Shown in pieces: positions 1-64,000 of a stretch of 64,000 bases of DNA. Each line of letters starts with the position of its first letter. Positions within the stretch are counted from its first letter, which is position 1. The DNA comes from Bacteroidota bacterium (GTDB lineage: Bacteria > Bacteroidota > Bacteroidia > UKL13-3). The notes beneath the pieces were generated by a model that had not been told where the DNA came from, made no database searches, and saw only the letters and a list, made by a program, of their open reading frames with translations. The stretch is taken from NCBI GenBank assembly GCA_034439655.1, contig JAWXAU010000091.1, positions 1,129 through 65,128 on the forward strand. Reading direction: 5' to 3'. A program made the position numbers and the translations under genes.

Positions 1-503
1 CCAAAGCCGTTTGTGAAGCACTTAAAGATTTTCCTTCAGTTAATGCCTCGATTGATGGGGAGGAAATTATATATCATCAATATTGTGATATTTCTATAGC
101 GGTATCAGCCCCAAAAGGATTGGTGGTACCCGTAGTTCGTAATGCCGAAAGTATGACGTTGGCTGATATTGAACGCAGCATCGCCGACCTTGCTGGGAAA
201 GCTAGAGAAAATCGTTTAAGCTTGGAAGAAATGACGGGCGGCACATTCACTATTACAAATGGTGGTGTATTCGGCAGCTTGATGTCGACACCCATTATTA
301 ATGCTCCGCAAAGTGCAATATTGGGCATGCACAATATTATAGAAAGACCTGTTGCCATTAGCGGCCAAGTAGTAATCAGACCCATGATGTATGTGGCTTT
401 GAGTTACGACCACCGCATTATTGACGGGCGTGAATCTGTTGGTTTTTTGGTTCGCGTAAAACAATTATTAGAAGATCCTGCAAGAATGTTATTGGGAGTA
501 TAA
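1..503 (+). CDS. sucB: 2-oxoglutarate dehydrogenase E2 component (dihydrolipoyllysine-residue succinyltransferase), 5'-truncated by the window edge
   Basis: The reading frame is open from position 3. The C-terminus ...[35 protein letters not shown] closely matches the E. coli SucB catalytic-domain C-terminus (DHR..DG active-site motif). lpdA is nearby. Confidence 0.75.
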
Positions 504-509
504 TAGTAC

Positions 510-1763
510 ATGAGAAAAATACTATTATATATATTTATATTCCTATCCCATTATATAAGTGCACAAGTTACAATATACTATGGAGCTACTATCCATGTGG
601 GCAATGGGCAGCTGATTTCAAAAGGGGTGATGGTTGTGAAAGGCCAGCAAGTGGTTGATATAGCAAGAGATTTAACACAAATGGAAATTAAATGGGCTGC
701 AGATAAGCCTGTAAAAGTAAGCTTGCAAAGTACCCAAGAAATATATCCAGGTTTTATTGCCCCAAATTGCTATCCCGGCCTTAACGAAATTGACGCTGCA
801 CGAGCTACGAAAGATTTTATTGAAGTTGGGAGCTACAATCCAAATATTAGGACGCTCACAGCCTTTAATACTGATAGCAAAATACTTCCCACACTTGCTT
901 TCAATGGCGTGCTTGCAGTGCAGGCATCTCCTTTTGGAGGAACAATTTGCGGCACTTCCTCAATTATGGCTACAAGTGCTGATAATTGGGAGGATGCAGC
1001 ATTATATAGTGACGATGGAATATATATAAACTGGCAAGAAATTTCACAGCCTGCAAACGAAGACCAAAATAAATACCATATAGCATTTTTGGAAGGTTTG
1101 GGCAAGTTTTTCGAGGAAGCAAAAGCATATAATAATTTATCGGAGATTACTGAAAAAAACCTCAAATATGAAAGTACACGTGGATTGTGGCAAGCTGAAA
1201 AAAGATTATATATACGTGTGAATTCTGCCTATGGAATTTTGGAAGCTATAGATTTTGCCAAACAGAAAAATATAAAAAATCTTGTCATTGTGGGTGGTAC
1301 GGAATCATATAAAGTTTGTGCCTCTTTAAAACAAAACCAGGTACCTATTATATTAATGAACCTTCACCGACTTCCAACTAGAACAGATGAAGATGTATTA
1401 TTGCCCTTCAAACTCCCAAAAATGTTGCTCGACTCAGGGATAGATTTTTGTGTGGGAGTTGGGGGTTCGTGGGAAGTACGGAACCTGGCGTTCCAAGCTG
1501 GAACGGCTGCCGCATATGGACTTACAAAAGAACAAGCACTTTCAGCAATTACTTATAATACAGCAAAAATTTTGGGTTGTGATAGTCAATTGGGAAGTTT
1601 GGAAATTGGCAAACAAGCCACTTTCTTTATCAGTAACGGAGATGCACTTGATATGAAAGGCAATGTATTATATAAAGCTTTTATAAAAGGTATTGAAATT
1701 AATTTGCAAGGACAGCAACAAGATTTATATAAAAAGTATAATAAGAAATATTTCGGAGAGTAA
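510..1763 (+). CDS. Amidohydrolase-family protein with an N-terminal signal peptide
   Basis: 417 aa. N-terminus MRKILLYIFIFLSHYISAQ. The C-terminal block GSLEIGKQATFFISNGDALD... is typical of Amidohydro_3-type proteins. Canonical HxH metal ligands are not obvious. Confidence 0.5.
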   Translation: MRKILLYIFIFLSHYISAQVTIYYGATIHVGNGQLISKGVMVVKGQQVVDIARDLTQMEIKWAADKPVKVSLQSTQEIYPGFIAPNCYPGLNEIDAARATKDFIEVGSYNPNIRTLTAFNTDSKILPTLAFNGVLAVQASPFGGTICGTSSIMATSADNWEDAALYSDDGIYINWQEISQPANEDQNKYHIAFLEGLGKFFEEAKAYNNLSEITEKNLKYESTRGLWQAEKRLYIRVNSAYGILEAIDFAKQKNIKNLVIVGGTESYKVCASLKQNQVPIILMNLHRLPTRTDEDVLLPFKLPKMLLDSGIDFCVGVGGSWEVRNLAFQAGTAAAYGLTKEQALSAITYNTAKILGCDSQLGSLEIGKQATFFISNGDALDMKGNVLYKAFIKGIEINLQGQQQDLYKKYNKKYFGE

Positions 1764-1840
1764 GGGTGTTAATAGTAAGAGGGAAGTAGTTGGGGAATAT
1801 TTTTTGCATCACAAAAGTTAAAAAGCTGTACACAGTATGT

Positions 1841-4018
1841 TTATTCCACAACCAATTCTACTGCACCCTTTCTACAATCTGTGAAATTACTTTTATATAG
1901 CAGAGCTTCTTTTTTCCACCTATCAATATAATAATTCGAATTGCTGAGGTCTGCTATATAATGCCGGGCTTTCACCTTGCCAGCCAAGTCTTCCCAATGT
2001 TTCATAGGTTTGTGGCTTATGATTGCAATATCTACTGAATCCTTAAATGCTGTAGTTGGGGTTTGGTCAATAATTAAAATCTTTTTGCCATTAAAAATAT
2101 ATAGGTTCTTATAATTTTGTAAGCGATTAGTTGTATGTTTTTGTGTGTCATTCAACGCATACAAGTTCTTTTCGGTGGCACCCATATCAACCCAGTGTTT
2201 TTGAAATTTAAACTTGAGAGTGGCTTTATTATATAATATATTGGTATCGCCCACTGCGGTTAAATTGTGTGAATCGAAGAAACCCACGACAGTCTTGCCC
2301 TGTATGGCATAAACAAATATTTTCTTTTGTTGTTGCCATTGGTAGTTTTCTATCATTTTTGTGCACAGAAAAACAACCATAAAAAGGGATGCGGTATAAA
2401 AAGTATACTTATTTTTATGGGTAAAAAATTGGGTAACGAAAAAGAAAATTATCAATAATAAAAGTGTTTGCCAAAAACCGATACTCACCCCTTCGAAAGT
2501 AGCATAGGGAATTTGACCAATAAATTTAACTGTATCATCTGTCCATTTGATTAAATAGTCCAAAGCAATGCCCATACTGCTTGCCAGCAAGGGAATGAAA
2601 GAAAACGCTACCAATAATAATCCGATATAAGTTATAATAGTTGAAAGCGGAATAATGAGCAAATTGGAGATGAGAAAATAATTAGGAAATTGTCCGAAAT
2701 AGTAAAAACCTAGAGGTGAGGTGGCCAATTGTGCAGCAATAGATACCGCGGTAATATTCCATACTTGGTTCGTAAACCAATTATTAAAAGTAAACCAGCT
2801 ATAGATACGTGGATGTAAAAATACAATACCCAATACCGCCAAGTATGAAAGCTGGAAACCCACGTCGTACAATGAGTAGGGATTGATGAGCAATAATATA
2901 AAAGCTGAGGCTGCAATAGAATTATATATGTTCGTATTGCGGTGGAATGTCTCCGCTATGATAATAATCGTAAACATCAATGCTGCCCTATTTACTGATG
3001 GAGATAGACCCGTAATTAAAGCATAAAACCATAGCGTAACTACTATAATACAAAACCTCAAAATACGCAATGATTTCTTGCGGGTGAGAAAACCCAATAA
3101 AGCTTTTAATACAAAGTACAATATGCCTACATGCAAGCCCGAAACTGCCAATACGTGCAGGGTGCCCGTATCTGCATACGCCTCCACCAAATCCTGCGAC
3201 AGGTCTTCTCGATAACCAAAAATTAATGCAGCGGCCACACCCTTTTGTTCATCGCCTGGAATATAGTTTTTATAGAGTCCTACTATATACTTTTTGATGG
3301 AATAGAATAAATTATCTAATACATGTGATGAATCTTTTCCCACCATTTCCCATTCCCCATCTCGAGCAAAAACTTGATAACTATAACTATTTATTTTCAT
3401 ATACCTGTTATAGTCAAACTCGCCCGGGTTCAATGGTTTGGGGATTTCAATCGGTTTGCCACTAAGCAATAAAATAGAGCCATGCTCAAGCTGTATAGCA
3501 TCACTATCTTTGGGCAAGTATAATAATATATTACCACTGGCATAGGTGTAATTACTATCATTTAATACTGCCAAAACTTTCGCTTTTGCCCGCACTGATT
3601 TTTCTCGTGGTACTGCATTTTCTACCAGCTCAACTTTTATATATTTTTCATCCTTTTGAAGTCTAACAAAATGATCATTTTTATAACTATCAGCTTGTGT
3701 AATGGGCAATAATAACCCCAAAATAATGAATGCTAAATTTAAGCAAACAGTATATATTACTTTTAGCTTTCTTACGAATTTGCTTTGATAAAAAACTAAT
3801 ATAAACAATATACAAACCAAGCCTACAAATACATATTGTAAATAATCGAAAGCCCAAGTAAAGTAAGTAGATAAGGCAATTCCCAATACCAAGGGCAGCA
3901 CCATACGCACAAAAGGCACTTGATGCCAAGGGTTTATATGTTGCGTTTGTATAATACGTTCTTTATTATACTGACGAACTCTAAAAAATTGTTGTATAAA
4001 GTTAATGAGCCACTTCAT
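1841..4018 (-). CDS. comEC: DNA internalisation competence protein ComEC/Rec2
   Basis: 725 aa polytopic membrane protein carrying the ComEC motif ADTGTLHVLAVSGLHVGIL. Confidence 0.8.
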   Translation of the reverse strand: MKWLINFIQQFFRVRQYNKERIIQTQHINPWHQVPFVRMVLPLVLGIALSTYFTWAFDYLQYVFVGLVCILFILVFYQSKFVRKLKVIYTVCLNLAFIILGLLLPITQADSYKNDHFVRLQKDEKYIKVELVENAVPREKSVRAKAKVLAVLNDSNYTYASGNILLYLPKDSDAIQLEHGSILLLSGKPIEIPKPLNPGEFDYNRYMKINSYSYQVFARDGEWEMVGKDSSHVLDNLFYSIKKYIVGLYKNYIPGDEQKGVAAALIFGYREDLSQDLVEAYADTGTLHVLAVSGLHVGILYFVLKALLGFLTRKKSLRILRFCIIVVTLWFYALITGLSPSVNRAALMFTIIIIAETFHRNTNIYNSIAASAFILLLINPYSLYDVGFQLSYLAVLGIVFLHPRIYSWFTFNNWFTNQVWNITAVSIAAQLATSPLGFYYFGQFPNYFLISNLLIIPLSTIITYIGLLLVAFSFIPLLASSMGIALDYLIKWTDDTVKFIGQIPYATFEGVSIGFWQTLLLLIIFFFVTQFFTHKNKYTFYTASLFMVVFLCTKMIENYQWQQQKKIFVYAIQGKTVVGFFDSHNLTAVGDTNILYNKATLKFKFQKHWVDMGATEKNLYALNDTQKHTTNRLQNYKNLYIFNGKKILIIDQTPTTAFKDSVDIAIISHKPMKHWEDLAGKVKARHYIADLSNSNYYIDRWKKEALLYKSNFTDCRKGAVELVVE

Positions 4019-4053
4019 TTAGTGGCCAAAAGTAAATGAGAAAAATCATAATC

Positions 4054-4199
4054 CGTCATTCTGAGTCTCGTCACACAATAATCTTGATAATAATCATGAG
4101 TTTTTAAGTCGAGGCGAAGAATCTGTTCAACGTATGTAGGTACTACAATTGTCCTCCCATCCCAAAAGATTCTTCGCGGGAAGCCCGCTCAGAATGACG
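4054..4199. repeat. MITE-like palindromic intergenic element, CGTCATTCTGA family
   Basis: Termini cgtcattctgagtc ... gctcagaatgacg are inverted. Internal inverted arms cgaagaatctg / agattcttcgc. Sits between comEC and lpdA. Related copies occur at 41379, 52393, 55044, 55807 and 59222. Confidence 0.7.
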
Positions 4200-4208
4200 T
4201 TAGGGCTT

Positions 4209-5597
4209 CTACAAATGAATACATTCTCCATACGCATCGGCAGTAGCTTCCATAATAGCCTCGCTCATAGTAGGATGTGGATGTATCGATTTTAAAATTT
4301 CGTGTCCTGTGGTTTCAAGACGGCGAGCGACAACGGCTTCGGCAATCATTTCGGTAACGTTTGCACCCACCATGTGGCAACCTAACCATTCACCATATTT
4401 GGCATCGAATATTACTTTTACCATACCATCTTTTGCTCCCGAAGCACTTGCTTTTCCGCTTGCACTAAATGGGAAACGACCTACTTTAATATCATAACCC
4501 AATTCACGGGCTTTCTTTTCAGTAAGACCCACACTGGCTACTTCAGGCCAGCAATAAGTGCATCCTGGTATATTTTCATAATTGAGTGGTTCTGGATTGT
4601 GACCCGCAATTTTTTCTACACATATAATACCTTCTGCACTGGCTACGTGGGCAAGGGCTGGACCTTTCACTATATCACCAATAGCATATATACCATCAAT
4701 ATTTGTTTTATAAAAATCATCAACCAATACTTTTCCCTTATCGGTTTTTATACCTAATGTTTCCAGTCCAATATTTTCTAAATTTGTTTGTATTCCTACT
4801 GCTGATAAAACAATATCACATTCTACAACTTCTTCTCCTGTTTTGGTTTTTATTTTTACTTTACAACCTGTACCACTTGTATCAACTGAAAGCACCTCCG
4901 ATTCGGTCATAATGCTTATTCCTGATTTTTTATAAGTGCGTGCAAGTGCTTTTGATATTTCTTCATCTTCCAGCGGTAATATACTTGGTAGAAATTCTAC
5001 AATGGTAACTTTGGTTCCTATACTATTATAGAAATACGCAAACTCAGCACCTATTGCTCCTGAGCCTACTACTACCATACTTTTGGGTTGGACAGGCAGT
5101 ACCATTGCATCAGTATAACCTACTACTTTTTTGCCATCCATCTTTATATTTGGTAATTCTCGACTACGAGCACCTGTGGCAAGTATAATACTTTTTGCTT
5201 CGTAGTTTGTTTTTTTACCATCGGCTCCAGTTACCTCAAGTTTGCCTGTGCCAACTAGTTTTCCATAGCCTACGATTACTTCAATTTTATTTTTCTTCAT
5301 CAAAAAAGAAATGCCTTTGCTCATTCCATTTGCCACATCGCGGCTACGTTTTATAATATTGGCAAATTCTGGTTTCGATTCGCCGACTGTGATTCCATAG
5401 TCGGCAGCATGTTTTATATATTCAAATACCTGTGCCGATTTAAGCAAAGCTTTGGTAGGAATACAGCCCCAATTGAGGCACACACCGCCCAATTCAGATT
5501 TTTCGACGATGCCTACTTTCAAACCTAGTTGGCTAGCTCTAATGGCTGCTACATAACCGCCCGGGCCACTGCCCACTACTAAAATATCAAAATTCAT
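4209..5597 (-). CDS. lpdA: Dihydrolipoyl dehydrogenase (E3)
   Basis: 462 aa. FAD motif ILVVGSGPGGYVAAIRASQLG and redox-active disulfide GGVCLNWGCIPTK. Confidence 0.9.
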   Translation of the reverse strand: MNFDILVVGSGPGGYVAAIRASQLGLKVGIVEKSELGGVCLNWGCIPTKALLKSAQVFEYIKHAADYGITVGESKPEFANIIKRSRDVANGMSKGISFLMKKNKIEVIVGYGKLVGTGKLEVTGADGKKTNYEAKSIILATGARSRELPNIKMDGKKVVGYTDAMVLPVQPKSMVVVGSGAIGAEFAYFYNSIGTKVTIVEFLPSILPLEDEEISKALARTYKKSGISIMTESEVLSVDTSGTGCKVKIKTKTGEEVVECDIVLSAVGIQTNLENIGLETLGIKTDKGKVLVDDFYKTNIDGIYAIGDIVKGPALAHVASAEGIICVEKIAGHNPEPLNYENIPGCTYCWPEVASVGLTEKKARELGYDIKVGRFPFSASGKASASGAKDGMVKVIFDAKYGEWLGCHMVGANVTEMIAEAVVARRLETTGHEILKSIHPHPTMSEAIMEATADAYGECIHL

Positions 5598-5743
5598 ACT
5601 GCTTGTTTATTAATTAATTTGGGCTGCAAATTTAACTCAAATCACGCTATAGAAAACCTATCGCATCTAACTATTTCATTTTCTATAACTTATATTTGTT
5701 TCTGAGGTATTTATGCCGAGAAAAAAAATATCCCAAAATAATA

Positions 5744-6388
5744 TTATGGTGCTTTAATTTTCCTTTTTTCTTTAATATAAGTACGAATCACGGTACCCAT
5801 AGCCACCACTATCATACCTAAGGTGATAAGCCCAATATGGTCGCCCACCCACGGGAATTTTTTGGCCAGCCAATATCCGCTGCCCACCATGGTAATAGTC
5901 CACATCAAACTTCCTACAATATTATATAATAGAAATTTGCGTGGATTTATTTTGGCTACGCCCGCAATAATGGGTGCAAAGGTGCGAATAATGGGTAAAA
6001 AGCGGCCTAGTATTAATGCCAATCCGCCATGTTTATCATAAAAGCTTTTGGAAAGAGCCACATAACTTTTTTTGAATATCAAAGAATTTTCACGGACAAA
6101 AAGCTTTTCTCCTACCCGTTTACCAAATTCATAGCCTACTGTATTTCCCAATATGGCTGCTCCATTAATAGATAATAAAACTGTCCAAAAACTATAATCC
6201 AATTTGCCGTTGGCACAAAGCAGTCCTGCCGCAAAAAGCAAGGCATCGCCTGGCAAAAAGAAGCCGATAAGTAAACCAGTTTCGGCAAATACAATCAATA
6301 GCAATACCCAAAACCCGCCATAGGTAATCAACTGCTGTGGGTCGAATACATTGGGTACTTCTTCAGATATTACTTGTAGTAGTTCCAT
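5744..6388 (-). CDS. DedA / SNARE-associated family membrane protein
   Basis: 214 aa with multiple TM helices. Contains the DedA-type motif FLPGDALLFAAGLL. Confidence 0.7.
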   Translation of the reverse strand: MELLQVISEEVPNVFDPQQLITYGGFWVLLLIVFAETGLLIGFFLPGDALLFAAGLLCANGKLDYSFWTVLLSINGAAILGNTVGYEFGKRVGEKLFVRENSLIFKKSYVALSKSFYDKHGGLALILGRFLPIIRTFAPIIAGVAKINPRKFLLYNIVGSLMWTITMVGSGYWLAKKFPWVGDHIGLITLGMIVVAMGTVIRTYIKEKRKIKAP

Positions 6389-6539
6389 GCGGAATTTGTT
6401 GCCACAATTTTAGGTGAAGGCAAGCAATAAAACGAGTGAAATATTTGAAACGTGGAAAACTGGGTTTGAAATCTATATGCAATTTATATTTTCTGTATAG
6501 GTGCTTTGTCGGTACACAATATTAATAATATTTGTAATT

Positions 6540-6660
6540 CTGAAGCACGAGGCAGGCCGACGGCGGGCACTATGGCTGGTCTTGTTACTATGTGTGCTAA
6601 GCAGCAGATGTCTCAGCCGCGAGTTGCAGGACGACATAACAAACCTGTTTATGTTCTGAC
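6540..6660. ncRNA. GC-rich island, candidate structured small RNA (unassigned)
   Basis: About 110 nt at >60% GC inside an AT-rich spacer between dtd and the dedA-like gene. Open on both strands (ORFs 6473..6673 and 6506..6733) with no coding signal. Contains short complementary segments such as gcugag/cuuagc. Confidence 0.3.
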
Positions 6661-6679
6661 CACATATAACCAATTTTTT

Positions 6680-7132
6680 CTATTCTCTATTCTTGCTATC
6701 TATTATAATAGTAACGGGCCCATCATTAATTAAACTCACTTTCATATCGGCACCAAACTGCCCTTTGGCTATGGGCTTGCCCAATTCTGCATTTAATAAT
6801 TCTATAAACTTTTCATATAAGGGAATCGCAGTTTCGGGCCTCGCTGCGTCTATGAAACTAGGTCTGTTCCCTTTCTTTGTGGAGGCATGTAATGTAAACT
6901 GACTCACCAATAAAATATCGCCGTGTATATCTTTTACGCTCAAATTCATAAGACCCGCAACGTCAGAAAATATACGCAAATTGCCCACTTTATTTGCAAG
7001 CCATTGTATATCTTCTATATCATCTTCCACACAAATTCCTACTAGTACCATCAGCCCTTGTGCAATTTTACCAACTTCATTTCCTTGAATGGAAACTTGT
7101 GCCTCAGAAACCCTTTGTATTACTAAACGCAA
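6680..7132 (-). CDS. dtd: D-aminoacyl-tRNA deacylase
   Basis: 150 aa. MRLVIQRVSEAQVSI...MVLVGI...SQFTL is the Dtd signature. Confidence 0.85.
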   Translation of the reverse strand: MRLVIQRVSEAQVSIQGNEVGKIAQGLMVLVGICVEDDIEDIQWLANKVGNLRIFSDVAGLMNLSVKDIHGDILLVSQFTLHASTKKGNRPSFIDAARPETAIPLYEKFIELLNAELGKPIAKGQFGADMKVSLINDGPVTIIIDSKNRE

Positions 7133-7141
7133 ACCTACAAT

Positions 7142-8077
7142 TTAGTTAAGTGCCTTATTGATATAATACAGAAAGAAATCTTTCTCATATTCGAGCATAT
7201 TTTTCATTGCTTTATTCCAATCAAGCCATCCCAGTCCCACTTGCTGCTTTCCACAACATATAGTAGGCAAAAACGAATGTATAACAGGGTACTTATTTGT
7301 AATAAATTTATGATAATACAATATCATATATGTATCACTATTACAGTTTTTTTGGGTATTGTAAAACCACATACATTCACCGCTGTCATAGCGGAGGTTC
7401 ACAGTTTCCGACGTATTACCTATCTCTAGCAGAGAATCTGAATACACATCAACCAAATCATTAAATATATAATTTCGGAATTTAATGTTGGTAGACAATA
7501 TCAAATTGTATGAAAAATCAAAAAAATCTTCTCCCTTCAAAGTCATAGGTGATGCTTTAATATCTTTGTCGCTTATTACATGATAATTAATACAAGCAGA
7601 AATCACTTCTTTTTCATCATCATTCAACATGGGCAAAAACAAATTAGCTGGCAATTCTATCAGATCAACCACTGAGTCACCCTCCAGTTCGGGTTCATTA
7701 AAGCGATACAAGATTTTTATGCGGGTTATTTGGGTTAAGGATTTACTAATATGCTGGTCCCAAAAATTAAATTTAATTCCTGCTATATTATTCTTAGTAA
7801 GCAGGAACTCACTGTTTCGCTTAGCAGCTTTCAACAGATATCTGCCTATATATACTCCTGCAATTCCACCTACTTTTTCACTTTCATAGGTGTTAAATTG
7901 ATCAGAAAAACATTTGAAAGTGGGCGAATTGATGGAATCGAAAAGTTTGTCGATATATTTATTGTACACATGCTGCGTATAGCTTCCCATAGTATTTGCC
8001 GATAAAATTTTGTGCTGCCCACACAGATGGGTACAAAAAAATATATTGATTGTACAAAAAAATAAATACTTTCGCAT
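7142..8077 (-). CDS. Hypothetical secreted protein
   Basis: 311 aa with an N-terminal signal peptide. No recognisable domain. Confidence 0.5.
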   Translation of the reverse strand: MRKYLFFCTINIFFCTHLCGQHKILSANTMGSYTQHVYNKYIDKLFDSINSPTFKCFSDQFNTYESEKVGGIAGVYIGRYLLKAAKRNSEFLLTKNNIAGIKFNFWDQHISKSLTQITRIKILYRFNEPELEGDSVVDLIELPANLFLPMLNDDEKEVISACINYHVISDKDIKASPMTLKGEDFFDFSYNLILSTNIKFRNYIFNDLVDVYSDSLLEIGNTSETVNLRYDSGECMWFYNTQKNCNSDTYMILYYHKFITNKYPVIHSFLPTICCGKQQVGLGWLDWNKAMKNMLEYEKDFFLYYINKALN

Positions 8078-8113
8078 CTTATTAAAAAATTAACGCAAAC
8101 ATACATCAAAAAG

Positions 8114-8887
8114 TTGCATACCCTTCAAACTCCCATAAGTGCTGTTATAATAGCCAACAATGCGTCCCGCTCCATCGGTCATACCATTGCCGCCATGCTG
8201 TGGTGTAACGAGGTATTGGTAGTAGACTCAGGCTCAACCGACAATACTGTCGAGATATGCAAAGCTTTAGGTTGCACCGTGATGCATCACAACTTTGAAA
8301 GTTATGGGAAACAAAAACATTTTGCCGTGTCGCAGGCTAAAAACGATTGGGTCTGGGTAATTGATGCTGACGAAATTGCCACGCCTGAAATTGTAGCAGA
8401 AGCATGCAAAAAAATAGATTCGGGAGAATATGTGGGTTATATGGTTCCCATTTCACTGGTCTTTATGGGGAAATTATTGCGATTTGGGAATGAATATAAA
8501 AAACCACATTTACGATTGTTCAACAAAAAGCATGGAAACTATAATGAAAGTTTGGTACACGAAGATGTGTTATTAACAGGAAAAATCGGGAAGTTGCAAC
8601 ACCATGTTTTGCATGATAGTTATTATAATATAGATGACTATTTTAAAAAGTTCAATAATTATACAACCCGTGCCGCCGAGCAATTGCATGCACAGAACAA
8701 AAATATAAATATCCTTTCACCTATTATAAAACTACCTTTCCACTTTATTATATTATATATATTTAAGGGTTTGATTTTTGATGGTATAGCTGGATTATTG
8801 TGGGCCACATTTTCGAGCTGGTATTCTTTTGTAAAATATATAAAACTATGGGAAATGAATAAACTAAAATCCACCAAACTTCAATGA
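8114..8887 (+). CDS. Family 2 glycosyltransferase
   Basis: TTG start reported as M. GT-A fold motifs ISAVIIANN...VVDSGSTD...DADE. Stop overlaps the ruvX start (ATGA). Confidence 0.7.
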   Translation: MHTLQTPISAVIIANNASRSIGHTIAAMLWCNEVLVVDSGSTDNTVEICKALGCTVMHHNFESYGKQKHFAVSQAKNDWVWVIDADEIATPEIVAEACKKIDSGEYVGYMVPISLVFMGKLLRFGNEYKKPHLRLFNKKHGNYNESLVHEDVLLTGKIGKLQHHVLHDSYYNIDDYFKKFNNYTTRAAEQLHAQNKNINILSPIIKLPFHFIILYIFKGLIFDGIAGLLWATFSSWYSFVKYIKLWEMNKLKSTKLQ

Positions 8888-9291
8888 GAGTAATGGCTTT
8901 CGATATTGGACTGAAGAGAATTGGCGTAGCTGTTACAGATCCACTGCAAATTATTGCTACCTCGGTAGGAACTTATTCACCCAATGATATCGCAAATTAT
9001 TTGAATGAATATATAAAAACCGAACCCTTGGAACTTTTTGTATTGGGTAAACCTTTGCAAATGGATGGCAGCAATTCGGAATCTTATCATTTGGTTGAAC
9101 AATTTTCGGCATGGCTGCAAACTACTTTCCCTGATATTCCGCAAAAATGGATTGATGAAAGACTCACGTCCAAAATGGCTTCACAGGCTTTGTTCGATAG
9201 TGGACTGAAAAAAAAACAGCGACAAGATAAAAAGTTATTGGACGCAGTATCGGCTACCTTAATTTTGCAAACTTATTTACAGTCCAAATAA
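8884..9291 (+). CDS. ruvX: Holliday junction resolvase-like protein RuvX/YqgF
   Basis: 135 aa. AFDIGLKRIGVAVTD is the RNase H-like YqgF N-terminal motif. Confidence 0.85.
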   Translation: MRVMAFDIGLKRIGVAVTDPLQIIATSVGTYSPNDIANYLNEYIKTEPLELFVLGKPLQMDGSNSESYHLVEQFSAWLQTTFPDIPQKWIDERLTSKMASQALFDSGLKKKQRQDKKLLDAVSATLILQTYLQSK

Positions 9292-9854
9292 TGATTCTTC
9301 CTATATATGCATACGGTGAGCCCGCCCTTCGCAGCGAGACTATTGAAATACAGCGTTCATTTCCACACCTCGAAGATATTATAAAAAATATGTGGGATAC
9401 CATGTACCATACCAATGGCGTGGGTCTTGCCGCCCCGCAGGTTGGTATTTCCATTCGTTTATTTGTTGTTGACTCCACAGAGATGTACAAAGAGGAGGAC
9501 GAAGACCCCAGCAAAGGAATCAAAAAAGTATTTATCAATCCCAGTATCATAAATGAATCGGGGCAGGAATGGGAGTATGAAGAAGGCTGTTTAAGTATAC
9601 CTGGCATCCGAGAATTTGTAAGCCGCAAATCCAATATCAAAATTAGATATTATGATGAGCACTTTGATACCCATACCGATGAATATGATGGCTTAACTGC
9701 CCGCGTTATTCAACACGAATTTGACCATCTAGAAGCTATATTGTTTGTAGACAAAATATCATCCCTCAAACGCCAATTGAACCGTAATAAACTTTTGCAA
9801 ATAAGCCGTGGTTTTGTGGATGTGAAATATAGGATGAAATTTGCGAGAAGGTAG
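9291..9854 (+). CDS. def: Peptide deformylase
   Basis: 187 aa. Carries the three PDF motifs GVGLAAPQVG, EGCLSIPG and HEFDHL. The start overlaps the ruvX stop (TAATG). Confidence 0.9.
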   Translation: MILPIYAYGEPALRSETIEIQRSFPHLEDIIKNMWDTMYHTNGVGLAAPQVGISIRLFVVDSTEMYKEEDEDPSKGIKKVFINPSIINESGQEWEYEEGCLSIPGIREFVSRKSNIKIRYYDEHFDTHTDEYDGLTARVIQHEFDHLEAILFVDKISSLKRQLNRNKLLQISRGFVDVKYRMKFARR

Positions 9855-9934
9855 TTCTTGTCATCCTGTCCGCCGCGGCAGATATCGAAGGATAAGCATT
9901 TTTCGACAAAAAAAAATGTACAAAAAAAATTATA

Positions 9935-12532
9935 TTAAATCCCTAATTGAAACCCTATAGTAGGCGACCCCAATCCTGGACCCATGCTAATATGTTCTAC
10001 ATCTGCGGCAGTCAAAGTTTTCACCATTTCGGGAGTTCGATCCTCTGCTTTCATTGCAGCCAATCGTAAGTTCTGCTGTTTTACTGCATCATCCATTAGT
10101 TTCCTTACCGCACGTGCATTGCCAAAGAATTTATCGCGTTGTGTCCACAAGTTTTCTAATAGTTTTTCTAGCATCGTTTTCGCATCTGCATCGGGCGTGA
10201 TGCCACGTTCGGTTAGCATTTTGGAAGCTATTAATTTCAATTGTTCCAAATCGTAATCTTCAAAAACCATCATACGGTCGAAACGAGATTTAAGTCCAGG
10301 GTTGGATTCTATAAATCGTGTCATCGGTTCTGTATAACCTGCAACAATTACAATAAATTCGCCGCGGTTATCTTCCATCCGTTTTAATATAGTTTCTACG
10401 GCTTCTTTTCCAAAATCATTATCGCTGCCATGCAGTGCATAAGCTTCGTCAATAAACAAAACTCCGCCCATTGCTTTGTCAATCATTTCTTTAGTTTTCA
10501 AAGCTGTTGAACCTATATGGTTTCCTACCAATGCTTGTCTATCACACTCCACCAAATGTCCGCGTTCCAATATTCCCAAAGCTTTATATATTTGTGCGAG
10601 GATACGTGCCACCGTGGTTTTCCCTGTACCAGGATTGCCTGTAAATACAGCATGTAGGTTGAGCAAACTGCGTAAATCTTTTCCTGTTTCTCTATAATAC
10701 CTAACGAGTTTTACAAGTTCATCAATTTCTGTTTTTGTTTTGTTAAGGCCTACCATATTACTAAGTTGTAATAATGAATCACGCAACAAGTCTTCATCAA
10801 CAGGTATGCTTGCAATCTCACGATTTTTCTTTTCGAAGATGGGCACCAAATCGGCCACTTCAAGAGCCATCAAATTTTCTTTCGATAATTCTTCGGGGTT
10901 GGGCATTTGCATAATACGCAATCCCAAATTCATTTTTGCCTCATCCAATATATTATTGACTAGTCGTGCATTTCCAAAATTTTGGTTACGGGCACGGTAA
11001 GCCTCTACCAATTTTTTATACATAAAAACTTGTGCATCGGGACTAAACTCCACCATGCGTTTTTGAGCAGCATATAAAGCTATTTTTTCAAGCTCGTCGG
11101 GTTTATAATCGGGGTATTCAAAAGTCATTTGAAAACGCGATTTGAGACCCGGGTTCGAGTCTAAAAAATTATTCATTTGTTCAGGATAACCCGCCACCAC
11201 AATAGCTAAATCGCCTTCGCCATCACTCATTTCACGAACCAATACTTCTATTGCTTCTTTACCAAAATCTTTGCTGTCGTCGTCTTTTCGTGAAAGACTA
11301 TAGGCTTCGTCAATAAATAAAATGCCACCTCTGGCTTTTTTAATAGCTTCTTTAGTTTTAGGTGCTGTTTGCCCAATAAATTCCGCCACCAATTCACTAC
11401 GGTCGGCTTCATATACATGGCCTTTACTCAACAAGCCTAAGTTATGATATATTTTGCCGAGCATGCGTGCCACAGTTGTTTTTCCTGTTCCTGGATTTCC
11501 TGTAAATACTGCATGTAAATTAATTTTATCGGTATCCGTAAATCCTTTTTTGCGGCGAAGTTTTATAAAGTTAAGATAGCTTGTATAGTCGTGTACTTTC
11601 TTTTTGATACCGTTTAAACCAATGAGTCCGTTCATCTCACTCATCAATTCCTCGAACGATCGTCCGCCACTTACTGCAGGCAAAGATTTATCTTGTAATT
11701 TATTCCTGCTAGGTGTAAAATATATTTGTTCGTCGTCAATTATTTCTACTTCTTCAATTCCAATCTCAAAAGGAATTACTGCCACAATTTGATTCATAAA
11801 AACCAATTCCACAGTATAGATATCGGTGCTCCAACTTCCCTTAATATCACTTCCCCAACCGACAGTGCAGTTTATTTCCTCATCGCCGGGGTATATAAAT
11901 AATAGTTTATCGACCGAGCCTTTAAGTTGGCCACTCACTGTTTTGAAATTGAATATCATTTCACAAGCCCAGTAATCGTGCTCTTTCAATAAGTTTTTGG
12001 CATTGAGCTCTACCCATACATAACGGGTATCAACACTATTAAAAGTTTTAAGATACGTGCGTTCATGCTCGGGCACATTGGCATCGGGGCCTTCATATAT
12101 CTTAATCTCATTGATATCGAAATAAGGATTAACATGGGCATTGGCAAGGCCATTATGCTCTACATAAAAACTACGCTCGGCAGCCATTTTATTTTCTATC
12201 CATGCCTCCCAACGGTAGGAGCCACGTTTCCAATAATTGCCTTTGTTTTTAACGCCCCAGCCTTCTCTCACAAATACCACACTGTCTTCCTTTTTCACGG
12301 TACGGTCGCAGTTCAAACTACAAATTTCTGCACCATCGGGACCAAAACATTTGAGACGAATATGCACGTCCCAATCTTGTTCGTCGAACAATTTATTAAA
12401 GAACGAAAATTCACAATATATATAGGACAACTCGCTCTCATCATATACCAAACGGTAGTTCTTCTCATTATTTGCCAACCACTCGGTGCTGGCAAAAATC
12501 CGCAAATCCTTAAACTTGTGTTTCATATCCAT
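9935..12532 (-). CDS. Large AAA+ ATPase with two tandem CbxX/CfxQ(SpoVK)-type modules and an unassigned ~330-aa N-terminal domain
   Basis: 865 aa. The block AVFTGNPGTGKTTVAR...LFIDEAY...GYxExM...NPGLKSRF occurs twice (aa ~340-590 and ~610-860). The N-terminal third has no match I can name. Confidence 0.7.
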   Translation of the reverse strand: MDMKHKFKDLRIFASTEWLANNEKNYRLVYDESELSYIYCEFSFFNKLFDEQDWDVHIRLKCFGPDGAEICSLNCDRTVKKEDSVVFVREGWGVKNKGNYWKRGSYRWEAWIENKMAAERSFYVEHNGLANAHVNPYFDINEIKIYEGPDANVPEHERTYLKTFNSVDTRYVWVELNAKNLLKEHDYWACEMIFNFKTVSGQLKGSVDKLLFIYPGDEEINCTVGWGSDIKGSWSTDIYTVELVFMNQIVAVIPFEIGIEEVEIIDDEQIYFTPSRNKLQDKSLPAVSGGRSFEELMSEMNGLIGLNGIKKKVHDYTSYLNFIKLRRKKGFTDTDKINLHAVFTGNPGTGKTTVARMLGKIYHNLGLLSKGHVYEADRSELVAEFIGQTAPKTKEAIKKARGGILFIDEAYSLSRKDDDSKDFGKEAIEVLVREMSDGEGDLAIVVAGYPEQMNNFLDSNPGLKSRFQMTFEYPDYKPDELEKIALYAAQKRMVEFSPDAQVFMYKKLVEAYRARNQNFGNARLVNNILDEAKMNLGLRIMQMPNPEELSKENLMALEVADLVPIFEKKNREIASIPVDEDLLRDSLLQLSNMVGLNKTKTEIDELVKLVRYYRETGKDLRSLLNLHAVFTGNPGTGKTTVARILAQIYKALGILERGHLVECDRQALVGNHIGSTALKTKEMIDKAMGGVLFIDEAYALHGSDNDFGKEAVETILKRMEDNRGEFIVIVAGYTEPMTRFIESNPGLKSRFDRMMVFEDYDLEQLKLIASKMLTERGITPDADAKTMLEKLLENLWTQRDKFFGNARAVRKLMDDAVKQQNLRLAAMKAEDRTPEMVKTLTAADVEHISMGPGLGSPTIGFQLGI

Positions 12533-12631
12533 AAGAACAAAATTAAGGATAAATGGTTGCTTATTCCCAACTTTTGCAAAGTTTTTTAACTTTACGAAAG
12601 TTGGGCGTACTTTTGCGGCAAATTTTAAAAC

Positions 12632-13687
12632 ATGAATATTAATAATATTACCGAGCTTCTTGGCAATCAGGCCAATAGCCTACTTGGTCATAAGGCCATC
12701 ATTAGCAAAGACCTCTTGCACCAGCCAGGTCCCGATTTTGTGGATCGTGTTTTTGCTCAAACCAACCGTAATACTCAGGTATTGCGTAGTATCCAAAGCA
12801 TTTACGACCATGGCCGTTTGGGCCGTACAGGTTATGTGTCAATCCTTCCTGTAGATCAAGGAATAGAACATTCAGGTGGTGCTTCATTTGCACCCAACCC
12901 CATTTATTTCGACCCTGAAAATATTATTAAACTTGCTATCGAAGGCGGTTGCAATGCTGTTGCTTCTACCTACGGAGTATTGGCTGCATGCTCACGTAAG
13001 TATGCTCATAAAATCCCTTTCATCGTAAAAATCAACCACAACGAAATTCTCACTTACCCCAATAAATTTGACCAGGTAATGTATGGCTCTGTTGAAGAAG
13101 CTTGGAATCTTGGAGCTGCTGCGGTAGGTGCTACTATATATTTCGGTAGCGAAGAATCGACCAGGCAAATACAGGAAGTGGCGGCGGCTTTTGAGCGTGC
13201 CCACGAGCTTGGAATGGCTACGGTGTTGTGGTGCTATTTACGTAATAATGGTTTCAAAAAAGAGGGTGTCGATTACTCTGCCGCTGCCGATTTAACAGGA
13301 CAAGCCAACCATTTGGGTGTAACTATTCAAGCAGATATTATCAAACAAAAATTACCTACAAACAATGGTGGTTATAATGCCATTAACTTTGGCAAAACAC
13401 ATCCAAAAGTATATAGTGAACTATGTACCGATAATCCGATTGACTTATGCCGTTATCAAGTAGCAAACTGTTATATGGGCCGTATGGGTTTAATAAACAG
13501 CGGCGGCGAAAGCAAAGGTGCTAGCGATATGGCTGAAGCAGTAATGACAGCGGTGGTTAACAAACGTGCGGGTGGTTGTGGTTTGATATCGGGTCGCAAA
13601 GCTTTCCAAAAACCCATGACTGAAGGTGTTACTTTATTGAACGCTATTCAGGATGTGTATTTGGAGAAGGGGATTACTTTGGCGTAA
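12632..13687 (+). CDS. fbaB: Class I fructose-bisphosphate aldolase (DhnA/FbaB type)
   Basis: 351 aa, collinear with E. coli FbaB: [24 protein letters not shown]...[12 protein letters not shown]...KQKLP...INSGG...[16 protein letters not shown]. Confidence 0.9.
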
Positions 13688-13713
13688 GGATAATTAAGAA
13701 AATTATATGGATA

Positions 13714-13744
13714 AAAGCCGTTTCTCTGAGACGGCTTTTTTACT
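13714..13744 (+). terminator. Rho-independent terminator after fbaB
   Basis: aagccgtttctctgagacggctttttta: a GC stem (agccgtttc / gagacggct) followed by a T-run. Confidence 0.6.
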
Positions 13745-13871
13745 AAAAAAGCATCATTGATATTAGGTTTTTTCGACGGGCATCTTTATGTTTTTGTAGC
13801 AACTTCAAACTTATAAAAAATATTGTTGTATAATTATTTCGCTACTTTAACATTAATTTATAATATACTAA

Positions 13872-15023
13872 ATGTGCGAAAACAAACTAATTGACATATC
13901 TAGTTGGCAAAGTGGTAGTAATGATTTCGTTCCAATAGGTAAACGTATAAAGCGAGTTGTATTTGAACCTGAGACAGAAAAATTATACTATTTTAAGGTA
14001 CCTAAAGATAAATATCCTTGGGAGTTTTGGACAGAAGTTATATCATACCAAATTGGACAAAGCTTAGGTTTTAATACCAATTCTTAAACTATAATAGTTC
14101 TCCGCCTGTGGCGGATTAGTTTGTAGAATGGTAATACCGAACTACAATACATTTAGTCCCTTTCTTTTGGACTATTATATATTGAGTTTCGGTATAATGT
14201 ATTGAAATATGAGCCTGCAATTTCTAAAGATTCTGTCGGGTGTTTATCTCCTTCTATGGTAGGAGAGCATGAAGAATTAATACACGGGCAGCAGTTCCTT
14301 ACACAAATATTGCCAACTTTTGAAACTAAAAAAGGGATAGATCATAACTTTCAGTTGATAGAATCTTTCTTTAGAGATAGTGAACATGAAGTTTCTTTCG
14401 AAGAATTTATACACATGTTAGTCTTTGATGCGATAATAGGTAACAGGGATAGGCATCAACAGAATTGGGCTATGATAAGAGGGGTTGAAATAGATGTGAA
14501 AAATCTAAAGTTAAATGCAAAAATATTTAGTCAAGATGCATCAGTATTAAAGATAATATGGCGATTAATAGGATTGGGGCTGTCGAGAAAAACGAATAAG
14601 TCAATTGCAAATATGGAAATAGAAATAAACGAACATTACAGATTTTCTCCCTTTTTTGACAATGGAAATTGTTTGGCATATAATATCATTGAATCCAAAA
14701 TTGGTGATATGGTTAAAAACGAAAAGCAGCTTGAAAATTATCTTTTCGGCAATAAAGCAGTAAGTCATGTTAAGTGGGATGGTGCATCAATTCCACATAT
14801 TGATTTACTTAAAAATGTTTCTCGCCATCATAGGGAAGCTGTTTTGACTGGCATTGAAAAGGTTAATCGAAACTTAAATGCTATATCATTTGAAGATATA
14901 GTAACAAACATTGATAATGGATTGGATGTTGTACAAAAGGATTACGTTCTATCTTTGCAGCGGAAAGAATTAATCTGCAAATTATTGAATGCAAGAGTAG
15001 CTAGGCTTTTAAGCAGTTTTTAA
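13872..15023 (+). pseudogene. HipA-like Ser/Thr kinase gene (HipA_C-type) interrupted by a 114-bp in-frame repeat insertion carrying stop codons
   Basis: ORFs 13872..14087 and 14202..15023 are in the same frame. The downstream part has the HipA catalytic motif (IIGNRDRHQQNWAMI; F.PFFDNGNCL). The upstream part carries the nucleotide-binding lysine region (KRVVFEP...YYFKVP...EVISYQIGQSLG). The 114-nt segment between them (14088..14201) opens with an 85-bp repeat copy (14088..14172) that carries TAG stops. Confidence 0.6.
14088..14172. mobile_element. 85-bp MITE-like element, copy A, inserted in the hipA-like gene
   Basis: aactataatagttctccgcctgtggcggattagtttgtagaatggtaataccgaactacaatacatttagtccctttcttttggac. 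About 90% identical to the reverse complement of 46669..46753. The core is palindromic (ccgcctgtggcgg). Confidence 0.75.
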
Positions 15024-15683
15024 ATGGTATTAAACAATATATATATTAGTTGGCGGAAAGGTAAGGGTGGGAACCGTTATCTTATAGGTTTGCTCGAGAG
15101 GCTAACTAGTGGATTTGCCTTTTCTTATATAAAAGAAGAAGTTATTAAGGCGAGAAATGATGGGTTCAAAAATTATCCCGATTTTTCTACTGTGAATTTT
15201 GACCATAAATATACCGGTGATTTAGAAAGAGTTTTTTCACTTAGACTAATGCCCGAGGGGCGACCCGATCGTGAACAGTATCTTTCTTTTTGGGATGCAA
15301 ATAATCCAAAATATGATTGGTTTGACGAATTGGGATTTACCCAAGGGAGATTAGCCACTGATAATTTTGAATTTCTTGCTAAGCTTCCATATTATGATAA
15401 TAATCTAGGGTTCGTAACCGATATAGCCTCACTAACTCATAATCCACTACCTATTGACAAGGTAAAGCAAGGAGACAAGTTAAGATTTGAACTGGACACA
15501 AACCATCTTACAGACCCTAGTGCTGTTAAGGTATATAAAGACTCCGAATTTATTGGTTACATTAAAAGAGGGCATTCATTTTTCTTTAAAGATGCAAACA
15601 GAAACAGATTGAGATTAACGGTTAAGCACATTGAAAAAAATGGAATGGTTAATCAATTATATATTTCTGTAATAAAGGAATAA
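15024..15683 (+). CDS. Hypothetical protein with a C-terminal HIRAN-like domain, translationally coupled to the hipA-like gene
   Basis: 219 aa. The start ATG overlaps the upstream stop (TAAATG). The C-terminal segment GDKLRFELDTNHLTDPSAVKVYKDSEFIGYIKRG matches the HIRAN consensus (G..v.L.rEpdNpyDpnAikV...g..iGYvpr). The N-terminal ~140 aa are unassigned. Confidence 0.55.
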   Translation: MVLNNIYISWRKGKGGNRYLIGLLERLTSGFAFSYIKEEVIKARNDGFKNYPDFSTVNFDHKYTGDLERVFSLRLMPEGRPDREQYLSFWDANNPKYDWFDELGFTQGRLATDNFEFLAKLPYYDNNLGFVTDIASLTHNPLPIDKVKQGDKLRFELDTNHLTDPSAVKVYKDSEFIGYIKRGHSFFFKDANRNRLRLTVKHIEKNGMVNQLYISVIKE

Positions 15684-15728
15684 GAAATATTATAGGACTA
15701 GATTATATAGCCGAAATAACTTTTTATA

Positions 15729-16505
15729 TCAAGGCTTCTCAAACTCACCATAACCATCTGTCAAAATATCAGGTATGGTGTCGGTAATCAAAATTGTATG
15801 CTCAAATTGAGCAGATAATTTTCCGTCAATGGTGCGGGCGGTCCAACCATCTTTGCGGTCTACTTTACTGCGGGCCTTACCTGCATTTATCATGGGCTCG
15901 ATGGTGAAAATCATTCCTGGTTGTAATACAGGGCCTTTATTGCGTTCATGCTCAGCATGATTCACTTCAGGGTCTTCGTGGTATTTTACGCCTACCCCAT
16001 GTCCGCAAAATTCATATACTACCGAGCAACCCTGTGAAGTGGCATAACGGTTTATTTCAAATCCAATATTGCTAAGTCGGTTGCCGGGCTTGCATTGCAT
16101 AATGCCAATGCTCAAACATTCTTTGGCAACTGCTATTAGTCTTTTTGCATAATCGCTACAGGGTCCTACTTCATACATGCGGCATGAATCACCATAATAT
16201 CCTTCAACAATTAAGGCCACATCAATATTTAATATATCTCCGTCTCTTAATTGGTAAGGACCCGGAACGCCGTGACAAATCACATCATTAACTGAAGTGC
16301 AGCATGATGCTGGAAAACCACGGTAGCCTAGGGATGCAGATTTTGCTCCATGGTCATTCACATACTCACGGCATTTTTTATCGATATCGGCTGTGGTAGT
16401 TCCGGGCTGTGCGTACTGCCCCAAATATTTAATGGTTTCGTAAGTAAGAATGCTGGCCTTGCGGATGCCTTCTATTTGTTCAGGAGTTTTGATGAGGATT
16501 GCCAA
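15729..16505 (-). CDS. map: Type I methionine aminopeptidase
   Basis: 258 aa. Pita-bread fold with metal-ligand residues in DGDILNIDV...HGVG...EHTILIT. Confidence 0.9.
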   Translation of the reverse strand: MAILIKTPEQIEGIRKASILTYETIKYLGQYAQPGTTTADIDKKCREYVNDHGAKSASLGYRGFPASCCTSVNDVICHGVPGPYQLRDGDILNIDVALIVEGYYGDSCRMYEVGPCSDYAKRLIAVAKECLSIGIMQCKPGNRLSNIGFEINRYATSQGCSVVYEFCGHGVGVKYHEDPEVNHAEHERNKGPVLQPGMIFTIEPMINAGKARSKVDRKDGWTARTIDGKLSAQFEHTILITDTIPDILTDGYGEFEKP

Positions 16506-16514
16506 GGGATTGAT

Positions 16515-16652
16515 GAATTACGAATCACGAATTTTAAATTACGAATTGCAATCCCTAGCTATCGTGCTCGTGGTTTGGTGTTATCACCAGCCACATCGCA
16601 TTTATCATCCAACAGCCTGAATTCGTAATTCGTAATTCGACACCCGTAATTA
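16515..16652. repeat. Palindromic element built from ATTCGTAATT repeats
   Basis: Left arm gaattacgaatcacgaattttaaattacgaattg (16515-16548). Right arm gaattcgtaattcgtaattcgacacccgtaatta (16619-16652). The arms are inverted and separated by ~70 bp. It sits in the divergent map/rpmH spacer. Confidence 0.6.
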
Positions 16653-16702
16653 TGTTTGTGGCGGCAAATTTACAGCCCCTTTCATCTAAATTTGAAAAAT
16701 AT

Positions 16703-16733
16703 TTGCGAGGTAGAAAAAATCTGCCTACTTTTG
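16703..16733 (+). promoter_or_regulatory. Bacteroidetes sigma-A type promoter for rpmH
   Basis: -33 TTG at 16703-05. Twenty nt downstream lies the -7 box TACTTTTG (TAnnTTTG consensus) at 16726-33, 29 nt upstream of the rpmH ATG. Confidence 0.45.
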
Positions 16734-16761
16734 CACTCCTTTAAAAATTAAGCATAGCAAA

Positions 16762-16920
16762 ATGAAACGTACATTCCAACCATCGCAACGTAAAAGAAAG
16801 AATAAACACGGATTTATGGAACGCATGTCCACCAAAAACGGACGTAGAGTATTGGCAGCCCGCAGAGCTAAAGGCCGTCATAAACTTACTGTGAGCGACG
16901 AGCCACGCCATAAACGTTAA
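16762..16920 (+). CDS. rpmH: 50S ribosomal protein L34
   Basis: Not in the ORF track (52 aa). Translation [52 protein letters not shown] is the canonical L34 sequence. Followed by rnpA. Confidence 0.9.
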
Positions 16921-16942
16921 TAGAAAATATTTTTTAATGAGT

Positions 16943-16977
16943 AAAGCCGGCTTCAAGTCGGCTTTTTCTTTTTTCAG
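16943..16977 (+). terminator. Rho-independent terminator after rpmH
   Basis: aaagccggcttcaagtcggctttttcttttttc: a stem (aagccggc / gtcggctt) followed by a T-run. Confidence 0.6.
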
Positions 16978-17144
16978 CCCACATGATTTTATACCGATTT
17001 AACATTCAAAATAGTCCAATTTACGCAAGTTTCATTGTGCTATTTTTATGCATTATCAGCATTACCATTGTAAATTTATAAATCAGTTTGGGCTGTTTTA
17101 TAAAAACAATGGGTATTATTGCATCTTTGCTTAAAGAAATATAA

Positions 17145-17558
17145 ATGGATACCATCCGTTACACCTTCAAAAAAAATGAAAGGCTTTGCCGCGAAAGCCA
17201 TGTAAAGAAGCTGTTCACGGGTCGCAATGATTATAGTGATAAATTATTTCCCTTTCGTATCTCCATCAATTTTGTTCCTGCCGAAAATGTACCTTGCAGC
17301 AAATTTTTGCCAGTAGTTCCCAAAAGAAATATTAAAAAAGCAGTACATCGCAACCGTAAAAAACGTTTGATGAAGGAAGCTTGGCGATTGAGCAAACACT
17401 TATTGCTTCCAATTCTTAACGAAACAAAAACAGATGCACATATTGCTTTGTTCTACAATAGCAAAGAGCCCATCACCTTTGTGGAAGTGCAAGAAAAACT
17501 AAATATATTGCTCGAGCAACTCCTCAAGAATTATAAACCTACTACCGAAAGTATATAA
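17145..17558 (+). CDS. rnpA: Ribonuclease P protein component
   Basis: 137 aa basic protein. The ...RL.....F..... pattern typical of RnpA. Canonical rpmH-rnpA-yidD order. Confidence 0.8.
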
Positions 17559-17559
17559 T

Positions 17560-17784
17560 ATGCCCAACCCATTATCATTACTTTTTATTGGGCTGATAAA
17601 AATATATCAGTATACTATTTCGCCTTTGTTGCCTAGTGCCTGTAGATATACTCCAACTTGTTCGCAGTATGGTGTGGAAGCTATCAAAAAATATGGCCCC
17701 TTAAAAGGTGGATGGTTGACACTAAAAAGAATATGGCGGTGCAACCCTTGGTGGGGTAGTGATGGGCACGATCCAGTGCCGTAG
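17560..17784 (+). CDS. yidD: Membrane protein insertion efficiency factor YidD
   Basis: 74 aa. [47 protein letters not shown] is the DUF37/YidD signature. Confidence 0.85.
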
Positions 17785-17785
17785 A

Positions 17786-17866
17786 GATTTGACAACCCAG
17801 CCACGCCTGTGTGTATGCAGATTTGTCAAATCTGCTTAGGCCCCAGTCATGCAGAGTTGTCAAATC
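17786..17866. repeat. GATTTGACAA / TTGTCAAATC motif cluster A
   Basis: gatttgacaac (17786), gatttgtcaaatc (17820, near-palindrome) and ttgtcaaatc (17857), about 35 bp apart. Lies just upstream of the arginase-family gene. Related clusters at 50858, 51214 and 51873, plus a single copy at 30381. Confidence 0.65.
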
Positions 17867-17891
17867 CCCCAAATCCCTTAATTTTGCAACG

Positions 17892-18803
17892 ATGAAATAT
17901 TTGAAAACCAAAGACAACTTTTTGGCCATTGAGGATGAGAAACTATATAGTTATGAAAATAGCAAAGTGGTGATACAGCAAGTTCCGTATGAATATACCA
18001 GCAGCTATTTAAGTGGTTCTCACAAAGGCCCAGCGGCAATGGTAAAAGCATCGCAGTTTGTGGAATTGTATGATGAAGAATTAGAACAAGAAAACTATAT
18101 AAAGATTGGTGGAATTTGCACCGTAAAAACTTTGGACTTTAAAAACAAAACCAATAAGAAAGCAGTTGATTATATAGAAGCAGAAACTACTAAATTATTA
18201 AACGATAATAAATATATAGTTTCTTTGGGTGCTGAGCATACTGTTACTTTAGGTTTTGTGAAAGCATTTTTAAAAAAATTTCCAAAACTCACTGTAGTGC
18301 AAATCGATGCCCACAGCGACTTACGTGACAGCTACGGTAATAATAAATTCTCGCATGCATCGGTAATGGCAAGAGTACATGAATTGGGTGTTAATTTGGT
18401 TCAAATTGGAATCCGGGCACAGTGCGTTGAAGAAGCTAACTTGATTAAAAATTCAAAAAATATTAGTACTTTTTATGCCCATCAAATTAGAAATAATATA
18501 AATTGGCAAGCAGATGTTTTGAAAGAAATTAAAGGCCCTGTATATTTAACGATAGATGCAGACGGCTTTGACCCGAGCATCGTGCCAGCAGTTGGCACTG
18601 CCGAACCTAACGGATTGTTATGGAACGAGACTATTATATTTTTGAAAGAATTATTTGCACAAAATGAGGTTGTAGGATTTGATGTAGTAGAAATTGCACC
18701 TACAAAAGCAAATATATTAACTGAGTATACGATGGCGAAACTTATATATAAATTGATAGGTTATCAGTCGTTAAAAACTCCCAATAAAAAATCAAAAAAA
18801 TGA
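17892..18803 (+). CDS. Arginase-family hydrolase (agmatinase or formimidoylglutamase-like)
   Basis: The start is probably the ATG at 17892, because the annotated upstream extension lies over the repeat cluster. Mn-binding motifs QIDAHSDLRD, DADGFDP and SHAS. Confidence 0.75.
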   Translation: MKYLKTKDNFLAIEDEKLYSYENSKVVIQQVPYEYTSSYLSGSHKGPAAMVKASQFVELYDEELEQENYIKIGGICTVKTLDFKNKTNKKAVDYIEAETTKLLNDNKYIVSLGAEHTVTLGFVKAFLKKFPKLTVVQIDAHSDLRDSYGNNKFSHASVMARVHELGVNLVQIGIRAQCVEEANLIKNSKNISTFYAHQIRNNINWQADVLKEIKGPVYLTIDADGFDPSIVPAVGTAEPNGLLWNETIIFLKELFAQNEVVGFDVVEIAPTKANILTEYTMAKLIYKLIGYQSLKTPNKKSKK

Positions 18804-19927
18804 ACCGTATTTATTTTGACAACGCCGCCACAACCCCTATCCATCCTGAGGTAGTGAAAGTAATGGCAGCAGCCATGACAGAACATTTTGGTAATCCTTC
18901 ATCCACCCATGCACATGGCAGGCAGGTGAAAACTTTATTGGAAGAAGCACGCAAAAAAGTAGCAACTATTTTGCATGTTACTCCAGGTGAAATATTTTTC
19001 ACATCAGGTGGTACCGAAGCTGATAATATGGCTTTGCGATGTTGCGTAGAAGACCTTGGTGTGAAGCATGCCATCAGCAGTAAAATAGAACATCACGCAG
19101 TATTACATACATTAGAAGAACTTGATAAAAAAGGAAAGATACAATTACATTTTGTGAATCTTTTGCCTAACGGACATATTGATATTGATCATTTAGAAGA
19201 ACTACTAAAGCAATATCCGGGTGCATTGGTGTCGTTGATGCATGCCAACAACGAATTGGGAAATATGATAGACTTGGATAAAGTATCACAATTGTGCACA
19301 GAAAATAATGCATACTTTCATTGCGATACCGTTCAAACCATTGGTCATTTTCCTTTAGATTTAAGTGTGACAAAAATTGATTTTATCGCATGTGCTGCCC
19401 ATAAATTTAATGGCCCCAAGGGAGTTGGATTTATATATATAAATAACCGTCTCAAAATTAATCCGCTAATAACAGGAGGCTCCCAAGAACGCAATATGCG
19501 AGGCGGTACCGAGAATGTATATGGTATCGTTGGATTGGCAAAAGCTTTGGAGATTGCTTATAACGAATTGGAACACGAAAAAGTACAAATTCTTGAAGTG
19601 AAAAACTATATGATGAAACGTATAAAGGAAGAAATTCCTAGTGTGCGTTTCAATGGTGACCCTGATGGTAGAAGTTTATATACTGTTTTAAATGTTTGTT
19701 TCCCTCCGAGTCCTGTGAGTGAAATGATGCTTTTTAAATTAGATATTGAAGGCATTTCGTGCAGTGGTGGCAGTGCTTGCAGCAGTGGTAGCAATGTAGG
19801 TTCGCACGTACTTGCAGCCATTGGTGTACCTGAGGATTGTAGCTCCGTTCGTTTTTCTTTTGGCAGACAAAACACGAAAGAAGAAGTTGATATTGTAGTT
19901 GGGAAATTGAAAGAGATGTTGGTGTGA
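18800..19927 (+). CDS. Cysteine desulfurase (class V aminotransferase, IscS/NifS family)
   Basis: 375 aa. YFDNAATTP...SGGTEADN...HKFNGPKGVGFIY (PLP lysine). Contains the active-site Cys loop (SGGSACSSG). The start overlaps the previous stop (ATGA). Confidence 0.85.
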   Translation: MNRIYFDNAATTPIHPEVVKVMAAAMTEHFGNPSSTHAHGRQVKTLLEEARKKVATILHVTPGEIFFTSGGTEADNMALRCCVEDLGVKHAISSKIEHHAVLHTLEELDKKGKIQLHFVNLLPNGHIDIDHLEELLKQYPGALVSLMHANNELGNMIDLDKVSQLCTENNAYFHCDTVQTIGHFPLDLSVTKIDFIACAAHKFNGPKGVGFIYINNRLKINPLITGGSQERNMRGGTENVYGIVGLAKALEIAYNELEHEKVQILEVKNYMMKRIKEEIPSVRFNGDPDGRSLYTVLNVCFPPSPVSEMMLFKLDIEGISCSGGSACSSGSNVGSHVLAAIGVPEDCSSVRFSFGRQNTKEEVDIVVGKLKEMLV

Positions 19928-20066
19928 GAGGAAGGAGGAGTAAGGAGTAAGTGGCTAAGGCGAAATAGGATTCGGGATTCAGTTCGCCGCCGACGAATGG
20001 GGGCTTCGCGAATAAATTAAAACAATGTACATTTTATAATAAGAAGTGTAAAAAAACATTAATGTA

Positions 20067-20411
20067 ATGAAGCAAGCAAAGCAAATTATTGTTGAAACAT
20101 TCTTATCTATACTTGTGTTTTTTTCTGTTTTTTTCTTAACAATATTATATCAAATAAATCCTCTCCACTATTTCAATAGTGGAGAAACCTATAGTCTTAA
20201 CCTTGGTTTTCCCTTTAAATATTATGAACAATTTTGGTTAACAGGAAGCAAAATACCGAACTCTAGTTGGTTTATTCAAAATTTAATTTATGACTGCTTG
20301 CTAACATTGATATTTGTTACTGGACTATATTTTTTAAAACCGAAAGTAAACACTCAAAAAAAAATGAAATTTTCGAAAATATTTCAAAAGTGGATCTTCC
20401 CCAATATATAA
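20067..20411 (+). CDS. Small hypothetical membrane protein (2 predicted TM helices)
   Basis: 114 aa. Flanked by imperfect inverted purine-rich repeats (19950-19985 versus 20440-20475). Confidence 0.4.
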   Translation: MKQAKQIIVETFLSILVFFSVFFLTILYQINPLHYFNSGETYSLNLGFPFKYYEQFWLTGSKIPNSSWFIQNLIYDCLLTLIFVTGLYFLKPKVNTQKKMKFSKIFQKWIFPNI

Positions 20412-20447
20412 GCTAAATCGATTCCAAAATTCCAATTCCAATATCCT

Positions 20448-20990
20448 ATGACTCCACGAATCCCGACTCCTGAATCCCATATCCCGTATTCGATTATTTC
20501 TGTCTTCAAGCAATACAAAGCCTTGGCAGAAAAAGCCATAGCCCAATTAGATGAAAAAGAATTGTTTTACTTGCCCGATCCTGAATCGAATTCGATAGCG
20601 ATAATTATGCGTCACTTGGCAGGAAATATGATAAGCCGCTGGACTGATTTTTTAACTACCGACGGGGAAAAACCAGATAGAAATCGTGATGCTGAGTTTG
20701 AGCAAGATGATTTAACAGAGGGAAAATTAATATTGTATTGGGAACAAGGATGGAAAGTTTTTTTGGACACGCTGCATAGCTTGCAACCTGATGATTTGCA
20801 AAAAACTATATATATTAGAAAAGAGCCATATACGGTGATGGAGGCTATTGCTAGACAATTGGCACATTATTCTTACCATATTGGGCAAATAGTTTTTATA
20901 GCTAAACACTTAAAAAATACAGATTGGAAAACCCTGAGTATAGCTAAAGGAAAATCTCAAGATTTTAACAATGAACTCATGGGAAAATGA
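20448..20990 (+). CDS. DinB/YfiT-like (DUF1572-like) protein
   Basis: 180 aa. The pattern ...YKALAEKAIAQLDEKELFY.PDPESNSIAIIMRHLAGNMISRWTDFLTTDGEK resembles the DinB_2/DUF1572 four-helix-bundle family. Exact start uncertain. Confidence 0.45.
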   Translation: MTPRIPTPESHIPYSIISVFKQYKALAEKAIAQLDEKELFYLPDPESNSIAIIMRHLAGNMISRWTDFLTTDGEKPDRNRDAEFEQDDLTEGKLILYWEQGWKVFLDTLHSLQPDDLQKTIYIRKEPYTVMEAIARQLAHYSYHIGQIVFIAKHLKNTDWKTLSIAKGKSQDFNNELMGK

Positions 20991-22051
20991 AGCTCCAAAT
21001 ATTTTCATACAAGCTACAATTTATACAAGCTGCTACTACCAGTCGCGGTAGTATGGATTTTCACCAAGTATATTATATACAAATTTCTGATGGTATAAAA
21101 AAAGGAATTGGTGAAGCTGGTCCACTCAAGGGTTTGAGTACAGACTATAATACTATTAAAGATGGCTTAAAACTACTTGCGGAGTATTATAATGATGGAG
21201 CTCCAGTTCAAGATATTCTTATATTATTAAATGATTTTCCTTCTGCAAAATTTGCTTTTGAAACCGCATTGTATGATTATAATAGCGGAGGAAGATATAT
21301 TATTTATGATACACCTTTTACTTCTGCAAATACACCCATAGAAACAAATGGACTTGTTTGGATGGCAGATAGCAAAACCATGTTGGACGAGGCTTTTAAG
21401 AAAGCTGAAGCTGGCTTTACAACTATAAAGTTTAAAGTAGGGTCTTTAGATTTTGACGAAGAGTGTAGAATGATTGAGCAACTCAGAAGGTATTATAATA
21501 GTTGGAAAATTACAATAAGATTAGATGCCAATGGAGCGTTTGCAAACAATGACGCATTAGAAAAGTTAAAAGAATTAAAACGTTTCGATATACATAGTAT
21601 CGAGCAACCTATTAAAGCAGGGCATTGGGATTTGATGGAAGAGCTTGTGAGCAAAACGCCCATAGATATTGCCTTAGACGAGGAGCTAATTGGCGTGAAT
21701 GTATATAATGATGCAGAGCCAATCCTGAAAAAAATTAAGCCACATTATATTATATTAAAACCAACTTTATTGGGTGGATTTACGAATTGCGAAGCATGGG
21801 TAAAGCTTGCAGAAAAATATTCTAAGGGTTGGTGGTCAACCTCAGCGTTAGAATCAAATATTGGATTGAACGCTATTGCCCAATGGGCTAGTAAATACAA
21901 AAGCCCTATGCCACAAGGATTGGGCACAGGGCTTTTATATAATAATAATCTTTTATCACCGCTTCTGTTGCACGATGGACATTTATTATATAATCCAGCA
22001 GGCAAATGGGGTGATTTAGAAACGCTCGAAGCTATTGAAAAAGAAGCTTGA
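20987..22051 (+). CDS. Enolase-superfamily enzyme, o-succinylbenzoate synthase / dipeptide epimerase (MR/MLE) type
   Basis: 354 aa. KFKVG...RLDANGAF...SIEQP...DEE metal-ligand pattern. Stop overlaps the convergent ndk by ~36 nt. Confidence 0.65.
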
Positions 22052-22435
22052 TTCGATGGCGGCATTTTCGTCGCTATCGCTACCATGCACCGCATTTGCC
22101 TCAATCGATTTTGCATATAATTGACGGATAGTTCCAGCATCTGCTTTTTGAGGATCAGTAGCACCAATTACGATACGAAAATCAGCAACTGCACTTGATT
22201 TTTCTAATACTGCAGCCACTATGGGGCCGCTGCTCATAAAGCTAACAAGGTCATTGTAAAAAGGACGCTCACTATGCACTGCATAGAATTGGCCAGCTTG
22301 CTCTTTAGTTAACCAAAGATATTTCATTGCATTGATTTTGTAACCAGCATTGATAATGTGGTCAATAATTTTTCCTGTGTACCCATTGCTCACTGCATCG
22401 GGTTTAATCATGGTAAATGTGATGTTATCGCTCAT
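22016..22435 (-). CDS. ndk: Nucleoside diphosphate kinase
   Basis: 139 aa. [10 protein letters not shown]...NAVHGSDS (active-site His). Confidence 0.9.
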
Positions 22436-22511
22436 TGTATATTATAGTTTTTCGGGGTGCAAAAGTAGTTAAAATCAAGGAGAATGCCTTGCATTATCCC
22501 AAAAATTTGTT

Positions 22512-23300
22512 TTAGAGTTTGCCGTATTTGATTTTTCTTTTAAAGGCCAAAAAGCTCTCATCTCCTCTAATATCAAGGCGTTTTATCAAGTATTTGGGTT
22601 TCGGTTTTAGCTTGTTTATTTTGTTACCGATACGAAAAGCCGCTTTTATTTGTCGGTATTTCATGATGCTCTTCAATAGTCCAAAAGTTTTTTTCCTTCG
22701 GGGAAAGGCACCATAAGGATAAGCCCAAAAGGGTATATATTTTATTTCTAAATTATCAAGTGTTCTTTGGGCCGAAGCCATATCATCCTCCACCAGATTA
22801 ATCATCGAATTTCCATAATTTATATGTTTGTAGCAATGGATTGCAAGGTCAATATTACTAGGCAAAGATTTGAGTTGGTCGGCACCCATTATGGGCTCTT
22901 GTCCTTGATCCCATTCGTTTACACCCCCTATATATGCTGTAGGAACGAACACCATCGCTGGCATTTTATGATGGTTCAAAATTGGCAAAGCTTGTTCTAC
23001 AAAATTTTGATAAGCATCGTCGAAAGTAATCAAGACGCTGCGTTCGGGTAATTTGCTTTTGTCTTTGAGGCAAGTAAACAAATCGCCACCCGAAATAATA
23101 TGATAATTACATTGCCTAAGGTACGCCAAATGCTGCTCGAATATTTTTGTCGAAACACATAGTCCATCGTTTTGATCGGGTTTGATATGGTGGTACATCA
23201 AAACCCTAAAACCCTTGTGGGCCGGCATTAACGCAAAATAATAACAAAGTAAGATTATTATAATGGTGAGGAGAATAATGGGTAGGATATACGCTTCCAT
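22512..23300 (-). CDS. Polysaccharide deacetylase family protein (NodB-like) with an N-terminal TM anchor
   Basis: 262 aa. ITFDDAYQNF is the NodB catalytic motif. Confidence 0.65.
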   Translation of the reverse strand: MEAYILPIILLTIIIILLCYYFALMPAHKGFRVLMYHHIKPDQNDGLCVSTKIFEQHLAYLRQCNYHIISGGDLFTCLKDKSKLPERSVLITFDDAYQNFVEQALPILNHHKMPAMVFVPTAYIGGVNEWDQGQEPIMGADQLKSLPSNIDLAIHCYKHINYGNSMINLVEDDMASAQRTLDNLEIKYIPFWAYPYGAFPRRKKTFGLLKSIMKYRQIKAAFRIGNKINKLKPKPKYLIKRLDIRGDESFLAFKRKIKYGKL

Positions 23301-23347
23301 GGTCTAGTTTTGAGACACAAATAACAATGATTTTTGTGAACTATTTG

Positions 23348-23944
23348 TTACTTGCACCTTGCCGTATTGTCTGGGTCACGCTCGGTCCCAAACCATACAA
23401 CCGCATAGTTATCATATATGGAAATGCCTATTGCACGCCACTTCATAGTTTTCCAAATCCCTTTGTTTACGATTACCTCGTTATGTCCTTTGCTCTTTTG
23501 CCATGCCTCCAATGCTTTTTTGGGAGTCATCCCTGCCGAGTAATACGTCGCAATTTCAAAACCATCTCCTCGGTAGCTTGTCATCTCTCGTGGCTTGCCC
23601 CACATGCAACTTGCTTTTAAATGGTCGGGGGTGTAACAGCAACTTGACCAAATGCCATTATTGCTCCAGCTATGTAAGTTGCAAGGAGGTTTATTGGGAT
23701 TGAACATTTTCAAATCTAAAGTATGACTTAAGGCAACATAACAAAGAGAATTTGATAAAGATATCGTGTCTAGATCCAAGCTGTCGCGGTATTTCATAAT
23801 CATTTTGTACAATACTGTATCGGCTGCCGAGGGACAATAGCTTGTTGTTGGCGGGTTTGCTTTCTTCATTTTGAAATTGGCAAAAAGCAGCACCAAGCCT
23901 AGTAAAATAACAAAAGAAGTTATATATTTTATGGATGTTTTCAA
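23348..23944 (-). CDS. Hypothetical secreted protein (possibly CAP/SCP-like)
   Basis: 198 aa with a signal peptide. Weak GH..VIV..W resemblance to CAP domains. Confidence 0.35.
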   Translation of the reverse strand: MKTSIKYITSFVILLGLVLLFANFKMKKANPPTTSYCPSAADTVLYKMIMKYRDSLDLDTISLSNSLCYVALSHTLDLKMFNPNKPPCNLHSWSNNGIWSSCCYTPDHLKASCMWGKPREMTSYRGDGFEIATYYSAGMTPKKALEAWQKSKGHNEVIVNKGIWKTMKWRAIGISIYDNYAVVWFGTERDPDNTARCK

Positions 23945-25710
23945 AATTTCAAATTCTTATATTGATCAAATACGGCTTTATAATTTTCAGCAGAAAATAT
24001 AATTTCTGCTATGCTTGTTTTTTTGAATTTACGGTATAAATGTGTTTCCAGTTCGGTGTGATTATTAAGTTGAACATAGTCAAGGCCAAAATGTTTTGCA
24101 AGGTATTCAAAAGTCAGGCCATGTTTGTTTGCAAAATATTTTTCGAGGGGCATAATTGCTGTCGGCCCATCAATTAACTTAAAAATATTTCCACCATTAT
24201 TGTTTAAAATAAGTATAGCTAAATTAGGAGGAATATCATTGTTGAAAAATGCATTACTATCGTATTGAAAAGCCATATCGCCAGTAATCAAAAAATGTTG
24301 TTTATGTGGCTGTGCCATGGCCATACCCAAGGCAGTAGAATTACAACCATCAATTCCGCTAGTGCCGCGGTTACAGTATATTTCAAATTTTTGTGGGTTA
24401 CCTATAATATTTGCCCACCGCACGGCCATGCTATTTGCCAAATGAACAACGGCACCAACAGGAATATTTTCCATGATATTTTTGACCACGACCAATTCGT
24501 GCCATGATATATTTTTAATAAATGTATTAAAAGCCTCTTTGCCTTTATTAGAATGTTCTTGCCAAACATTATAATAATCCTGTTGTGATACGTTAATTTC
24601 AAAGGCTTCTTTAACTAAAAAATTTGTGCATATAGTATTTTCGATTGGCTTTTCAAAAAAGTCATACTCTGTTGCAAACGGACTTATATGCCAATGGTGA
24701 AAATAGTTCGTAGTTTGTATATAATTTTTTAGAACCTTTGAAGTATGGTTTCCACCTATAGTAATCACCAAGTCAGGAGCAAATAAATCTATGTCTTGTA
24801 TATTTCTGATGAGTAAATCAGTATGATACAAATCTGTTACTATATTACTTGTTACATCAGCAATAACTGGTATTTTGTGGTGTTTGGCAAAGTCGTAAAT
24901 TTGCTTTTTATCATAATTGTTATCCGACCCAAAGCCACACACCAAAAGTTTTTTTTGTGTATAGTCCCAGATAGGTTGTAACTCATCAATAACACTATTG
25001 GTAGTGCTATAAGGTGGTTCGGTTATTTTATATAACTTTGGCACTATAAAATTATCATATACAAATGGATAATCTGCAGGATAGAATGGCTCAATGAAAG
25101 GGAAATTGATATGCACCGGTCCAGGTTTTCCATCATATAGTAATTCAAATGCGGCAAGCATATTGGTGTTAAATAAATTGGAGTCGGTTATATTCACCGG
25201 CATTTGAAAAAAACCTTTTACCTGTTTCCCAAATATATTTTCCTGATTTATCGCTTGTCCGTCGAAATGCAGTGCAGCATTTGGTTCACGGTCGGCAGTA
25301 AATATTAGTAAAGGAATATTCTGATAGAATGCTTCTGCTGCTGCTGGGTATAAATTTGCCACGGCAGTGCCTGAAGTCGTAACAATCACGACTGGTTTTT
25401 TTGAAGCCTTAGCGAGACCCAACGCTATAAAACCGGCTGATCGTTCATCGTTGGCAGCAATACATCGTATCTCATTGTATCCCCCAAAGCTTAATGTAAG
25501 CGGGGCCGAGCGTGAACCTCCACACAAAATGGCAAATTCGACGCCCTGGCTTTTACACCATACAGGAAGTTTGTTTAATATATCATAATCCATCGGCGTG
25601 CAAAAATAATACTTCAAGTTGCAGAATATTTTTTTATCTTTCAAAACATTTTGTGCAATTTTGTAGTTGAAGTTATATGGAAGAAGAAACACCCTTGCCC
25701 AATCAATCAT
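23941..25710 (-). CDS. menD: 2-succinyl-5-enolpyruvyl-6-hydroxy-3-cyclohexene-1-carboxylate synthase (ThDP-dependent)
   Basis: 589 aa. ThDP-binding GDMAFQYDSNAF...NN and the length/architecture typical of MenD. Confidence 0.7.
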   Translation of the reverse strand: MIDWARVFLLPYNFNYKIAQNVLKDKKIFCNLKYYFCTPMDYDILNKLPVWCKSQGVEFAILCGGSRSAPLTLSFGGYNEIRCIAANDERSAGFIALGLAKASKKPVVIVTTSGTAVANLYPAAAEAFYQNIPLLIFTADREPNAALHFDGQAINQENIFGKQVKGFFQMPVNITDSNLFNTNMLAAFELLYDGKPGPVHINFPFIEPFYPADYPFVYDNFIVPKLYKITEPPYSTTNSVIDELQPIWDYTQKKLLVCGFGSDNNYDKKQIYDFAKHHKIPVIADVTSNIVTDLYHTDLLIRNIQDIDLFAPDLVITIGGNHTSKVLKNYIQTTNYFHHWHISPFATEYDFFEKPIENTICTNFLVKEAFEINVSQQDYYNVWQEHSNKGKEAFNTFIKNISWHELVVVKNIMENIPVGAVVHLANSMAVRWANIIGNPQKFEIYCNRGTSGIDGCNSTALGMAMAQPHKQHFLITGDMAFQYDSNAFFNNDIPPNLAILILNNNGGNIFKLIDGPTAIMPLEKYFANKHGLTFEYLAKHFGLDYVQLNNHTELETHLYRKFKKTSIAEIIFSAENYKAVFDQYKNLKF

Positions 25711-26087
25711 TGTCGCCTATCCCAATCCATGTGGGCTCAGCACTGATAAGGCCTGAAGACAAAGGCAAAATCACCTCGGTGGCTGTAGAGGCCATGAGTC
25801 ATTATGCGAACCAAGAAATTGATTTGCTGAGGCAGCAAGCGGAGCTCATTATGAAGCAAGTGCGTGAAATTGAAGAACGGGTAGGAGTTTCGCATCAAAT
25901 TTATCAAGCTGAAATGCGTTTCACTCCGAAAATTATGGGCGTTTATCATCTTTATGAAAAAAACGATGGCGTAAAATTATTAAGCTTGGTGGGCCCAAAT
26001 GAATGGGGCCGGTCGTTCCCCTACAAAAACCACGTAGCGAAGGTGAAATTATTGGGGGACCATACTTGGGAAGTAATTAGCAGTTAG
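25677..26087 (+). CDS. Conserved hypothetical protein (DUF2452-like)
   Basis: 136 aa. Its first codons overlap the divergent menD start. The true start may be the internal Met at ~25794. Confidence 0.4.
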   Translation: MEEETPLPNQSLSPIPIHVGSALIRPEDKGKITSVAVEAMSHYANQEIDLLRQQAELIMKQVREIEERVGVSHQIYQAEMRFTPKIMGVYHLYEKNDGVKLLSLVGPNEWGRSFPYKNHVAKVKLLGDHTWEVISS

Positions 26088-26159
26088 TGCTGCAATTTAT
26101 TTAATGGGATTTTATCGGTCTCTTTTTTGTACATTTGACTTTAAATTTGTAGTTAGGAT

Positions 26160-26900
26160 ATGAGACAATGTATATATATATATTTATTTTGTTTATTAAT
26201 TGGTTCGGCCGCAAAAGCTGAGTTGACAAGGTTTCCGTGCGAGGCTCAAGATTTGGATCAACTCAATTCTATCTTTTTTTTGAAACAAGGAACAGCTATT
26301 GAAACATCGCCAAATACGATCAAAAAGAAAATAAAAATTCGTGTACGTGCTTGGTTTGCCGATAGCATGGCCAATGATGAAACAATTAAGTCCCAAGCAA
26401 AATTTTACGATAGTTTGGGAAATGAAATTGGTAAAACGCTGCAAATTATTTCGCCCGAAAGATTTACCCGCAGCGATAATAATGGCAGGATAATGATAGA
26501 GCTTTTTGGCTTTATTAATGATTTTGTAGTGCTCACCGAAAGTAATATCGAATTCAAACTTAATACTTTTCTGAACAAACAAAAAAAAGAATATATATAT
26601 AATGATTTGAAAAAACATATTATAGAGAACAATTACTATAGATGGAATGTAGACAGTAATTTTGCGTCCTACGCAATTGATGAATACCCTGTGGATATAA
26701 TACATCCAGGTAAAAGAATCGTTTTAATTTTTGCCAAAGATGAACTCGTTGCTATTATATATTCGCGAAATTTAAAAATAAAATATTACGAATCGCAGGC
26801 CGAATCGAAACCCTATAAAATATATTATCTCAAAAAAATGCGGGATGATGACAAACGAAAAATTGCTGGGGTGTTTTTCAAACAAGTGCGAAGCAAATAG
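26160..26900 (+). CDS. Hypothetical secreted protein
   Basis: 246 aa with a signal peptide (LFCLLIGSAAKA). No recognisable domain. Confidence 0.5.
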   Translation: MRQCIYIYLFCLLIGSAAKAELTRFPCEAQDLDQLNSIFFLKQGTAIETSPNTIKKKIKIRVRAWFADSMANDETIKSQAKFYDSLGNEIGKTLQIISPERFTRSDNNGRIMIELFGFINDFVVLTESNIEFKLNTFLNKQKKEYIYNDLKKHIIENNYYRWNVDSNFASYAIDEYPVDIIHPGKRIVLIFAKDELVAIIYSRNLKIKYYESQAESKPYKIYYLKKMRDDDKRKIAGVFFKQVRSK

Positions 26901-26911
26901 TCTAGTGATTG

Positions 26912-26942
26912 TTGGACACTCGGTTTTTAAATCGTAAATTTG
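26912..26942 (+). promoter_or_regulatory. Bacteroidetes sigma-A type promoter for prfA
   Basis: TTG at 26912-14. Twenty nt downstream lies TAAATTTG (TAnnTTTG) at 26935-42, 27 nt upstream of the ATG. Confidence 0.4.
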
Positions 26943-26968
26943 CACCTTTATTTTTATAAAAAATCATT

Positions 26969-28042
26969 ATGCTCGAAAAACTGGAAGCCATTGCACAACG
27001 TCGCCAAGAGGTAGAAAACCTTTTGGGAGCAACGGATGTAATGCAAGATATGAAGCGTTTTGCCCAGTTGAATAAGGAATACCGCAGCTTGGAAAAATTT
27101 GTAATTATCTATCATGAATATAAGAATTTGATGGATAATATCGACAGCAGTAGGATGCTTTTAACCACAGAAAAAGACGCTGATTTCCGAGATATGGCCA
27201 AGGCCGAACTGGAAGAACTCGAAGAAAAGCGAGGGCCGATGGAAGATAAAATTCGTGATATGCTGATTCCCGAAGACCCTACCGATGAAAAGAATGCAAT
27301 CTTTGAAATACGTGCAGGAACAGGTGGTGACGAGGCATGTATATTTGTGGGAGATTTATTGCGTATGTATTTAAGATATTGCGATACTGCTGGTTTGAAA
27401 GCCGAAGTAATGGATACCAACTATGGTAGTGCTGGCGGTTATAGTAAAGTAACTTTTGAGGTAAATGGCGACCATGCTTATGGTATTCTAAAATATGAAT
27501 CGGGAGTGCATCGTGTGCAGCGTGTTCCCGCCACCGAAACACAAGGCCGCATACACACCTCTGCGGTGAGTGTGGTGGTATTGCCGCAGGTAGATGAAAT
27601 AGATGTGGATGTGAAAGAATCGGATATTCGTAAAGATACATTTTGCTCATCTGGCCCTGGCGGACAAAGCGTGAACACGACCTATTCAGCTATTAGATTA
27701 ACACATATTCCAAGTGGAATTGTAGCTCAGTGTCAGGATGAAAAATCGCAGATAAAAAACTATGAAAAAGCTTTGAAAGTTTTGCGTGCAAGAATATATG
27801 AAGTAGAGTATCAAAAATGGTTGGACGAAATTTCTAAAAAGCGTAAAACGATGGTATCTACAGGCGATCGCAGTGCAAAAATTAGAACCTATAACTATCC
27901 GCAAGGCCGTGTAACCGATCATAGAATAGGTTATACCATGTATAATCTTCCTTCATTTGTTGATGGAAATATTAATGAAGTATTGGACCAATTGCAGGTG
28001 CATGAAAATGCAGAAAAACTGAAAGAAGGTGTGGTTGCGTAA
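26969..28042 (+). CDS. prfA: Peptide chain release factor 1
   Basis: 357 aa. GGQ motif (SGPGGQSVNTT) and the RF1-type P(A)T tripeptide (RVPATETQGR). Confidence 0.9.
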   Translation: MLEKLEAIAQRRQEVENLLGATDVMQDMKRFAQLNKEYRSLEKFVIIYHEYKNLMDNIDSSRMLLTTEKDADFRDMAKAELEELEEKRGPMEDKIRDMLIPEDPTDEKNAIFEIRAGTGGDEACIFVGDLLRMYLRYCDTAGLKAEVMDTNYGSAGGYSKVTFEVNGDHAYGILKYESGVHRVQRVPATETQGRIHTSAVSVVVLPQVDEIDVDVKESDIRKDTFCSSGPGGQSVNTTYSAIRLTHIPSGIVAQCQDEKSQIKNYEKALKVLRARIYEVEYQKWLDEISKKRKTMVSTGDRSAKIRTYNYPQGRVTDHRIGYTMYNLPSFVDGNINEVLDQLQVHENAEKLKEGVVA

Positions 28043-28085
28043 TTGAATTTATTAATCATAAAAAACATTATAATATAATACAAAA

Positions 28086-28850
28086 ATGAGAACTAAAATT
28101 GTAGCAGGTAACTGGAAAATGAACAAGAATTTTCATGAAGGTTTGGAACTCACCAGCGAAATAAATGGTATGGTGAACGATGAAATTAATGGCAATGTAG
28201 AAGTAGTTTTAATCCCTACTTTTATACATTTGAACGCCATCAGTCAGCTTACCCAGGCAAGTAGCAAAGTAAGTACTGGAGCTCAAAATTGTCATACTGA
28301 AACATCGGGTGCTTATACAGGAGAAATTTCAGCTGCTATGATAGCTGCCGCTGGTTGTAAATATTGTTTGGCCGGGCATAGCGAACGTCGGTTATATAAT
28401 AATGAAACCAATGCGATACTTGCTAAGAAAGTAGATGCAATTTTAGCTAATAATTTGATGCCGATATATTGTTGTGGTGAAACTTTGGAAGAACGCAATG
28501 CAGGAAAACATTTCGATATTATAGGTTCTCAAGTAAAAGAAGGATTGTTTCATTTATCTAATGAGCAAATACTAAAATGTGTAATTGCATACGAACCTGT
28601 TTGGGCCATTGGTACAGGTGTTACCGCTTCAACCGCACAAGCACAAGAAGTGCATGCCTTTATCAGAAACTTATTGGTAGAAAAATATGGCAATGATATA
28701 GCATCACAAATCAGAATATTATATGGTGGCAGTGTGAAACCTGATAATGCCACAGAACTTTTCTCACAACCCGATATTGATGGCGGACTTGTAGGCGGTG
28801 CAGCACTGCAGTCACGCAGCTTTGTGGATATTGTGAAAGGTGCTTGTTAA
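28086..28850 (+). CDS. tpiA: Triosephosphate isomerase
   Basis: 254 aa. VAGNWKMN, GHSERR and AYEPVWAIGTG. Confidence 0.9.
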   Translation: MRTKIVAGNWKMNKNFHEGLELTSEINGMVNDEINGNVEVVLIPTFIHLNAISQLTQASSKVSTGAQNCHTETSGAYTGEISAAMIAAAGCKYCLAGHSERRLYNNETNAILAKKVDAILANNLMPIYCCGETLEERNAGKHFDIIGSQVKEGLFHLSNEQILKCVIAYEPVWAIGTGVTASTAQAQEVHAFIRNLLVEKYGNDIASQIRILYGGSVKPDNATELFSQPDIDGGLVGGAALQSRSFVDIVKGAC

Positions 28851-29013
28851 TTTACGTTGATACGTTTTTACTTGTCAATAGAAATTTGTTTTCAAATAAT
28901 AATATTTTCCCCGAAGTTTGTGATAATTAGTTGCGAGTTGTATGTTGAGAGATGTCATCATGATAGCTATCGGAACTCATAACTAAATGAATAATAATTT
29001 AAAATAACAAATA

Positions 29014-30318
29014 ATGAAATACCAACATCTACCCCAGGAGTTCTATATAGAAAACCGTATAAAGTTTTGTGCCAAAATGCAACCTGGCTCCATCGCTATT
29101 TTTACCAGTAACGACGAGATGCCACGCAATGCAGATGCCTTTCACAATTGGAGGCAGAACAGTGATATCCTTTGGTTAACAGGTATCGACCAAGAACATA
29201 CCATGCTCATTTTATTTCCCGATTCTCCCAATCCTGATTTCAAGGAAGTATTATACTTGCGTGAAACCAATGAGACCATCGAAACTTGGGAAGGACATAA
29301 GTATAGCAAAGACGAGGCACATGAAACATCGGGTATTCATACTATTCATTGGAACCATGTTTTCAAACAACAATTGCATCCTGCCATTGTGCTGGCCGAA
29401 AATGTATACATGAATTTGAACGAACACGATCGTGCTGCGATACAGGTGCCCAATCAGGAACAGCGTTTGGCTAAAGACATTAGAGATCAATATCCTTTGC
29501 ACCGATACCATCGTGCGGCCCCTATTTTACATCGCTTGCGTGCAGTGAAATCTGCTATTGAAATAGAACAATTAAAACATGCTATAGAAATTGCCAACAA
29601 AGCATTTCGCAGGTTACTTAATTTTGTAAAACCTGGTGTGATGGAATATGAAGTAGAGGCAGAATTAATACATGAATATATCCGCAATGCTGGAACTGGT
29701 CATGCCTTTCAACCAATTGTAGCTTCGGGCAGCAGTGCTTGTATATTGCATTATGTAGAAAATAACAGACCTTGCAAGGATGGCGATTTATTATTAGTGG
29801 ACACTGGTTGTGAGTACGCTAACTATAATAGTGATTTAACACGTTGCATACCTGTAAATGGCAAATTTAGTAAGCGTCAAAAAGAAGTGTATGAAGCAGT
29901 ATTACGCTTGCAAGAAACTGCCATGAAATTATATTTGAAACCTGGAACTGTGTTACAGCAATATCATATAGAGTTTGGCCGACATATATCTGAAGAATGT
30001 ATTAAACTTGGCCTCTTAAAAAATGAAGAAGTGATGCGAAATCCCTTGGCGTATAAGAAATATTGTGTACATGGTATCTCCCATCATTTAGGTTTGGATG
30101 TGCATGATTCAGGGTTGCGTTGGGAAAAAATGGAACCTGGAATGGTGTTCACCGTAGAGCCCGGAATATATATAGCTGAAGAAGGAATCGGGGTACGTAT
30201 TGAAAACAATGTTTTGATAAGTGAAACAGGATGTGTAGATTTGATGCCTCAAATTCCCAAACAAATAGACGAAATAGAAAAACTGATGGCTAACAGAAAA
30301 ACAGAAATGGCCCATTAA
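29014..30318 (+). CDS. Xaa-Pro aminopeptidase (M24 family)
   Basis: 434 aa. The N-terminal creatinase-like domain is followed by the pita-bread domain with metal ligands (DTGCEY..., HGISHHLGLDVHD, EPGIYI). Confidence 0.8.
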   Translation: MKYQHLPQEFYIENRIKFCAKMQPGSIAIFTSNDEMPRNADAFHNWRQNSDILWLTGIDQEHTMLILFPDSPNPDFKEVLYLRETNETIETWEGHKYSKDEAHETSGIHTIHWNHVFKQQLHPAIVLAENVYMNLNEHDRAAIQVPNQEQRLAKDIRDQYPLHRYHRAAPILHRLRAVKSAIEIEQLKHAIEIANKAFRRLLNFVKPGVMEYEVEAELIHEYIRNAGTGHAFQPIVASGSSACILHYVENNRPCKDGDLLLVDTGCEYANYNSDLTRCIPVNGKFSKRQKEVYEAVLRLQETAMKLYLKPGTVLQQYHIEFGRHISEECIKLGLLKNEEVMRNPLAYKKYCVHGISHHLGLDVHDSGLRWEKMEPGMVFTVEPGIYIAEEGIGVRIENNVLISETGCVDLMPQIPKQIDEIEKLMANRKTEMAH

Positions 30319-30404
30319 AATAAATTACAAACGATGAATTTCGAATATTGCTTCCGCAGTTACAAAATAATTTAGCAAAGTTGTCAAACCTAGCTGCTAC
30401 CGAA

Positions 30405-30435
30405 TGGTGTAATTCGTAATTTGTCGTTCGTAATC
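30405..30435. repeat. TTCGTAAT direct repeats (same family as 16515..16652), preceded by a TTGTCAAACC box at 30381
   Basis: gtaattcgtaatttgtcgttcgtaatc. agttgtcaaacc (30379-30390) resembles the TTGTCAAATC motif. Confidence 0.5.
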
Positions 30436-30447
30436 TTTACAAATATT

Positions 30448-31137
30448 ATGAAAAAGTATATATTAATTCTGGCTGCAAACTTGTTTATATATGGTAATTT
30501 ATTTGCACAACACAAGGGCTATAAATCTGCAATCGGTATCACTTTTTCTCCCGATTATGCTTACCGCTCATTACTCACTACCGACTCGGCAAGTAAGATA
30601 ATCAAAGAAATTCAAAGAAACCCCCAAAACGGGATTATGGGTTTCACTTCGGGGCTTGATTATCGTTTCAAATTATTTGGTTTAGTCAATATAGAAACAG
30701 GCTTGAACTATACCAGAAAAGGATGGTCGAGCGATTCGGTGAATAGCAAATTTGTAATTACAAATTTGTTCAATTATAACTATGTAGTGGTTCCTGTGAA
30801 AATTAGAATTAATTTACCGGCTGGCCGCCGTAGGTTGTTTTATATTAATGCGGGTGTATCGGGAGGTGTATTGCTTGGGGCCGCCAAAACTGTAACAACT
30901 TCTTATTTTACAGGCACCTTTAAAACAGATAAAACAGCTATTAAATCTGATGTGAGTAATAAAATATATTATAGCATGGTGTTTGGATTTGGTTTAGATT
31001 ATCGTATGGTAAGTAATCTATATTTCAAGATTGAACCTAATTTTCAAAGAACAATGAGTGAGTACTCTAAAGAAACTTTGAGCTCGTTCTTAAACTCAGG
31101 AGGCGTGAATTTGGGGCTACTTTGGGGACTTAAATAA
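30448..31137 (+). CDS. Outer-membrane beta-barrel (porin-family) protein
   Basis: Start is probably the ATG at 30448 (MKKYILILAANLFIYGNLFAQ signal). Alternating amphipathic strands and a C-terminal aromatic-rich end. Confidence 0.55.
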   Translation: MKKYILILAANLFIYGNLFAQHKGYKSAIGITFSPDYAYRSLLTTDSASKIIKEIQRNPQNGIMGFTSGLDYRFKLFGLVNIETGLNYTRKGWSSDSVNSKFVITNLFNYNYVVVPVKIRINLPAGRRRLFYINAGVSGGVLLGAAKTVTTSYFTGTFKTDKTAIKSDVSNKIYYSMVFGFGLDYRMVSNLYFKIEPNFQRTMSEYSKETLSSFLNSGGVNLGLLWGLK

Positions 31138-31227
31138 TTAATGATTTAAAGATTAGTTGTGAGTAGCGTGTTGTGAGACCAACTGCTCGAAAGAACCCTT
31201 ACAACCCACAACCCGCAACAATTAAAT

Positions 31228-32166
31228 ATGAAATTAATCTCTATAGTAATTCCTTCTTATAATGAACAGGACAATGTAGTGCTACTTGCCAATAAGGTAG
31301 TGGAGCAATTAGAGGGAAAATATAATTATGAATTAATTTTTGTGGATGATGGAAGTAGTGATGGAACCTTAGAAAATTTAAAGAAATTAAATCAGCAAAA
31401 CAGTAAAATACATTACCTTAGTTTTTCTCGTAATTTTGGTCATCAAAAAGCATTGCGATGCGGCTTGGCATACTCACAAGGCGATGCGGTAATATCAATG
31501 GATGCAGATATGCAACATCCTCCCTACATGATACCACAACTAATAGAAAAATGGGAAGCGGGTTATGATATTGTGTACACCCAAAGACTCGACACGCAAG
31601 ATGTGAGTATATTCAAACGCACAACCTCCTCTTTTTTTTATAAAATGACAAGTCGTTTGGCAGATATCGAAATGGAAGAAGGCACTGCCGATTTTAGATT
31701 ATTGGACCGCAAAGTAGCCAATATTATAAACCGAACAGGAGAGAGTAATTTATTTATTCGTGGGTTTATTGTGTGGATGGGATTTAAGAAATACAAAATT
31801 GCTTATAAGCCAGAGCCTCGTCATTCGGGTGTTACCAAATATACATTTAAAAAAATGTTTTTATTTGCACTTAATGGCATCACTTCCTTTAGTGTAAAAC
31901 CATTATATATTTCTACGGTTCTTGGTGTTATTATTTCCTTCTTTAGTTTTTTATATGCACTGTATGCGATATATAATTATTTTTTCAAAAACGGTGTGGT
32001 GGACGGATGGACATCCATACTTGTAAGCGTATTGTTTATTGGTGGTTTGCAATTAATTATTCTGGGAATTATAGGGGAATATTTAGGCAAATTATTTATG
32101 CAAACTAAAAATAGACCCGATTATATTGTAAGCGAAAGTAGCATGAAAGAAGTAGCTAGTAGCTAG
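31228..32166 (+). CDS. Family 2 glycosyltransferase, polyprenyl-phosphate sugar transferase type (DPM1/ArnC-like) with C-terminal TM helices
   Basis: 312 aa. SIVIPSYNEQDNV...FVDDGSSDGT...DADMQHPP. Confidence 0.75.
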   Translation: MKLISIVIPSYNEQDNVVLLANKVVEQLEGKYNYELIFVDDGSSDGTLENLKKLNQQNSKIHYLSFSRNFGHQKALRCGLAYSQGDAVISMDADMQHPPYMIPQLIEKWEAGYDIVYTQRLDTQDVSIFKRTTSSFFYKMTSRLADIEMEEGTADFRLLDRKVANIINRTGESNLFIRGFIVWMGFKKYKIAYKPEPRHSGVTKYTFKKMFLFALNGITSFSVKPLYISTVLGVIISFFSFLYALYAIYNYFFKNGVVDGWTSILVSVLFIGGLQLIILGIIGEYLGKLFMQTKNRPDYIVSESSMKEVASS

Positions 32167-32356
32167 CCCGCCGCGGCTGTAAGTATAAAGACTTAGCTAC
32201 CATTCAACACTGTTTTGTCTTTATACTATTAGCAAAAATGAGAAAAATGAATATCAGAATAGAAGGGAGTTAGTATTTGTACTTTGTTGCTATTCAATGT
32301 TTTTTATCTTTATACTATATACTTTGTACCTTATACTATATACTTTATACTAAAAA

Positions 32357-33085
32357 ATGGCGAGCGAAAAATCAAGAGGTATCATTATCAACCACGTAAA
32401 TTATAGTGAGACGAGCGTGGTATGCAATATTTTTACCCGCGAACATGGATTGCTAGGATTTATGATGAAAGGTTTGCGTAGAGGTAAAGGAGCCATCAAA
32501 AGCAGTCATATTATGTCGCTCAATCTTGTAGATATTATATTCGACAAAAAACCCAGTCAGCAATTACTCACACTCAAAGAACTGCACTGCAATCCTTTGT
32601 TGATGGGTATTCACGGAGAAATAAATAAGAACGCCTTATCAATTTTTATCAGTGAAGTATTACAGAAAAATTTATATAAAGAACATATAGACCAAAGTTT
32701 GTTCGATTATTTAGAAAGCAGTATTATATATATCAACCGTACAAAAAATATAGCCAACCTGCCATGTTATTTTTTGATAAAATTAGCTGTGTTTATGGGT
32801 TTCAAGCCCAAGGGTGCTTGGCAGCCTGATGAGTTATTGATGCTAGATATTTTTGATGGAATATTTACCAATTTGGTTAAAAAGGACCACCCACAACTGT
32901 CAGTAAATGCCAGTAGGTATATATATAATTTGCTAAACAGCACTATTGAGCAACAAGAGGACTTGACTGAGTCTTATCAAACAAGAATAGAAGCTTTGGA
33001 TGGCTTGGTAGATTATTTTCAATTCCATATACTTAACCAACGAAAATTGATTTCTCACCAAATTTTACATGATATTTTAAGATGA
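32357..33085 (+). CDS. recO: DNA repair protein RecO
   Basis: 242 aa. The N-terminal OB fold is followed by the RecO C-terminal region. Conserved in position. Confidence 0.7.
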   Translation: MASEKSRGIIINHVNYSETSVVCNIFTREHGLLGFMMKGLRRGKGAIKSSHIMSLNLVDIIFDKKPSQQLLTLKELHCNPLLMGIHGEINKNALSIFISEVLQKNLYKEHIDQSLFDYLESSIIYINRTKNIANLPCYFLIKLAVFMGFKPKGAWQPDELLMLDIFDGIFTNLVKKDHPQLSVNASRYIYNLLNSTIEQQEDLTESYQTRIEALDGLVDYFQFHILNQRKLISHQILHDILR

Positions 33086-33546
33086 CCAAATTGTTATTTG
33101 TTTGCTTAGGCAATATTTGCCGATCGCCCATGGCTGAAGCAATAATGAACCACTATATTAAAGAGCTCGATCTGGATGTAAGCTGCGACAGTGCGGGAAC
33201 TTCCAGCAACCATGTAGGCGAAAGACTCGACAAAAGAGCACTCAAAAAATTGAACGAACATGGTATCGAAGCACCTCATCGGGCACGACAATTTTCTAGT
33301 GCTGATTTTAAGGAATTTGATTTTATCTTTGCCATGGATAAACAGAACCTACAAGACATTTTGAGATTATCGAACCATAGCCATAATGCCCAAATCAAGC
33401 TGATGCGAGCTTACGATCCAACTCCTGAAAACTGCGAAGTTCCAGACCCTTGGTTTGGCGACTTCCAAGGTTTTGAGCCAGTGTATCAAATGCTTGACAG
33501 AACAGTTCTAAATTTTCTGAAAGCGGAAAACTTTATTTATAAATAA
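33082..33546 (+). CDS. Low-molecular-weight protein-tyrosine phosphatase
   Basis: 154 aa. P-loop LFVCLGNICRSPMAEA plus DP aspartate (DPWFGD). Confidence 0.9.
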   Translation: MTKLLFVCLGNICRSPMAEAIMNHYIKELDLDVSCDSAGTSSNHVGERLDKRALKKLNEHGIEAPHRARQFSSADFKEFDFIFAMDKQNLQDILRLSNHSHNAQIKLMRAYDPTPENCEVPDPWFGDFQGFEPVYQMLDRTVLNFLKAENFIYK

Positions 33547-33571
33547 TTTTAAAAACCTATCCAATTTAATA

Positions 33572-34087
33572 ATGATACACGAAGAACCTACGAGACATAG
33601 TCCTGACAACACAAAGTCAGATGAGAAAAAAAACGAACAAAATCTGCCTGTGGTATTGTTTGTTGACGATGATGAAAATAATCTTACCAGTTATGTGAGC
33701 AATTACCGAAACGTTTTTAAAGTATACACAGCCAATAACGGTATTGAAGCAATGCTTAAAATGGAATGGCAAAAGTTTGATGTAGTAGTTTGCGACCAAA
33801 GAATGGAAGGAATGACTGGCATAGAGTTTTTAAAAAATGTAGCTAAATTATATCCCGGTACTATTAGAATATTCGCCACAGGATATACTGATTATGAACA
33901 TCTGATGGATGCCATAAATGAAGCAGGTGTATATAAGTGTGTGTTTAAACCCATTGATCACGATAAGCTTTTAAGTTACTTATACTCTGGTGCCAACCTT
34001 GCAAAAGCATACCACGATGGAAAGTATCTATTGGAGAACTTAAGAGAGAAGCATAAAAAAATGTATAAGGAAGATATAAAGGAGTAA
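33572..34087 (+). CDS. Stand-alone response-regulator receiver domain protein
   Basis: 171 aa. VLFVDDDE...VVVCDQRMEGMTG...K (phospho-acceptor Asp in VVVCD). No output domain and no adjacent kinase. Confidence 0.7.
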   Translation: MIHEEPTRHSPDNTKSDEKKNEQNLPVVLFVDDDENNLTSYVSNYRNVFKVYTANNGIEAMLKMEWQKFDVVVCDQRMEGMTGIEFLKNVAKLYPGTIRIFATGYTDYEHLMDAINEAGVYKCVFKPIDHDKLLSYLYSGANLAKAYHDGKYLLENLREKHKKMYKEDIKE

Positions 34088-34162
34088 TGCCTTTTTTGAA
34101 CCTGTATGAATATTATTAACTTACGTCGCCTAAGGATGATTATTATAAGATAAGTTTACCTT

Positions 34163-35950
34163 TTGCGACATCTTATGCAAAAACTAATTTTATGTTCCTT
34201 TTGTATTGTCATTCTTTTAGGTATCGTACCCATACAATCTCGGGCACAAGCACTAAACAATGATTTTCGTATTGGGGTTTTCGGTACCAGCTTAGGGTGG
34301 TATTATAGCGATTCACTCGGCTATGTTCCCTACCACGAACCTTATATGAACGACAGCTATTATTCCAGCGTCCTCAATGTGCTTGCCGCGGATGGTTTCA
34401 ATACCTATGTTAGATACGAAGCTTGTTCGTCGGGAATGCGGGAAAATTACCTGAAACAAGAATTATTATTGGCCAAAAAAGTTGGGATGAAAATGCATGT
34501 GGGATTGGGGTATTATTTTAAGCCCACACTTATAAAAGATACATTTTATGGAAGTGGTGATAATATATATGATGCCTGTGGAGTGAAAATATTGCCACAA
34601 GAAAGTGCCGAAGAAAAGGGATTATATAGAATAGATTATAGTCATTATTTTAACAGTATATTTTCAAAGGCACCCTACAAAGATGCTATATGGGGATACC
34701 ACTTGGCAGAGGAAGCAGAATATTGCCACCTACAGCACAGGGGCAGTGATTGCAAGGGTTTTGCGGGATGGGGTGAGTTTGAAGCAAGCAGTACAAGCTG
34801 CAATGGCTACAATTCTAAATTTCCTTACTATTGTAAATGTGAAACACCGCCAGAAAATATAGAATCAGCAAAAAACTATTTCAAAGATATATTAAATTCC
34901 AATGGAGTTTATAATCATCATTTTATTACTATGCCCGCTAACCATGGCAAATCTATCAATAAAAATTCATACGATGATAATAATAGTATCTATGATTCAG
35001 TAACACAGAAATGGTCGGGATTCAATTCGCCAGATTATATAAAGATAATGACCCAAAAACAGGATGTGGTTTTTGAAGGTTCCTATACCACCGTAGGAAG
35101 TAGAACAAAACATACCAAAGAAAAATACAAGAATATATACTCCAATAAATATCATTATTTGGGACAATATAAATCGATTGATTTCATAAAAAAATATTGT
35201 AGCAATATACAAAAAGTAGTTGCGGTGGGAAATACTTGGTATGCTGATGGTGGTGGATATTTGAACAATTATCATTTAGATACCAATATAAAAAATGCAA
35301 ATTGGTTGTGGTTTCAGGCATATACTTCTATCATACACGGAGCAAATGGAATATGGTTTTGGTGGCTGCACGATATGTGGCAAATGGACGAAAACCCCAA
35401 TGTGTGGGACAATACTAAAGACACCGATAGATATGCCCGCGAGAATTTCCCCAAACTATATAAAAATTATGTGTCTTATTTAACAAGAGAAGTGCGATAT
35501 CTCGTCAATTTAAATTTAATTTCTACTGAACCCAATACTATATTAATGGGTAAAACAGATCATACTGATACAAACCATATCATTCCTCCTTCAAAAGAAT
35601 ATATAAAGCATATCAAAAAAGAATACAGGAATGAAAATTATGGCCTTCGATATACTATAAGAACAAATGGGGAGAATATTATAATGATTATTTCAAACCC
35701 ATGCTATAAAGCAGTTTCAACCACTTTAGATTTTTCTAAAATTAAAAATGATATGATACAAAAATCTGATAGCGTAACGGTATTGTTTGAGGACGGTACA
35801 AAGATTTCCAAACCCTCATATAAAGTTGATCGGAACTCGCATCAATCTGCTCATTATAATATAGCATTGAAGAAACACAAGTTAAAAATTGAAATGGGGC
35901 CTTTGGATGTGAAGATACTTTTGTTCGGGCCTAAGCTTGTAAGTCAGTAG
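34163..35950 (+). CDS. Hypothetical secreted protein (possible glycoside-hydrolase-like fold)
   Basis: 595 aa with a signal peptide. Trp/Tyr-rich. No firm domain assignment. Confidence 0.45.
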   Translation: MRHLMQKLILCSFCIVILLGIVPIQSRAQALNNDFRIGVFGTSLGWYYSDSLGYVPYHEPYMNDSYYSSVLNVLAADGFNTYVRYEACSSGMRENYLKQELLLAKKVGMKMHVGLGYYFKPTLIKDTFYGSGDNIYDACGVKILPQESAEEKGLYRIDYSHYFNSIFSKAPYKDAIWGYHLAEEAEYCHLQHRGSDCKGFAGWGEFEASSTSCNGYNSKFPYYCKCETPPENIESAKNYFKDILNSNGVYNHHFITMPANHGKSINKNSYDDNNSIYDSVTQKWSGFNSPDYIKIMTQKQDVVFEGSYTTVGSRTKHTKEKYKNIYSNKYHYLGQYKSIDFIKKYCSNIQKVVAVGNTWYADGGGYLNNYHLDTNIKNANWLWFQAYTSIIHGANGIWFWWLHDMWQMDENPNVWDNTKDTDRYARENFPKLYKNYVSYLTREVRYLVNLNLISTEPNTILMGKTDHTDTNHIIPPSKEYIKHIKKEYRNENYGLRYTIRTNGENIIMIISNPCYKAVSTTLDFSKIKNDMIQKSDSVTVLFEDGTKISKPSYKVDRNSHQSAHYNIALKKHKLKIEMGPLDVKILLFGPKLVSQ

Positions 35951-36101
35951 TATATATCTTGATGAGCTTTTACAAATTTCTGTGCGATTGAATTCCCGTC
36001 TTTATAGTTTGCTTCTAAGTAGAAATAGATCGTCAGTATTATGCCGTATTATTCATATAATATAGCACAAGGAAGTGAGAATGCTTTTTGAATTTGATAT
36101 A

Positions 36102-36989
36102 TCAATTTGCTTTTACGAACCGTTGTACTGAGTTTCTTCCATCTTTATAATTTACCTGCAAAAGATATACTCCAGTTGGATACGAAGCTATATTAATTTC
36201 CCTGTTATAATCTTTTGTTAGATACAATTCCCTGCCTGAAACATCCAATATTTTAATATTGAGAACTTCGGGTGCTATATCTCCAAAATTTAACTTTAAA
36301 TTATCAGAAACCGGATTTGGGATAATTGTAAAGCCTATGTTTCTAGGGGTAACTCCTTCATTAGCACTAAGGCCTCTTGTTAGTTCATGAACAATCCAAC
36401 TTATTAATATGCGATTGGGTGCCACCAACTGAATAGAAACAGGATAATCATTGCCCAATCAACCGACAGGCTTTAATAGAAACAATTTTTTATAACCTGT
36501 TTTTGTGAATATTATATCGTAGTCATTGCTGGTATAGTTACCAATGCCCCAATTTGATGGTGCCGTACCGTTAAAAGAGAATATATTATAAACAATGTTT
36601 GTAGTATAGTCGGTATCATTATTATTACTCCCTTCTTGGATGCTAGTATCGGAAGAATATAATATATCAAAATTATGGTTCATCAATAATACATAGTCAT
36701 TACCTACCTTTGATCGGACATCAAACTTTTTTCCTTGAAACACCACATAATCATTATTAATAGCGGAATCCCTATATACAAAAAGATAAGTCCTAAAAAC
36801 GCTGTCGTTTATTCTTTCAAACTTGTGAACGGTTGACTGTGGGTATGTGCCTGCTATTACCTGTTTGATAACATTTCCGCTGGTATCTAACATAGCAATA
36901 CCAAAACCTTTAATATCGGCATATGATTGTGCTTGAATAGTTATATAACTTATTGCACAAAAAGTGATGGTCAAAATTAGTTTTTTCAT
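36102..36989 (-). pseudogene. T9SS cargo protein gene interrupted by an in-frame TGA (signal peptide + body, then C-terminal sorting domain)
   Basis: ORFs 36459..36989 and 36102..36458 are contiguous and in the same frame, separated only by TGA (36459-36461). The downstream part ends with the T9SS type-A sorting domain (...NPVSDNLKLNF...ILDVSGRELY...GVYLLQV...). Confidence 0.45.
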
Positions 36990-36997
36990 AACGTTAT

Positions 36998-37672
36998 TTA
37001 ATTAAGATAATATGATATAAAGATGTTTGGTACAGCAAAACTAAAAGAGTTTACATAGTTATTACCTGCAGGTTTTGTCAAATCAATATAATATTGGAAT
37101 CCACACTCCATTTTTTTGCCGCTATAGGTAAAACCCCACAAAAAGCCTGCATCAAATCGTGTCCAATTCAATTTATTTGAAGTATAGTCAGCAAAACCTC
37201 GACCTTTAGTACTATAGGCATTATCGAGATTGTTATAAACAGTTCCATTAAATCCAATTCCATAATTTAAATTGATATGCTTACCAAGAGTTGACGAGAG
37301 GGAGAAATTCAGGTTTATAAGAAATTGATTTACATGCAAGTCTAACTCTTTCAATCTTGATGTCCTACGTGCTGCTATGTCTCGTAGGGTGTCTGTTACA
37401 AAATAAAATCTTCTTAAGCCCATATTTGCTGAAATATTTCCTGCCAAACGCTTTCTTATATGTTTTTTTACTCCATACCCACCTGTAAAATATCCACCCG
37501 CAAGGCTGCGGCCATATCTTCTTTGCCCTGGATACACATACGGAACGCTAACAGGACCACTATAGCTGGTAAAGGCTGTCCCAATATTTGTTGAAAGAAA
37601 ATGCCTGTTTTCTTGAGCGTTGCAAATGCATATTGAAAAAAATATAATCAATATCAATAATCTTTTTATCAT
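36998..37672 (-). CDS. Outer-membrane beta-barrel protein
   Basis: 224 aa with a signal peptide. Gly/Tyr-rich alternating strands. Confidence 0.5.
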   Translation of the reverse strand: MIKRLLILIIFFSICICNAQENRHFLSTNIGTAFTSYSGPVSVPYVYPGQRRYGRSLAGGYFTGGYGVKKHIRKRLAGNISANMGLRRFYFVTDTLRDIAARRTSRLKELDLHVNQFLINLNFSLSSTLGKHINLNYGIGFNGTVYNNLDNAYSTKGRGFADYTSNKLNWTRFDAGFLWGFTYSGKKMECGFQYYIDLTKPAGNNYVNSFSFAVPNIFISYYLN

Positions 37673-38119
37673 GTTATTTACTAATGGATACTGGCACTGT
37701 TAAGCGGTTTGGGAAATAACCCGCCTCCCATTTTGTACAAACTTTAGAGAAAAAAAGAGTGTCGTCCTTATATAAATAGGTTTTCATGGCGATTGCAGGA
37801 TTTGTATTAGATACACGCAATTTCAATAATTCATACTTGTCCCAATCGCCCATAAAACATGACATTTCATCATCAACAATGAACTGAGATGTTTGTGAAA
37901 AAGAATCAGTAACAGTTAAAAAGGTTAAGAATAAAATATAAAAATAATGTTTTTTCGTATATATATAATAGTTTATTTATTCAATTATATTATTTATAAT
38001 TTCACAACTCATTAAAAAAACATAGCTTGTGGTTGGTGAGGACACACAACCAAGGACATCTATGGTTCTATTATGCTCAGAGCACATATATGCCACAATT
38101 AATTATTCATCATTAACCA

Positions 38120-39892
38120 TTATAATATCTCTGCTCCCACAAATTGCATCTGGTACAAATTATAATACGCTCCATGCTGTTTTAATAAATCTTCATGGGT
38201 GCCACGCTCTATAATACGTCCCTGGTCCATCACCATTATTTCTTGTGCTTTGCGAATCGTACTCAGTCGATGTGCAATCACTATACTGGTGCGGCCTTCC
38301 ATTAATACTGCAATAGCTTTTTGAATCATTTGTTCAGCCACACTATCTATGGAAGAAGTTGCTTCATCCAATATTAATATATCTGGATTGGCAAGCATCG
38401 TGCGTACAAATGCGATGAGCTGTCTTTGACCTGTGCTTAGTGTTGCACCACGCTCGTGCACATGTTCCAAATATCCATTTTGCAAACCTTTAATAAACTC
38501 ATGTATACCTGCAAGTTTGCATGCCTCTTCTACTTTTGCTTGTGATATATTGGTATCAAACAATGTGAGATTATCTAATATAGTTCCTGAAAAAAGATAT
38601 ACATCTTGCATCACCACACTAATGCGTGAACGCAAACATTGTATATCATATTCCTCCACGGGTATATCATCTATGTATATACGGCCTGTATATCCTGTAT
38701 AAAATCGGTTCACCAATCCTATCACCGAAGATTTGCCGGCACCTGTAGCCCCAACTATAGCAAGTGTTCTGCCTGGCAATACTTCAAAACTTATATCATT
38801 CAAAACCGGTTGTCCTTCGTTATAAGAAAACCGCACATTTTCAAATTTTACATGGCCTTCCAATTTATCTTTTATAATAGTTCCTCCTGTTTCAACTACA
38901 TCTTCTTCTTCCAATAATTTGAATATGCGGTCGCCAGCCACCATGCCCATTTGCAAAGTATTAAACCTATCGGCCAACTGACGAATGGGTCTGAAAAATT
39001 GGTTAATGAGCATAATAAAACCTGTAAGCAAGCCTAGTGTAGCATCGTGCGTAGCAAGTGTATTAAACTTTAAACCATACCATACAATTAATGCAGTAGA
39101 AAGTGCGGTGATAATTTCGACCACAGGAAAAAATACCGCATAAGCAAATACGCCTCGATTTTGGGCTGTTCGATGTGCATCATTTATTTTTTCAAATTTT
39201 TGATATTCATTTTTTTGCTGCCCAAATATTTGCACAATCTGCATGCCTTGTATATGTTCTTGCACAAAAGTATTCAGTTGCGTAACTCTAGTTCTTATCT
39301 CATTGAACGAAGCATTGACGGCATTTTTAAATATATAGCCTGCATAAAATAAAAAAGGCAAAACTGTCAAACAAACCAAAGTGAGTTTCCAATCTTTATA
39401 AAACATCAAAGCTAATATAAAAACTATTTGCAACAAGTCGCCCAAAATACTAACGGCACCTTCTGCAAAAACATCGGCCAAAGTCTCAAGGTCACTAATG
39501 GAGCGTGTTACAAGTGTTCCGACTGGAGTTTGATCGAGTTTGGAAAGTTTATAATTGCTGATAAAATTAAATACCCGCACTCTTAAAGTTTTGATCACAT
39601 CTTGTCCCACCACTGCCGTAAAATATCCCTGAATAAATTGCACCGCAGTTTGAAATATCAACAAACCAATCATGAGCATTGTGAGCTGCCAAAGACCTAC
39701 GGAATCTTTTTTTACCACATAATCATCAATTGCAATTTGGGTAAGATGTGCCCGCAACGGATTAAGCATCGACATCAAAATGGTAGCTATAATAGCCGTG
39801 AAAAACAGGCCCCTGTACGGCAAGGCAAGTTTATATATTTTACCGAGCAAGCTCAGGTCGAAGGCTTTTTTATTTTTTTCGAGGGTGGCCAA
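38120..39892 (-). CDS. ABC transporter, fused permease/ATP-binding protein (MsbA-like exporter)
   Basis: 590 aa. Six TM helices, then Walker A GATGAGKSS, the signature LSTGQRQ and Walker B ILILDEATS. Confidence 0.85.
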   Translation of the reverse strand: MATLEKNKKAFDLSLLGKIYKLALPYRGLFFTAIIATILMSMLNPLRAHLTQIAIDDYVVKKDSVGLWQLTMLMIGLLIFQTAVQFIQGYFTAVVGQDVIKTLRVRVFNFISNYKLSKLDQTPVGTLVTRSISDLETLADVFAEGAVSILGDLLQIVFILALMFYKDWKLTLVCLTVLPFLFYAGYIFKNAVNASFNEIRTRVTQLNTFVQEHIQGMQIVQIFGQQKNEYQKFEKINDAHRTAQNRGVFAYAVFFPVVEIITALSTALIVWYGLKFNTLATHDATLGLLTGFIMLINQFFRPIRQLADRFNTLQMGMVAGDRIFKLLEEEDVVETGGTIIKDKLEGHVKFENVRFSYNEGQPVLNDISFEVLPGRTLAIVGATGAGKSSVIGLVNRFYTGYTGRIYIDDIPVEEYDIQCLRSRISVVMQDVYLFSGTILDNLTLFDTNISQAKVEEACKLAGIHEFIKGLQNGYLEHVHERGATLSTGQRQLIAFVRTMLANPDILILDEATSSIDSVAEQMIQKAIAVLMEGRTSIVIAHRLSTIRKAQEIMVMDQGRIIERGTHEDLLKQHGAYYNLYQMQFVGAEIL

Positions 39893-39955
39893 TGCTCTTA
39901 ATGATGTTTGGTTTTGGAATAAAATTAAAAACTTTGCAAAAATCGGTAATTAGAG

Positions 39956-39987
39956 TTGTTTTGGTTTTAGAAAATTGCATATTTTTG
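39956..39987 (+). promoter_or_regulatory. Bacteroidetes sigma-A type promoter for gcvH
   Basis: TTG at 39956-58. Twenty-one nt downstream lies TATTTTTG (TAnnTTTG) at 39980-87, 20 nt upstream of the ATG. Confidence 0.4.
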
Positions 39988-40006
39988 CGGCAAATAATTT
40001 TATATC

Positions 40007-40387
40007 ATGAATTTTCCAGAAAACCTCCGCTATACCACCGACCATGAATGGGTTCTTGTATCTGGCGACATTGCTACTGTAGGCGTTACCGATTTTGCTC
40101 AGCGTGAGTTGGGTGATATTGTGTTTGTCGAAATTGAATCGGCAGGCAAAACTTTGAACCAACATGAAATATTTGGAACCGTAGAAGCGGTGAAAACTGT
40201 TTCGGATTTGTTCATGCCTTTATCAGGCGATGTGATTGAGGTGAACAAAGGTCTTGATACCAATCCTGAATCTATCAATAGCGACCCTTACGGTGCAGGA
40301 TGGATGGTAAAAATAAAAATGAGCAATCCTGCTGAATACGATTCTTTACTTAGCTCAGAGGCATACGCTTCTGCGGTGGGCGTTTAA
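40007..40387 (+). CDS. gcvH: Glycine cleavage system H protein
   Basis: 126 aa. YTTDHEW...VGVTDFAQ...VEAVKTVSD (lipoyl-lysine). Confidence 0.9.
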   Translation: MNFPENLRYTTDHEWVLVSGDIATVGVTDFAQRELGDIVFVEIESAGKTLNQHEIFGTVEAVKTVSDLFMPLSGDVIEVNKGLDTNPESINSDPYGAGWMVKIKMSNPAEYDSLLSSEAYASAVGV

Positions 40388-40414
40388 TAGTATTCAGATT
40401 TATAAAACTGTTTC

Positions 40415-40843
40415 TTGCAAAAAAGAGGCAGCATGAATGCTTATATATTTACTATGAGCAAAACCATGCAATATACAAAAGCTAAACTCTCCATCGTATA
40501 CGTATCGTTGTGGTTTGTGTTCGTATTTGCACTATGCAGTTTTCCGGGCAATCAAATTCCAAATTTCGAATTCCTGAACCAAATCAGTTTTGATAAAATT
40601 ATTCATCTCGGTATGTTTGCTGTGCAAATGGTTTTGGTGCAAAGGGCATTGTATTTAAATAACTTTTCTATAAATATATATATAATACCTATTGCAGAGC
40701 TGCTGATAGTTTGGGGTATCACTTTAGAATACATGCAAACAGTCTTCTTCATCAATCGTTTTGGGGAATGGGTGGATGCAATAGCCAATAGTTTGGGCGT
40801 AATAATTGGCGGATTTATAGCTCATAAATTATATACCAAATGA
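40415..40843 (+). CDS. VanZ-family membrane protein
   Basis: 142 aa. FDKIIHLGMFAV motif and three to four TM helices. Confidence 0.55.
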   Translation: MQKRGSMNAYIFTMSKTMQYTKAKLSIVYVSLWFVFVFALCSFPGNQIPNFEFLNQISFDKIIHLGMFAVQMVLVQRALYLNNFSINIYIIPIAELLIVWGITLEYMQTVFFINRFGEWVDAIANSLGVIIGGFIAHKLYTK

Positions 40844-41358
40844 AATTTACTGAACGCGTTGCCATTGTTTTATTCGTGATTGGATTCATTCTTAAGAGCA
40901 GTCAAGTGCAAGGTGGAGATATCATATTGGTTACCTCCTTGGCAAGTTTGTGCTTACTATATTTCCCTTTGGGCTTTTATAGTTTGAAAAAACCAAACCT
41001 CTCTGTTAAATTTATTTTTCCTTCTATCATATATGGTTTTATTTTATCGACAATGCTAGTGGGTTTGTTTTTTAAACTAATGATATTACCTGGTGGAGAA
41101 GCTTGGCAGGTCATCTGTTCCCCGTTTTGGTTTTTGGCAATTGCTACTATTATATATAAATATTTGAAAGCTACCGATGCCAAACTATATTATAGGAGTA
41201 TCCTGATAAAAAGTATTTTCTTATTGGTACTCAATATCATATTTTATATAGTTCCAGCCGAAAGTATGATAGATTTATTTAATGGAAAAGGAACTCCAGC
41301 AAGCGAGCAAATGAAAGATTACTATCATAGGCTGAAGGATAAGGAAGGGGTTTATTAG
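40840..41358 (+). CDS. Hypothetical polytopic membrane protein
   Basis: 172 aa with ~5 TM helices. Start overlaps the previous stop. Confidence 0.45.
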   Translation: MKFTERVAIVLFVIGFILKSSQVQGGDIILVTSLASLCLLYFPLGFYSLKKPNLSVKFIFPSIIYGFILSTMLVGLFFKLMILPGGEAWQVICSPFWFLAIATIIYKYLKATDAKLYYRSILIKSIFLLVLNIIFYIVPAESMIDLFNGKGTPASEQMKDYYHRLKDKEGVY

Positions 41359-41378
41359 TATCAAGTATCTAGCTCTAT

Positions 41379-41510
41379 CGTCATTCTGATCCCGACTTAT
41401 CGGGATTCAATGCAAAGAATCTCATAAATTTAGATTCGAAAAACAACTATATACTATCGACAGATTCTTCGCCCGAAGCGGGTTCGATAGCAATCGGACT
41501 CAGAATGACG
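41379..41510. repeat. MITE-like element, CGTCATTCTGA family (complete copy)
   Basis: cgtcattctga + hairpin tcccgacttatcgggat ... agattcttcgcccgaagcgggttcgatagc ... ggactcagaatgacg. Perfect 11-bp terminal inverted repeats. Confidence 0.8.
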
Positions 41511-42275
41511 TTACCCCAAAAGCACGCCTGTGGGGCAATGGTCGCTATGCCTTGCATTGGGGTCAATCCATGATTGTTTTATTTTACTTTTTAAACCATC
41601 GCTCACTGCACAATAATCAATACGCCAACCCTTGTTATTGTTTCGGGCATTGGCTCTGAAGCTCCACCAAGTATAGGCATGGGGTTGTGGGTTCAAATGT
41701 CGAAATGAGTCAGTCCATCCGCTGTTAAAATATTGTTCCATCCATTCTCTTTCCTCAGGCAAAAAACCACTGCTCTGTGCATTCCCCTTTGGGTCGTGGA
41801 TGTCGATTGCTCGGTGGCATATATTATAATCGCCGCATACAACCAAATTAGGAATCTGGGTTTTCAAATCTTTTATATATGCTTCAAAAAAGGCCAACCA
41901 TTCCATTTTGAAAGCTTGTCTTTCTTCACTGCTACTGCCTGATGGCATGTACACGCTCATCACCGAAAGATTGTCATAGTCGGCACGGATTACACGGCCT
42001 TCTCGGTCGTACAAAGGATTACCACAACCTATCTCTATATGTTTGGGTTTGTCTTTGCACAATAAAGCTACGCCACTATATCCTTTCTTTTCAGCAGAAT
42101 GAAAGTAGCAGTTATTATAGCCCGCCACCGCAAACAAACTGGTATCTATTTGGTCGGGTTGTGCCTTAGTTTCCTGCAGGCAATATATATCAGCCTGTTC
42201 ACTTTGTATATAATTTGCCAAGCCTTTGCTCACAGCCGAGCGGATGCCGTTTACGTTATAGGTGATGATTTTCAT
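41511..42275 (-). CDS. xth: Exodeoxyribonuclease III
   Basis: 254 aa. MKIITYNVNGIRSA...QETK...D...SDHCP is the EEP nuclease signature. Confidence 0.9.
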   Translation of the reverse strand: MKIITYNVNGIRSAVSKGLANYIQSEQADIYCLQETKAQPDQIDTSLFAVAGYNNCYFHSAEKKGYSGVALLCKDKPKHIEIGCGNPLYDREGRVIRADYDNLSVMSVYMPSGSSSEERQAFKMEWLAFFEAYIKDLKTQIPNLVVCGDYNICHRAIDIHDPKGNAQSSGFLPEEREWMEQYFNSGWTDSFRHLNPQPHAYTWWSFRANARNNNKGWRIDYCAVSDGLKSKIKQSWIDPNARHSDHCPTGVLLG

Positions 42276-42383
42276 TTAATGAATTTATTTGCTGCAAATG
42301 TATAGGTCTTGATTCAAAAATGGGCAGCTCATAAAACAAAGAATTAAAAAATATCGTTAATATTAAAAGTATTATATATAATT

Positions 42384-43487
42384 TTGCAACGCATGCTTTT
42401 AAATATTTTAGAGAAACAAATCTGGGGTAATTCTGTGGAGTCCTACTTGTGGATGTGGGGTATTTTGCTTACTGGTTTCATATTTAAAAAATATTGTGCG
42501 GGTTTTTTGAGTAGGCAGCTTTACCGAACATTTAAAAAGAAAGTTGGAAACAAGCAATACCCTACGGAGTTTGTTAACTTATTGCGTTCGCCCTTCGAAT
42601 TATTACTGCTCGTTATCATTATCATGCTCGCATTCGACCGCATCGATTTACCTGTGGACTGGACTCTCAAGTTTGGTAAAAGCACTTATATCATTGAGCA
42701 GGTTATTGTATCGATAGGGAAATTTATTTTGATTATTGCAATTACGTGGATTGTGCTGCGGAGTGCTGATTTTACCGCGTTTGTATTGCTCGAAGCCGCA
42801 AAATTGCACCACGACTATAATGGGGAGCAAGTGGTGAAGTTTTTCAAGGATATTATTAAAGTTTTTATCGGAATATTCTCGATACTGGTTATTCTGGGCA
42901 GTGTGCTGGGCATGGACATTACTTCCCTCATTACAGGTCTTGGTATAAGCGGTTTGGCTATTGCACTTGCGGCACAAGACACTATAGCAAACTTGATTGG
43001 CTCGATCGTAATATTTCTCGACAAACCCTTTACCGTGGGCGATTTGATTGAGTCAGACAAAATAAAAGGAGTAGTGGAAGAAGTTGGTTTCCGTTCCACC
43101 AAAATTAGGACTATGGAGAAAACATTGCTCACCGTCCCCAATAAAAAATTAGTTGATACCGCTCTCAACAATATTAGCCGAGCAGGCATCAGAAGGGTGA
43201 AAACAATTTTGAACATTGAGGCAAATACTAAACACGATGTTGTAAAACAGCTCATCGATGAAATTAAAAATAAGATTGATCAAAACGGTGAAACCAGCGA
43301 AAACCACCAAGTAACTTTCTCCGATATCATAGATAATAACATACAAATAACCATCGTGTATTTCGTGCTCACCGCCGACCTCGATACCGCCGCCCATGTA
43401 AAGGAGGAGCTCAATTATAAGTTTTTGCATATCATTGAAAAGCTCGGTGTAGTATTGTCAGGAAATATTATAACGACAAAGGAGTGA
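42384..43487 (+). CDS. Mechanosensitive ion channel (MscS family)
   Basis: 367 aa. TM helices, then the MscS beta-domain (PFTVGDLIE...G.VEEVGFRSTKIRT...VPN). Confidence 0.8.
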   Translation: MQRMLLNILEKQIWGNSVESYLWMWGILLTGFIFKKYCAGFLSRQLYRTFKKKVGNKQYPTEFVNLLRSPFELLLLVIIIMLAFDRIDLPVDWTLKFGKSTYIIEQVIVSIGKFILIIAITWIVLRSADFTAFVLLEAAKLHHDYNGEQVVKFFKDIIKVFIGIFSILVILGSVLGMDITSLITGLGISGLAIALAAQDTIANLIGSIVIFLDKPFTVGDLIESDKIKGVVEEVGFRSTKIRTMEKTLLTVPNKKLVDTALNNISRAGIRRVKTILNIEANTKHDVVKQLIDEIKNKIDQNGETSENHQVTFSDIIDNNIQITIVYFVLTADLDTAAHVKEELNYKFLHIIEKLGVVLSGNIITTKE

Positions 43488-43601
43488 AATAATAGCTATT
43501 TTTAGGTTATATTTGTATTGAGCTAACATTAAAATCATTTATTTTTCAGGATTCCTTTGTAAATAGCTGAAATTGTGGTAATTTTGCGGCCTTTTTTATA
43601 T

Positions 43602-45419
43602 ATGTTACAACTCAGAAATATAGCAATAATTGCTCACGTTGACCACGGTAAAACTACTTTGGTTGACAAAATTTTGCATCAGTCTAAATTGTTTCGCGAC
43701 AATCAGGAAACAGGTGATCTTATACTTGATAACAACGATTTGGAGCGTGAACGAGGAATTACCATCTTGGCAAAAAATGTATCGGTACGTTATAAGGACG
43801 TAAAGATAAATATTATTGACACCCCTGGTCACGCCGACTTTGGCGGCGAAGTGGAACGTGTGCTAAACATGGCCGATGGCGTGGTATTATTGGTAGATGC
43901 ATTTGAAGGCCCCATGCCTCAAACCCGCTTCGTGCTAAAGAAAGCTTTGGAGCTCGGCAAAAAAGCCATCCTCGTTATCAATAAAGTGGACAAGCCCAAT
44001 TGCCGCCCCGATGAGGTTCACGATGCCGTCTTCGATTTGTTTTTTAACCTTGATGCCACCGAATCACAATTAGAATTTAAAACAGTTTTTGGTTCTTCAA
44101 AGCAAGGATGGATGGGTCCCGATTGGCAAAATCCTACCGAAGACATTACTTATTTGTTAGATACTATAATAGAGTATTTCCCCGCACCTCTGGTATTAGA
44201 AGGCACTTTGCAAATGCAAGTAACTTCGTTGGATTATTCTACCTATACAGGCCGCATGGCCATTGGACGTTTATTGAGAGGCGACTTGAAACTCAATCAG
44301 AATGTGAGCTTGATGAAACGTGACGGAGTGATACAAAAATCGCGGGTGAAAGAATTATATCTCTTTGAAGGTTTGGGAAAATTGAAGGTGGAAGAAGTAC
44401 AACCCGGTGATATATGTGCAATTTTTGGAATCGAAGGTTTTGAAATTGGTGATACCATTGCCGATTTTGAAAATCCCGAAGCATTGCCACCCATTAAGAT
44501 TGAAGAACCAACAATGAATATGCTCTTCACTATTAACAACTCTCCTTTTTTCGGCAAAGAAGGTAAATTTGTAACATCACGCCACTTACGTGACAGGTTG
44601 GATAAAGAACTTGAAAAAAATCTAGCAATGAGATTGGAAGACACTGGTTCGCCAGACAGCATTCTGGTATTTGGCCGTGGTATTCTCCATTTATCCGTTC
44701 TTATAGAAACTATGCGTCGCGAAGGCTACGAATTGCAGGTAGGGCAACCACAGGTTATTATTAAAGAAATTGACGGTGTGAAATGCGAACCTATCGAAAT
44801 ACTAACTGTAGATGTTCCATTAGAAACCTCGGGCAAAGTAATTGAATTGGTGAGCCAACGTAGAGGCGAAATGAAAATAATGGAACCCAAAGGTGACCTT
44901 ATTCATTTGGAATTTTCTATTCCTTCTCGTGGACTTATAGGTTTGCGAAATATAGTATTAACCGTTACAGCGGGCGAAGCAATTATGGCACACAGACTAG
45001 AAGGTTTCGAGCCTTGGAAGGGTAATATTCCTGGCCGAATAAACGGTGTATTAATTGCCAAAGAAAAAGGAACTGTTACCGCCTATGCCCTGGATAGGCT
45101 TCAAGACCGTGGCGAATTTTTTGTGGGGCCCGGCGATGAAGTATACATGGGAATGATTATCGGCGAACATATCAGACCAAACGACTTGGTCATAAATTTA
45201 ACGGAAGCCAAAAAACAAAGTAATGTGCGTGCATCTGGCAGCGATGATGCTGTTCGCATTGTGCCGAAAACGGTATTCTCTTTGGAAGAATCGATGGAAT
45301 ATATACAAGGCGACGAGTATGTGGAAGTAACTCCAGGTTCGATGAGAATACGTAAAATTTTATTGGACGAAAACGAGCGAAAGCGTGCAAGCAATCAAAA
45401 ACTTGCTGTTACAGTTTAA
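43602..45419 (+). CDS. typA: Translational GTPase TypA/BipA
   Basis: Start is probably the ATG at 43602 (MLQLRNIAIIAHVDHGKTTL). G1-G4 motifs and an EF-G-like domain organisation, with a BipA-type C-terminus. Confidence 0.9.
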   Translation: MLQLRNIAIIAHVDHGKTTLVDKILHQSKLFRDNQETGDLILDNNDLERERGITILAKNVSVRYKDVKINIIDTPGHADFGGEVERVLNMADGVVLLVDAFEGPMPQTRFVLKKALELGKKAILVINKVDKPNCRPDEVHDAVFDLFFNLDATESQLEFKTVFGSSKQGWMGPDWQNPTEDITYLLDTIIEYFPAPLVLEGTLQMQVTSLDYSTYTGRMAIGRLLRGDLKLNQNVSLMKRDGVIQKSRVKELYLFEGLGKLKVEEVQPGDICAIFGIEGFEIGDTIADFENPEALPPIKIEEPTMNMLFTINNSPFFGKEGKFVTSRHLRDRLDKELEKNLAMRLEDTGSPDSILVFGRGILHLSVLIETMRREGYELQVGQPQVIIKEIDGVKCEPIEILTVDVPLETSGKVIELVSQRRGEMKIMEPKGDLIHLEFSIPSRGLIGLRNIVLTVTAGEAIMAHRLEGFEPWKGNIPGRINGVLIAKEKGTVTAYALDRLQDRGEFFVGPGDEVYMGMIIGEHIRPNDLVINLTEAKKQSNVRASGSDDAVRIVPKTVFSLEESMEYIQGDEYVEVTPGSMRIRKILLDENERKRASNQKLAVTV

Positions 45420-45467
45420 TAATAAGTAATACATTTGCAGGCAGTATTATACCTCTTGCAAGGTTCA

Positions 45468-45542
45468 CGTCATTGCGAGGAACGAAGCAATCTCGTAAAT
45501 ATTTAGGAGATTGCTTTAGTCGTGCCTCCCTCGCAATGACGG
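45468..45542. repeat. Palindromic element, GTCATTGCGAGG variant
   Basis: cgtcattgcgaggaacgaagcaatctc ... gagattgctttagtcgtgcctccctcgcaatgacgg. Nested inverted repeats. Confidence 0.7.
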
Positions 45543-45569
45543 TGGGGCTTTGAAGAGGCCGTATCATGT

Positions 45570-46601
45570 ATGCCTCAAACTACCATTCCAAAACAACGCA
45601 TCATTTGGCCTGACAACCTCAGAGCCTTGGCTACAGTAGCTGTAGTGGTGCTTCATGTTTCCAGTTCTATATTATATGAATGGGGCAAAGTATCTTCTTC
45701 CGATTGGTGGACAGGAAATATATATGATTCTTTAGTTCGCTGGTGTGTCCCAGTTTTTTTGATGGTGACGGGTGCGTTGCTCATTCCAAAACAAGATACT
45801 TTTGCTGAAATTATAGCAAACAGAATTGGGAAACTCATCGTGCCTTTTGCCTTTTGGAGTTTGATATATTTGATTAATTCGCTCTACATACAAATAATTC
45901 AAGATAATGAGATGAGCATTTCTCAATGTTTTGTATATATCGCCAAAAGCCTTTACCATGGCACGTCTTATCACTTATGGTATATCTATGTTCTGCTGGG
46001 AATATATTTACTTTTGCCTACTATATCCAAAAATTTAAACCTTTTATCTGATAAGAATTTATTATATATTATACTTCTTTGGATGCTGATATTATGTCTG
46101 AATTATATACCAAGTTTGCATTTTAAACCCTTGGCATTTGTGGGATATGTAGGCTATGCTGTTTTTGGTTTTTATTTATTTAAAGTGTCCATCAATAATA
46201 TAATGGCTTTTCTAATGTTGGCGGCAGGTTTAGCCATCACTGCTTATGGCACGTTTTACTTATCAAATCAGCAAAAAGGTTTCAATGAAATGTTATACAA
46301 TTATAATACGCCGCATATTGCAATTATGGCAGCAGGAGTTTTCATATTGGCAAAAAATGAGACGAAAAATTATAATAATAAATGGTTTGTGAAAATCAGA
46401 AATGTTATAGCACAAAAAAGTTTGGGGGTCTATTTAATACATGTACTTATTTTAGAAATCTTAAACAAGTTCGGAATAGATTGGTTTTACCTGGAACCTT
46501 TACTGAGCATACCATTTACAGCTATGGTTTGTTTAATTATATCAACTACAATAGTATATTATGGAAGTAAATCTCAAGTTGGAAAATATATATTTGGATG
46601 A
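45570..46601 (+). CDS. Acyltransferase 3 family membrane protein
   Basis: 343 aa with ~10 TM helices. The N-terminal segment LRALATVAVVVLH..W matches the acyl_transf_3 family. Confidence 0.65.
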   Translation: MPQTTIPKQRIIWPDNLRALATVAVVVLHVSSSILYEWGKVSSSDWWTGNIYDSLVRWCVPVFLMVTGALLIPKQDTFAEIIANRIGKLIVPFAFWSLIYLINSLYIQIIQDNEMSISQCFVYIAKSLYHGTSYHLWYIYVLLGIYLLLPTISKNLNLLSDKNLLYIILLWMLILCLNYIPSLHFKPLAFVGYVGYAVFGFYLFKVSINNIMAFLMLAAGLAITAYGTFYLSNQQKGFNEMLYNYNTPHIAIMAAGVFILAKNETKNYNNKWFVKIRNVIAQKSLGVYLIHVLILEILNKFGIDWFYLEPLLSIPFTAMVCLIISTTIVYYGSKSQVGKYIFG

Positions 46602-46870
46602 ATTTTTTTCGTCATACTGTTCGCCGCGGCGAATCGTCAATAGGTAGTACCGACACTCAATATATAATAGTCCAAAAGAAAGGGACTAAATATAGTAGTT
46701 CGGCATTACCATTCTACAAACTAAATCCGCCACAGGCGGAGAACTATTATAGTTTAAGAATTGGTATAATTATTATATTACCAATAATTAAAAGACGAGG
46801 CGAAGAATCTGCTGGGGAAGTAAGCATCTTCCAACCAAAACAGATTCTTCGCAGTAAAGCAATTTTCATA
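46602..46870. repeat. Composite repeat cluster: GTCATACTG/TTCGCCGCGGCGAA unit + 85-bp element copy B (46669..46753) + CGAAGAATCTG hairpin (46796..46856)
   Basis: The 85-bp copy B is the reverse complement of 14088..14172 (~90% identity). gcgaagaatctg ... cagattcttcgc are inverted arms. The ORFs called here (46598..47002 etc.) are repeat translations. Confidence 0.7.
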
Positions 46871-46886
46871 ATGGCGGGAATATATC

Positions 46887-47468
46887 CTATTTCTGCGAAT
46901 CCATTCCCTCCAAAAAACACCTGCGGCAACGCGGTTCATATAAATCTTTTTCACCCAAAACAACAAGGCCACCTTCGTTTTTTTTTCGATACGAATGCAT
47001 AGCAATATCTCCACATTGCACACAGATGGCGTGTACCTTGGTTACATAATCGGCAATTGCCATAAGGTTGGGCATTGGGCCAAAGGGTTTTCCCAAATAG
47101 TCCATGTCGAGCCCTGCAACTATTACACGGAGACCGCTGTGGGCAAGCTGCTCACAAACTTCTACCAAACCCATATCGAAAAATTGGGCCTCATCAATTC
47201 CAACAACACTTGCTTCACGAACCAATAATAATATATTACCCGAAGCGGGCACGGGCGTAGACATAATTGCATTTGCATCGTGCGACACTACTTGCTGTTC
47301 ATCGTAACGAGTATCGATGGCTGGTTTAAATATCTCGGTTTTCTGATTGGCGATTTTTGCCCGTTTCAATCTGCGAATAAGTTCTTCGGTTTTGCCCGAG
47401 AACATACTTCCGCAAACAACTTCTATCCATCCTTTTCCGTGGTTTCCATATTTGGGTTCTATAAACAT
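46887..47468 (-). CDS. tdk: Thymidine kinase
   Basis: 193 aa. P-loop [14 protein letters not shown] and a C-terminal zinc ribbon (CxxC...C..C). Confidence 0.9.
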
Positions 47469-47488
47469 TTCGGTACAAAAGTAATGAT

Positions 47489-48388
47489 TTATTTACGTAA
47501 TAATAAATTTGAAAACAGTAAAAATGGGACTTCAACTATATCATTTTCAATATTCAAAAACAAAGACTTTTTTGCAATCAAATAATGCGTTTTATAATTA
47601 ATAATTTTACTTTGATCAATAGTCATGTGCTTGCTTTTATATAGTTTATGAGCAAAGTGGAATACCGTATCTGTTTTGTTAACAAGGGACTGTGTGGTAG
47701 TTTGATAGACACCATTGGTGTCAGAAATATAATAACCCTCCTTGCTAAAATTAATAAAATGATTGTTTTTTAAATTCAATTTCTTGAGCAAACGTCCATT
47801 CAAATCAAAATTATATATTATATTTTTTTCATCGAACATTAAAATGCTTTGACCATTATCATATAATATTTTCACTTGCAGTTTATCGCCCGTAGTTTGT
47901 TCTAGGTTATTGGTCTGTTTGATAATTTCACCCTTGCCATTAAATTTGATAATTTTTTTCAGGTTGGCATCGAACAACAAAAATTCATTGTCATAACTTT
48001 TTGCAAATGCAGAATAATTTTGCCCCAAAGTGTTCAAATCTATCTGGAACTTAAAAGTAAGGTTATTATCTGTTACCAAAACTATATTGTCATCTGCATA
48101 AAAAACACTGATATCGAAAGGATTTGAAGCATCGATAATTGATGCTGCCCCAAAACTTTTAAAATGCTGTGTGACCAATATTTTTAAACTACTGTCATAC
48201 TTTAAAATATCACTATTGGCATTTATACTATAATAGTTCCCATTTGCACCTTCCACCAATTGTTTGCAGTTTTTCAATAACACCATACTATCTAGCTGCT
48301 GAGCCGCAATAGGATTTGCAAGCACCATCGCAAAACAAAGAACCAATAAGATTTGATATTTTTGAATTATTTTCATATTTGTTTGCAA
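47489..48388 (-). CDS. Hypothetical secreted protein
   Basis: 299 aa with a signal peptide. No domain assignment. Confidence 0.45.
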
Positions 48389-48435
48389 AAATCCTTTTTG
48401 TTACGCAATTTTGACCTGATCTTAATAGAACCAAT

Positions 48436-48939
48436 ATGCAAAGTAACAACATAATACTTTTATTGCTTATCACTTTTTGTTTTTCTTGCAAAAACAATAC
48501 AGAAGAAACGTATAAACCAAAAGAAACCAATTTTAAACTCTCAACTTTTAGCTGGCTGCGTGGTACTTGGGTGGGTAACTCAGCTAAAGACTCTACCTCG
48601 TTTACCGAGTCGTGGGCTACCGACAGTAATGGGAATTGGGCTGGTAGAGGCTTAATGCTTTTTGGAAAAGATACTGTGAACGAGACCATCGGCATATACA
48701 AAGAAGAAGATCGCGTTTATTATACTGCCAAAGTGGAGGGACAAAACTATGGAGGAACTACTCGTTTTCTATTAAGTGATACAGCTAATGGGCAGTATGT
48801 GTTTAGTGACGACGAGCATGATTTTCCGCAGGTTATTATATACAAACAGACTTCGCCAAATAATTTTGAAGCTACGCTAAAAGGAATAAAGCATGGAAGA
48901 TTTCAAACAAATATATATAAGTTTGAACGGAAGAATTGA
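48436..48939 (+). CDS. Hypothetical lipoprotein
   Basis: 167 aa. Lipobox LLITFCFSC. Confidence 0.45.
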   Translation: MQSNNIILLLLITFCFSCKNNTEETYKPKETNFKLSTFSWLRGTWVGNSAKDSTSFTESWATDSNGNWAGRGLMLFGKDTVNETIGIYKEEDRVYYTAKVEGQNYGGTTRFLLSDTANGQYVFSDDEHDFPQVIIYKQTSPNNFEATLKGIKHGRFQTNIYKFERKN

Positions 48940-48957
48940 TTCCTTATCATATTTTAC

Positions 48958-50844
48958 ATGCAGCAGATTAATAACTTCGAGGCATATCTAAAAGCGTATC
49001 AAAATTCCATAAATAATCCTGAGCTATTTTGGAGTGAGGTAGCTAACGATTTTCATTGGACAAAACCATGGAAATCCACGCTGGAATGGAACTTCACCGA
49101 ACCTCATATACAATGGTTTAAAGGTGGAGAAACCAATCTCTGTTATAATTGTTTAGATCGGCATTTGCCCGAAAAAGCAAATCAAACTGCTATCATATTT
49201 GAGCCCAATAATCCTAATGATGTGGTAAGAAAGTTATCGTACCAAGAATTATATATAGAAGTTTGCAAATTTGCCAATGTATTAAAATCATTGGGCGTAA
49301 AAAAGGGGGATCGAGTATGCATATATACGCCCATGGTGCCCGAGGGAGCCATCGCCATGCTTGCTTGTGCAAGAATAGGTGCTGTTCATTCTGTTGTTTT
49401 TGCTGGGTTTTCTGCTACTTCTTTGGCTGATAGAATTAATGACAGCGAATGTAAAATATTAATTACAGCCGATGCAGTTTATCGTGGCGACAAACTTGTC
49501 GCACTCAAAAATATAGCAGATGATGCTTTGCAAAATTGCCCCTCCATCGAGCATTGTATTATATATAATAACCGCAGCGAGAATGTGAATATGGTAACTA
49601 GTCGTGATTTGTGGTGGCATGAATTGATGACTGATATAAGTGCTGAATGTCATTCAGTACCAATGGATGCAGAAGATCCCTTATTTATATTATATACTTC
49701 AGGATCTACCGGAAAACCAAAAGGCGTATTACATACTACAGGTGGCTATATGATATATGTGGGCTATACTTTTTTAAATGTATTTAATTACCAGAAAGAA
49801 GAAATATTTTGGTGTACTGCCGATATTGGTTGGGTTACAGGACACAGCTATTTGATATATGGTCCGCTATTGAATGGTGCTACTACCGTCATGTTTGAAG
49901 GTGTTCCAAATTTTCCAAATGCAGGACGATTTTGGGAAGTAGTAGACAAACACAAAGTTAATATATTTTATACAGCTCCCACGGCTATCCGTGCATTGGA
50001 AGCCCAAGGTACGCAGTGGTTTGATGGAAAAAGTTTATCAAGTTTAAGAGTATTGGGAAGTGTGGGAGAACCTATTAATGAGGAAGCTTGGCAATGGTAT
50101 CATAAAAATGTCGGTCATACAAATTGTCCGATTGTAGATACTTGGTGGCAAACAGAAACGGGTGGAATTTTAATATCGCCGATTGCTGGTATTACACCTT
50201 TAAAACCTGCCTTTGCAACCTTGCCCTTGCCCGGAATCCAACCTGTGTTAATAGACACAGAAGGAAAAGAAATTGAAGGGAATGATGTAGAAGGAAATCT
50301 ATGTATTAAGTTTCCTTGGCCTGGAATGAGTCGTACTTTATATGGGGACCACGAACGTTTCCGACAAACTTATTATAATACGTATCACAATTATTATTTT
50401 ACAGGCGATGGTGCCCGACGAGATTCAGAAGGTTATTATAGAATTACTGGAAGGGTGGATGATGTGATTAATGTGTCGGGTCATCGCATAGGAACAGGCG
50501 AGGTAGAAGATGCAATTAATAGCCATGCGTCGGTAGTAGAAAGTGCGGTAGTTGGTTACCCGCATGAAATAAAGGGACAAGGAATTTTCGCCTTTGTTAT
50601 TATAACAGAATACCAAGAAAATTTGAATGTAGAAATTAAAGAGGCCGTTTCAAAAGTTATTGGCCCCTTTGCCCGACCAGATAAAATTATTATAGTTCCA
50701 GGTTTACCAAAAACTCGTTCAGGAAAAATTATGCGTCGTATACTGCGTAAAATTGCCGAGGGTGATGTATCTAATTTGGGGGATACATCTACCTTGCTCG
50801 ACCCCGGAGTTGTGGAGCAGATAAAGGTGTTGGCGGGGGTGTAG
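48958..50844 (+). CDS. acs: Acetyl-CoA synthetase (acetate--CoA ligase)
   Basis: 628 aa. AMP-binding motif YTSGSTGKPKG. Collinear with Acs, including the C-terminal lysine region (PKTRSGKIMRR). Confidence 0.9.
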   Translation: MQQINNFEAYLKAYQNSINNPELFWSEVANDFHWTKPWKSTLEWNFTEPHIQWFKGGETNLCYNCLDRHLPEKANQTAIIFEPNNPNDVVRKLSYQELYIEVCKFANVLKSLGVKKGDRVCIYTPMVPEGAIAMLACARIGAVHSVVFAGFSATSLADRINDSECKILITADAVYRGDKLVALKNIADDALQNCPSIEHCIIYNNRSENVNMVTSRDLWWHELMTDISAECHSVPMDAEDPLFILYTSGSTGKPKGVLHTTGGYMIYVGYTFLNVFNYQKEEIFWCTADIGWVTGHSYLIYGPLLNGATTVMFEGVPNFPNAGRFWEVVDKHKVNIFYTAPTAIRALEAQGTQWFDGKSLSSLRVLGSVGEPINEEAWQWYHKNVGHTNCPIVDTWWQTETGGILISPIAGITPLKPAFATLPLPGIQPVLIDTEGKEIEGNDVEGNLCIKFPWPGMSRTLYGDHERFRQTYYNTYHNYYFTGDGARRDSEGYYRITGRVDDVINVSGHRIGTGEVEDAINSHASVVESAVVGYPHEIKGQGIFAFVIITEYQENLNVEIKEAVSKVIGPFARPDKIIIVPGLPKTRSGKIMRRILRKIAEGDVSNLGDTSTLLDPGVVEQIKVLAGV

Positions 50845-50857
50845 CGGTGTGGTTGGT

Positions 50858-50929
50858 GATTTGATAACTTTGACTGCGTCGACGATTGCAAAGTTGTCAA
50901 ATCTTCGTGTCGTGGCAAGTTGTCAAATC
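50858..50929. repeat. GATTTGACAA / TTGTCAAATC motif cluster B
   Basis: gatttgataac (50858), ttgtcaaatc (50894) and ttgtcaaatc (50920). Downstream of acs. Confidence 0.6.
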
Positions 50930-51213
50930 TGCATCGTGTACCAAATCAGCTCGTGGTTTAATACGCACCATCAAATGAAAATGATTGCCCAATAAACAAT
51001 AGGTATAAGTATCCACTAGGGGCGTTAAATATTTATCATATTGTTTTAGAAAAAAACTGTAATTCCTTTCATTACAGAACATAGATTTTTATCTATGCTT
51101 CTTTTGTATACATGATAAAATTTATCTTCTTCGAATCGGGTATAATAATGTGCGACTTTTGCCATATTTGTAGTGGGTTATAATATATTCCAGATACAAT
51201 ATTCTGCGGCAAA

Positions 51214-51262
51214 TTTGACAATTTGTGTTGCCGGGGAATTTGTGGGTCGTATATTTGACAAC
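51214..51262. repeat. GATTTGACAA motif cluster C (opposite orientation)
   Basis: atttgacaa at 51214 and 51254, 40 bp apart. Confidence 0.55.
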
Positions 51263-51346
51263 TCTGCCAAACACCATCAAAAAAGGCGGAGGAAAAATAT
51301 ATAATGATATATTCCCTCCGCCTTGCTAACGATTATAAATTATAAA

Positions 51347-51769
51347 TTAATTCCCGCACACGCAGTGGCCTGCGGCATCACATGCTGCTTTACATTCACC
51401 GCTGCAATCGCTACAGCTACAAGCATCTTCCTTGTCGCAACTGACATCGCATGATGAGCCAGCTATATTTGAAGCTACTGTTTTTGAAGTAGCTGCACCT
51501 TGAACAGTTTTACTATCACAACATTCGCTGCCAGGGGTGCATACACAGTGACCTGCTTCATCGCATTTGGCTTTGCATTCGTCTGGGCAATCTTCGCAAG
51601 TACAGGGTCCGTCACTATCGCATTTTGTATTCGTAGTTTGTGAGGTTTTGTCCTTTTTGCAACAGGCTTTTCCTTCTTCTTTGCAACATGAACCATTGAA
51701 CGCGTATACTACGCCTGCTATTCCTACTACCGCAACAATGGCGGCAATTATCCAATATGATTTTTTCAT
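51347..51769 (-). CDS. Membrane-anchored cysteine-rich protein with a tandemly repeated C.C.DC..ECKA.CD.AGHCVC module (putative metal-binding)
   Basis: 140 aa with an N-terminal TM helix. ~27 Cys. The motif CTCEDCPDECKAKCDEAGHCVC recurs as CSCSDCSGECKAACDAAGHCVC. Confidence 0.55.
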   Translation of the reverse strand: MKKSYWIIAAIVAVVGIAGVVYAFNGSCCKEEGKACCKKDKTSQTTNTKCDSDGPCTCEDCPDECKAKCDEAGHCVCTPGSECCDSKTVQGAATSKTVASNIAGSSCDVSCDKEDACSCSDCSGECKAACDAAGHCVCGN

Positions 51770-51872
51770 TTTAGTATTTTGTTTATTTTAGTATACCCTC
51801 ACGGCGATATACCATTTGTTTAATTAAGCAACCGTAATTTGCTATAATAATAGATGTTTAATTTTTGTGGTA

Positions 51873-51942
51873 GATTTGACAACGCAGCCAAAGCCTGTGC
51901 GAACACGGAGTTGTTAAAATGCGGTGGTTGATTTGTCAAATC
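51873..51942. repeat. GATTTGACAA / TTGTCAAATC motif cluster D
   Basis: gatttgacaac (51873) and gatttgtcaaatc (51930). Lies in the spacer between the two Cys-rich genes. Confidence 0.6.
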
Positions 51943-51956
51943 AGTGCTGCATAATC

Positions 51957-52343
51957 TCAGCAACTAAAACGCCCTATAAGCAAATGTTTTCGATATTTGC
52001 TAACTAAAGGCGGCCCATGCAAATTGATATAGTGAACATCGTAATTAGATGGGATACTTGCAAGATGATAAATAGGTGCAGAAGGGAGCAGAGCCATGGA
52101 ACAAGAATGATTGGGCTCAGTAATACTAGCTGCGGCTACATGGTCGGTATGAACTTTCAAATAGAAATTTTGATCATGGCAACAACCTTCTTCTTCACAT
52201 CCTTCATCGCAACCGCAATCGGCATCTGCACCACTGAAAATAACAGCACTAAGCTCCTCACCGCAGAAATGCAATCTCACTGCCACCCCAGTAATACTAA
52301 GGATATAAAGCGAAACGGCAAAGATGGCTGCGAACTTTTTCAT
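51957..52343 (-). CDS. HYC_CC_PP-like protein (signal peptide; HFC, CC and PP motifs)
   Basis: 128 aa. ...RLHFCGEE...CGCDEGCEEEGCCHD...LHGPPL. Recalls the Bacteroidetes HYC_CC_PP family that neighbours TonB-dependent receptors. Assignment is from memory of the motif order. Confidence 0.45.
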   Translation of the reverse strand: MKKFAAIFAVSLYILSITGVAVRLHFCGEELSAVIFSGADADCGCDEGCEEEGCCHDQNFYLKVHTDHVAAASITEPNHSCSMALLPSAPIYHLASIPSNYDVHYINLHGPPLVSKYRKHLLIGRFSC

Positions 52344-52392
52344 AATTCAATTACAAAGTTAGTGCATTGCAAGAGTACAGCCAAATTTATTT

Positions 52393-52537
52393 TTGGGGCA
52401 AACCGTCATTCTGATCCCGACTTATCGGGATTCAATTTGAAGAATCTCATTATAGTTTGCACTATATCAAATAGGTCTTCGAATTCATGAGATTCTTCGC
52501 CCGAAGCGGGTTCGATAGCTATCGGACTCAGAATGAC
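52393..52537. repeat. MITE-like element, CGTCATTCTGA family (complete copy)
   Basis: Near-identical architecture to 41379..41510. Immediately downstream of the TonB-dependent receptor gene. Confidence 0.8.
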
Positions 52538-52545
52538 GGTTCCAA

Positions 52546-54999
52546 TTATATCAAAGGCACTACAATCTTAAAACTAAAATTCCTACCCATATTATTTATC
52601 CCACTTCTGCCCGTATAATTTTGAGGATAATTGTCCATATACTTTAGTCGGCTCATATTGCTTTGATATACCATATTAGTTAGGTTAGTACCTATTATAT
52701 TAAAAGTGAAAAGTATATGTCCTTTTTTATTTACCACATTTGCACCAAAACCCGCATCCAACAACGTGTATCCTGCTGTAAAGGTTTCTGTGCCATAAGC
52801 TAGAAAAACTCTATTTTGTGGAGCATTATATCGAACATCAAATTTTACAAAACCTTGGGTGAAACACAGCCACTTTTTATTGAGTTCAGCACGGATTTCG
52901 TGCGATGTTCTTAAAGGTGGAATAAGAGGCAAATACTTGGTACTATCATTTAAAATTGCCCCGTTTCCTCCCAAATTTTGTGCATATACTACCGAAATTG
53001 CATTTTCAAAATGCAACCAATCATAAGGATGTGGATGGGCATCAACAGATACTTCTCCACCCCACAAACCTGCATTGGTTTGGTGAAATTTGAATACTGG
53101 ATATGCATTCCCATTTTGATTATATATTGAATCACCTCCTTGTATATTTAGTAGTTTTTGATTATATATATAATAGCTAAGTCTGTTATAAAAAACCTCA
53201 CTACTTATAGTAAAATGTTTACCATAATAAAATGCTCCAAAATCGCTCTGCAGGCTAAATTCGGGCTTGAAATTGGCATCGCCTAATTGTTGGAAACTGG
53301 TGCCGGGATGTACTCCTTTTGCAGAGATTTCTGCAATATTTGGTGAACGATAACCGCGTGCAATATTGAACTTATAACATAGTTTTTCACTTCTATTATA
53401 GGTTGCCCCGATGCTCGAGCTCATCCCCGAAAATATATGTTTGTAGTTTTCAAACTGCCATGAAATAGTACTGTCATTCATATTATAAGGTGTTTGTATA
53501 TCAAAACCATTTGTGGCATCTGTTTTTGTATATAATGCTTGGTTGCTGAACGAACGTATATCATATCTTGCTCCTACACTAAAATCAAATTTTTTTACCG
53601 ACTTTTTGATATAAAAAAATGGGCCTATGTCAAATGATTTATAGGCCGGGATAACAAAATCGGTAGCGGTTGCAGCATTTTTGTTTGACTGAACCATGCC
53701 ATTCAACCCTGCGGTAATATGGTATTCTTTATACGGTTGAAAAATATATTTTATATCATAAGTTGCAGTGTTTAAAATTAAATTTAGTCCTGCCAAATCC
53801 GCATACAATGGATGGCTATATTCCCGTCTATGACTTTGTTGCAAACCAAGCTTGACCGTGAGTCTGCTCTTGCCGATAAAAAAGTTTGTGGCAGAATATA
53901 AACGATAATGTTGCACATGCTGATGTATTACATTAATATCATAAGAATTCAAATCGCGAGCGTCAGCAATAAGGCGAATAGTATCTTCCTCACTTACTTT
54001 TTTCGTAAATTTGCGTGTTGCAGAATCACGACTGCCATCGGGGATCTCTTGTATGTTATCATATACTGAAAAATTTAAAGAACTAATTCCCCATTTTTTT
54101 GCTATCCCAATATTTGCATTTAAATCCCTTTCATGGTATTTGGTCCCGAATACTTTTCCATCGTATTTATTATAATAATTACTCGCTTGTTTTTCTGACA
54201 TTCTAAAGCCCCATATAATGCCTTTGTTATTTCCTGCAAGCCCTAAAGAAGTAGCCCATTGCTGATTATTACTTTGATAATTTCCAGTAAAATTTCCGCG
54301 TATCAGCCCCCTAGCAACTGGATTAGCAGGAATTAAATTTACTACTCCTGCCAATGCATCCGAACCATACATTAAACTGGCAGGACCTTTCACAATTTCT
54401 ATACGGTCTATTAAATATTGATCTACTTCAATGCCATGCTCATCGCCCCATTGTTGGCCGTCTTGTCGCACGCCGTCAAATAAAGTTAGAATACGGTTGT
54501 ATCCCAATCCTCTTATATAAGGTTTTGATACATTCGGTCCTGTAGTAACCGCACTCACGCCTGGAACTTTTGCAATTAAGTCTATAATATTGGCGGCTTG
54601 ATTTTGTTGTATATATCTTCTATCAATACGCACCATAGGTATTGGACTTTTTCGTTCGTCGGTGGGCGATCCTACACCTGTTACTACTGCACCATGCAGC
54701 TCAACTGCTGAGTGTGACAGTACCAAAGAAATTAAACTTTTCATGGTATTATTTATCGTGATAATTTTTTGAGAAAAACCTGTTGCGGAAATCTCTACCA
54801 AAAAATTCCCACTTGGTAAGTTTTGTATATTAAAAAAACCTAAGCTGTCTGATAATTCCGTTGTTTTTAAATCGGGAATATATATAGTTGCTGAGATTAT
54901 TGGTTTGTTGTCTTCGTCTATTACCCTACCTCGTATACCGTCTTTGGCGAGTAGTTGTAGGGGTAAAATATATATAAGTATTTGTATGATGTGTTTCAT
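52546..54999 (-). CDS. TonB-dependent outer-membrane receptor with an N-terminal carboxypeptidase-regulatory-like domain
   Basis: 817 aa. Signal peptide, CarbopepD_reg-like (GRVIDEDNKPIISATIYI), a plug (TonB-box region, ...IEIVKGPASLMYGSDALAGVVNL) and a long beta-barrel. Confidence 0.85.
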   Translation of the reverse strand: MKHIIQILIYILPLQLLAKDGIRGRVIDEDNKPIISATIYIPDLKTTELSDSLGFFNIQNLPSGNFLVEISATGFSQKIITINNTMKSLISLVLSHSAVELHGAVVTGVGSPTDERKSPIPMVRIDRRYIQQNQAANIIDLIAKVPGVSAVTTGPNVSKPYIRGLGYNRILTLFDGVRQDGQQWGDEHGIEVDQYLIDRIEIVKGPASLMYGSDALAGVVNLIPANPVARGLIRGNFTGNYQSNNQQWATSLGLAGNNKGIIWGFRMSEKQASNYYNKYDGKVFGTKYHERDLNANIGIAKKWGISSLNFSVYDNIQEIPDGSRDSATRKFTKKVSEEDTIRLIADARDLNSYDINVIHQHVQHYRLYSATNFFIGKSRLTVKLGLQQSHRREYSHPLYADLAGLNLILNTATYDIKYIFQPYKEYHITAGLNGMVQSNKNAATATDFVIPAYKSFDIGPFFYIKKSVKKFDFSVGARYDIRSFSNQALYTKTDATNGFDIQTPYNMNDSTISWQFENYKHIFSGMSSSIGATYNRSEKLCYKFNIARGYRSPNIAEISAKGVHPGTSFQQLGDANFKPEFSLQSDFGAFYYGKHFTISSEVFYNRLSYYIYNQKLLNIQGGDSIYNQNGNAYPVFKFHQTNAGLWGGEVSVDAHPHPYDWLHFENAISVVYAQNLGGNGAILNDSTKYLPLIPPLRTSHEIRAELNKKWLCFTQGFVKFDVRYNAPQNRVFLAYGTETFTAGYTLLDAGFGANVVNKKGHILFTFNIIGTNLTNMVYQSNMSRLKYMDNYPQNYTGRSGINNMGRNFSFKIVVPLI

Positions 55000-55043
55000 T
55001 GTTTTTTTTGGTTTGCAGTCATTCCTATTAAATCGCCATTGTG

Positions 55044-55206
55044 TTCGCCGCGGCGAATTGTTTCAATACGAAGAATCTGTTGGATCGTAGTCGAAACCCG
55101 CTCCCTATGAACAGATTCTTCGTCTCGTTTATAAAGTATTTCTAAATATTAGAAATTATCGTTTGACGAGACTCAGAATGACGTTGATGCTGACTCAGAA
55201 TGACGG
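55044..55206. repeat. Composite palindromic repeat (TTCGCCGCGGCGAA + CGAAGAATCTG hairpin + two ACTCAGAATGACG termini)
   Basis: ttcgccgcggcgaa at 55044. cgaagaatctg(55069)...cagattcttcg(55112). actcagaatgacg at 55171 and 55193. Confidence 0.7.
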
Positions 55207-55264
55207 TAATGAATGATGTTAAAAGAAATAAAATGGGTTAATCAATAGTAAAAAAACTATAATA

Positions 55265-55672
55265 TTAACAAAAACCAAAAACAGGTGGCCCTTTATTGGC
55301 AGCACGCAACAAAAATTCTTGGTGCGAAGCTATATATATAATTTGCTTAGGAGCAAGTAATGTTATAATATCTTTTTGAAATGGAAGTGTTGCACTTTCC
55401 AGATATTTTGCTGTTTCAAATTTGCATAATTTGCAGTGTTCTTTCTCGGTAGTAATATGCTGACTATGTCCACAGATTGATTGTGTTAGATTTCCAGGCA
55501 ATAAGGTGGCTACCATACAAGCATGCTCGGGCTCATCGTGAATATGAGTTGGGTTCACACAAACTTCAAACTCATGCTCGTGCCACAAACCTGCAGGTAT
55601 TTGGCAGAAGCTGAATACCACTAGTATGAACCAAGTTTGTAGCTGTTTGTAAAATATCATTTGCGAGGGCAA
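55265..55672 (-). CDS. His/Cys-rich putative metal-binding protein
   Basis: 135 aa with an N-terminal hydrophobic segment. HEHEFEVCVNPTHIHDEPEHACM...CGHSQH...EHCKLCKF. Confidence 0.45.
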   Translation of the reverse strand: MPSQMIFYKQLQTWFILVVFSFCQIPAGLWHEHEFEVCVNPTHIHDEPEHACMVATLLPGNLTQSICGHSQHITTEKEHCKLCKFETAKYLESATLPFQKDIITLLAPKQIIYIASHQEFLLRAANKGPPVFGFC

Positions 55673-55719
55673 AGATAGGGGAGGGATTTTGGATATAGGA
55701 CATAGGATTTTGGATATGG

Positions 55720-55851
55720 TTCGCCGCGGGGAATGGGGGTTGCTGACGCATGATTTAATTGCGATGTTTATGAACTAAGAAGTAGGATTTAGTGCTTGCT
55801 ACTATAAGATTCTTCGAATTGAATCCCGATAAGTCGGGATCAGAATGACGG
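55720..55851. repeat. Half-element of the CGTCATTCTGA family (inverse orientation) plus TTCGCCGCGGGGAA
   Basis: agattcttcgaattgaatcccgataagtcgggatcagaatgacgg is the reverse complement of the left end of 41379..41510. Confidence 0.65.
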
Positions 55852-55858
55852 CACAGGA

Positions 55859-56083
55859 CTACAAATCCCAAAGCCTATTGCGGCGGCGGCGGCGGATATA
55901 GCGTGTCATGTTTCGCCAAAAATCGACCACCATGCCAGCCACCACAAAGGGTGACCCTATAGCGATAAAACTGGTATATATAAAAAACATCCGCACCCTG
56001 CGGCTCTCAATACCCATGGTGTCGCCAAGAAAGCTAAACATTTTGAAGGCTGATTTTTCTATATAATACTTTAATTGTTCCAT
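55859..56083 (-). CDS. Small hypothetical membrane protein (PspC-like?)
   Basis: 74 aa. One TM helix and an Arg-rich C-terminus encoded by a (GCG)n run. Weak resemblance to PspC domain proteins. Confidence 0.3.
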   Translation of the reverse strand: MEQLKYYIEKSAFKMFSFLGDTMGIESRRVRMFFIYTSFIAIGSPFVVAGMVVDFWRNMTRYIRRRRRNRLWDL

Positions 56084-56181
56084 ATACTTTTATGAACCAC
56101 AAATATATTAAATTTCTTTTACAAAAAAATAATTTTATTCTGTCTTTTTTATCCCTGTTCCCATAGTACTTTTGCTTATTG

Positions 56182-58107
56182 ATGCGTTCACGTTTTTTTT
56201 ATATAGTTTTAGGAATAGGTCTCTTACTTGCGAAGCAAGCAGATGCCCAAATTTTTGAGCAAGAATCCATTGCCAAACAAGAGCTGGAATATCATCTTAA
56301 AAAACCACTTGCCAAGCCACGGTCATTTACGGCCAATTATCATGTGCATCATTACAATTTGAATTTATTATTGAATCCCGATACACAATATGTGCAGGGC
56401 AGTAATGCGGTATCTCTTAAAGTATTGAGCAATGCATCGTCCTTGGAAATTGATTTGAGCAGCAAGCTAATTGTCGACTCACTTTTCTCAAGCAAAGGCA
56501 AAGAAAAATATATTCATTTAGCTGATGTTATATATATAAATTTAGCAAGTTCATTACCGAAAGGAAGCTCAGAAACTATAACTATATACTATCATGGAAG
56601 GCCGAGTGGAACTGGATTCGGATCGTTTGGAATAGGTAAGAATAAAACAGGTAAAATGCTATGGACCCTCTCGCAACCTTATGGGGCAAGCGATTGGTGG
56701 CCTTGCAAAAACACTTTGAATGATAAAGCTGACTCCCTTGATGTATCAGTAACTACTGGCAAAACATATAATGTTGCCTCAAATGGGTTATTGGTTGATT
56801 CAAGCACACAAGATACATTTATTACAAGACATTGGCGACACCGTTATACCATTGCTGCCTATTTGGTGGCAGTTGCCGTAGGGCAATATGATATATATAG
56901 TAATTGGGCTCATTTAAAAAACGACAGTGTTGAGATATTAAATTATGTGTTTCCTGAAAGTTTGCAGAGTGCCATAACGAATACAAAGGATGTGGTAAGT
57001 TTTATAGAACTCTTTAGTAAATTATTTATTGACTATCCATTCAAAAAAGAAAAATATGGACATGCCGAGTTTGGTTGGGGCGGTGGAATGGAACACCAAA
57101 CTATGAGTTTTATGGGTAAATTTAATTGGGATTTGGAAGCCCACGAACTTGCCCACCAATGGTTTGGCGACTGGGTTACCTGCGGCAGTTGGCAGGATAT
57201 TTGGCTCAATGAAGCATTCGCTACTTACCTCAACGGACTTACCTATGAATTCTTAAAAACACAACAGGATTTTACCAATTGGAAAGCTCAGGTTTCTGAT
57301 GGTGTGATGCTGTTGCCCGATGGTTCAGTGCTATGCAAAGACACTAGCAATGCGTATAAAATATTTGATAGCCGATTGGTATATAGTAAAGGTGCGATGG
57401 TATTGCACATGTTGCGTCAAACACTGGGTGATTCCTTGTTCTTTTTGGCTTGCAGAAATCATTTGAATAACCGCGGAGGAAACTATGCAGTAACCACAAA
57501 TTTTATTGATGAATGTGAAAAAACTACAGGCAAAAAACTCGATACATTTTTCTCCGAATGGTATTATGGCGAAGGTTTTCCTATTTTCAATATCTTGTGG
57601 GAACGCCTGCCATCAGGCGAGTTGAGCATTGATATAGAACAAAATCCATCCAGTAGCACGGTTAGTTTTTTCCATATCCCTGTGGAATTACAATGCAAGA
57701 ATGGAGTTCAGTTTTATGATTTTAAATTATACCCACAACAAAATAAAGAACATTTCACCCTCAAACCTCCCTTCGATGCAGATACTATAATATATAATCC
57801 TTATTATAATTGGTTGGGTTCTGCCACATTAAAAAACACAACAAACTTAACAGGAAAAGGCGAAGTATTATTGTTATTCCCAAACCCCGCAAAAGACAAA
57901 TTACAGATCAAACTATTATATCCCAATACTATAAAAAGTATATATATAACCGACAACCATGGCAAGCTAGTCATGGATTGGAGCACCACAGGTAATCCTT
58001 CTAATTTTTATGAAGCAGATATATCAACATTTTCATCGGGAGAATATATAATAACGGCGGTAAACCAAAATGGGCAAAGGTTTAGTGAGAAATTTGTGGT
58101 TTTGTAG
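56182..58107 (+). CDS. M1-family zinc aminopeptidase with a T9SS C-terminal sorting domain
   Basis: Signal peptide. HELAHQWFGD...E (HExxH+E zincin motif). C-terminal ...LLLFPNPAKDKLQIKL...YITDNHGKLV...GEYIITAV T9SS type-A CTD. Confidence 0.8.
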   Translation: MRSRFFYIVLGIGLLLAKQADAQIFEQESIAKQELEYHLKKPLAKPRSFTANYHVHHYNLNLLLNPDTQYVQGSNAVSLKVLSNASSLEIDLSSKLIVDSLFSSKGKEKYIHLADVIYINLASSLPKGSSETITIYYHGRPSGTGFGSFGIGKNKTGKMLWTLSQPYGASDWWPCKNTLNDKADSLDVSVTTGKTYNVASNGLLVDSSTQDTFITRHWRHRYTIAAYLVAVAVGQYDIYSNWAHLKNDSVEILNYVFPESLQSAITNTKDVVSFIELFSKLFIDYPFKKEKYGHAEFGWGGGMEHQTMSFMGKFNWDLEAHELAHQWFGDWVTCGSWQDIWLNEAFATYLNGLTYEFLKTQQDFTNWKAQVSDGVMLLPDGSVLCKDTSNAYKIFDSRLVYSKGAMVLHMLRQTLGDSLFFLACRNHLNNRGGNYAVTTNFIDECEKTTGKKLDTFFSEWYYGEGFPIFNILWERLPSGELSIDIEQNPSSSTVSFFHIPVELQCKNGVQFYDFKLYPQQNKEHFTLKPPFDADTIIYNPYYNWLGSATLKNTTNLTGKGEVLLLFPNPAKDKLQIKLLYPNTIKSIYITDNHGKLVMDWSTTGNPSNFYEADISTFSSGEYIITAVNQNGQRFSEKFVVL

Positions 58108-58189
58108 GAATATTGAGCAAAAAAAATTATTTTGTTGTTTGGAATCAGCGTATTACATTTGTGAATTGACATTAAATTGTATATAGATC

Positions 58190-59134
58190 ATGAAAAATAG
58201 TACTTTATTAATAATAATATTTAGCAGCTTAACGTTTAATTCAAATGCTCAAGACACAATACCCAATGCAAATTTTGAGCAAAGCATTTATTACACTGAT
58301 GCAGGCAATATCACGCACATGCATACTAATTTTTGGAAACTTAGTGATAGTACAAATATTTGGTTAGAAAAATATAATAAAAATATTTTTTAACCTTTTG
58401 AAGGCAATTACTCTGTAGATGTAACAAAAAGTTCTTCAGGCGACCCGACTTATTTATATCAAAAATTCCCCTATACTGAGAGGCCAAAGACATTTACTAT
58501 GCAAGTTTTTTTTGATCATTATGGCAATTCTGAATACCATTATGTAGAGATTATTTTTGAAAAAAACAATAAAAAGATATCATATAATAAAACCATATCC
58601 GAGTCCATGTATTATAACACGAATAAGGATACTAATTCCTTCTGCTACCCATATTTAATGGTAGTGCCTATTGATTTCCCTACTAATGATACCCCGGACT
58701 ATTGCACCATTAAAATATGGTCTGCAAATTGTGAACCAGGTAGTTACCATTTACCAGGCGATAGAGTAATAATCGATGATTTAAAGTTCCATAAAGTGGT
58801 GGTGTTATCGTCTAAGAATGTAAATACTGGCTTAAGTGAACCGACTACAAGTAATAATTATAATAGAGCGACAGAGAAATATCCATTAAAATTGATACCT
58901 AATCCAGCTGGACAGTTTTGCATATTAAATTATTCTCTCAAAGAAGCGAAGCAAATACAGATAGCCATATATGATGCCCAAGGTAAATTAGTTAAAAATA
59001 TACTAAATCAAAAACACTCAGCAGGAGATTATAGTATTAATATTGAAACAGCTAATTTAAGCGAAGGCGTATATTTCGTAATGTTAAGCTGCGATGGGAT
59101 TTCAACTTCAGACAGATTAGTAATTATGCATTAG
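58190..59134 (+). pseudogene. T9SS cargo protein gene interrupted by an in-frame TAA
   Basis: ORFs 58190..58393 (signal peptide) and 58499..59134 (T9SS CTD: IPNPAGQFCILNY...AIYDAQGKLV...GVYFVMLS) share one frame. The intervening 58394..58498 reads through as ...KNIF*PFEGNYSVDVTK... with a single TAA at 58391-58393. Confidence 0.45.
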
Positions 59135-59170
59135 TATAATATACGAATTGCGGTATAAATAGCACCATTA

Positions 59171-59190
59171 TTTGAGTTCGGAAACTCAAA
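59171..59190 (+). terminator. Hairpin downstream of the T9SS cargo gene
   Basis: tttgagttcggaaactcaaa: a perfect 8-bp stem with a cgga loop. The trailing U-tract is weak. Confidence 0.3.
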
Positions 59191-59221
59191 ACTCCACTCG
59201 GGCGGCATGATATACTATTTC

Positions 59222-59410
59222 GTCTCCGATTCATGAGATTCTTCGCCCGAAGCGGTTCGCCAAGGCGAATCGTTGACCTGATGCGAGAATATGTCTCCGA
59301 TTCATGAGATTCTTCGTCTCGTCTTTTAAGAATTTGCACATATAATAATTATCCTCTTGACGATTCGCCGCGGCGAACAGAATGACGGTCATCTGCCGCG
59401 GCGAAGCACC
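59222..59410. repeat. Composite repeat cluster (two GATTCATGAGATTCTTCG units + TTCGCCGCGGCGAA + CAGAATGACGG)
   Basis: ccgattcatgagattcttcgcccgaagcgg (59227) is repeated at 59296. ttcgccgcggcgaa is at 59364, followed by cagaatgacgg and ctgccgcggcgaag. Confidence 0.7.
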
Positions 59411-59419
59411 GACCACATA

Positions 59420-60721
59420 CTATCCCGCGATCTCATCCAACAAATCCGCCATTTGCTGCGTAATCTTATCAGCATGATATTGTTCTATATTTTCAAATTT
59501 GAATTGATGTGAATCATTTATATAATCATCAAACATATATTTAATTGCAGCGTAGGCCTCATCCACATTGTTAAATTCTGCAGTAAGTCCAGCTTTACAT
59601 TCTGCTACAATATTTGGCACATCGGCAGTATGCGGACCTATTACCAATACAGGACGTTTACAAGCCAAATATTCAAATATTTTTGCAGGAATACGTCCAT
59701 TTACATTATCGGCTCTGTTCAAGGTTAGTAGTAATATATCAGAATTTCCCATACGTTGTAAAGCATCTTTACGGTTGAGAAATCCGAGATTGTTTAAATT
59801 ATTTTTAAGTCCATTTTTTTCAATTGCATTTACGATAGATATATCAATACTTCCAGCCAATTGTATTTCTAATTTCTTAGCGAATTCAGGGTTTTCTGCA
59901 GCAAATTTTCCCATGGCTTCCCATAATTCTGTCGGGTTACGATCGCTACCAAAAGTACCAAAATGACTCAATATAAATTTATCAGATTTATGATAGGGTT
60001 TCAAATCACTAAAATCTTGTGGATCGAAACCCCAAGGTATATATTCTACTTTTCGTTGGGCTAGCTCACCCATATCTTGGGTCCACGAGCGACTCACAAT
60101 TACCAACTTGTCGGCATGTTTCATTACCTCTGCTTCTTGCCTGTGGTGCAGGTCTTCTGCACGTTTGCCCAATTTGAATTTGTGAAAATAATCTACTTGT
60201 GTCCAAGGGTCTTGAAAATCCGCAATCCAGGGAATACCAAAATGTTTTTTCAAGGCCAATGCAATTAAGTGTGTAGAATGTGGTGGTCCATGCGAAATAA
60301 TCGCATCAATTTTATTTTCTATTATATATTTTTTTAAATATTTAATAGATGGTTTTATCCAAAATTTACGGGCATCAGGCACAAAGAAATTACCTCTTAC
60401 CCAAATTCCGAGTTGCTTTGTCCATGGCTCTTTGCCATCGCTCACTGCAAAAACATCTTTCACTACTTCTTTGCGTTTGTTGCCAGTAATCATATTAAAA
60501 AACGCATAGGGCTCAAATATATTTTTCTTGATAATTGTTATATCTTTTGGCAGCTTATGGTCCGCTTTCTCATCAAATAATGGATACGCTGCATTCTCTG
60601 GAGCATAGATAACAGGTTCCCAATTGCATTGCTTAAAGTATTTGGCAAACTTCAAACTCCGCAGTGGGCCTATGCCTCCACAAGGTTCCCAATAATAAGT
60701 AATATATAATACTTTCTTCAC
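59420..60721 (-). CDS. Glycosyltransferase (GT-B fold, family 4-like)
   Basis: 433 aa. N-terminal Rossmann-like half followed by a C-terminal E..7E-type region. Stop overlaps the neighbouring GT2 gene. Confidence 0.55.
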   Translation of the reverse strand: MKKVLYITYYWEPCGGIGPLRSLKFAKYFKQCNWEPVIYAPENAAYPLFDEKADHKLPKDITIIKKNIFEPYAFFNMITGNKRKEVVKDVFAVSDGKEPWTKQLGIWVRGNFFVPDARKFWIKPSIKYLKKYIIENKIDAIISHGPPHSTHLIALALKKHFGIPWIADFQDPWTQVDYFHKFKLGKRAEDLHHRQEAEVMKHADKLVIVSRSWTQDMGELAQRKVEYIPWGFDPQDFSDLKPYHKSDKFILSHFGTFGSDRNPTELWEAMGKFAAENPEFAKKLEIQLAGSIDISIVNAIEKNGLKNNLNNLGFLNRKDALQRMGNSDILLLTLNRADNVNGRIPAKIFEYLACKRPVLVIGPHTADVPNIVAECKAGLTAEFNNVDEAYAAIKYMFDDYINDSHQFKFENIEQYHADKITQQMADLLDEIAG

Positions 60722-61503
60722 TTGTTAAAAAATAATTTGCGGTACCAATGATATAATTTTGTTTCATTCATTTTACTCAATAGCCAAACTTTGGTCCATA
60801 AGAATGGATGGCGTATCATTCTCAATATATATATATAAGTAGGAAAATAAAATTTAGCTATTTGATTATTTTCTATCATATTTCTAAAACGCTGCTTATG
60901 GCTCATGCCAACGGTTTCATAAGATGCCACAGTTTGTGGAATATATAATGAATGGTCACAACTTTTAAAATAGTTGACAAACCATTCTTGGTCGGCGAGA
61001 ATTTTATATTCCAATCTATATAATCCCAATTTGTTAAATAATTCTTTTTTGATAAATGCTGCTTGGTGACAAAGTGCGATCGAGAAATAATAATCTGTAA
61101 AACTTACTTTTCTACCCTGCACAAAATCCACACCGCTGGGATGGTTCTTAAAAAACACATCTCCATAAATCATATCATATTTCTCTTGTTGGATATAACT
61201 GTCAATATCCGAAAGTATATTTTCGTTGAACAAACAATCGCCAGCATTTAAAAAATAGACAAACTCACCTTCGGCTCTTTCAATACCTTTATTCATTGCA
61301 TCATAAATTCCTTGGTCTTTTTCAGAAATAAATTTTACATGGGGAAATTTCTTCACCACATCCATTGTCGCATCTTTGGAACCCCCATCAATTACCCAAT
61401 GCTCAAATCCTTTGAAAGATTGGTCAGCAGCACTCTGCAGTGTTTCGACCAGTATCTTTTCAGCATTGTAGGTTACGGTGATAAGCGTGATGGATGGGTT
61501 CAT
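60718..61503 (-). CDS. Family 2 glycosyltransferase
   Basis: 261 aa. ITLITVTYNAEKIL...DGGSKD...NAGD. Confidence 0.75.
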   Translation of the reverse strand: MNPSITLITVTYNAEKILVETLQSAADQSFKGFEHWVIDGGSKDATMDVVKKFPHVKFISEKDQGIYDAMNKGIERAEGEFVYFLNAGDCLFNENILSDIDSYIQQEKYDMIYGDVFFKNHPSGVDFVQGRKVSFTDYYFSIALCHQAAFIKKELFNKLGLYRLEYKILADQEWFVNYFKSCDHSLYIPQTVASYETVGMSHKQRFRNMIENNQIAKFYFPTYIYILRMIRHPFLWTKVWLLSKMNETKLYHWYRKLFFNK

Positions 61504-61736
61504 ATATGAGCGTACAAAAATCTATGAAAAAAGGTAGAATTTATCCAAATCAAGAGATAGAAAAAAACTTATAGTATAACTAATTCATTTTCTATCTCTT
61601 ATATTTGATTCCGAATGCTTTCGTTCCGAAAGCATTTGATCTTTTTTAAATAATTATCCTCATTCGTTGCGGTGAACGTGTTTCGGCGAAAATAAAATTT
61701 CTTTTTAGGTGATTATCATAGAAATTTGCCGAACTG

Positions 61737-62753
61737 ATGGATAAAACAAATATTGCAATAATTGGCAGCGGAAGCTACAGTACTGGCATCGTGAAAATAC
61801 TGTCGGATAACAAGCAGGCGGGCATTGGCGATATTGGCAACCTGCATTGGTACGTCCGCAGGCCGCAGGTATTGGAGCATATCAGCAAGTTTAAACACAA
61901 CCCCAATTATCTAAGTTCGGTCGAGCTACACACTGACAGCCTGATACTTGATAGCGACTTAAAAGCCTGCATCGCACCATCCGATTGGGTGCTTATTGGC
62001 GTTCCTTCGGCTTTTGTAAACACCGCTTTACAGAATTTAAAGCCTGCCGACTTTGTTGGAAAAAAAATAATTACCGTGGTGAAAGGCTTGGTTCCCGAAA
62101 CAAATGAAATTATTGCCGATTATTTATTTACGAAGTTTCTGGTTCCTTACGAAAATATATGTATGATAACTGGGCCAAGTCATGCCGAGGAGATTGCTTT
62201 GGAGAAACTCACGTACCTCACTTTTGCTTCTTCGCCCATCGATTTGGCAAAGACCATGAGCCAAACATTTTCCAATCATTATATAAATACAACCATTACT
62301 AACGACTTAAAAGGTGCGGAATATGCAGCAGTGCTAAAAAATGTTTTTGCATTGGCTGCGGGTATATATCATGGCTTGGGATATGGTGATAATTTCCATG
62401 CGTTTTTTATTACCAATGCCTTAAAAGAAATGAAAAAATTTGTATCAAAAGTTTCGCCTATCGAGCGTGATATAGAAGATGCGGCATATCTGGGAGATTT
62501 ATTGGCCACGGGTTATAGCAGTTTTAGTCGTAATAGAATGTTTGGAAACTTGATTGGAAAAGGATATACAGTTACTGCGGCAAAGGCTGAAATGAATATG
62601 ATAGCCGAAGGATATTATGCCACAGGTTGTATGTTCGAAATAAACAAAATACATCAGGTAGATTTACCTATTTTGGATGCCGTTTATGAGGTATTATATA
62701 TGCACGGTGATACAGCAGACGTAATGAAAAAACTTACCGAACGCCTATACTGA
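61737..62753 (+). CDS. gpsA: NAD(P)H-dependent glycerol-3-phosphate dehydrogenase
   Basis: 338 aa. IAIIGSGSYSTG, GPSHAEEIA, AVLKNV, SRNRMFG, EGY and YEVLY are collinear with E. coli GpsA. Confidence 0.8.
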   Translation: MDKTNIAIIGSGSYSTGIVKILSDNKQAGIGDIGNLHWYVRRPQVLEHISKFKHNPNYLSSVELHTDSLILDSDLKACIAPSDWVLIGVPSAFVNTALQNLKPADFVGKKIITVVKGLVPETNEIIADYLFTKFLVPYENICMITGPSHAEEIALEKLTYLTFASSPIDLAKTMSQTFSNHYINTTITNDLKGAEYAAVLKNVFALAAGIYHGLGYGDNFHAFFITNALKEMKKFVSKVSPIERDIEDAAYLGDLLATGYSSFSRNRMFGNLIGKGYTVTAAKAEMNMIAEGYYATGCMFEINKIHQVDLPILDAVYEVLYMHGDTADVMKKLTERLY

Positions 62754-63637
62754 TGCAAGTCGAACTCAAGCAGAAATATTCAGGACATAAGCAAAATATA
62801 TATGCTTTGGAAACGCGTGGCCAACACTTTTATACAGGTGGTGGCGATGGCTATGTGGTAGCATGGGATATGGAAAAAGGCGATATGGGTGAAGTGATTG
62901 CACAAACCAATGCACCTATATATTGCATCACGATATTTGCTGAAAAGGAATTGATGTTTATTGGCACTGCCCATGGCAATATGCATGTAATTGACCTTAA
63001 AGAAAACAAAGAAATTAATTTCATTGTGCTCGAGAATAAAGGTATTTTCAGTATCAAAATTGTGGGTGAGAAATTATATATAACAGGCGGTGATGGTATA
63101 TTATATATATTGGCATTAGCCGATTATCATATTATACAAAAAATTCAGGTATCGAGTAAAAGTTTGAGAGGTATAGATATTTGGAATGAGCTACTGGCAT
63201 TGGGCACTGGTGAAGGACAGGTTAGAATTTTGGATATGAATACCGGAAAAATGGTAAGTGAATTCACTGAACAAATTCAAACAGTTTTTGCGGTGAAGTT
63301 TTCGTCTGATGGTAATTATATATATAGTGGTGGTCGCGATGCACTGTTGGTTAGTTATGATAGGATGGAACAGAAACTCATTTCAAAAATCCCTGCACAT
63401 ACTTTACATATACATTCCATAGAATTATCTCCCGATGAAAAACTTTTAGCTACTTCCTCTATGGACAAAAGTATTAAAATATGGGATAGAAATAGTATGG
63501 AGCTATTGAAAGTAATTGATGCCCCTAAATATGGATTACACCTGTCGTCGGTGAATAAAATAATATGGGTCAATCAACAACAAATTTTGAGTGTGAGCGA
63601 TGATAAAACTGCAGCATTATGGCAAATAGAAAATTAG
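62753..63637 (+). CDS. WD40-repeat beta-propeller protein
   Basis: 294 aa. Repeated GH...WD/WD-like blades (VVAWD, IKIWD, ALWQ). Start overlaps the gpsA stop (TGATG). Confidence 0.7.
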   Translation: MQVELKQKYSGHKQNIYALETRGQHFYTGGGDGYVVAWDMEKGDMGEVIAQTNAPIYCITIFAEKELMFIGTAHGNMHVIDLKENKEINFIVLENKGIFSIKIVGEKLYITGGDGILYILALADYHIIQKIQVSSKSLRGIDIWNELLALGTGEGQVRILDMNTGKMVSEFTEQIQTVFAVKFSSDGNYIYSGGRDALLVSYDRMEQKLISKIPAHTLHIHSIELSPDEKLLATSSMDKSIKIWDRNSMELLKVIDAPKYGLHLSSVNKIIWVNQQQILSVSDDKTAALWQIEN

Positions 63638-63651
63638 TTTTTATATTTTTG

Positions 63652-64000
63652 ATGTTCTTTTTGTCAGCCAAACTATATGGTCAGGATACAAGGAAGATGG
63701 CTATGGTGAATGATAAACTACAAAAAGAAAAGCTCGCTAAAGTCAAATACGCATCTGCCAAAAAAAATAAAAATCCTGTACAACTTGTTTTTTCAGGATT
63801 GTTTTTATCCTACAAGTATTTAATTTCAACGCAGGATGGGAATAAGTGTAATTTCTATCCAACCTGCTCAGAATATGGAATGATGAGCGTGAAAAAACAT
63901 TTCTTTGTGCTTGGGTTGTTGGATACTTTTGACAGGCTTACACGCTGCAATGGCAACCACGATGCCTATGAATATGATGAAGAAAATGATTGCTATATAG
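63652..64000 (+). CDS. YidD-like (DUF37) domain protein, 3'-truncated by the window edge
   Basis: Signal-like N-terminus. CNFYPTCSEYGMMSVKKHFFVLGLLDTFDRLTRCN parallels the YidD CxYxPTCSxY...R..RCxP signature. A second paralogue besides 17560..17784. Confidence 0.5.
   Translation, partial: MFFLSAKLYGQDTRKMAMVNDKLQKEKLAKVKYASAKKNKNPVQLVFSGLFLSYKYLISTQDGNKCNFYPTCSEYGMMSVKKHFFVLGLLDTFDRLTRCNGNHDAYEYDEENDCYI

What the first reader, a model, noticed from the sequence alone, without database searches (positions are those of the whole stretch)
51347..55672. Putative metal-acquisition locus: His/Cys-rich protein - TonB-dependent receptor - HYC_CC_PP-like protein - tandem-Cys membrane protein
Four co-oriented genes are separated only by MITE copies.
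- A 135-aa protein with HEHEFEVCVNPTHIHDEPEHAC and EHCKLCKF motifs.
- An 817-aa TonB-dependent receptor with a CarbopepD_reg-like N-domain.
- A 128-aa protein with HFC / CC / PP motifs, like the HYC_CC_PP family known to neighbour TBDRs.
- A 140-aa membrane-anchored protein with ~27 Cys in duplicated CxCxDCxxECKAxCDxAGHCVC modules, reminiscent of metallothionein or copper-chaperone chemistry.

The combination suggests a copper, zinc or other thiophilic-metal uptake or sequestration system. The tandem-Cys protein in particular has no family I can name.
Basis: partly seen in the sequence, partly recalled or inferred. Interest (0 to 1): 0.55.

Follow-up and report, generated by a model that had tools for sequence, protein, structure and literature searches.

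The report
Leader-peptide-controlled metal receptor locus
A soil-type Bacteroidota genome carries an outer-membrane metal-import gene preceded by a small "sensor" gene that probably switches it on or off by stalling the ribosome, next to a second small gene paired with a very rare, extremely cysteine-rich exported protein; the kind of regulation is known from copper systems of other bacteria, but this version and the cysteine-rich protein are undescribed.

Summary
The four co-oriented genes are real. The TonB-dependent receptor (TBDR) and HYC_CC_PP calls are confirmed; the Cys-rich protein has 23 Cys, not about 27.

The locus looks like two transcription units, not one four-protein pathway.

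**Unit 1: ORF1 plus the TBDR.** ORF1 (131 aa) belongs to an unmodelled Bacteroidota family:
- It sits directly upstream of this TBDR orthogroup in 56 of 76 species-level loci.
- It has an N-terminal export segment, invariant His/His/Cys, and a C-terminal [R/K][A/G]PP motif 1-6 residues before the stop.
- The central Cys lies 47-49 residues before that motif.

This is the architecture of CruR/CutF (DUF2946), nascent-chain copper sensors that control downstream genes by ribosome stalling. DUF2946 is the recurrent sub-threshold Pfam hit for family members, though not for ORF1 itself.

**Unit 2: HYC_CC_PP plus the Cys-rich protein.** It has its own conserved Bacteroidota promoter. The Cys-rich family has only about 10 known members among 1.8 billion representatives. 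All Bacteroidota members with known context follow an HYC_CC_PP gene.

**Metal identity is unresolved.**
- Copper: multicopper oxidase, MbnP and AhpC/TSA neighbours in relatives.
- Zinc: COG0523, Fur-family and ABC neighbours of leaderless orthologues, and a His-only conserved set in the TBDR.

Verdict: a new variant of a known kind, of moderate interest.

The parts
55670..55677 (-). Candidate Bacteroidota -7 promoter box (TATCTTTG), 9 nt upstream of the ORF1 ATG
   Evidence: Sequence read. The equivalent TATATTTG box sits 11-13 nt before the ATG in L003 and L001. No -33 TTTG was found, so this is an inference.
55265..55660 (-). ORF1: 131-aa CruR/CutF-like leader ORF. It has an N-terminal hydrophobic export segment, His27/His29, C76xxC79 and K123-G-P-P126, 5 residues before the stop.
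   Evidence: The mechanical ORF extends to the TTG at 55672.
55283..55294 (-). Codons for KGPP, the RAPP-like putative ribosome-arrest motif of ORF1
   Evidence: The family alignment A3 has invariant PP and near-invariant R/K. The motif lies 1-6 aa from the C-terminus in all 46 members.
55000..55264 (-). 265-nt ORF1-TBDR spacer. The first ~80 nt are shared with relatives; the rest is occupied by a composite MITE (55062-55207) that folds into strong hairpins.
   Evidence: fold z-score -4.0. Relatives have 113-120 nt spacers.
52546..54999 (-). 817-aa TonB-dependent receptor of the heme/ZnuD-like branch, with an N-terminal CarboxypepD_reg-like domain
52401..52541 (-). 141-bp MITE with CGTCATTCTGA-type terminal inverted repeats, in the TBDR-ORF3 spacer
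   Evidence: inverted repeat I5.
52354..52385 (-). Full match to the Bacteroidota promoter consensus (TTTG-N20-TAACTTTG), 10 nt upstream of the ORF3 ATG; conserved in relatives
   Evidence: conserved in L001, L003, L005.
51957..52343 (-). ORF3: 128-aa HYC_CC_PP family protein. It has an N-terminal TM segment, H25-F-C27, CGC/CC54-55 and H109-G-P-P112, followed by a conserved 16-residue tail ending FSC.
   Evidence: It corresponds to Pfam PF26622/DUF8199 in relatives.
51791..51843 (-). Block conserved among relatives inside the ORF3-ORF4 spacer. It includes the inverted repeat (C/T)ACGGT ... GCCGTG (51831-51836 / 51800-51805) and a local hairpin. It may be an RNA structure or an operator.
   Evidence: There is no covariation and the function is unknown.
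51347..51769 (-). ORF4: 140-aa exported protein with 23 Cys and two CxCxxCxxECKAxCxxAGHCVC modules; an orphan family
51277..51324 (-). Intrinsic-terminator-like 18-bp hairpin followed by a T run, immediately after ORF4. It marks the end of unit 2 in this genome.
   Evidence: Inverted repeat I14; sequence read.

Best explanation
This is a two-unit extracytoplasmic metal-homeostasis locus of a Chitinophagaceae-like Bacteroidota MAG.

**Unit 1: ORF1 plus the TBDR**
- ORF1 is a cis-acting, exported leader ORF of the CruR/CutF (DUF2946-like) kind.
- While it is being translated and exported, its His/Cys sensor region (H27, H29, C76xxC79, plus extra His/Cys in this clade) is proposed to report periplasmic metal.
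- The C-terminal KGPP (RGPP/RAPP in the wider family) is proposed to stall the ribosome.
- Whether the stall persists would decide whether the G-poor spacer is transcribed or translated through into the downstream heme/ZnuD-type TBDR.
- The importer would therefore be made when the metal is scarce and shut off when it is plentiful.

**Unit 2: ORF3 plus ORF4**
- This unit has its own promoter.
- It encodes the HYC_CC_PP protein, followed by a rare exported 23-Cys tandem-module protein.
- That protein is proposed to bind or buffer a thiophilic metal in the periplasm.
- In relatives this unit continues into T9SS-secreted AhpC/TSA-like and multicopper-oxidase-like genes, which this genome has lost.

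**Metal**
- Copper or zinc. Copper is slightly favoured for unit 2. Zinc versus copper is open for unit 1.

**Shown**
- The gene calls, family memberships and synteny.
- Motif and spacing conservation in the ORF1 family.
- Promoter conservation upstream of ORF3.
- The rarity of ORF4.

**Inferred**
- Ribosome arrest, metal sensing, the direction of regulation, metal identity, and metal binding by ORF4.
For: **ORF1 family and the TBDR**
- ORF1 homologues lie immediately upstream of TBDR orthologues (41-83% identity) across Bacteroidota. A small ORF ending in [RK][AG]PP is present in 56 of 76 loci that have at least 400 nt of upstream sequence.
- Of 913 mechanical ORFs of 90-200 aa in those loci, 57 carry the C-terminal motif, and all 57 are directly upstream of a TBDR.
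- The 46-member alignment has invariant H27 and PP, and near-invariant H29, C76 and R/K123.
- The distance from the central Cys to the motif is 47-49 residues in all 46 members. In CruR it is 49 (C90 to R139), and DUF2946 spacing is conserved to within 1-2 residues (PMC9426467).
- DUF2946 is the top sub-threshold Pfam hit, in register with the profile's C-terminus, for nine members or the family consensus. The best scores are 23.4 and 23.1 bits against a gathering threshold of 23.7.
- ORF1 meets the operational CutF-like definition (PMC9973294):
  - shorter than 150 aa;
  - PP within the last 15 residues;
  - N-terminal signal;
  - a same-strand downstream gene less than 1 kb away.
- RGPP, HGPP and RAPP are recognised arrest-type motifs (PMC10987492).
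- Spacers between the leader ORF and the TBDR are G-depleted: 12.5% G against 20.5% locus-wide, with C>G in 52 of 58.
- Gene content downstream of the TBDR is not conserved, so leader ORF plus TBDR is the conserved unit.

**Unit 2**
- A full -33/-7 Bacteroidota promoter match is conserved upstream of ORF3.
- HYC_CC_PP followed by a Cys-rich gene is found in seven independent Bacteroidota occurrences. One of them lacks an adjacent TBDR.
- A possible analogue exists in a high-GC bacterium.

**Metal context**
- Multicopper oxidase, AhpC/TSA and MbnP genes occur in relatives.
- CobW, FUR, MerC, FtsX and SCO1 genes flank leaderless orthologues.
Against: **ORF1 and the leader family**
- ORF1 itself gives no Pfam or NCBIfam hit, and no family member reaches the DUF2946 gathering score.
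- ORF1 has KGPP rather than RAPP.
- RAPP-like motifs alone often do not stall ribosomes (PMC10987492).
- Nothing is known about arrest on Bacteroidota ribosomes.
- The G-poor spacer composition may simply reflect Bacteroidota 5' regions.
- In this window a MITE has been inserted between ORF1 and the TBDR. It may have altered or broken the coupling.

**ORF3**
- Its PP motif is followed by 16 strongly conserved residues. That fits a stable protein better than a terminal arrest peptide.
- Profile-profile comparison gives no support for homology to the ORF1 family (probability 10%).

**ORF4**
- The structure model is unusable (pLDDT 44.6).
- Each module has an even number of Cys, which could form disulfides rather than bind metal.

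**Metal**
- The copper and zinc context signals conflict.
Confidence: 0.6

Rival explanations
1. All four proteins are working parts of one uptake or sequestration pathway. ORF1 and ORF3 are stable, membrane-anchored or periplasmic metallochaperones that take metal from the TBDR. ORF4 is the sink.
For: - All three small proteins carry export-type N-termini and His/Cys motifs.
- ORF3 has a conserved tail after its PP motif, as a folded protein would.
- Fitness data linked DUF2946 genes to copper uptake before a regulatory role was proposed (bioRxiv 10.1101/072470).
- The gene order is conserved within the clade.
Against: - The ORF1 family keeps only H, H, C and a terminal R[AG]PP at a fixed distance. 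The rest is highly variable, with a mean column identity of 20%. That is typical of arrest or leader peptides, not chaperones.
- It is always the first gene, immediately upstream of the TBDR.
- Characterised relatives, CruR and CutF, act in cis and their products are undetectable or rapidly degraded (PMC9426467; PMC9973294).
- ORF3 has its own promoter, and its pairing is with ORF4 rather than the TBDR.
Confidence: 0.22
2. Zinc system. The TBDR is a ZnuD-like zinc importer, the leader ORF senses zinc through a His2Cys(2) site, and ORF4 is a periplasmic zinc-thiolate (metallothionein-like) buffer. The copper-enzyme neighbours in relatives are incidental.
For: - Orthologues at 44-45% identity that lack the leader ORF sit next to CobW/COG0523 GTPases, Fur-family regulators, FtsX/MacB-type ABC systems and MerC. 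This is the classic Zur-regulon make-up, from established knowledge.
- The conserved TBDR residues are His only, with no conserved Cys and only isolated Met (H188 at 100%, plus H359, H396, H657, H663).
- The best PDB and NCBIfam neighbours are heme receptors and ZnuD, not OprC.
- The invariant ligands of the leader family are His, His and Cys.
- CutF-like proteins are not all copper-specific (PMC9973294).
Against: - The ZnuD model scores 50.5 bits against a cut-off of 950.
- A SCO1/SenC copper chaperone lies in the same cluster in L072.
- Unit 2 is followed by multicopper-oxidase-like genes, or by MbnP, in two independent lineages.
- The characterised DUF2946 leaders sense copper.
- No Zur box was identified.
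Confidence: 0.4
3. Not a thiophilic-metal system. The TBDR imports heme or another non-metal-ion ligand. The small Cys-rich proteins are disulfide-rich structural or redox proteins unrelated to metal binding.
For: - The top NCBIfam matches are the heme/hemoglobin/transferrin receptor subfamilies, aligned over the full length at 135.6 and 124 bits.
- A plug-apex His is conserved at 100%, two residues from the position that aligns with the His in ShuA's apex loop (TGHLNG). That this His (His86) ligates heme is from established knowledge.
- There is a His between FRAP-like and NPNL-like boxes (sequence).
- ORF4 modules have even Cys counts, and no metal-binding family is hit.
Against: - The heme-family scores are far below the cut-offs of 317-324 bits.
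- The L7 His is only 69% conserved.
- No heme-utilisation genes occur in any of about 80 neighbourhoods.
- The recurrent metal-related neighbours are Cu/Zn-type.
- The leader ORF carries the Cys/His motif and RAPP architecture of metal-sensing leaders.
Confidence: 0.08

Closest known systems
CruR (Bp2923, DUF2946) and the cruR-bfrG-bp2921 operon of Bordetella pertussis (Roy et al. 2022, PMC9426467)
   Same: - A small first gene of under 150 aa with an N-terminal export signal.
- A central Cys motif.
- A fixed spacer of about 45 residues to a C-terminal RAPP-type motif a few residues before the stop.
- A long spacer to the next gene.
- A TonB-dependent transporter as the next gene.
- DUF2946 is the recurrent best Pfam match for members of the ORF1 family.
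   Different: - The phylum is Bacteroidota. The CruR survey listed Proteobacteria plus a few Planctomycetes, Firmicutes and Deinococcus.
- No family member reaches the Pfam threshold, and ORF1 itself gives no hit.
- The motif is R/K-G-P-P more often than RAPP.
- Two invariant His follow the signal segment.
- Many members have CxC or a single Cys rather than CxxC.
- The TBDR is heme/ZnuD-like rather than BfrG/OprC-like, and there is no PepSY_TM partner.
- The metal is unknown. Rho dependence and arrest are untested.
CutF and the 'CutF-like' proteins of Rhodobacter capsulatus and other bacteria (Öztürk et al. 2023, PMC9973294; bioRxiv 10.1101/2025.02.05.636593)
   Same: - It fits the operational definition: short, signal peptide, PP near the C-terminus, same-strand downstream gene.
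- That survey already counted many Bacteroidota members and named TonB-like genes as frequent neighbours.
- Unit 2 in relatives precedes multicopper-oxidase genes, as cutF precedes cutO.
   Different: - CutF uses CxxxC and a PPP stretch, and melts a stem-loop that hides the cutO ribosome-binding site.
- Here the target of unit 1 is an importer, and Bacteroidota largely lack Shine-Dalgarno-based initiation (my own knowledge).
- ORF3's PP lies 16 residues from the end, just outside the 15-residue rule.
- I could not check whether this family is one of their 29 clusters, because the supplement is not held.
HYC_CC_PP family (NCBIfam NF047658; Pfam PF26622/DUF8199)
   Same: ORF3 scores above the curated cut-off and carries the three name-giving motifs (HFC, CC, PP).
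   Different: No function is published; no paper mentions either name. New here: the family member heads its own promoter-driven unit and is invariably followed by the Cys-rich gene in this clade and in L088.
ZnuD (zinc) and heme-type TonB-dependent receptors (ShuA, PhuR); OprC (copper)
   Same: - A 22-strand-type TBDR with a plug.
- A conserved plug-apex His and His-rich loops.
- The best sequence neighbours are the heme receptors and ZnuD.
- Orthologues lie in Zur-regulon-like clusters.
   Different: - It is far below every curated equivalog cut-off.
- It lacks OprC's conserved Cys/Met site.
- It has an N-terminal CarboxypepD_reg-like domain typical of Bacteroidota TBDRs.
Bacterial metallothioneins (SmtA/BmtA, Pfam PF02069)
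   Same: - Short Cys-dense modules with CxC, CxxC and a conserved His (CxCxxC ... GHCxC).
- Tandem duplication.
- A plausible thiolate-cluster metal binder.
   Different: - There is no sequence match to PF02069 or to any PDB chain.
- ORF4 is exported through an N-terminal signal or anchor, whereas metallothioneins are cytoplasmic.
- It has 8-9 Cys per module.
- Metal binding is untested.

Membership tests
TonB-dependent receptor (Pfam Plug PF07715 + TonB_dep_Rec_b-barrel PF00593) | Plug and beta-barrel domains above the Pfam gathering scores | tested here: met
   Plug scores 84.6 bits (gathering threshold 23.9) and the barrel 74.3 bits (27). CarbopepD_reg_2 scores 47.5 bits (32.2) at the N-terminus.
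TonB-dependent copper receptor OprC/NosA (TIGR01778) | Equivalog score at or above the cut-off; a CxxxM/HxM copper site | tested here: not met
   The score is 33.9 bits against a cut-off of 472.45. No conserved Cys was found in 77 orthologues.
ZnuD zinc-piracy receptor (NF038289) | Model score at or above the cut-off | tested here: not met
   The score is 50.5 bits against 950, over the plug only. The functional resemblance rests on the context of orthologues.
Heme/hemoglobin TonB receptors (TIGR01785/TIGR01786) | Subfamily score at or above the cut-off | tested here: not met
   The scores are 124 and 135.6 bits against cut-offs of 316.85 and 323.75, although the alignment runs the full length.
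HYC_CC_PP (NF047658) | Model score at or above the curated cut-off | tested here: met
   ORF3 scores 35.1 bits against 28, covering model positions 2-126 of 131. The L088 homologue scores 51.1 bits.
HYC_CC_PP (NF047658) | The three name-giving motifs: H-Y/F-C after the TM segment, CC, and PP | tested here: met
   H25-F-C27, C54-C55 and P111-P112 are invariant in alignment A7.
DUF2946 / CruR (Pfam PF11162), for ORF1 | Pfam HMM score at or above the gathering threshold | tested here: not met
   ORF1 gives no hit at E<=1. The best family members score 23.4 and 23.1 bits against a threshold of 23.7. Nine sub-threshold hits lie in the same register.
DUF2946 / CruR, CutF-like, for ORF1 | N-terminal signal peptide or Nin-Cout TM segment | tested here: met
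   A hydrophobic stretch (W10-I21) follows K5, and an equivalent segment is present in all 46 aligned members. This was judged by inspection; no signal-peptide predictor was available.
DUF2946 / CruR, CutF-like, for ORF1 | A conserved Cys metal-binding motif (CxxC or CxxxC) | tested here: met
   ORF1 has C76-K-L-C79. C76 is near-invariant in the family, but the second Cys is CxxC, CxC or absent in different members.
DUF2946 / CruR, CutF-like, for ORF1 | A C-terminal RAPP-type or proline-rich motif within the last ~15 residues | tested here: met
   ORF1 has KGPP at 123-126 of 131. The family has R[AG]PP 1-6 residues from the stop. K replaces R in this clade, so ORF1 carries a variant of the motif.
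DUF2946 / CruR, for ORF1 | Fixed spacing between the Cys motif and the RAPP motif (45 intervening residues, +/-2, in DUF2946) | tested here: met
   ORF1 has 43 residues between C79 and K123. In the family the first Cys lies 47-49 residues before the motif in all 46 members, against 49 in CruR.
DUF2946 / CruR, CutF-like, for ORF1 | First gene of the operon, with a same-strand downstream target and a long spacer | tested here: met
   The spacer to the TBDR is 265 nt here and 113-120 nt in close relatives. All 57 motif-bearing ORFs are directly upstream of a TBDR.
DUF2946 / CruR, CutF-like, for ORF1 | Metal-dependent ribosome arrest and cis control of the downstream gene | not testable with these tools
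   This needs reporter, toeprint or pulse-labelling experiments.
CutF-like (operational definition of PMC9973294), for ORF3 | [quoted passage not shown] | tested here: not met
   The PP lies at 111-112 of 128, so 16 residues follow it. The other criteria are met: under 150 aa, an N-terminal hydrophobic segment, and a same-strand downstream gene 187 nt away.
Bacterial metallothionein (PF02069), for ORF4 | Pfam model match | tested here: not met
   No Pfam family other than a spurious Wzz TM match appears at E<=1. There is no PDB relative.
MITE (spacer elements) | Short non-coding element with terminal inverted repeats, present in several copies | tested here: met
   CGTCATTCTGA termini occur 9 times against 0 expected. 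Elements of about 130-150 bp lie at 4054-4199, 41379-41510 and 52401-52541, with a composite at 55062-55207. Target-site duplications were not examined.

The most novel reading that the evidence does not exclude
Two linked novelties are not excluded.

(a) The R[AG]PP leader ORFs in front of this Bacteroidota TBDR orthogroup may be zinc-sensing, not copper-sensing, nascent-chain regulators. That would be the first zinc-responsive arrest peptide.

(b) The HYC_CC_PP-plus-ORF4 pair may be a new system in which a second exported sensor ORF controls a previously unknown class of exported, periplasmic metallothionein-like protein. A possible analogue exists outside Bacteroidota (L090).
Probability: 0.25. 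Interest if true: 0.75.

Novelty: new variant of a known kind. Interest (0 to 1): 0.55.

Why it matters
Control of metal transporters by a nascent exported peptide (CruR, CutF) has been shown experimentally only in two Proteobacteria.

**A natural data set for the mechanism**
- A divergent Bacteroidota family, absent from Pfam and NCBIfam, precedes one conserved TBDR orthogroup in most species examined.
- It keeps the Cys-to-RAPP spacing of CruR.
- It offers dozens of sequence variants (RGPP, RAPP, RSPP, KGPP; CxxC, CxC, or a single Cys).
- These variants could show what the ribosome tunnel and the sensor actually need.
- It could also test whether the mechanism works in a phylum with unusual translation initiation and Rho.

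**Annotation**
- It corrects how such small 'His/Cys-rich hypothetical proteins' should be annotated: as regulatory leaders rather than chaperones.

**The Cys-rich protein**
- It has 23 Cys, is exported, and has about 10 known relatives among 1.8 billion representatives.
- In Bacteroidota it always follows an HYC_CC_PP gene.
- It is a concrete candidate for a periplasmic metal buffer.
- It gives the uncharacterised HYC_CC_PP family its first testable partner.

Tried and rejected
1. **Word-index homology searches.** ORF1, ORF3 and ORF4 each returned only 4-5 close relatives. Diversity had to be reached through TBDR orthologue loci.
2. **Profile-profile comparison of the ORF1 family with HYC_CC_PP.** Only the TM segment and a His align, at 10% probability. 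Homology of ORF1 and ORF3 was not claimed.
3. **AlphaFold2 model of ORF4.** Mean pLDDT was 44.6, so no fold search was made.
4. **PDB profile search with the ORF4 family.** It returned only noise: pleiotrophin at E=6.
5. **Multicopper-oxidase and T9SS genes of relatives.** They were searched for in the window and are absent.
6. **Genes downstream and upstream of the ~80 TBDR orthologues.**
   - No conserved partner exists apart from the leader ORF.
   - The recurrent clusters are housekeeping synteny: an MsbA-like ABC exporter, a small zinc-ribbon-type membrane protein, thiolase and DnaB, named by reading the sequences.
7. **Candidate operators.**
   - The GC-rich palindrome TTCGCCGCGGCGAA lies upstream of both ORF1 and the TBDR. 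It is a dispersed repeat, with 6 copies in the window and none in related loci.
   - The direct repeat ATCCAAAATCC upstream of ORF1 is not conserved in relatives.
   - No Fur/Zur/CopR-type box can therefore be proposed.
8. **Consensus fold of the ORF3-ORF4 spacer.** A 6-bp long-range pairing is predicted, but without covariation.
9. **tblastn of an HYC_CC_PP protein against plasmids.** No match.
10. **Supplement of PMC9973294.** It was searched to see whether these taxa are in the CutF-like list, but it is not held as text.
11. **Transposase remnant next to ORF4.** A Pfam scan of a frameshift-corrected translation gave no Y1_Tnp hit, so that call stays motif-level only.

Full report
**1. What is there**

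The minus strand of 51347-55672 carries four co-oriented ORFs exactly as described.

| Gene | Coordinates | Length | Call |
|---|---|---|---|
| ORF1 | 55265-55672 (mechanical TTG start) | 131 aa from the ATG at 55660 | no family |
| TBDR | 52546-54999 | 817 aa | TonB-dependent receptor |
| ORF3 | 51957-52343 | 128 aa | HYC_CC_PP |
| ORF4 | 51347-51769 | 140 aa | no family |

- The ATG at 55660 matches the starts of ORF1 relatives.
- Pfam finds CarbopepD_reg_2, Plug and barrel domains in the TBDR.
- NCBIfam places ORF3 in HYC_CC_PP at 35.1 bits against a cut-off of 28.
- ORF1 and ORF4 hit no Pfam or NCBIfam family.
- ORF4 has 23 Cys and 2 His.
- Against three relatives, all three small ORFs differ mainly at third codon positions, so all are coding.
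- The exact ORF1 sequence is on record as a hypothetical protein of a 'Bacteroidota bacterium' MAG.
- The closest genome-collection locus is a Chitinophagaceae MAG.

**2. Spacers**

- Elements with CGTCATTCTGA termini occur 9 times in the window against 0 expected.
- One complete 141-bp copy fills most of the TBDR-ORF3 spacer (52401-52541).
- A composite copy (55062-55207) fills most of the ORF1-TBDR spacer.
- A partial copy lies upstream of ORF1.
- Relatives lack these elements and have 113-120 nt ORF1-TBDR spacers.
- The ORF3-ORF4 spacer has no such MITE. It carries a different TTTGACAA-type palindrome and a block conserved in relatives.
- An 18-bp hairpin plus a T run follows ORF4.

**3. 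Synteny in close relatives**

- The string ORF1-TBDR-HYC_CC_PP-Cys-rich is conserved in all close relatives.
- In several relatives it continues into more genes:
  - a T9SS-tailed AhpC/TSA-like protein;
  - two further T9SS proteins;
  - two multicopper-oxidase-like proteins.
- That block is absent from the whole window.
- In its place lies a short remnant with an HUH-like motif, flanked by palindromic repeats.

**4. ORF1 is the conserved partner of the TBDR and looks like a CruR/CutF-type leader**

A scan of one genome per species with the TBDR returned 80 orthologue loci at 41-83% identity, from Chitinophagaceae, Mucilaginibacter, Pedobacter, Spirosoma, Dyadobacter and others.

Position:
- Local iterative searches found ORF1 homologues immediately upstream of the TBDR in most loci.
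- ORF3 and ORF4 homologues occur only in the close clade.
- By motif, 56 of 76 loci with enough upstream sequence have a 97-135 aa ORF ending in [RK][AG]PP 0-8 residues before the stop.
- Four more carry RSPP, RRPP or LSPP variants.
- As a control, 913 mechanical ORFs of 90-200 aa exist in these loci. Of these, 57 carry the motif, and all 57 are directly upstream of a TBDR.

Sequence features:
- The 46-member alignment is very divergent, with a mean column identity of 20%.
- It has invariant H27 and the two Pro, and near-invariant H29, C76 and R/K123.
- The central Cys lies 47-49 residues before the motif in every member.

Comparison with published systems:
- In Bordetella pertussis CruR (DUF2946), CxxC is at 90-93 and RAPP at 139-142.
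- That spacing is conserved to within 1-2 residues across the DUF2946 family.
- The gene heads a copper-repressed TBDR operon, with a 162-nt spacer.
- Copper sensing by the nascent chain relieves arrest at RAPP and allows Rho-dependent termination (PMC9426467).
- DUF2946 is the top Pfam hit for nine members or the family consensus. Each time the match ends at the C-terminal end of the profile. All scores are just below threshold; the best are 23.4 and 23.1 bits against 23.7.
- ORF1 meets every operational criterion for 'CutF-like' proteins (PMC9973294).
- That survey already reports many Bacteroidota members, with TonB-like genes as frequent neighbours.
- RGPP, HGPP and RAPP belong to the recognised RAPP-like arrest motifs, although such motifs alone often fail to stall (PMC10987492).

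Other observations:
- Leader-TBDR spacers have 12.5% G against 20.5% locus-wide, with C>G in 52 of 58, and often carry a short hairpin. This is compatible with Rho loading or attenuation, but it is not proof.
- Genes downstream of the TBDR are not conserved, so leader plus TBDR is the conserved unit.

**5. Unit 2**

- A full match to the Bacteroidota promoter consensus (TTTG-N20-TAACTTTG) lies 10 nt before the ORF3 ATG. It is conserved in three relatives.
- A -7-like box lies 9 nt before the ORF1 ATG.
- I therefore read the locus as two units, each headed by a small TM-Cys-PP ORF with a very short leader.

ORF3:
- It is a bona fide HYC_CC_PP member.
- Its HGPP motif is followed by 16 strongly conserved residues ending FSC.
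- Profile-profile comparison with the ORF1 family aligns only the TM segment (probability 10%).
- Whether ORF3 is a second leader or sensor, or a stable membrane-anchored metal protein, stays open.

ORF4 family:
- The word-index search of 5.8 billion proteins returned four relatives.
- An exhaustive profile search of 1.84 billion representatives returned five.
- Together with locus-derived copies there are about ten distinct members.
- Every Bacteroidota member with known context follows an HYC_CC_PP gene.
- One example is L088, where the order is T9SS-tailed gene, HYC_CC_PP (51 bits), an 83-aa single-module protein, then MbnP (126 bits).
- Another is L091.
- A metagenome scan found L090, from a high-GC organism. 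It has a 197-aa lipoprotein with two CCKDCTGKCTPDCCKNCTDECKARCAAGNCCC modules, with hhalign probability 86% to the family.
- That lipoprotein is preceded by a 144-aa TM-CC...DPP protein. HYC_CC_PP models do not detect this protein.

**6. Which metal?**

| Evidence | Points to |
|---|---|
| Characterised DUF2946 leaders sense copper | Copper |
| Multicopper oxidase, AhpC/TSA and MbnP genes follow unit 2 in two independent lineages; the CruR paper lists MbnPH-like and AhpC_TSA genes as partners in DUF2946 operons | Copper |
| SCO1 in the L072 cluster | Copper |
| Leaderless orthologues in Chitinophaga and Pedobacter lie beside CobW/COG0523, Fur-family regulators, FtsX/MacB ABC systems and MerC | Zinc |
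| Conserved candidate ligands in 77 TBDR orthologues are His only (H188 100%, H359, H396, H657, H663); no conserved Cys | Zinc |
| The nearest characterised TBDRs are heme receptors and ZnuD, not OprC | Zinc |

Heme is a weaker possibility. I cannot decide between copper and zinc for unit 1. Copper is slightly favoured for unit 2.

**7. Verdict**

- The main correction is that ORF1 is most likely a cis-regulatory, metal-sensing leader ORF, not a metal-handling protein. It belongs to a divergent, unmodelled Bacteroidota branch of the CruR/CutF kind.
- The locus is two units.
- The kind of system is known and has been anticipated bioinformatically for Bacteroidota.
- New here:
  - the defined family with its absolute association to one TBDR orthogroup;
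  - CruR-like spacing despite sub-threshold similarity;
  - the possible zinc link;
  - the HYC_CC_PP-plus-orphan-Cys-rich pair.
- Nothing about arrest, sensing or metal binding is demonstrated.

Noticed in passing
window 50888-51270 (and 51863-51942): Between ORF4's terminator and the acetyl-CoA synthetase gene lies a frameshifted remnant with a YHVY...CLLGNHFHLMV (HUH-like) motif. That motif is reminiscent of REP-associated or IS200-type tyrosine transposases. It is flanked by repeated (A)AGTTGTCAAATCT / TTTGACAA palindromes, which also occur in the ORF3-ORF4 spacer. Pfam does not detect a transposase domain, so the call rests on the motif only.
   Followed up: partly
window 50845-51346 compared with L003:4801-10446 and L005:14129-18433: Relative to close relatives, this genome has lost a block of 5-6 genes between the Cys-rich gene and the neighbouring housekeeping genes. 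The block holds a T9SS-tailed AhpC/TSA-like gene, two T9SS proteins and two multicopper-oxidase-like genes. None of them is anywhere in the 64-kb window. L005/L006 also differ from the window and L003 by an inversion of the whole segment relative to the acetyl-CoA synthetase gene.
   Followed up: partly
window 46620, 55044, 55720, 59256, 59364, 59392: A GC-rich 14-nt palindrome, TTCGCCGCGGCGAA, is dispersed six times in the window (0.06 expected). It is absent from all 92 related loci. This is a genome-specific REP-like repeat, distinct from the CGTCATTCTGA MITEs.
   Followed up: yes
window 4054-4199 and 41379-41510: Two further complete copies (~130-150 bp) of the MITE with CGTCATTCTGA terminal inverted repeats lie far from the locus.
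   Followed up: no
window 55859-56083 (-): A 74-aa small membrane protein with a poly-Arg tail (…YIRRRRRNRLWDL) lies just upstream of ORF1 on the same strand. It is 95% identical to the corresponding gene in L005, where it ends only 23 nt before the leader ORF. It has no Pfam or NCBIfam hit, though its sequence is loosely PspC-like. It may be co-transcribed with unit 1 in relatives.
   Followed up: partly
L072:3900-6851, L076:2954-6738, L077:1787-6906, L050:5991-6506: TBDR orthologues that lack the leader ORF sit in clusters with CobW/COG0523, a Fur-family regulator, MerC, an FtsX/MacB ABC system and (in L072) SCO1/SenC. L050 has both a Fur-family gene and the leader ORF. This suggests that transcriptional control and leader-peptide control are alternative solutions for the same transporter.
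   Followed up: partly
L090:5161-6339: A high-GC, non-Bacteroidota metagenome contig has a 144-aa TM-CC...DPP protein followed by a 197-aa lipoprotein with two very Cys-dense modules related to ORF4 (hhalign probability 86%). The pair is embedded among arginine-catabolism-type genes, named by reading the sequences. It is a possible distant analogue of unit 2.
   Followed up: partly
window 51791-51843 (-); L001, L003, L005 equivalents: This block in the ORF3-ORF4 spacer is nearly invariant among relatives while its flanks diverge. It contains the inverted repeat CACGGT...GCCGTG and a 8-9 bp AT-rich hairpin about 25 nt before the ORF4 start. No covariation is available, and the function is unknown.
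   Followed up: partly
P0003 (99 aa; Logan contig, 3191 nt): One database 'homologue' of ORF4 shares only the first ~44 residues, then continues in another reading frame of the same gene. This is a frameshifted gene call or an assembly error, not a distinct protein.
   Followed up: no
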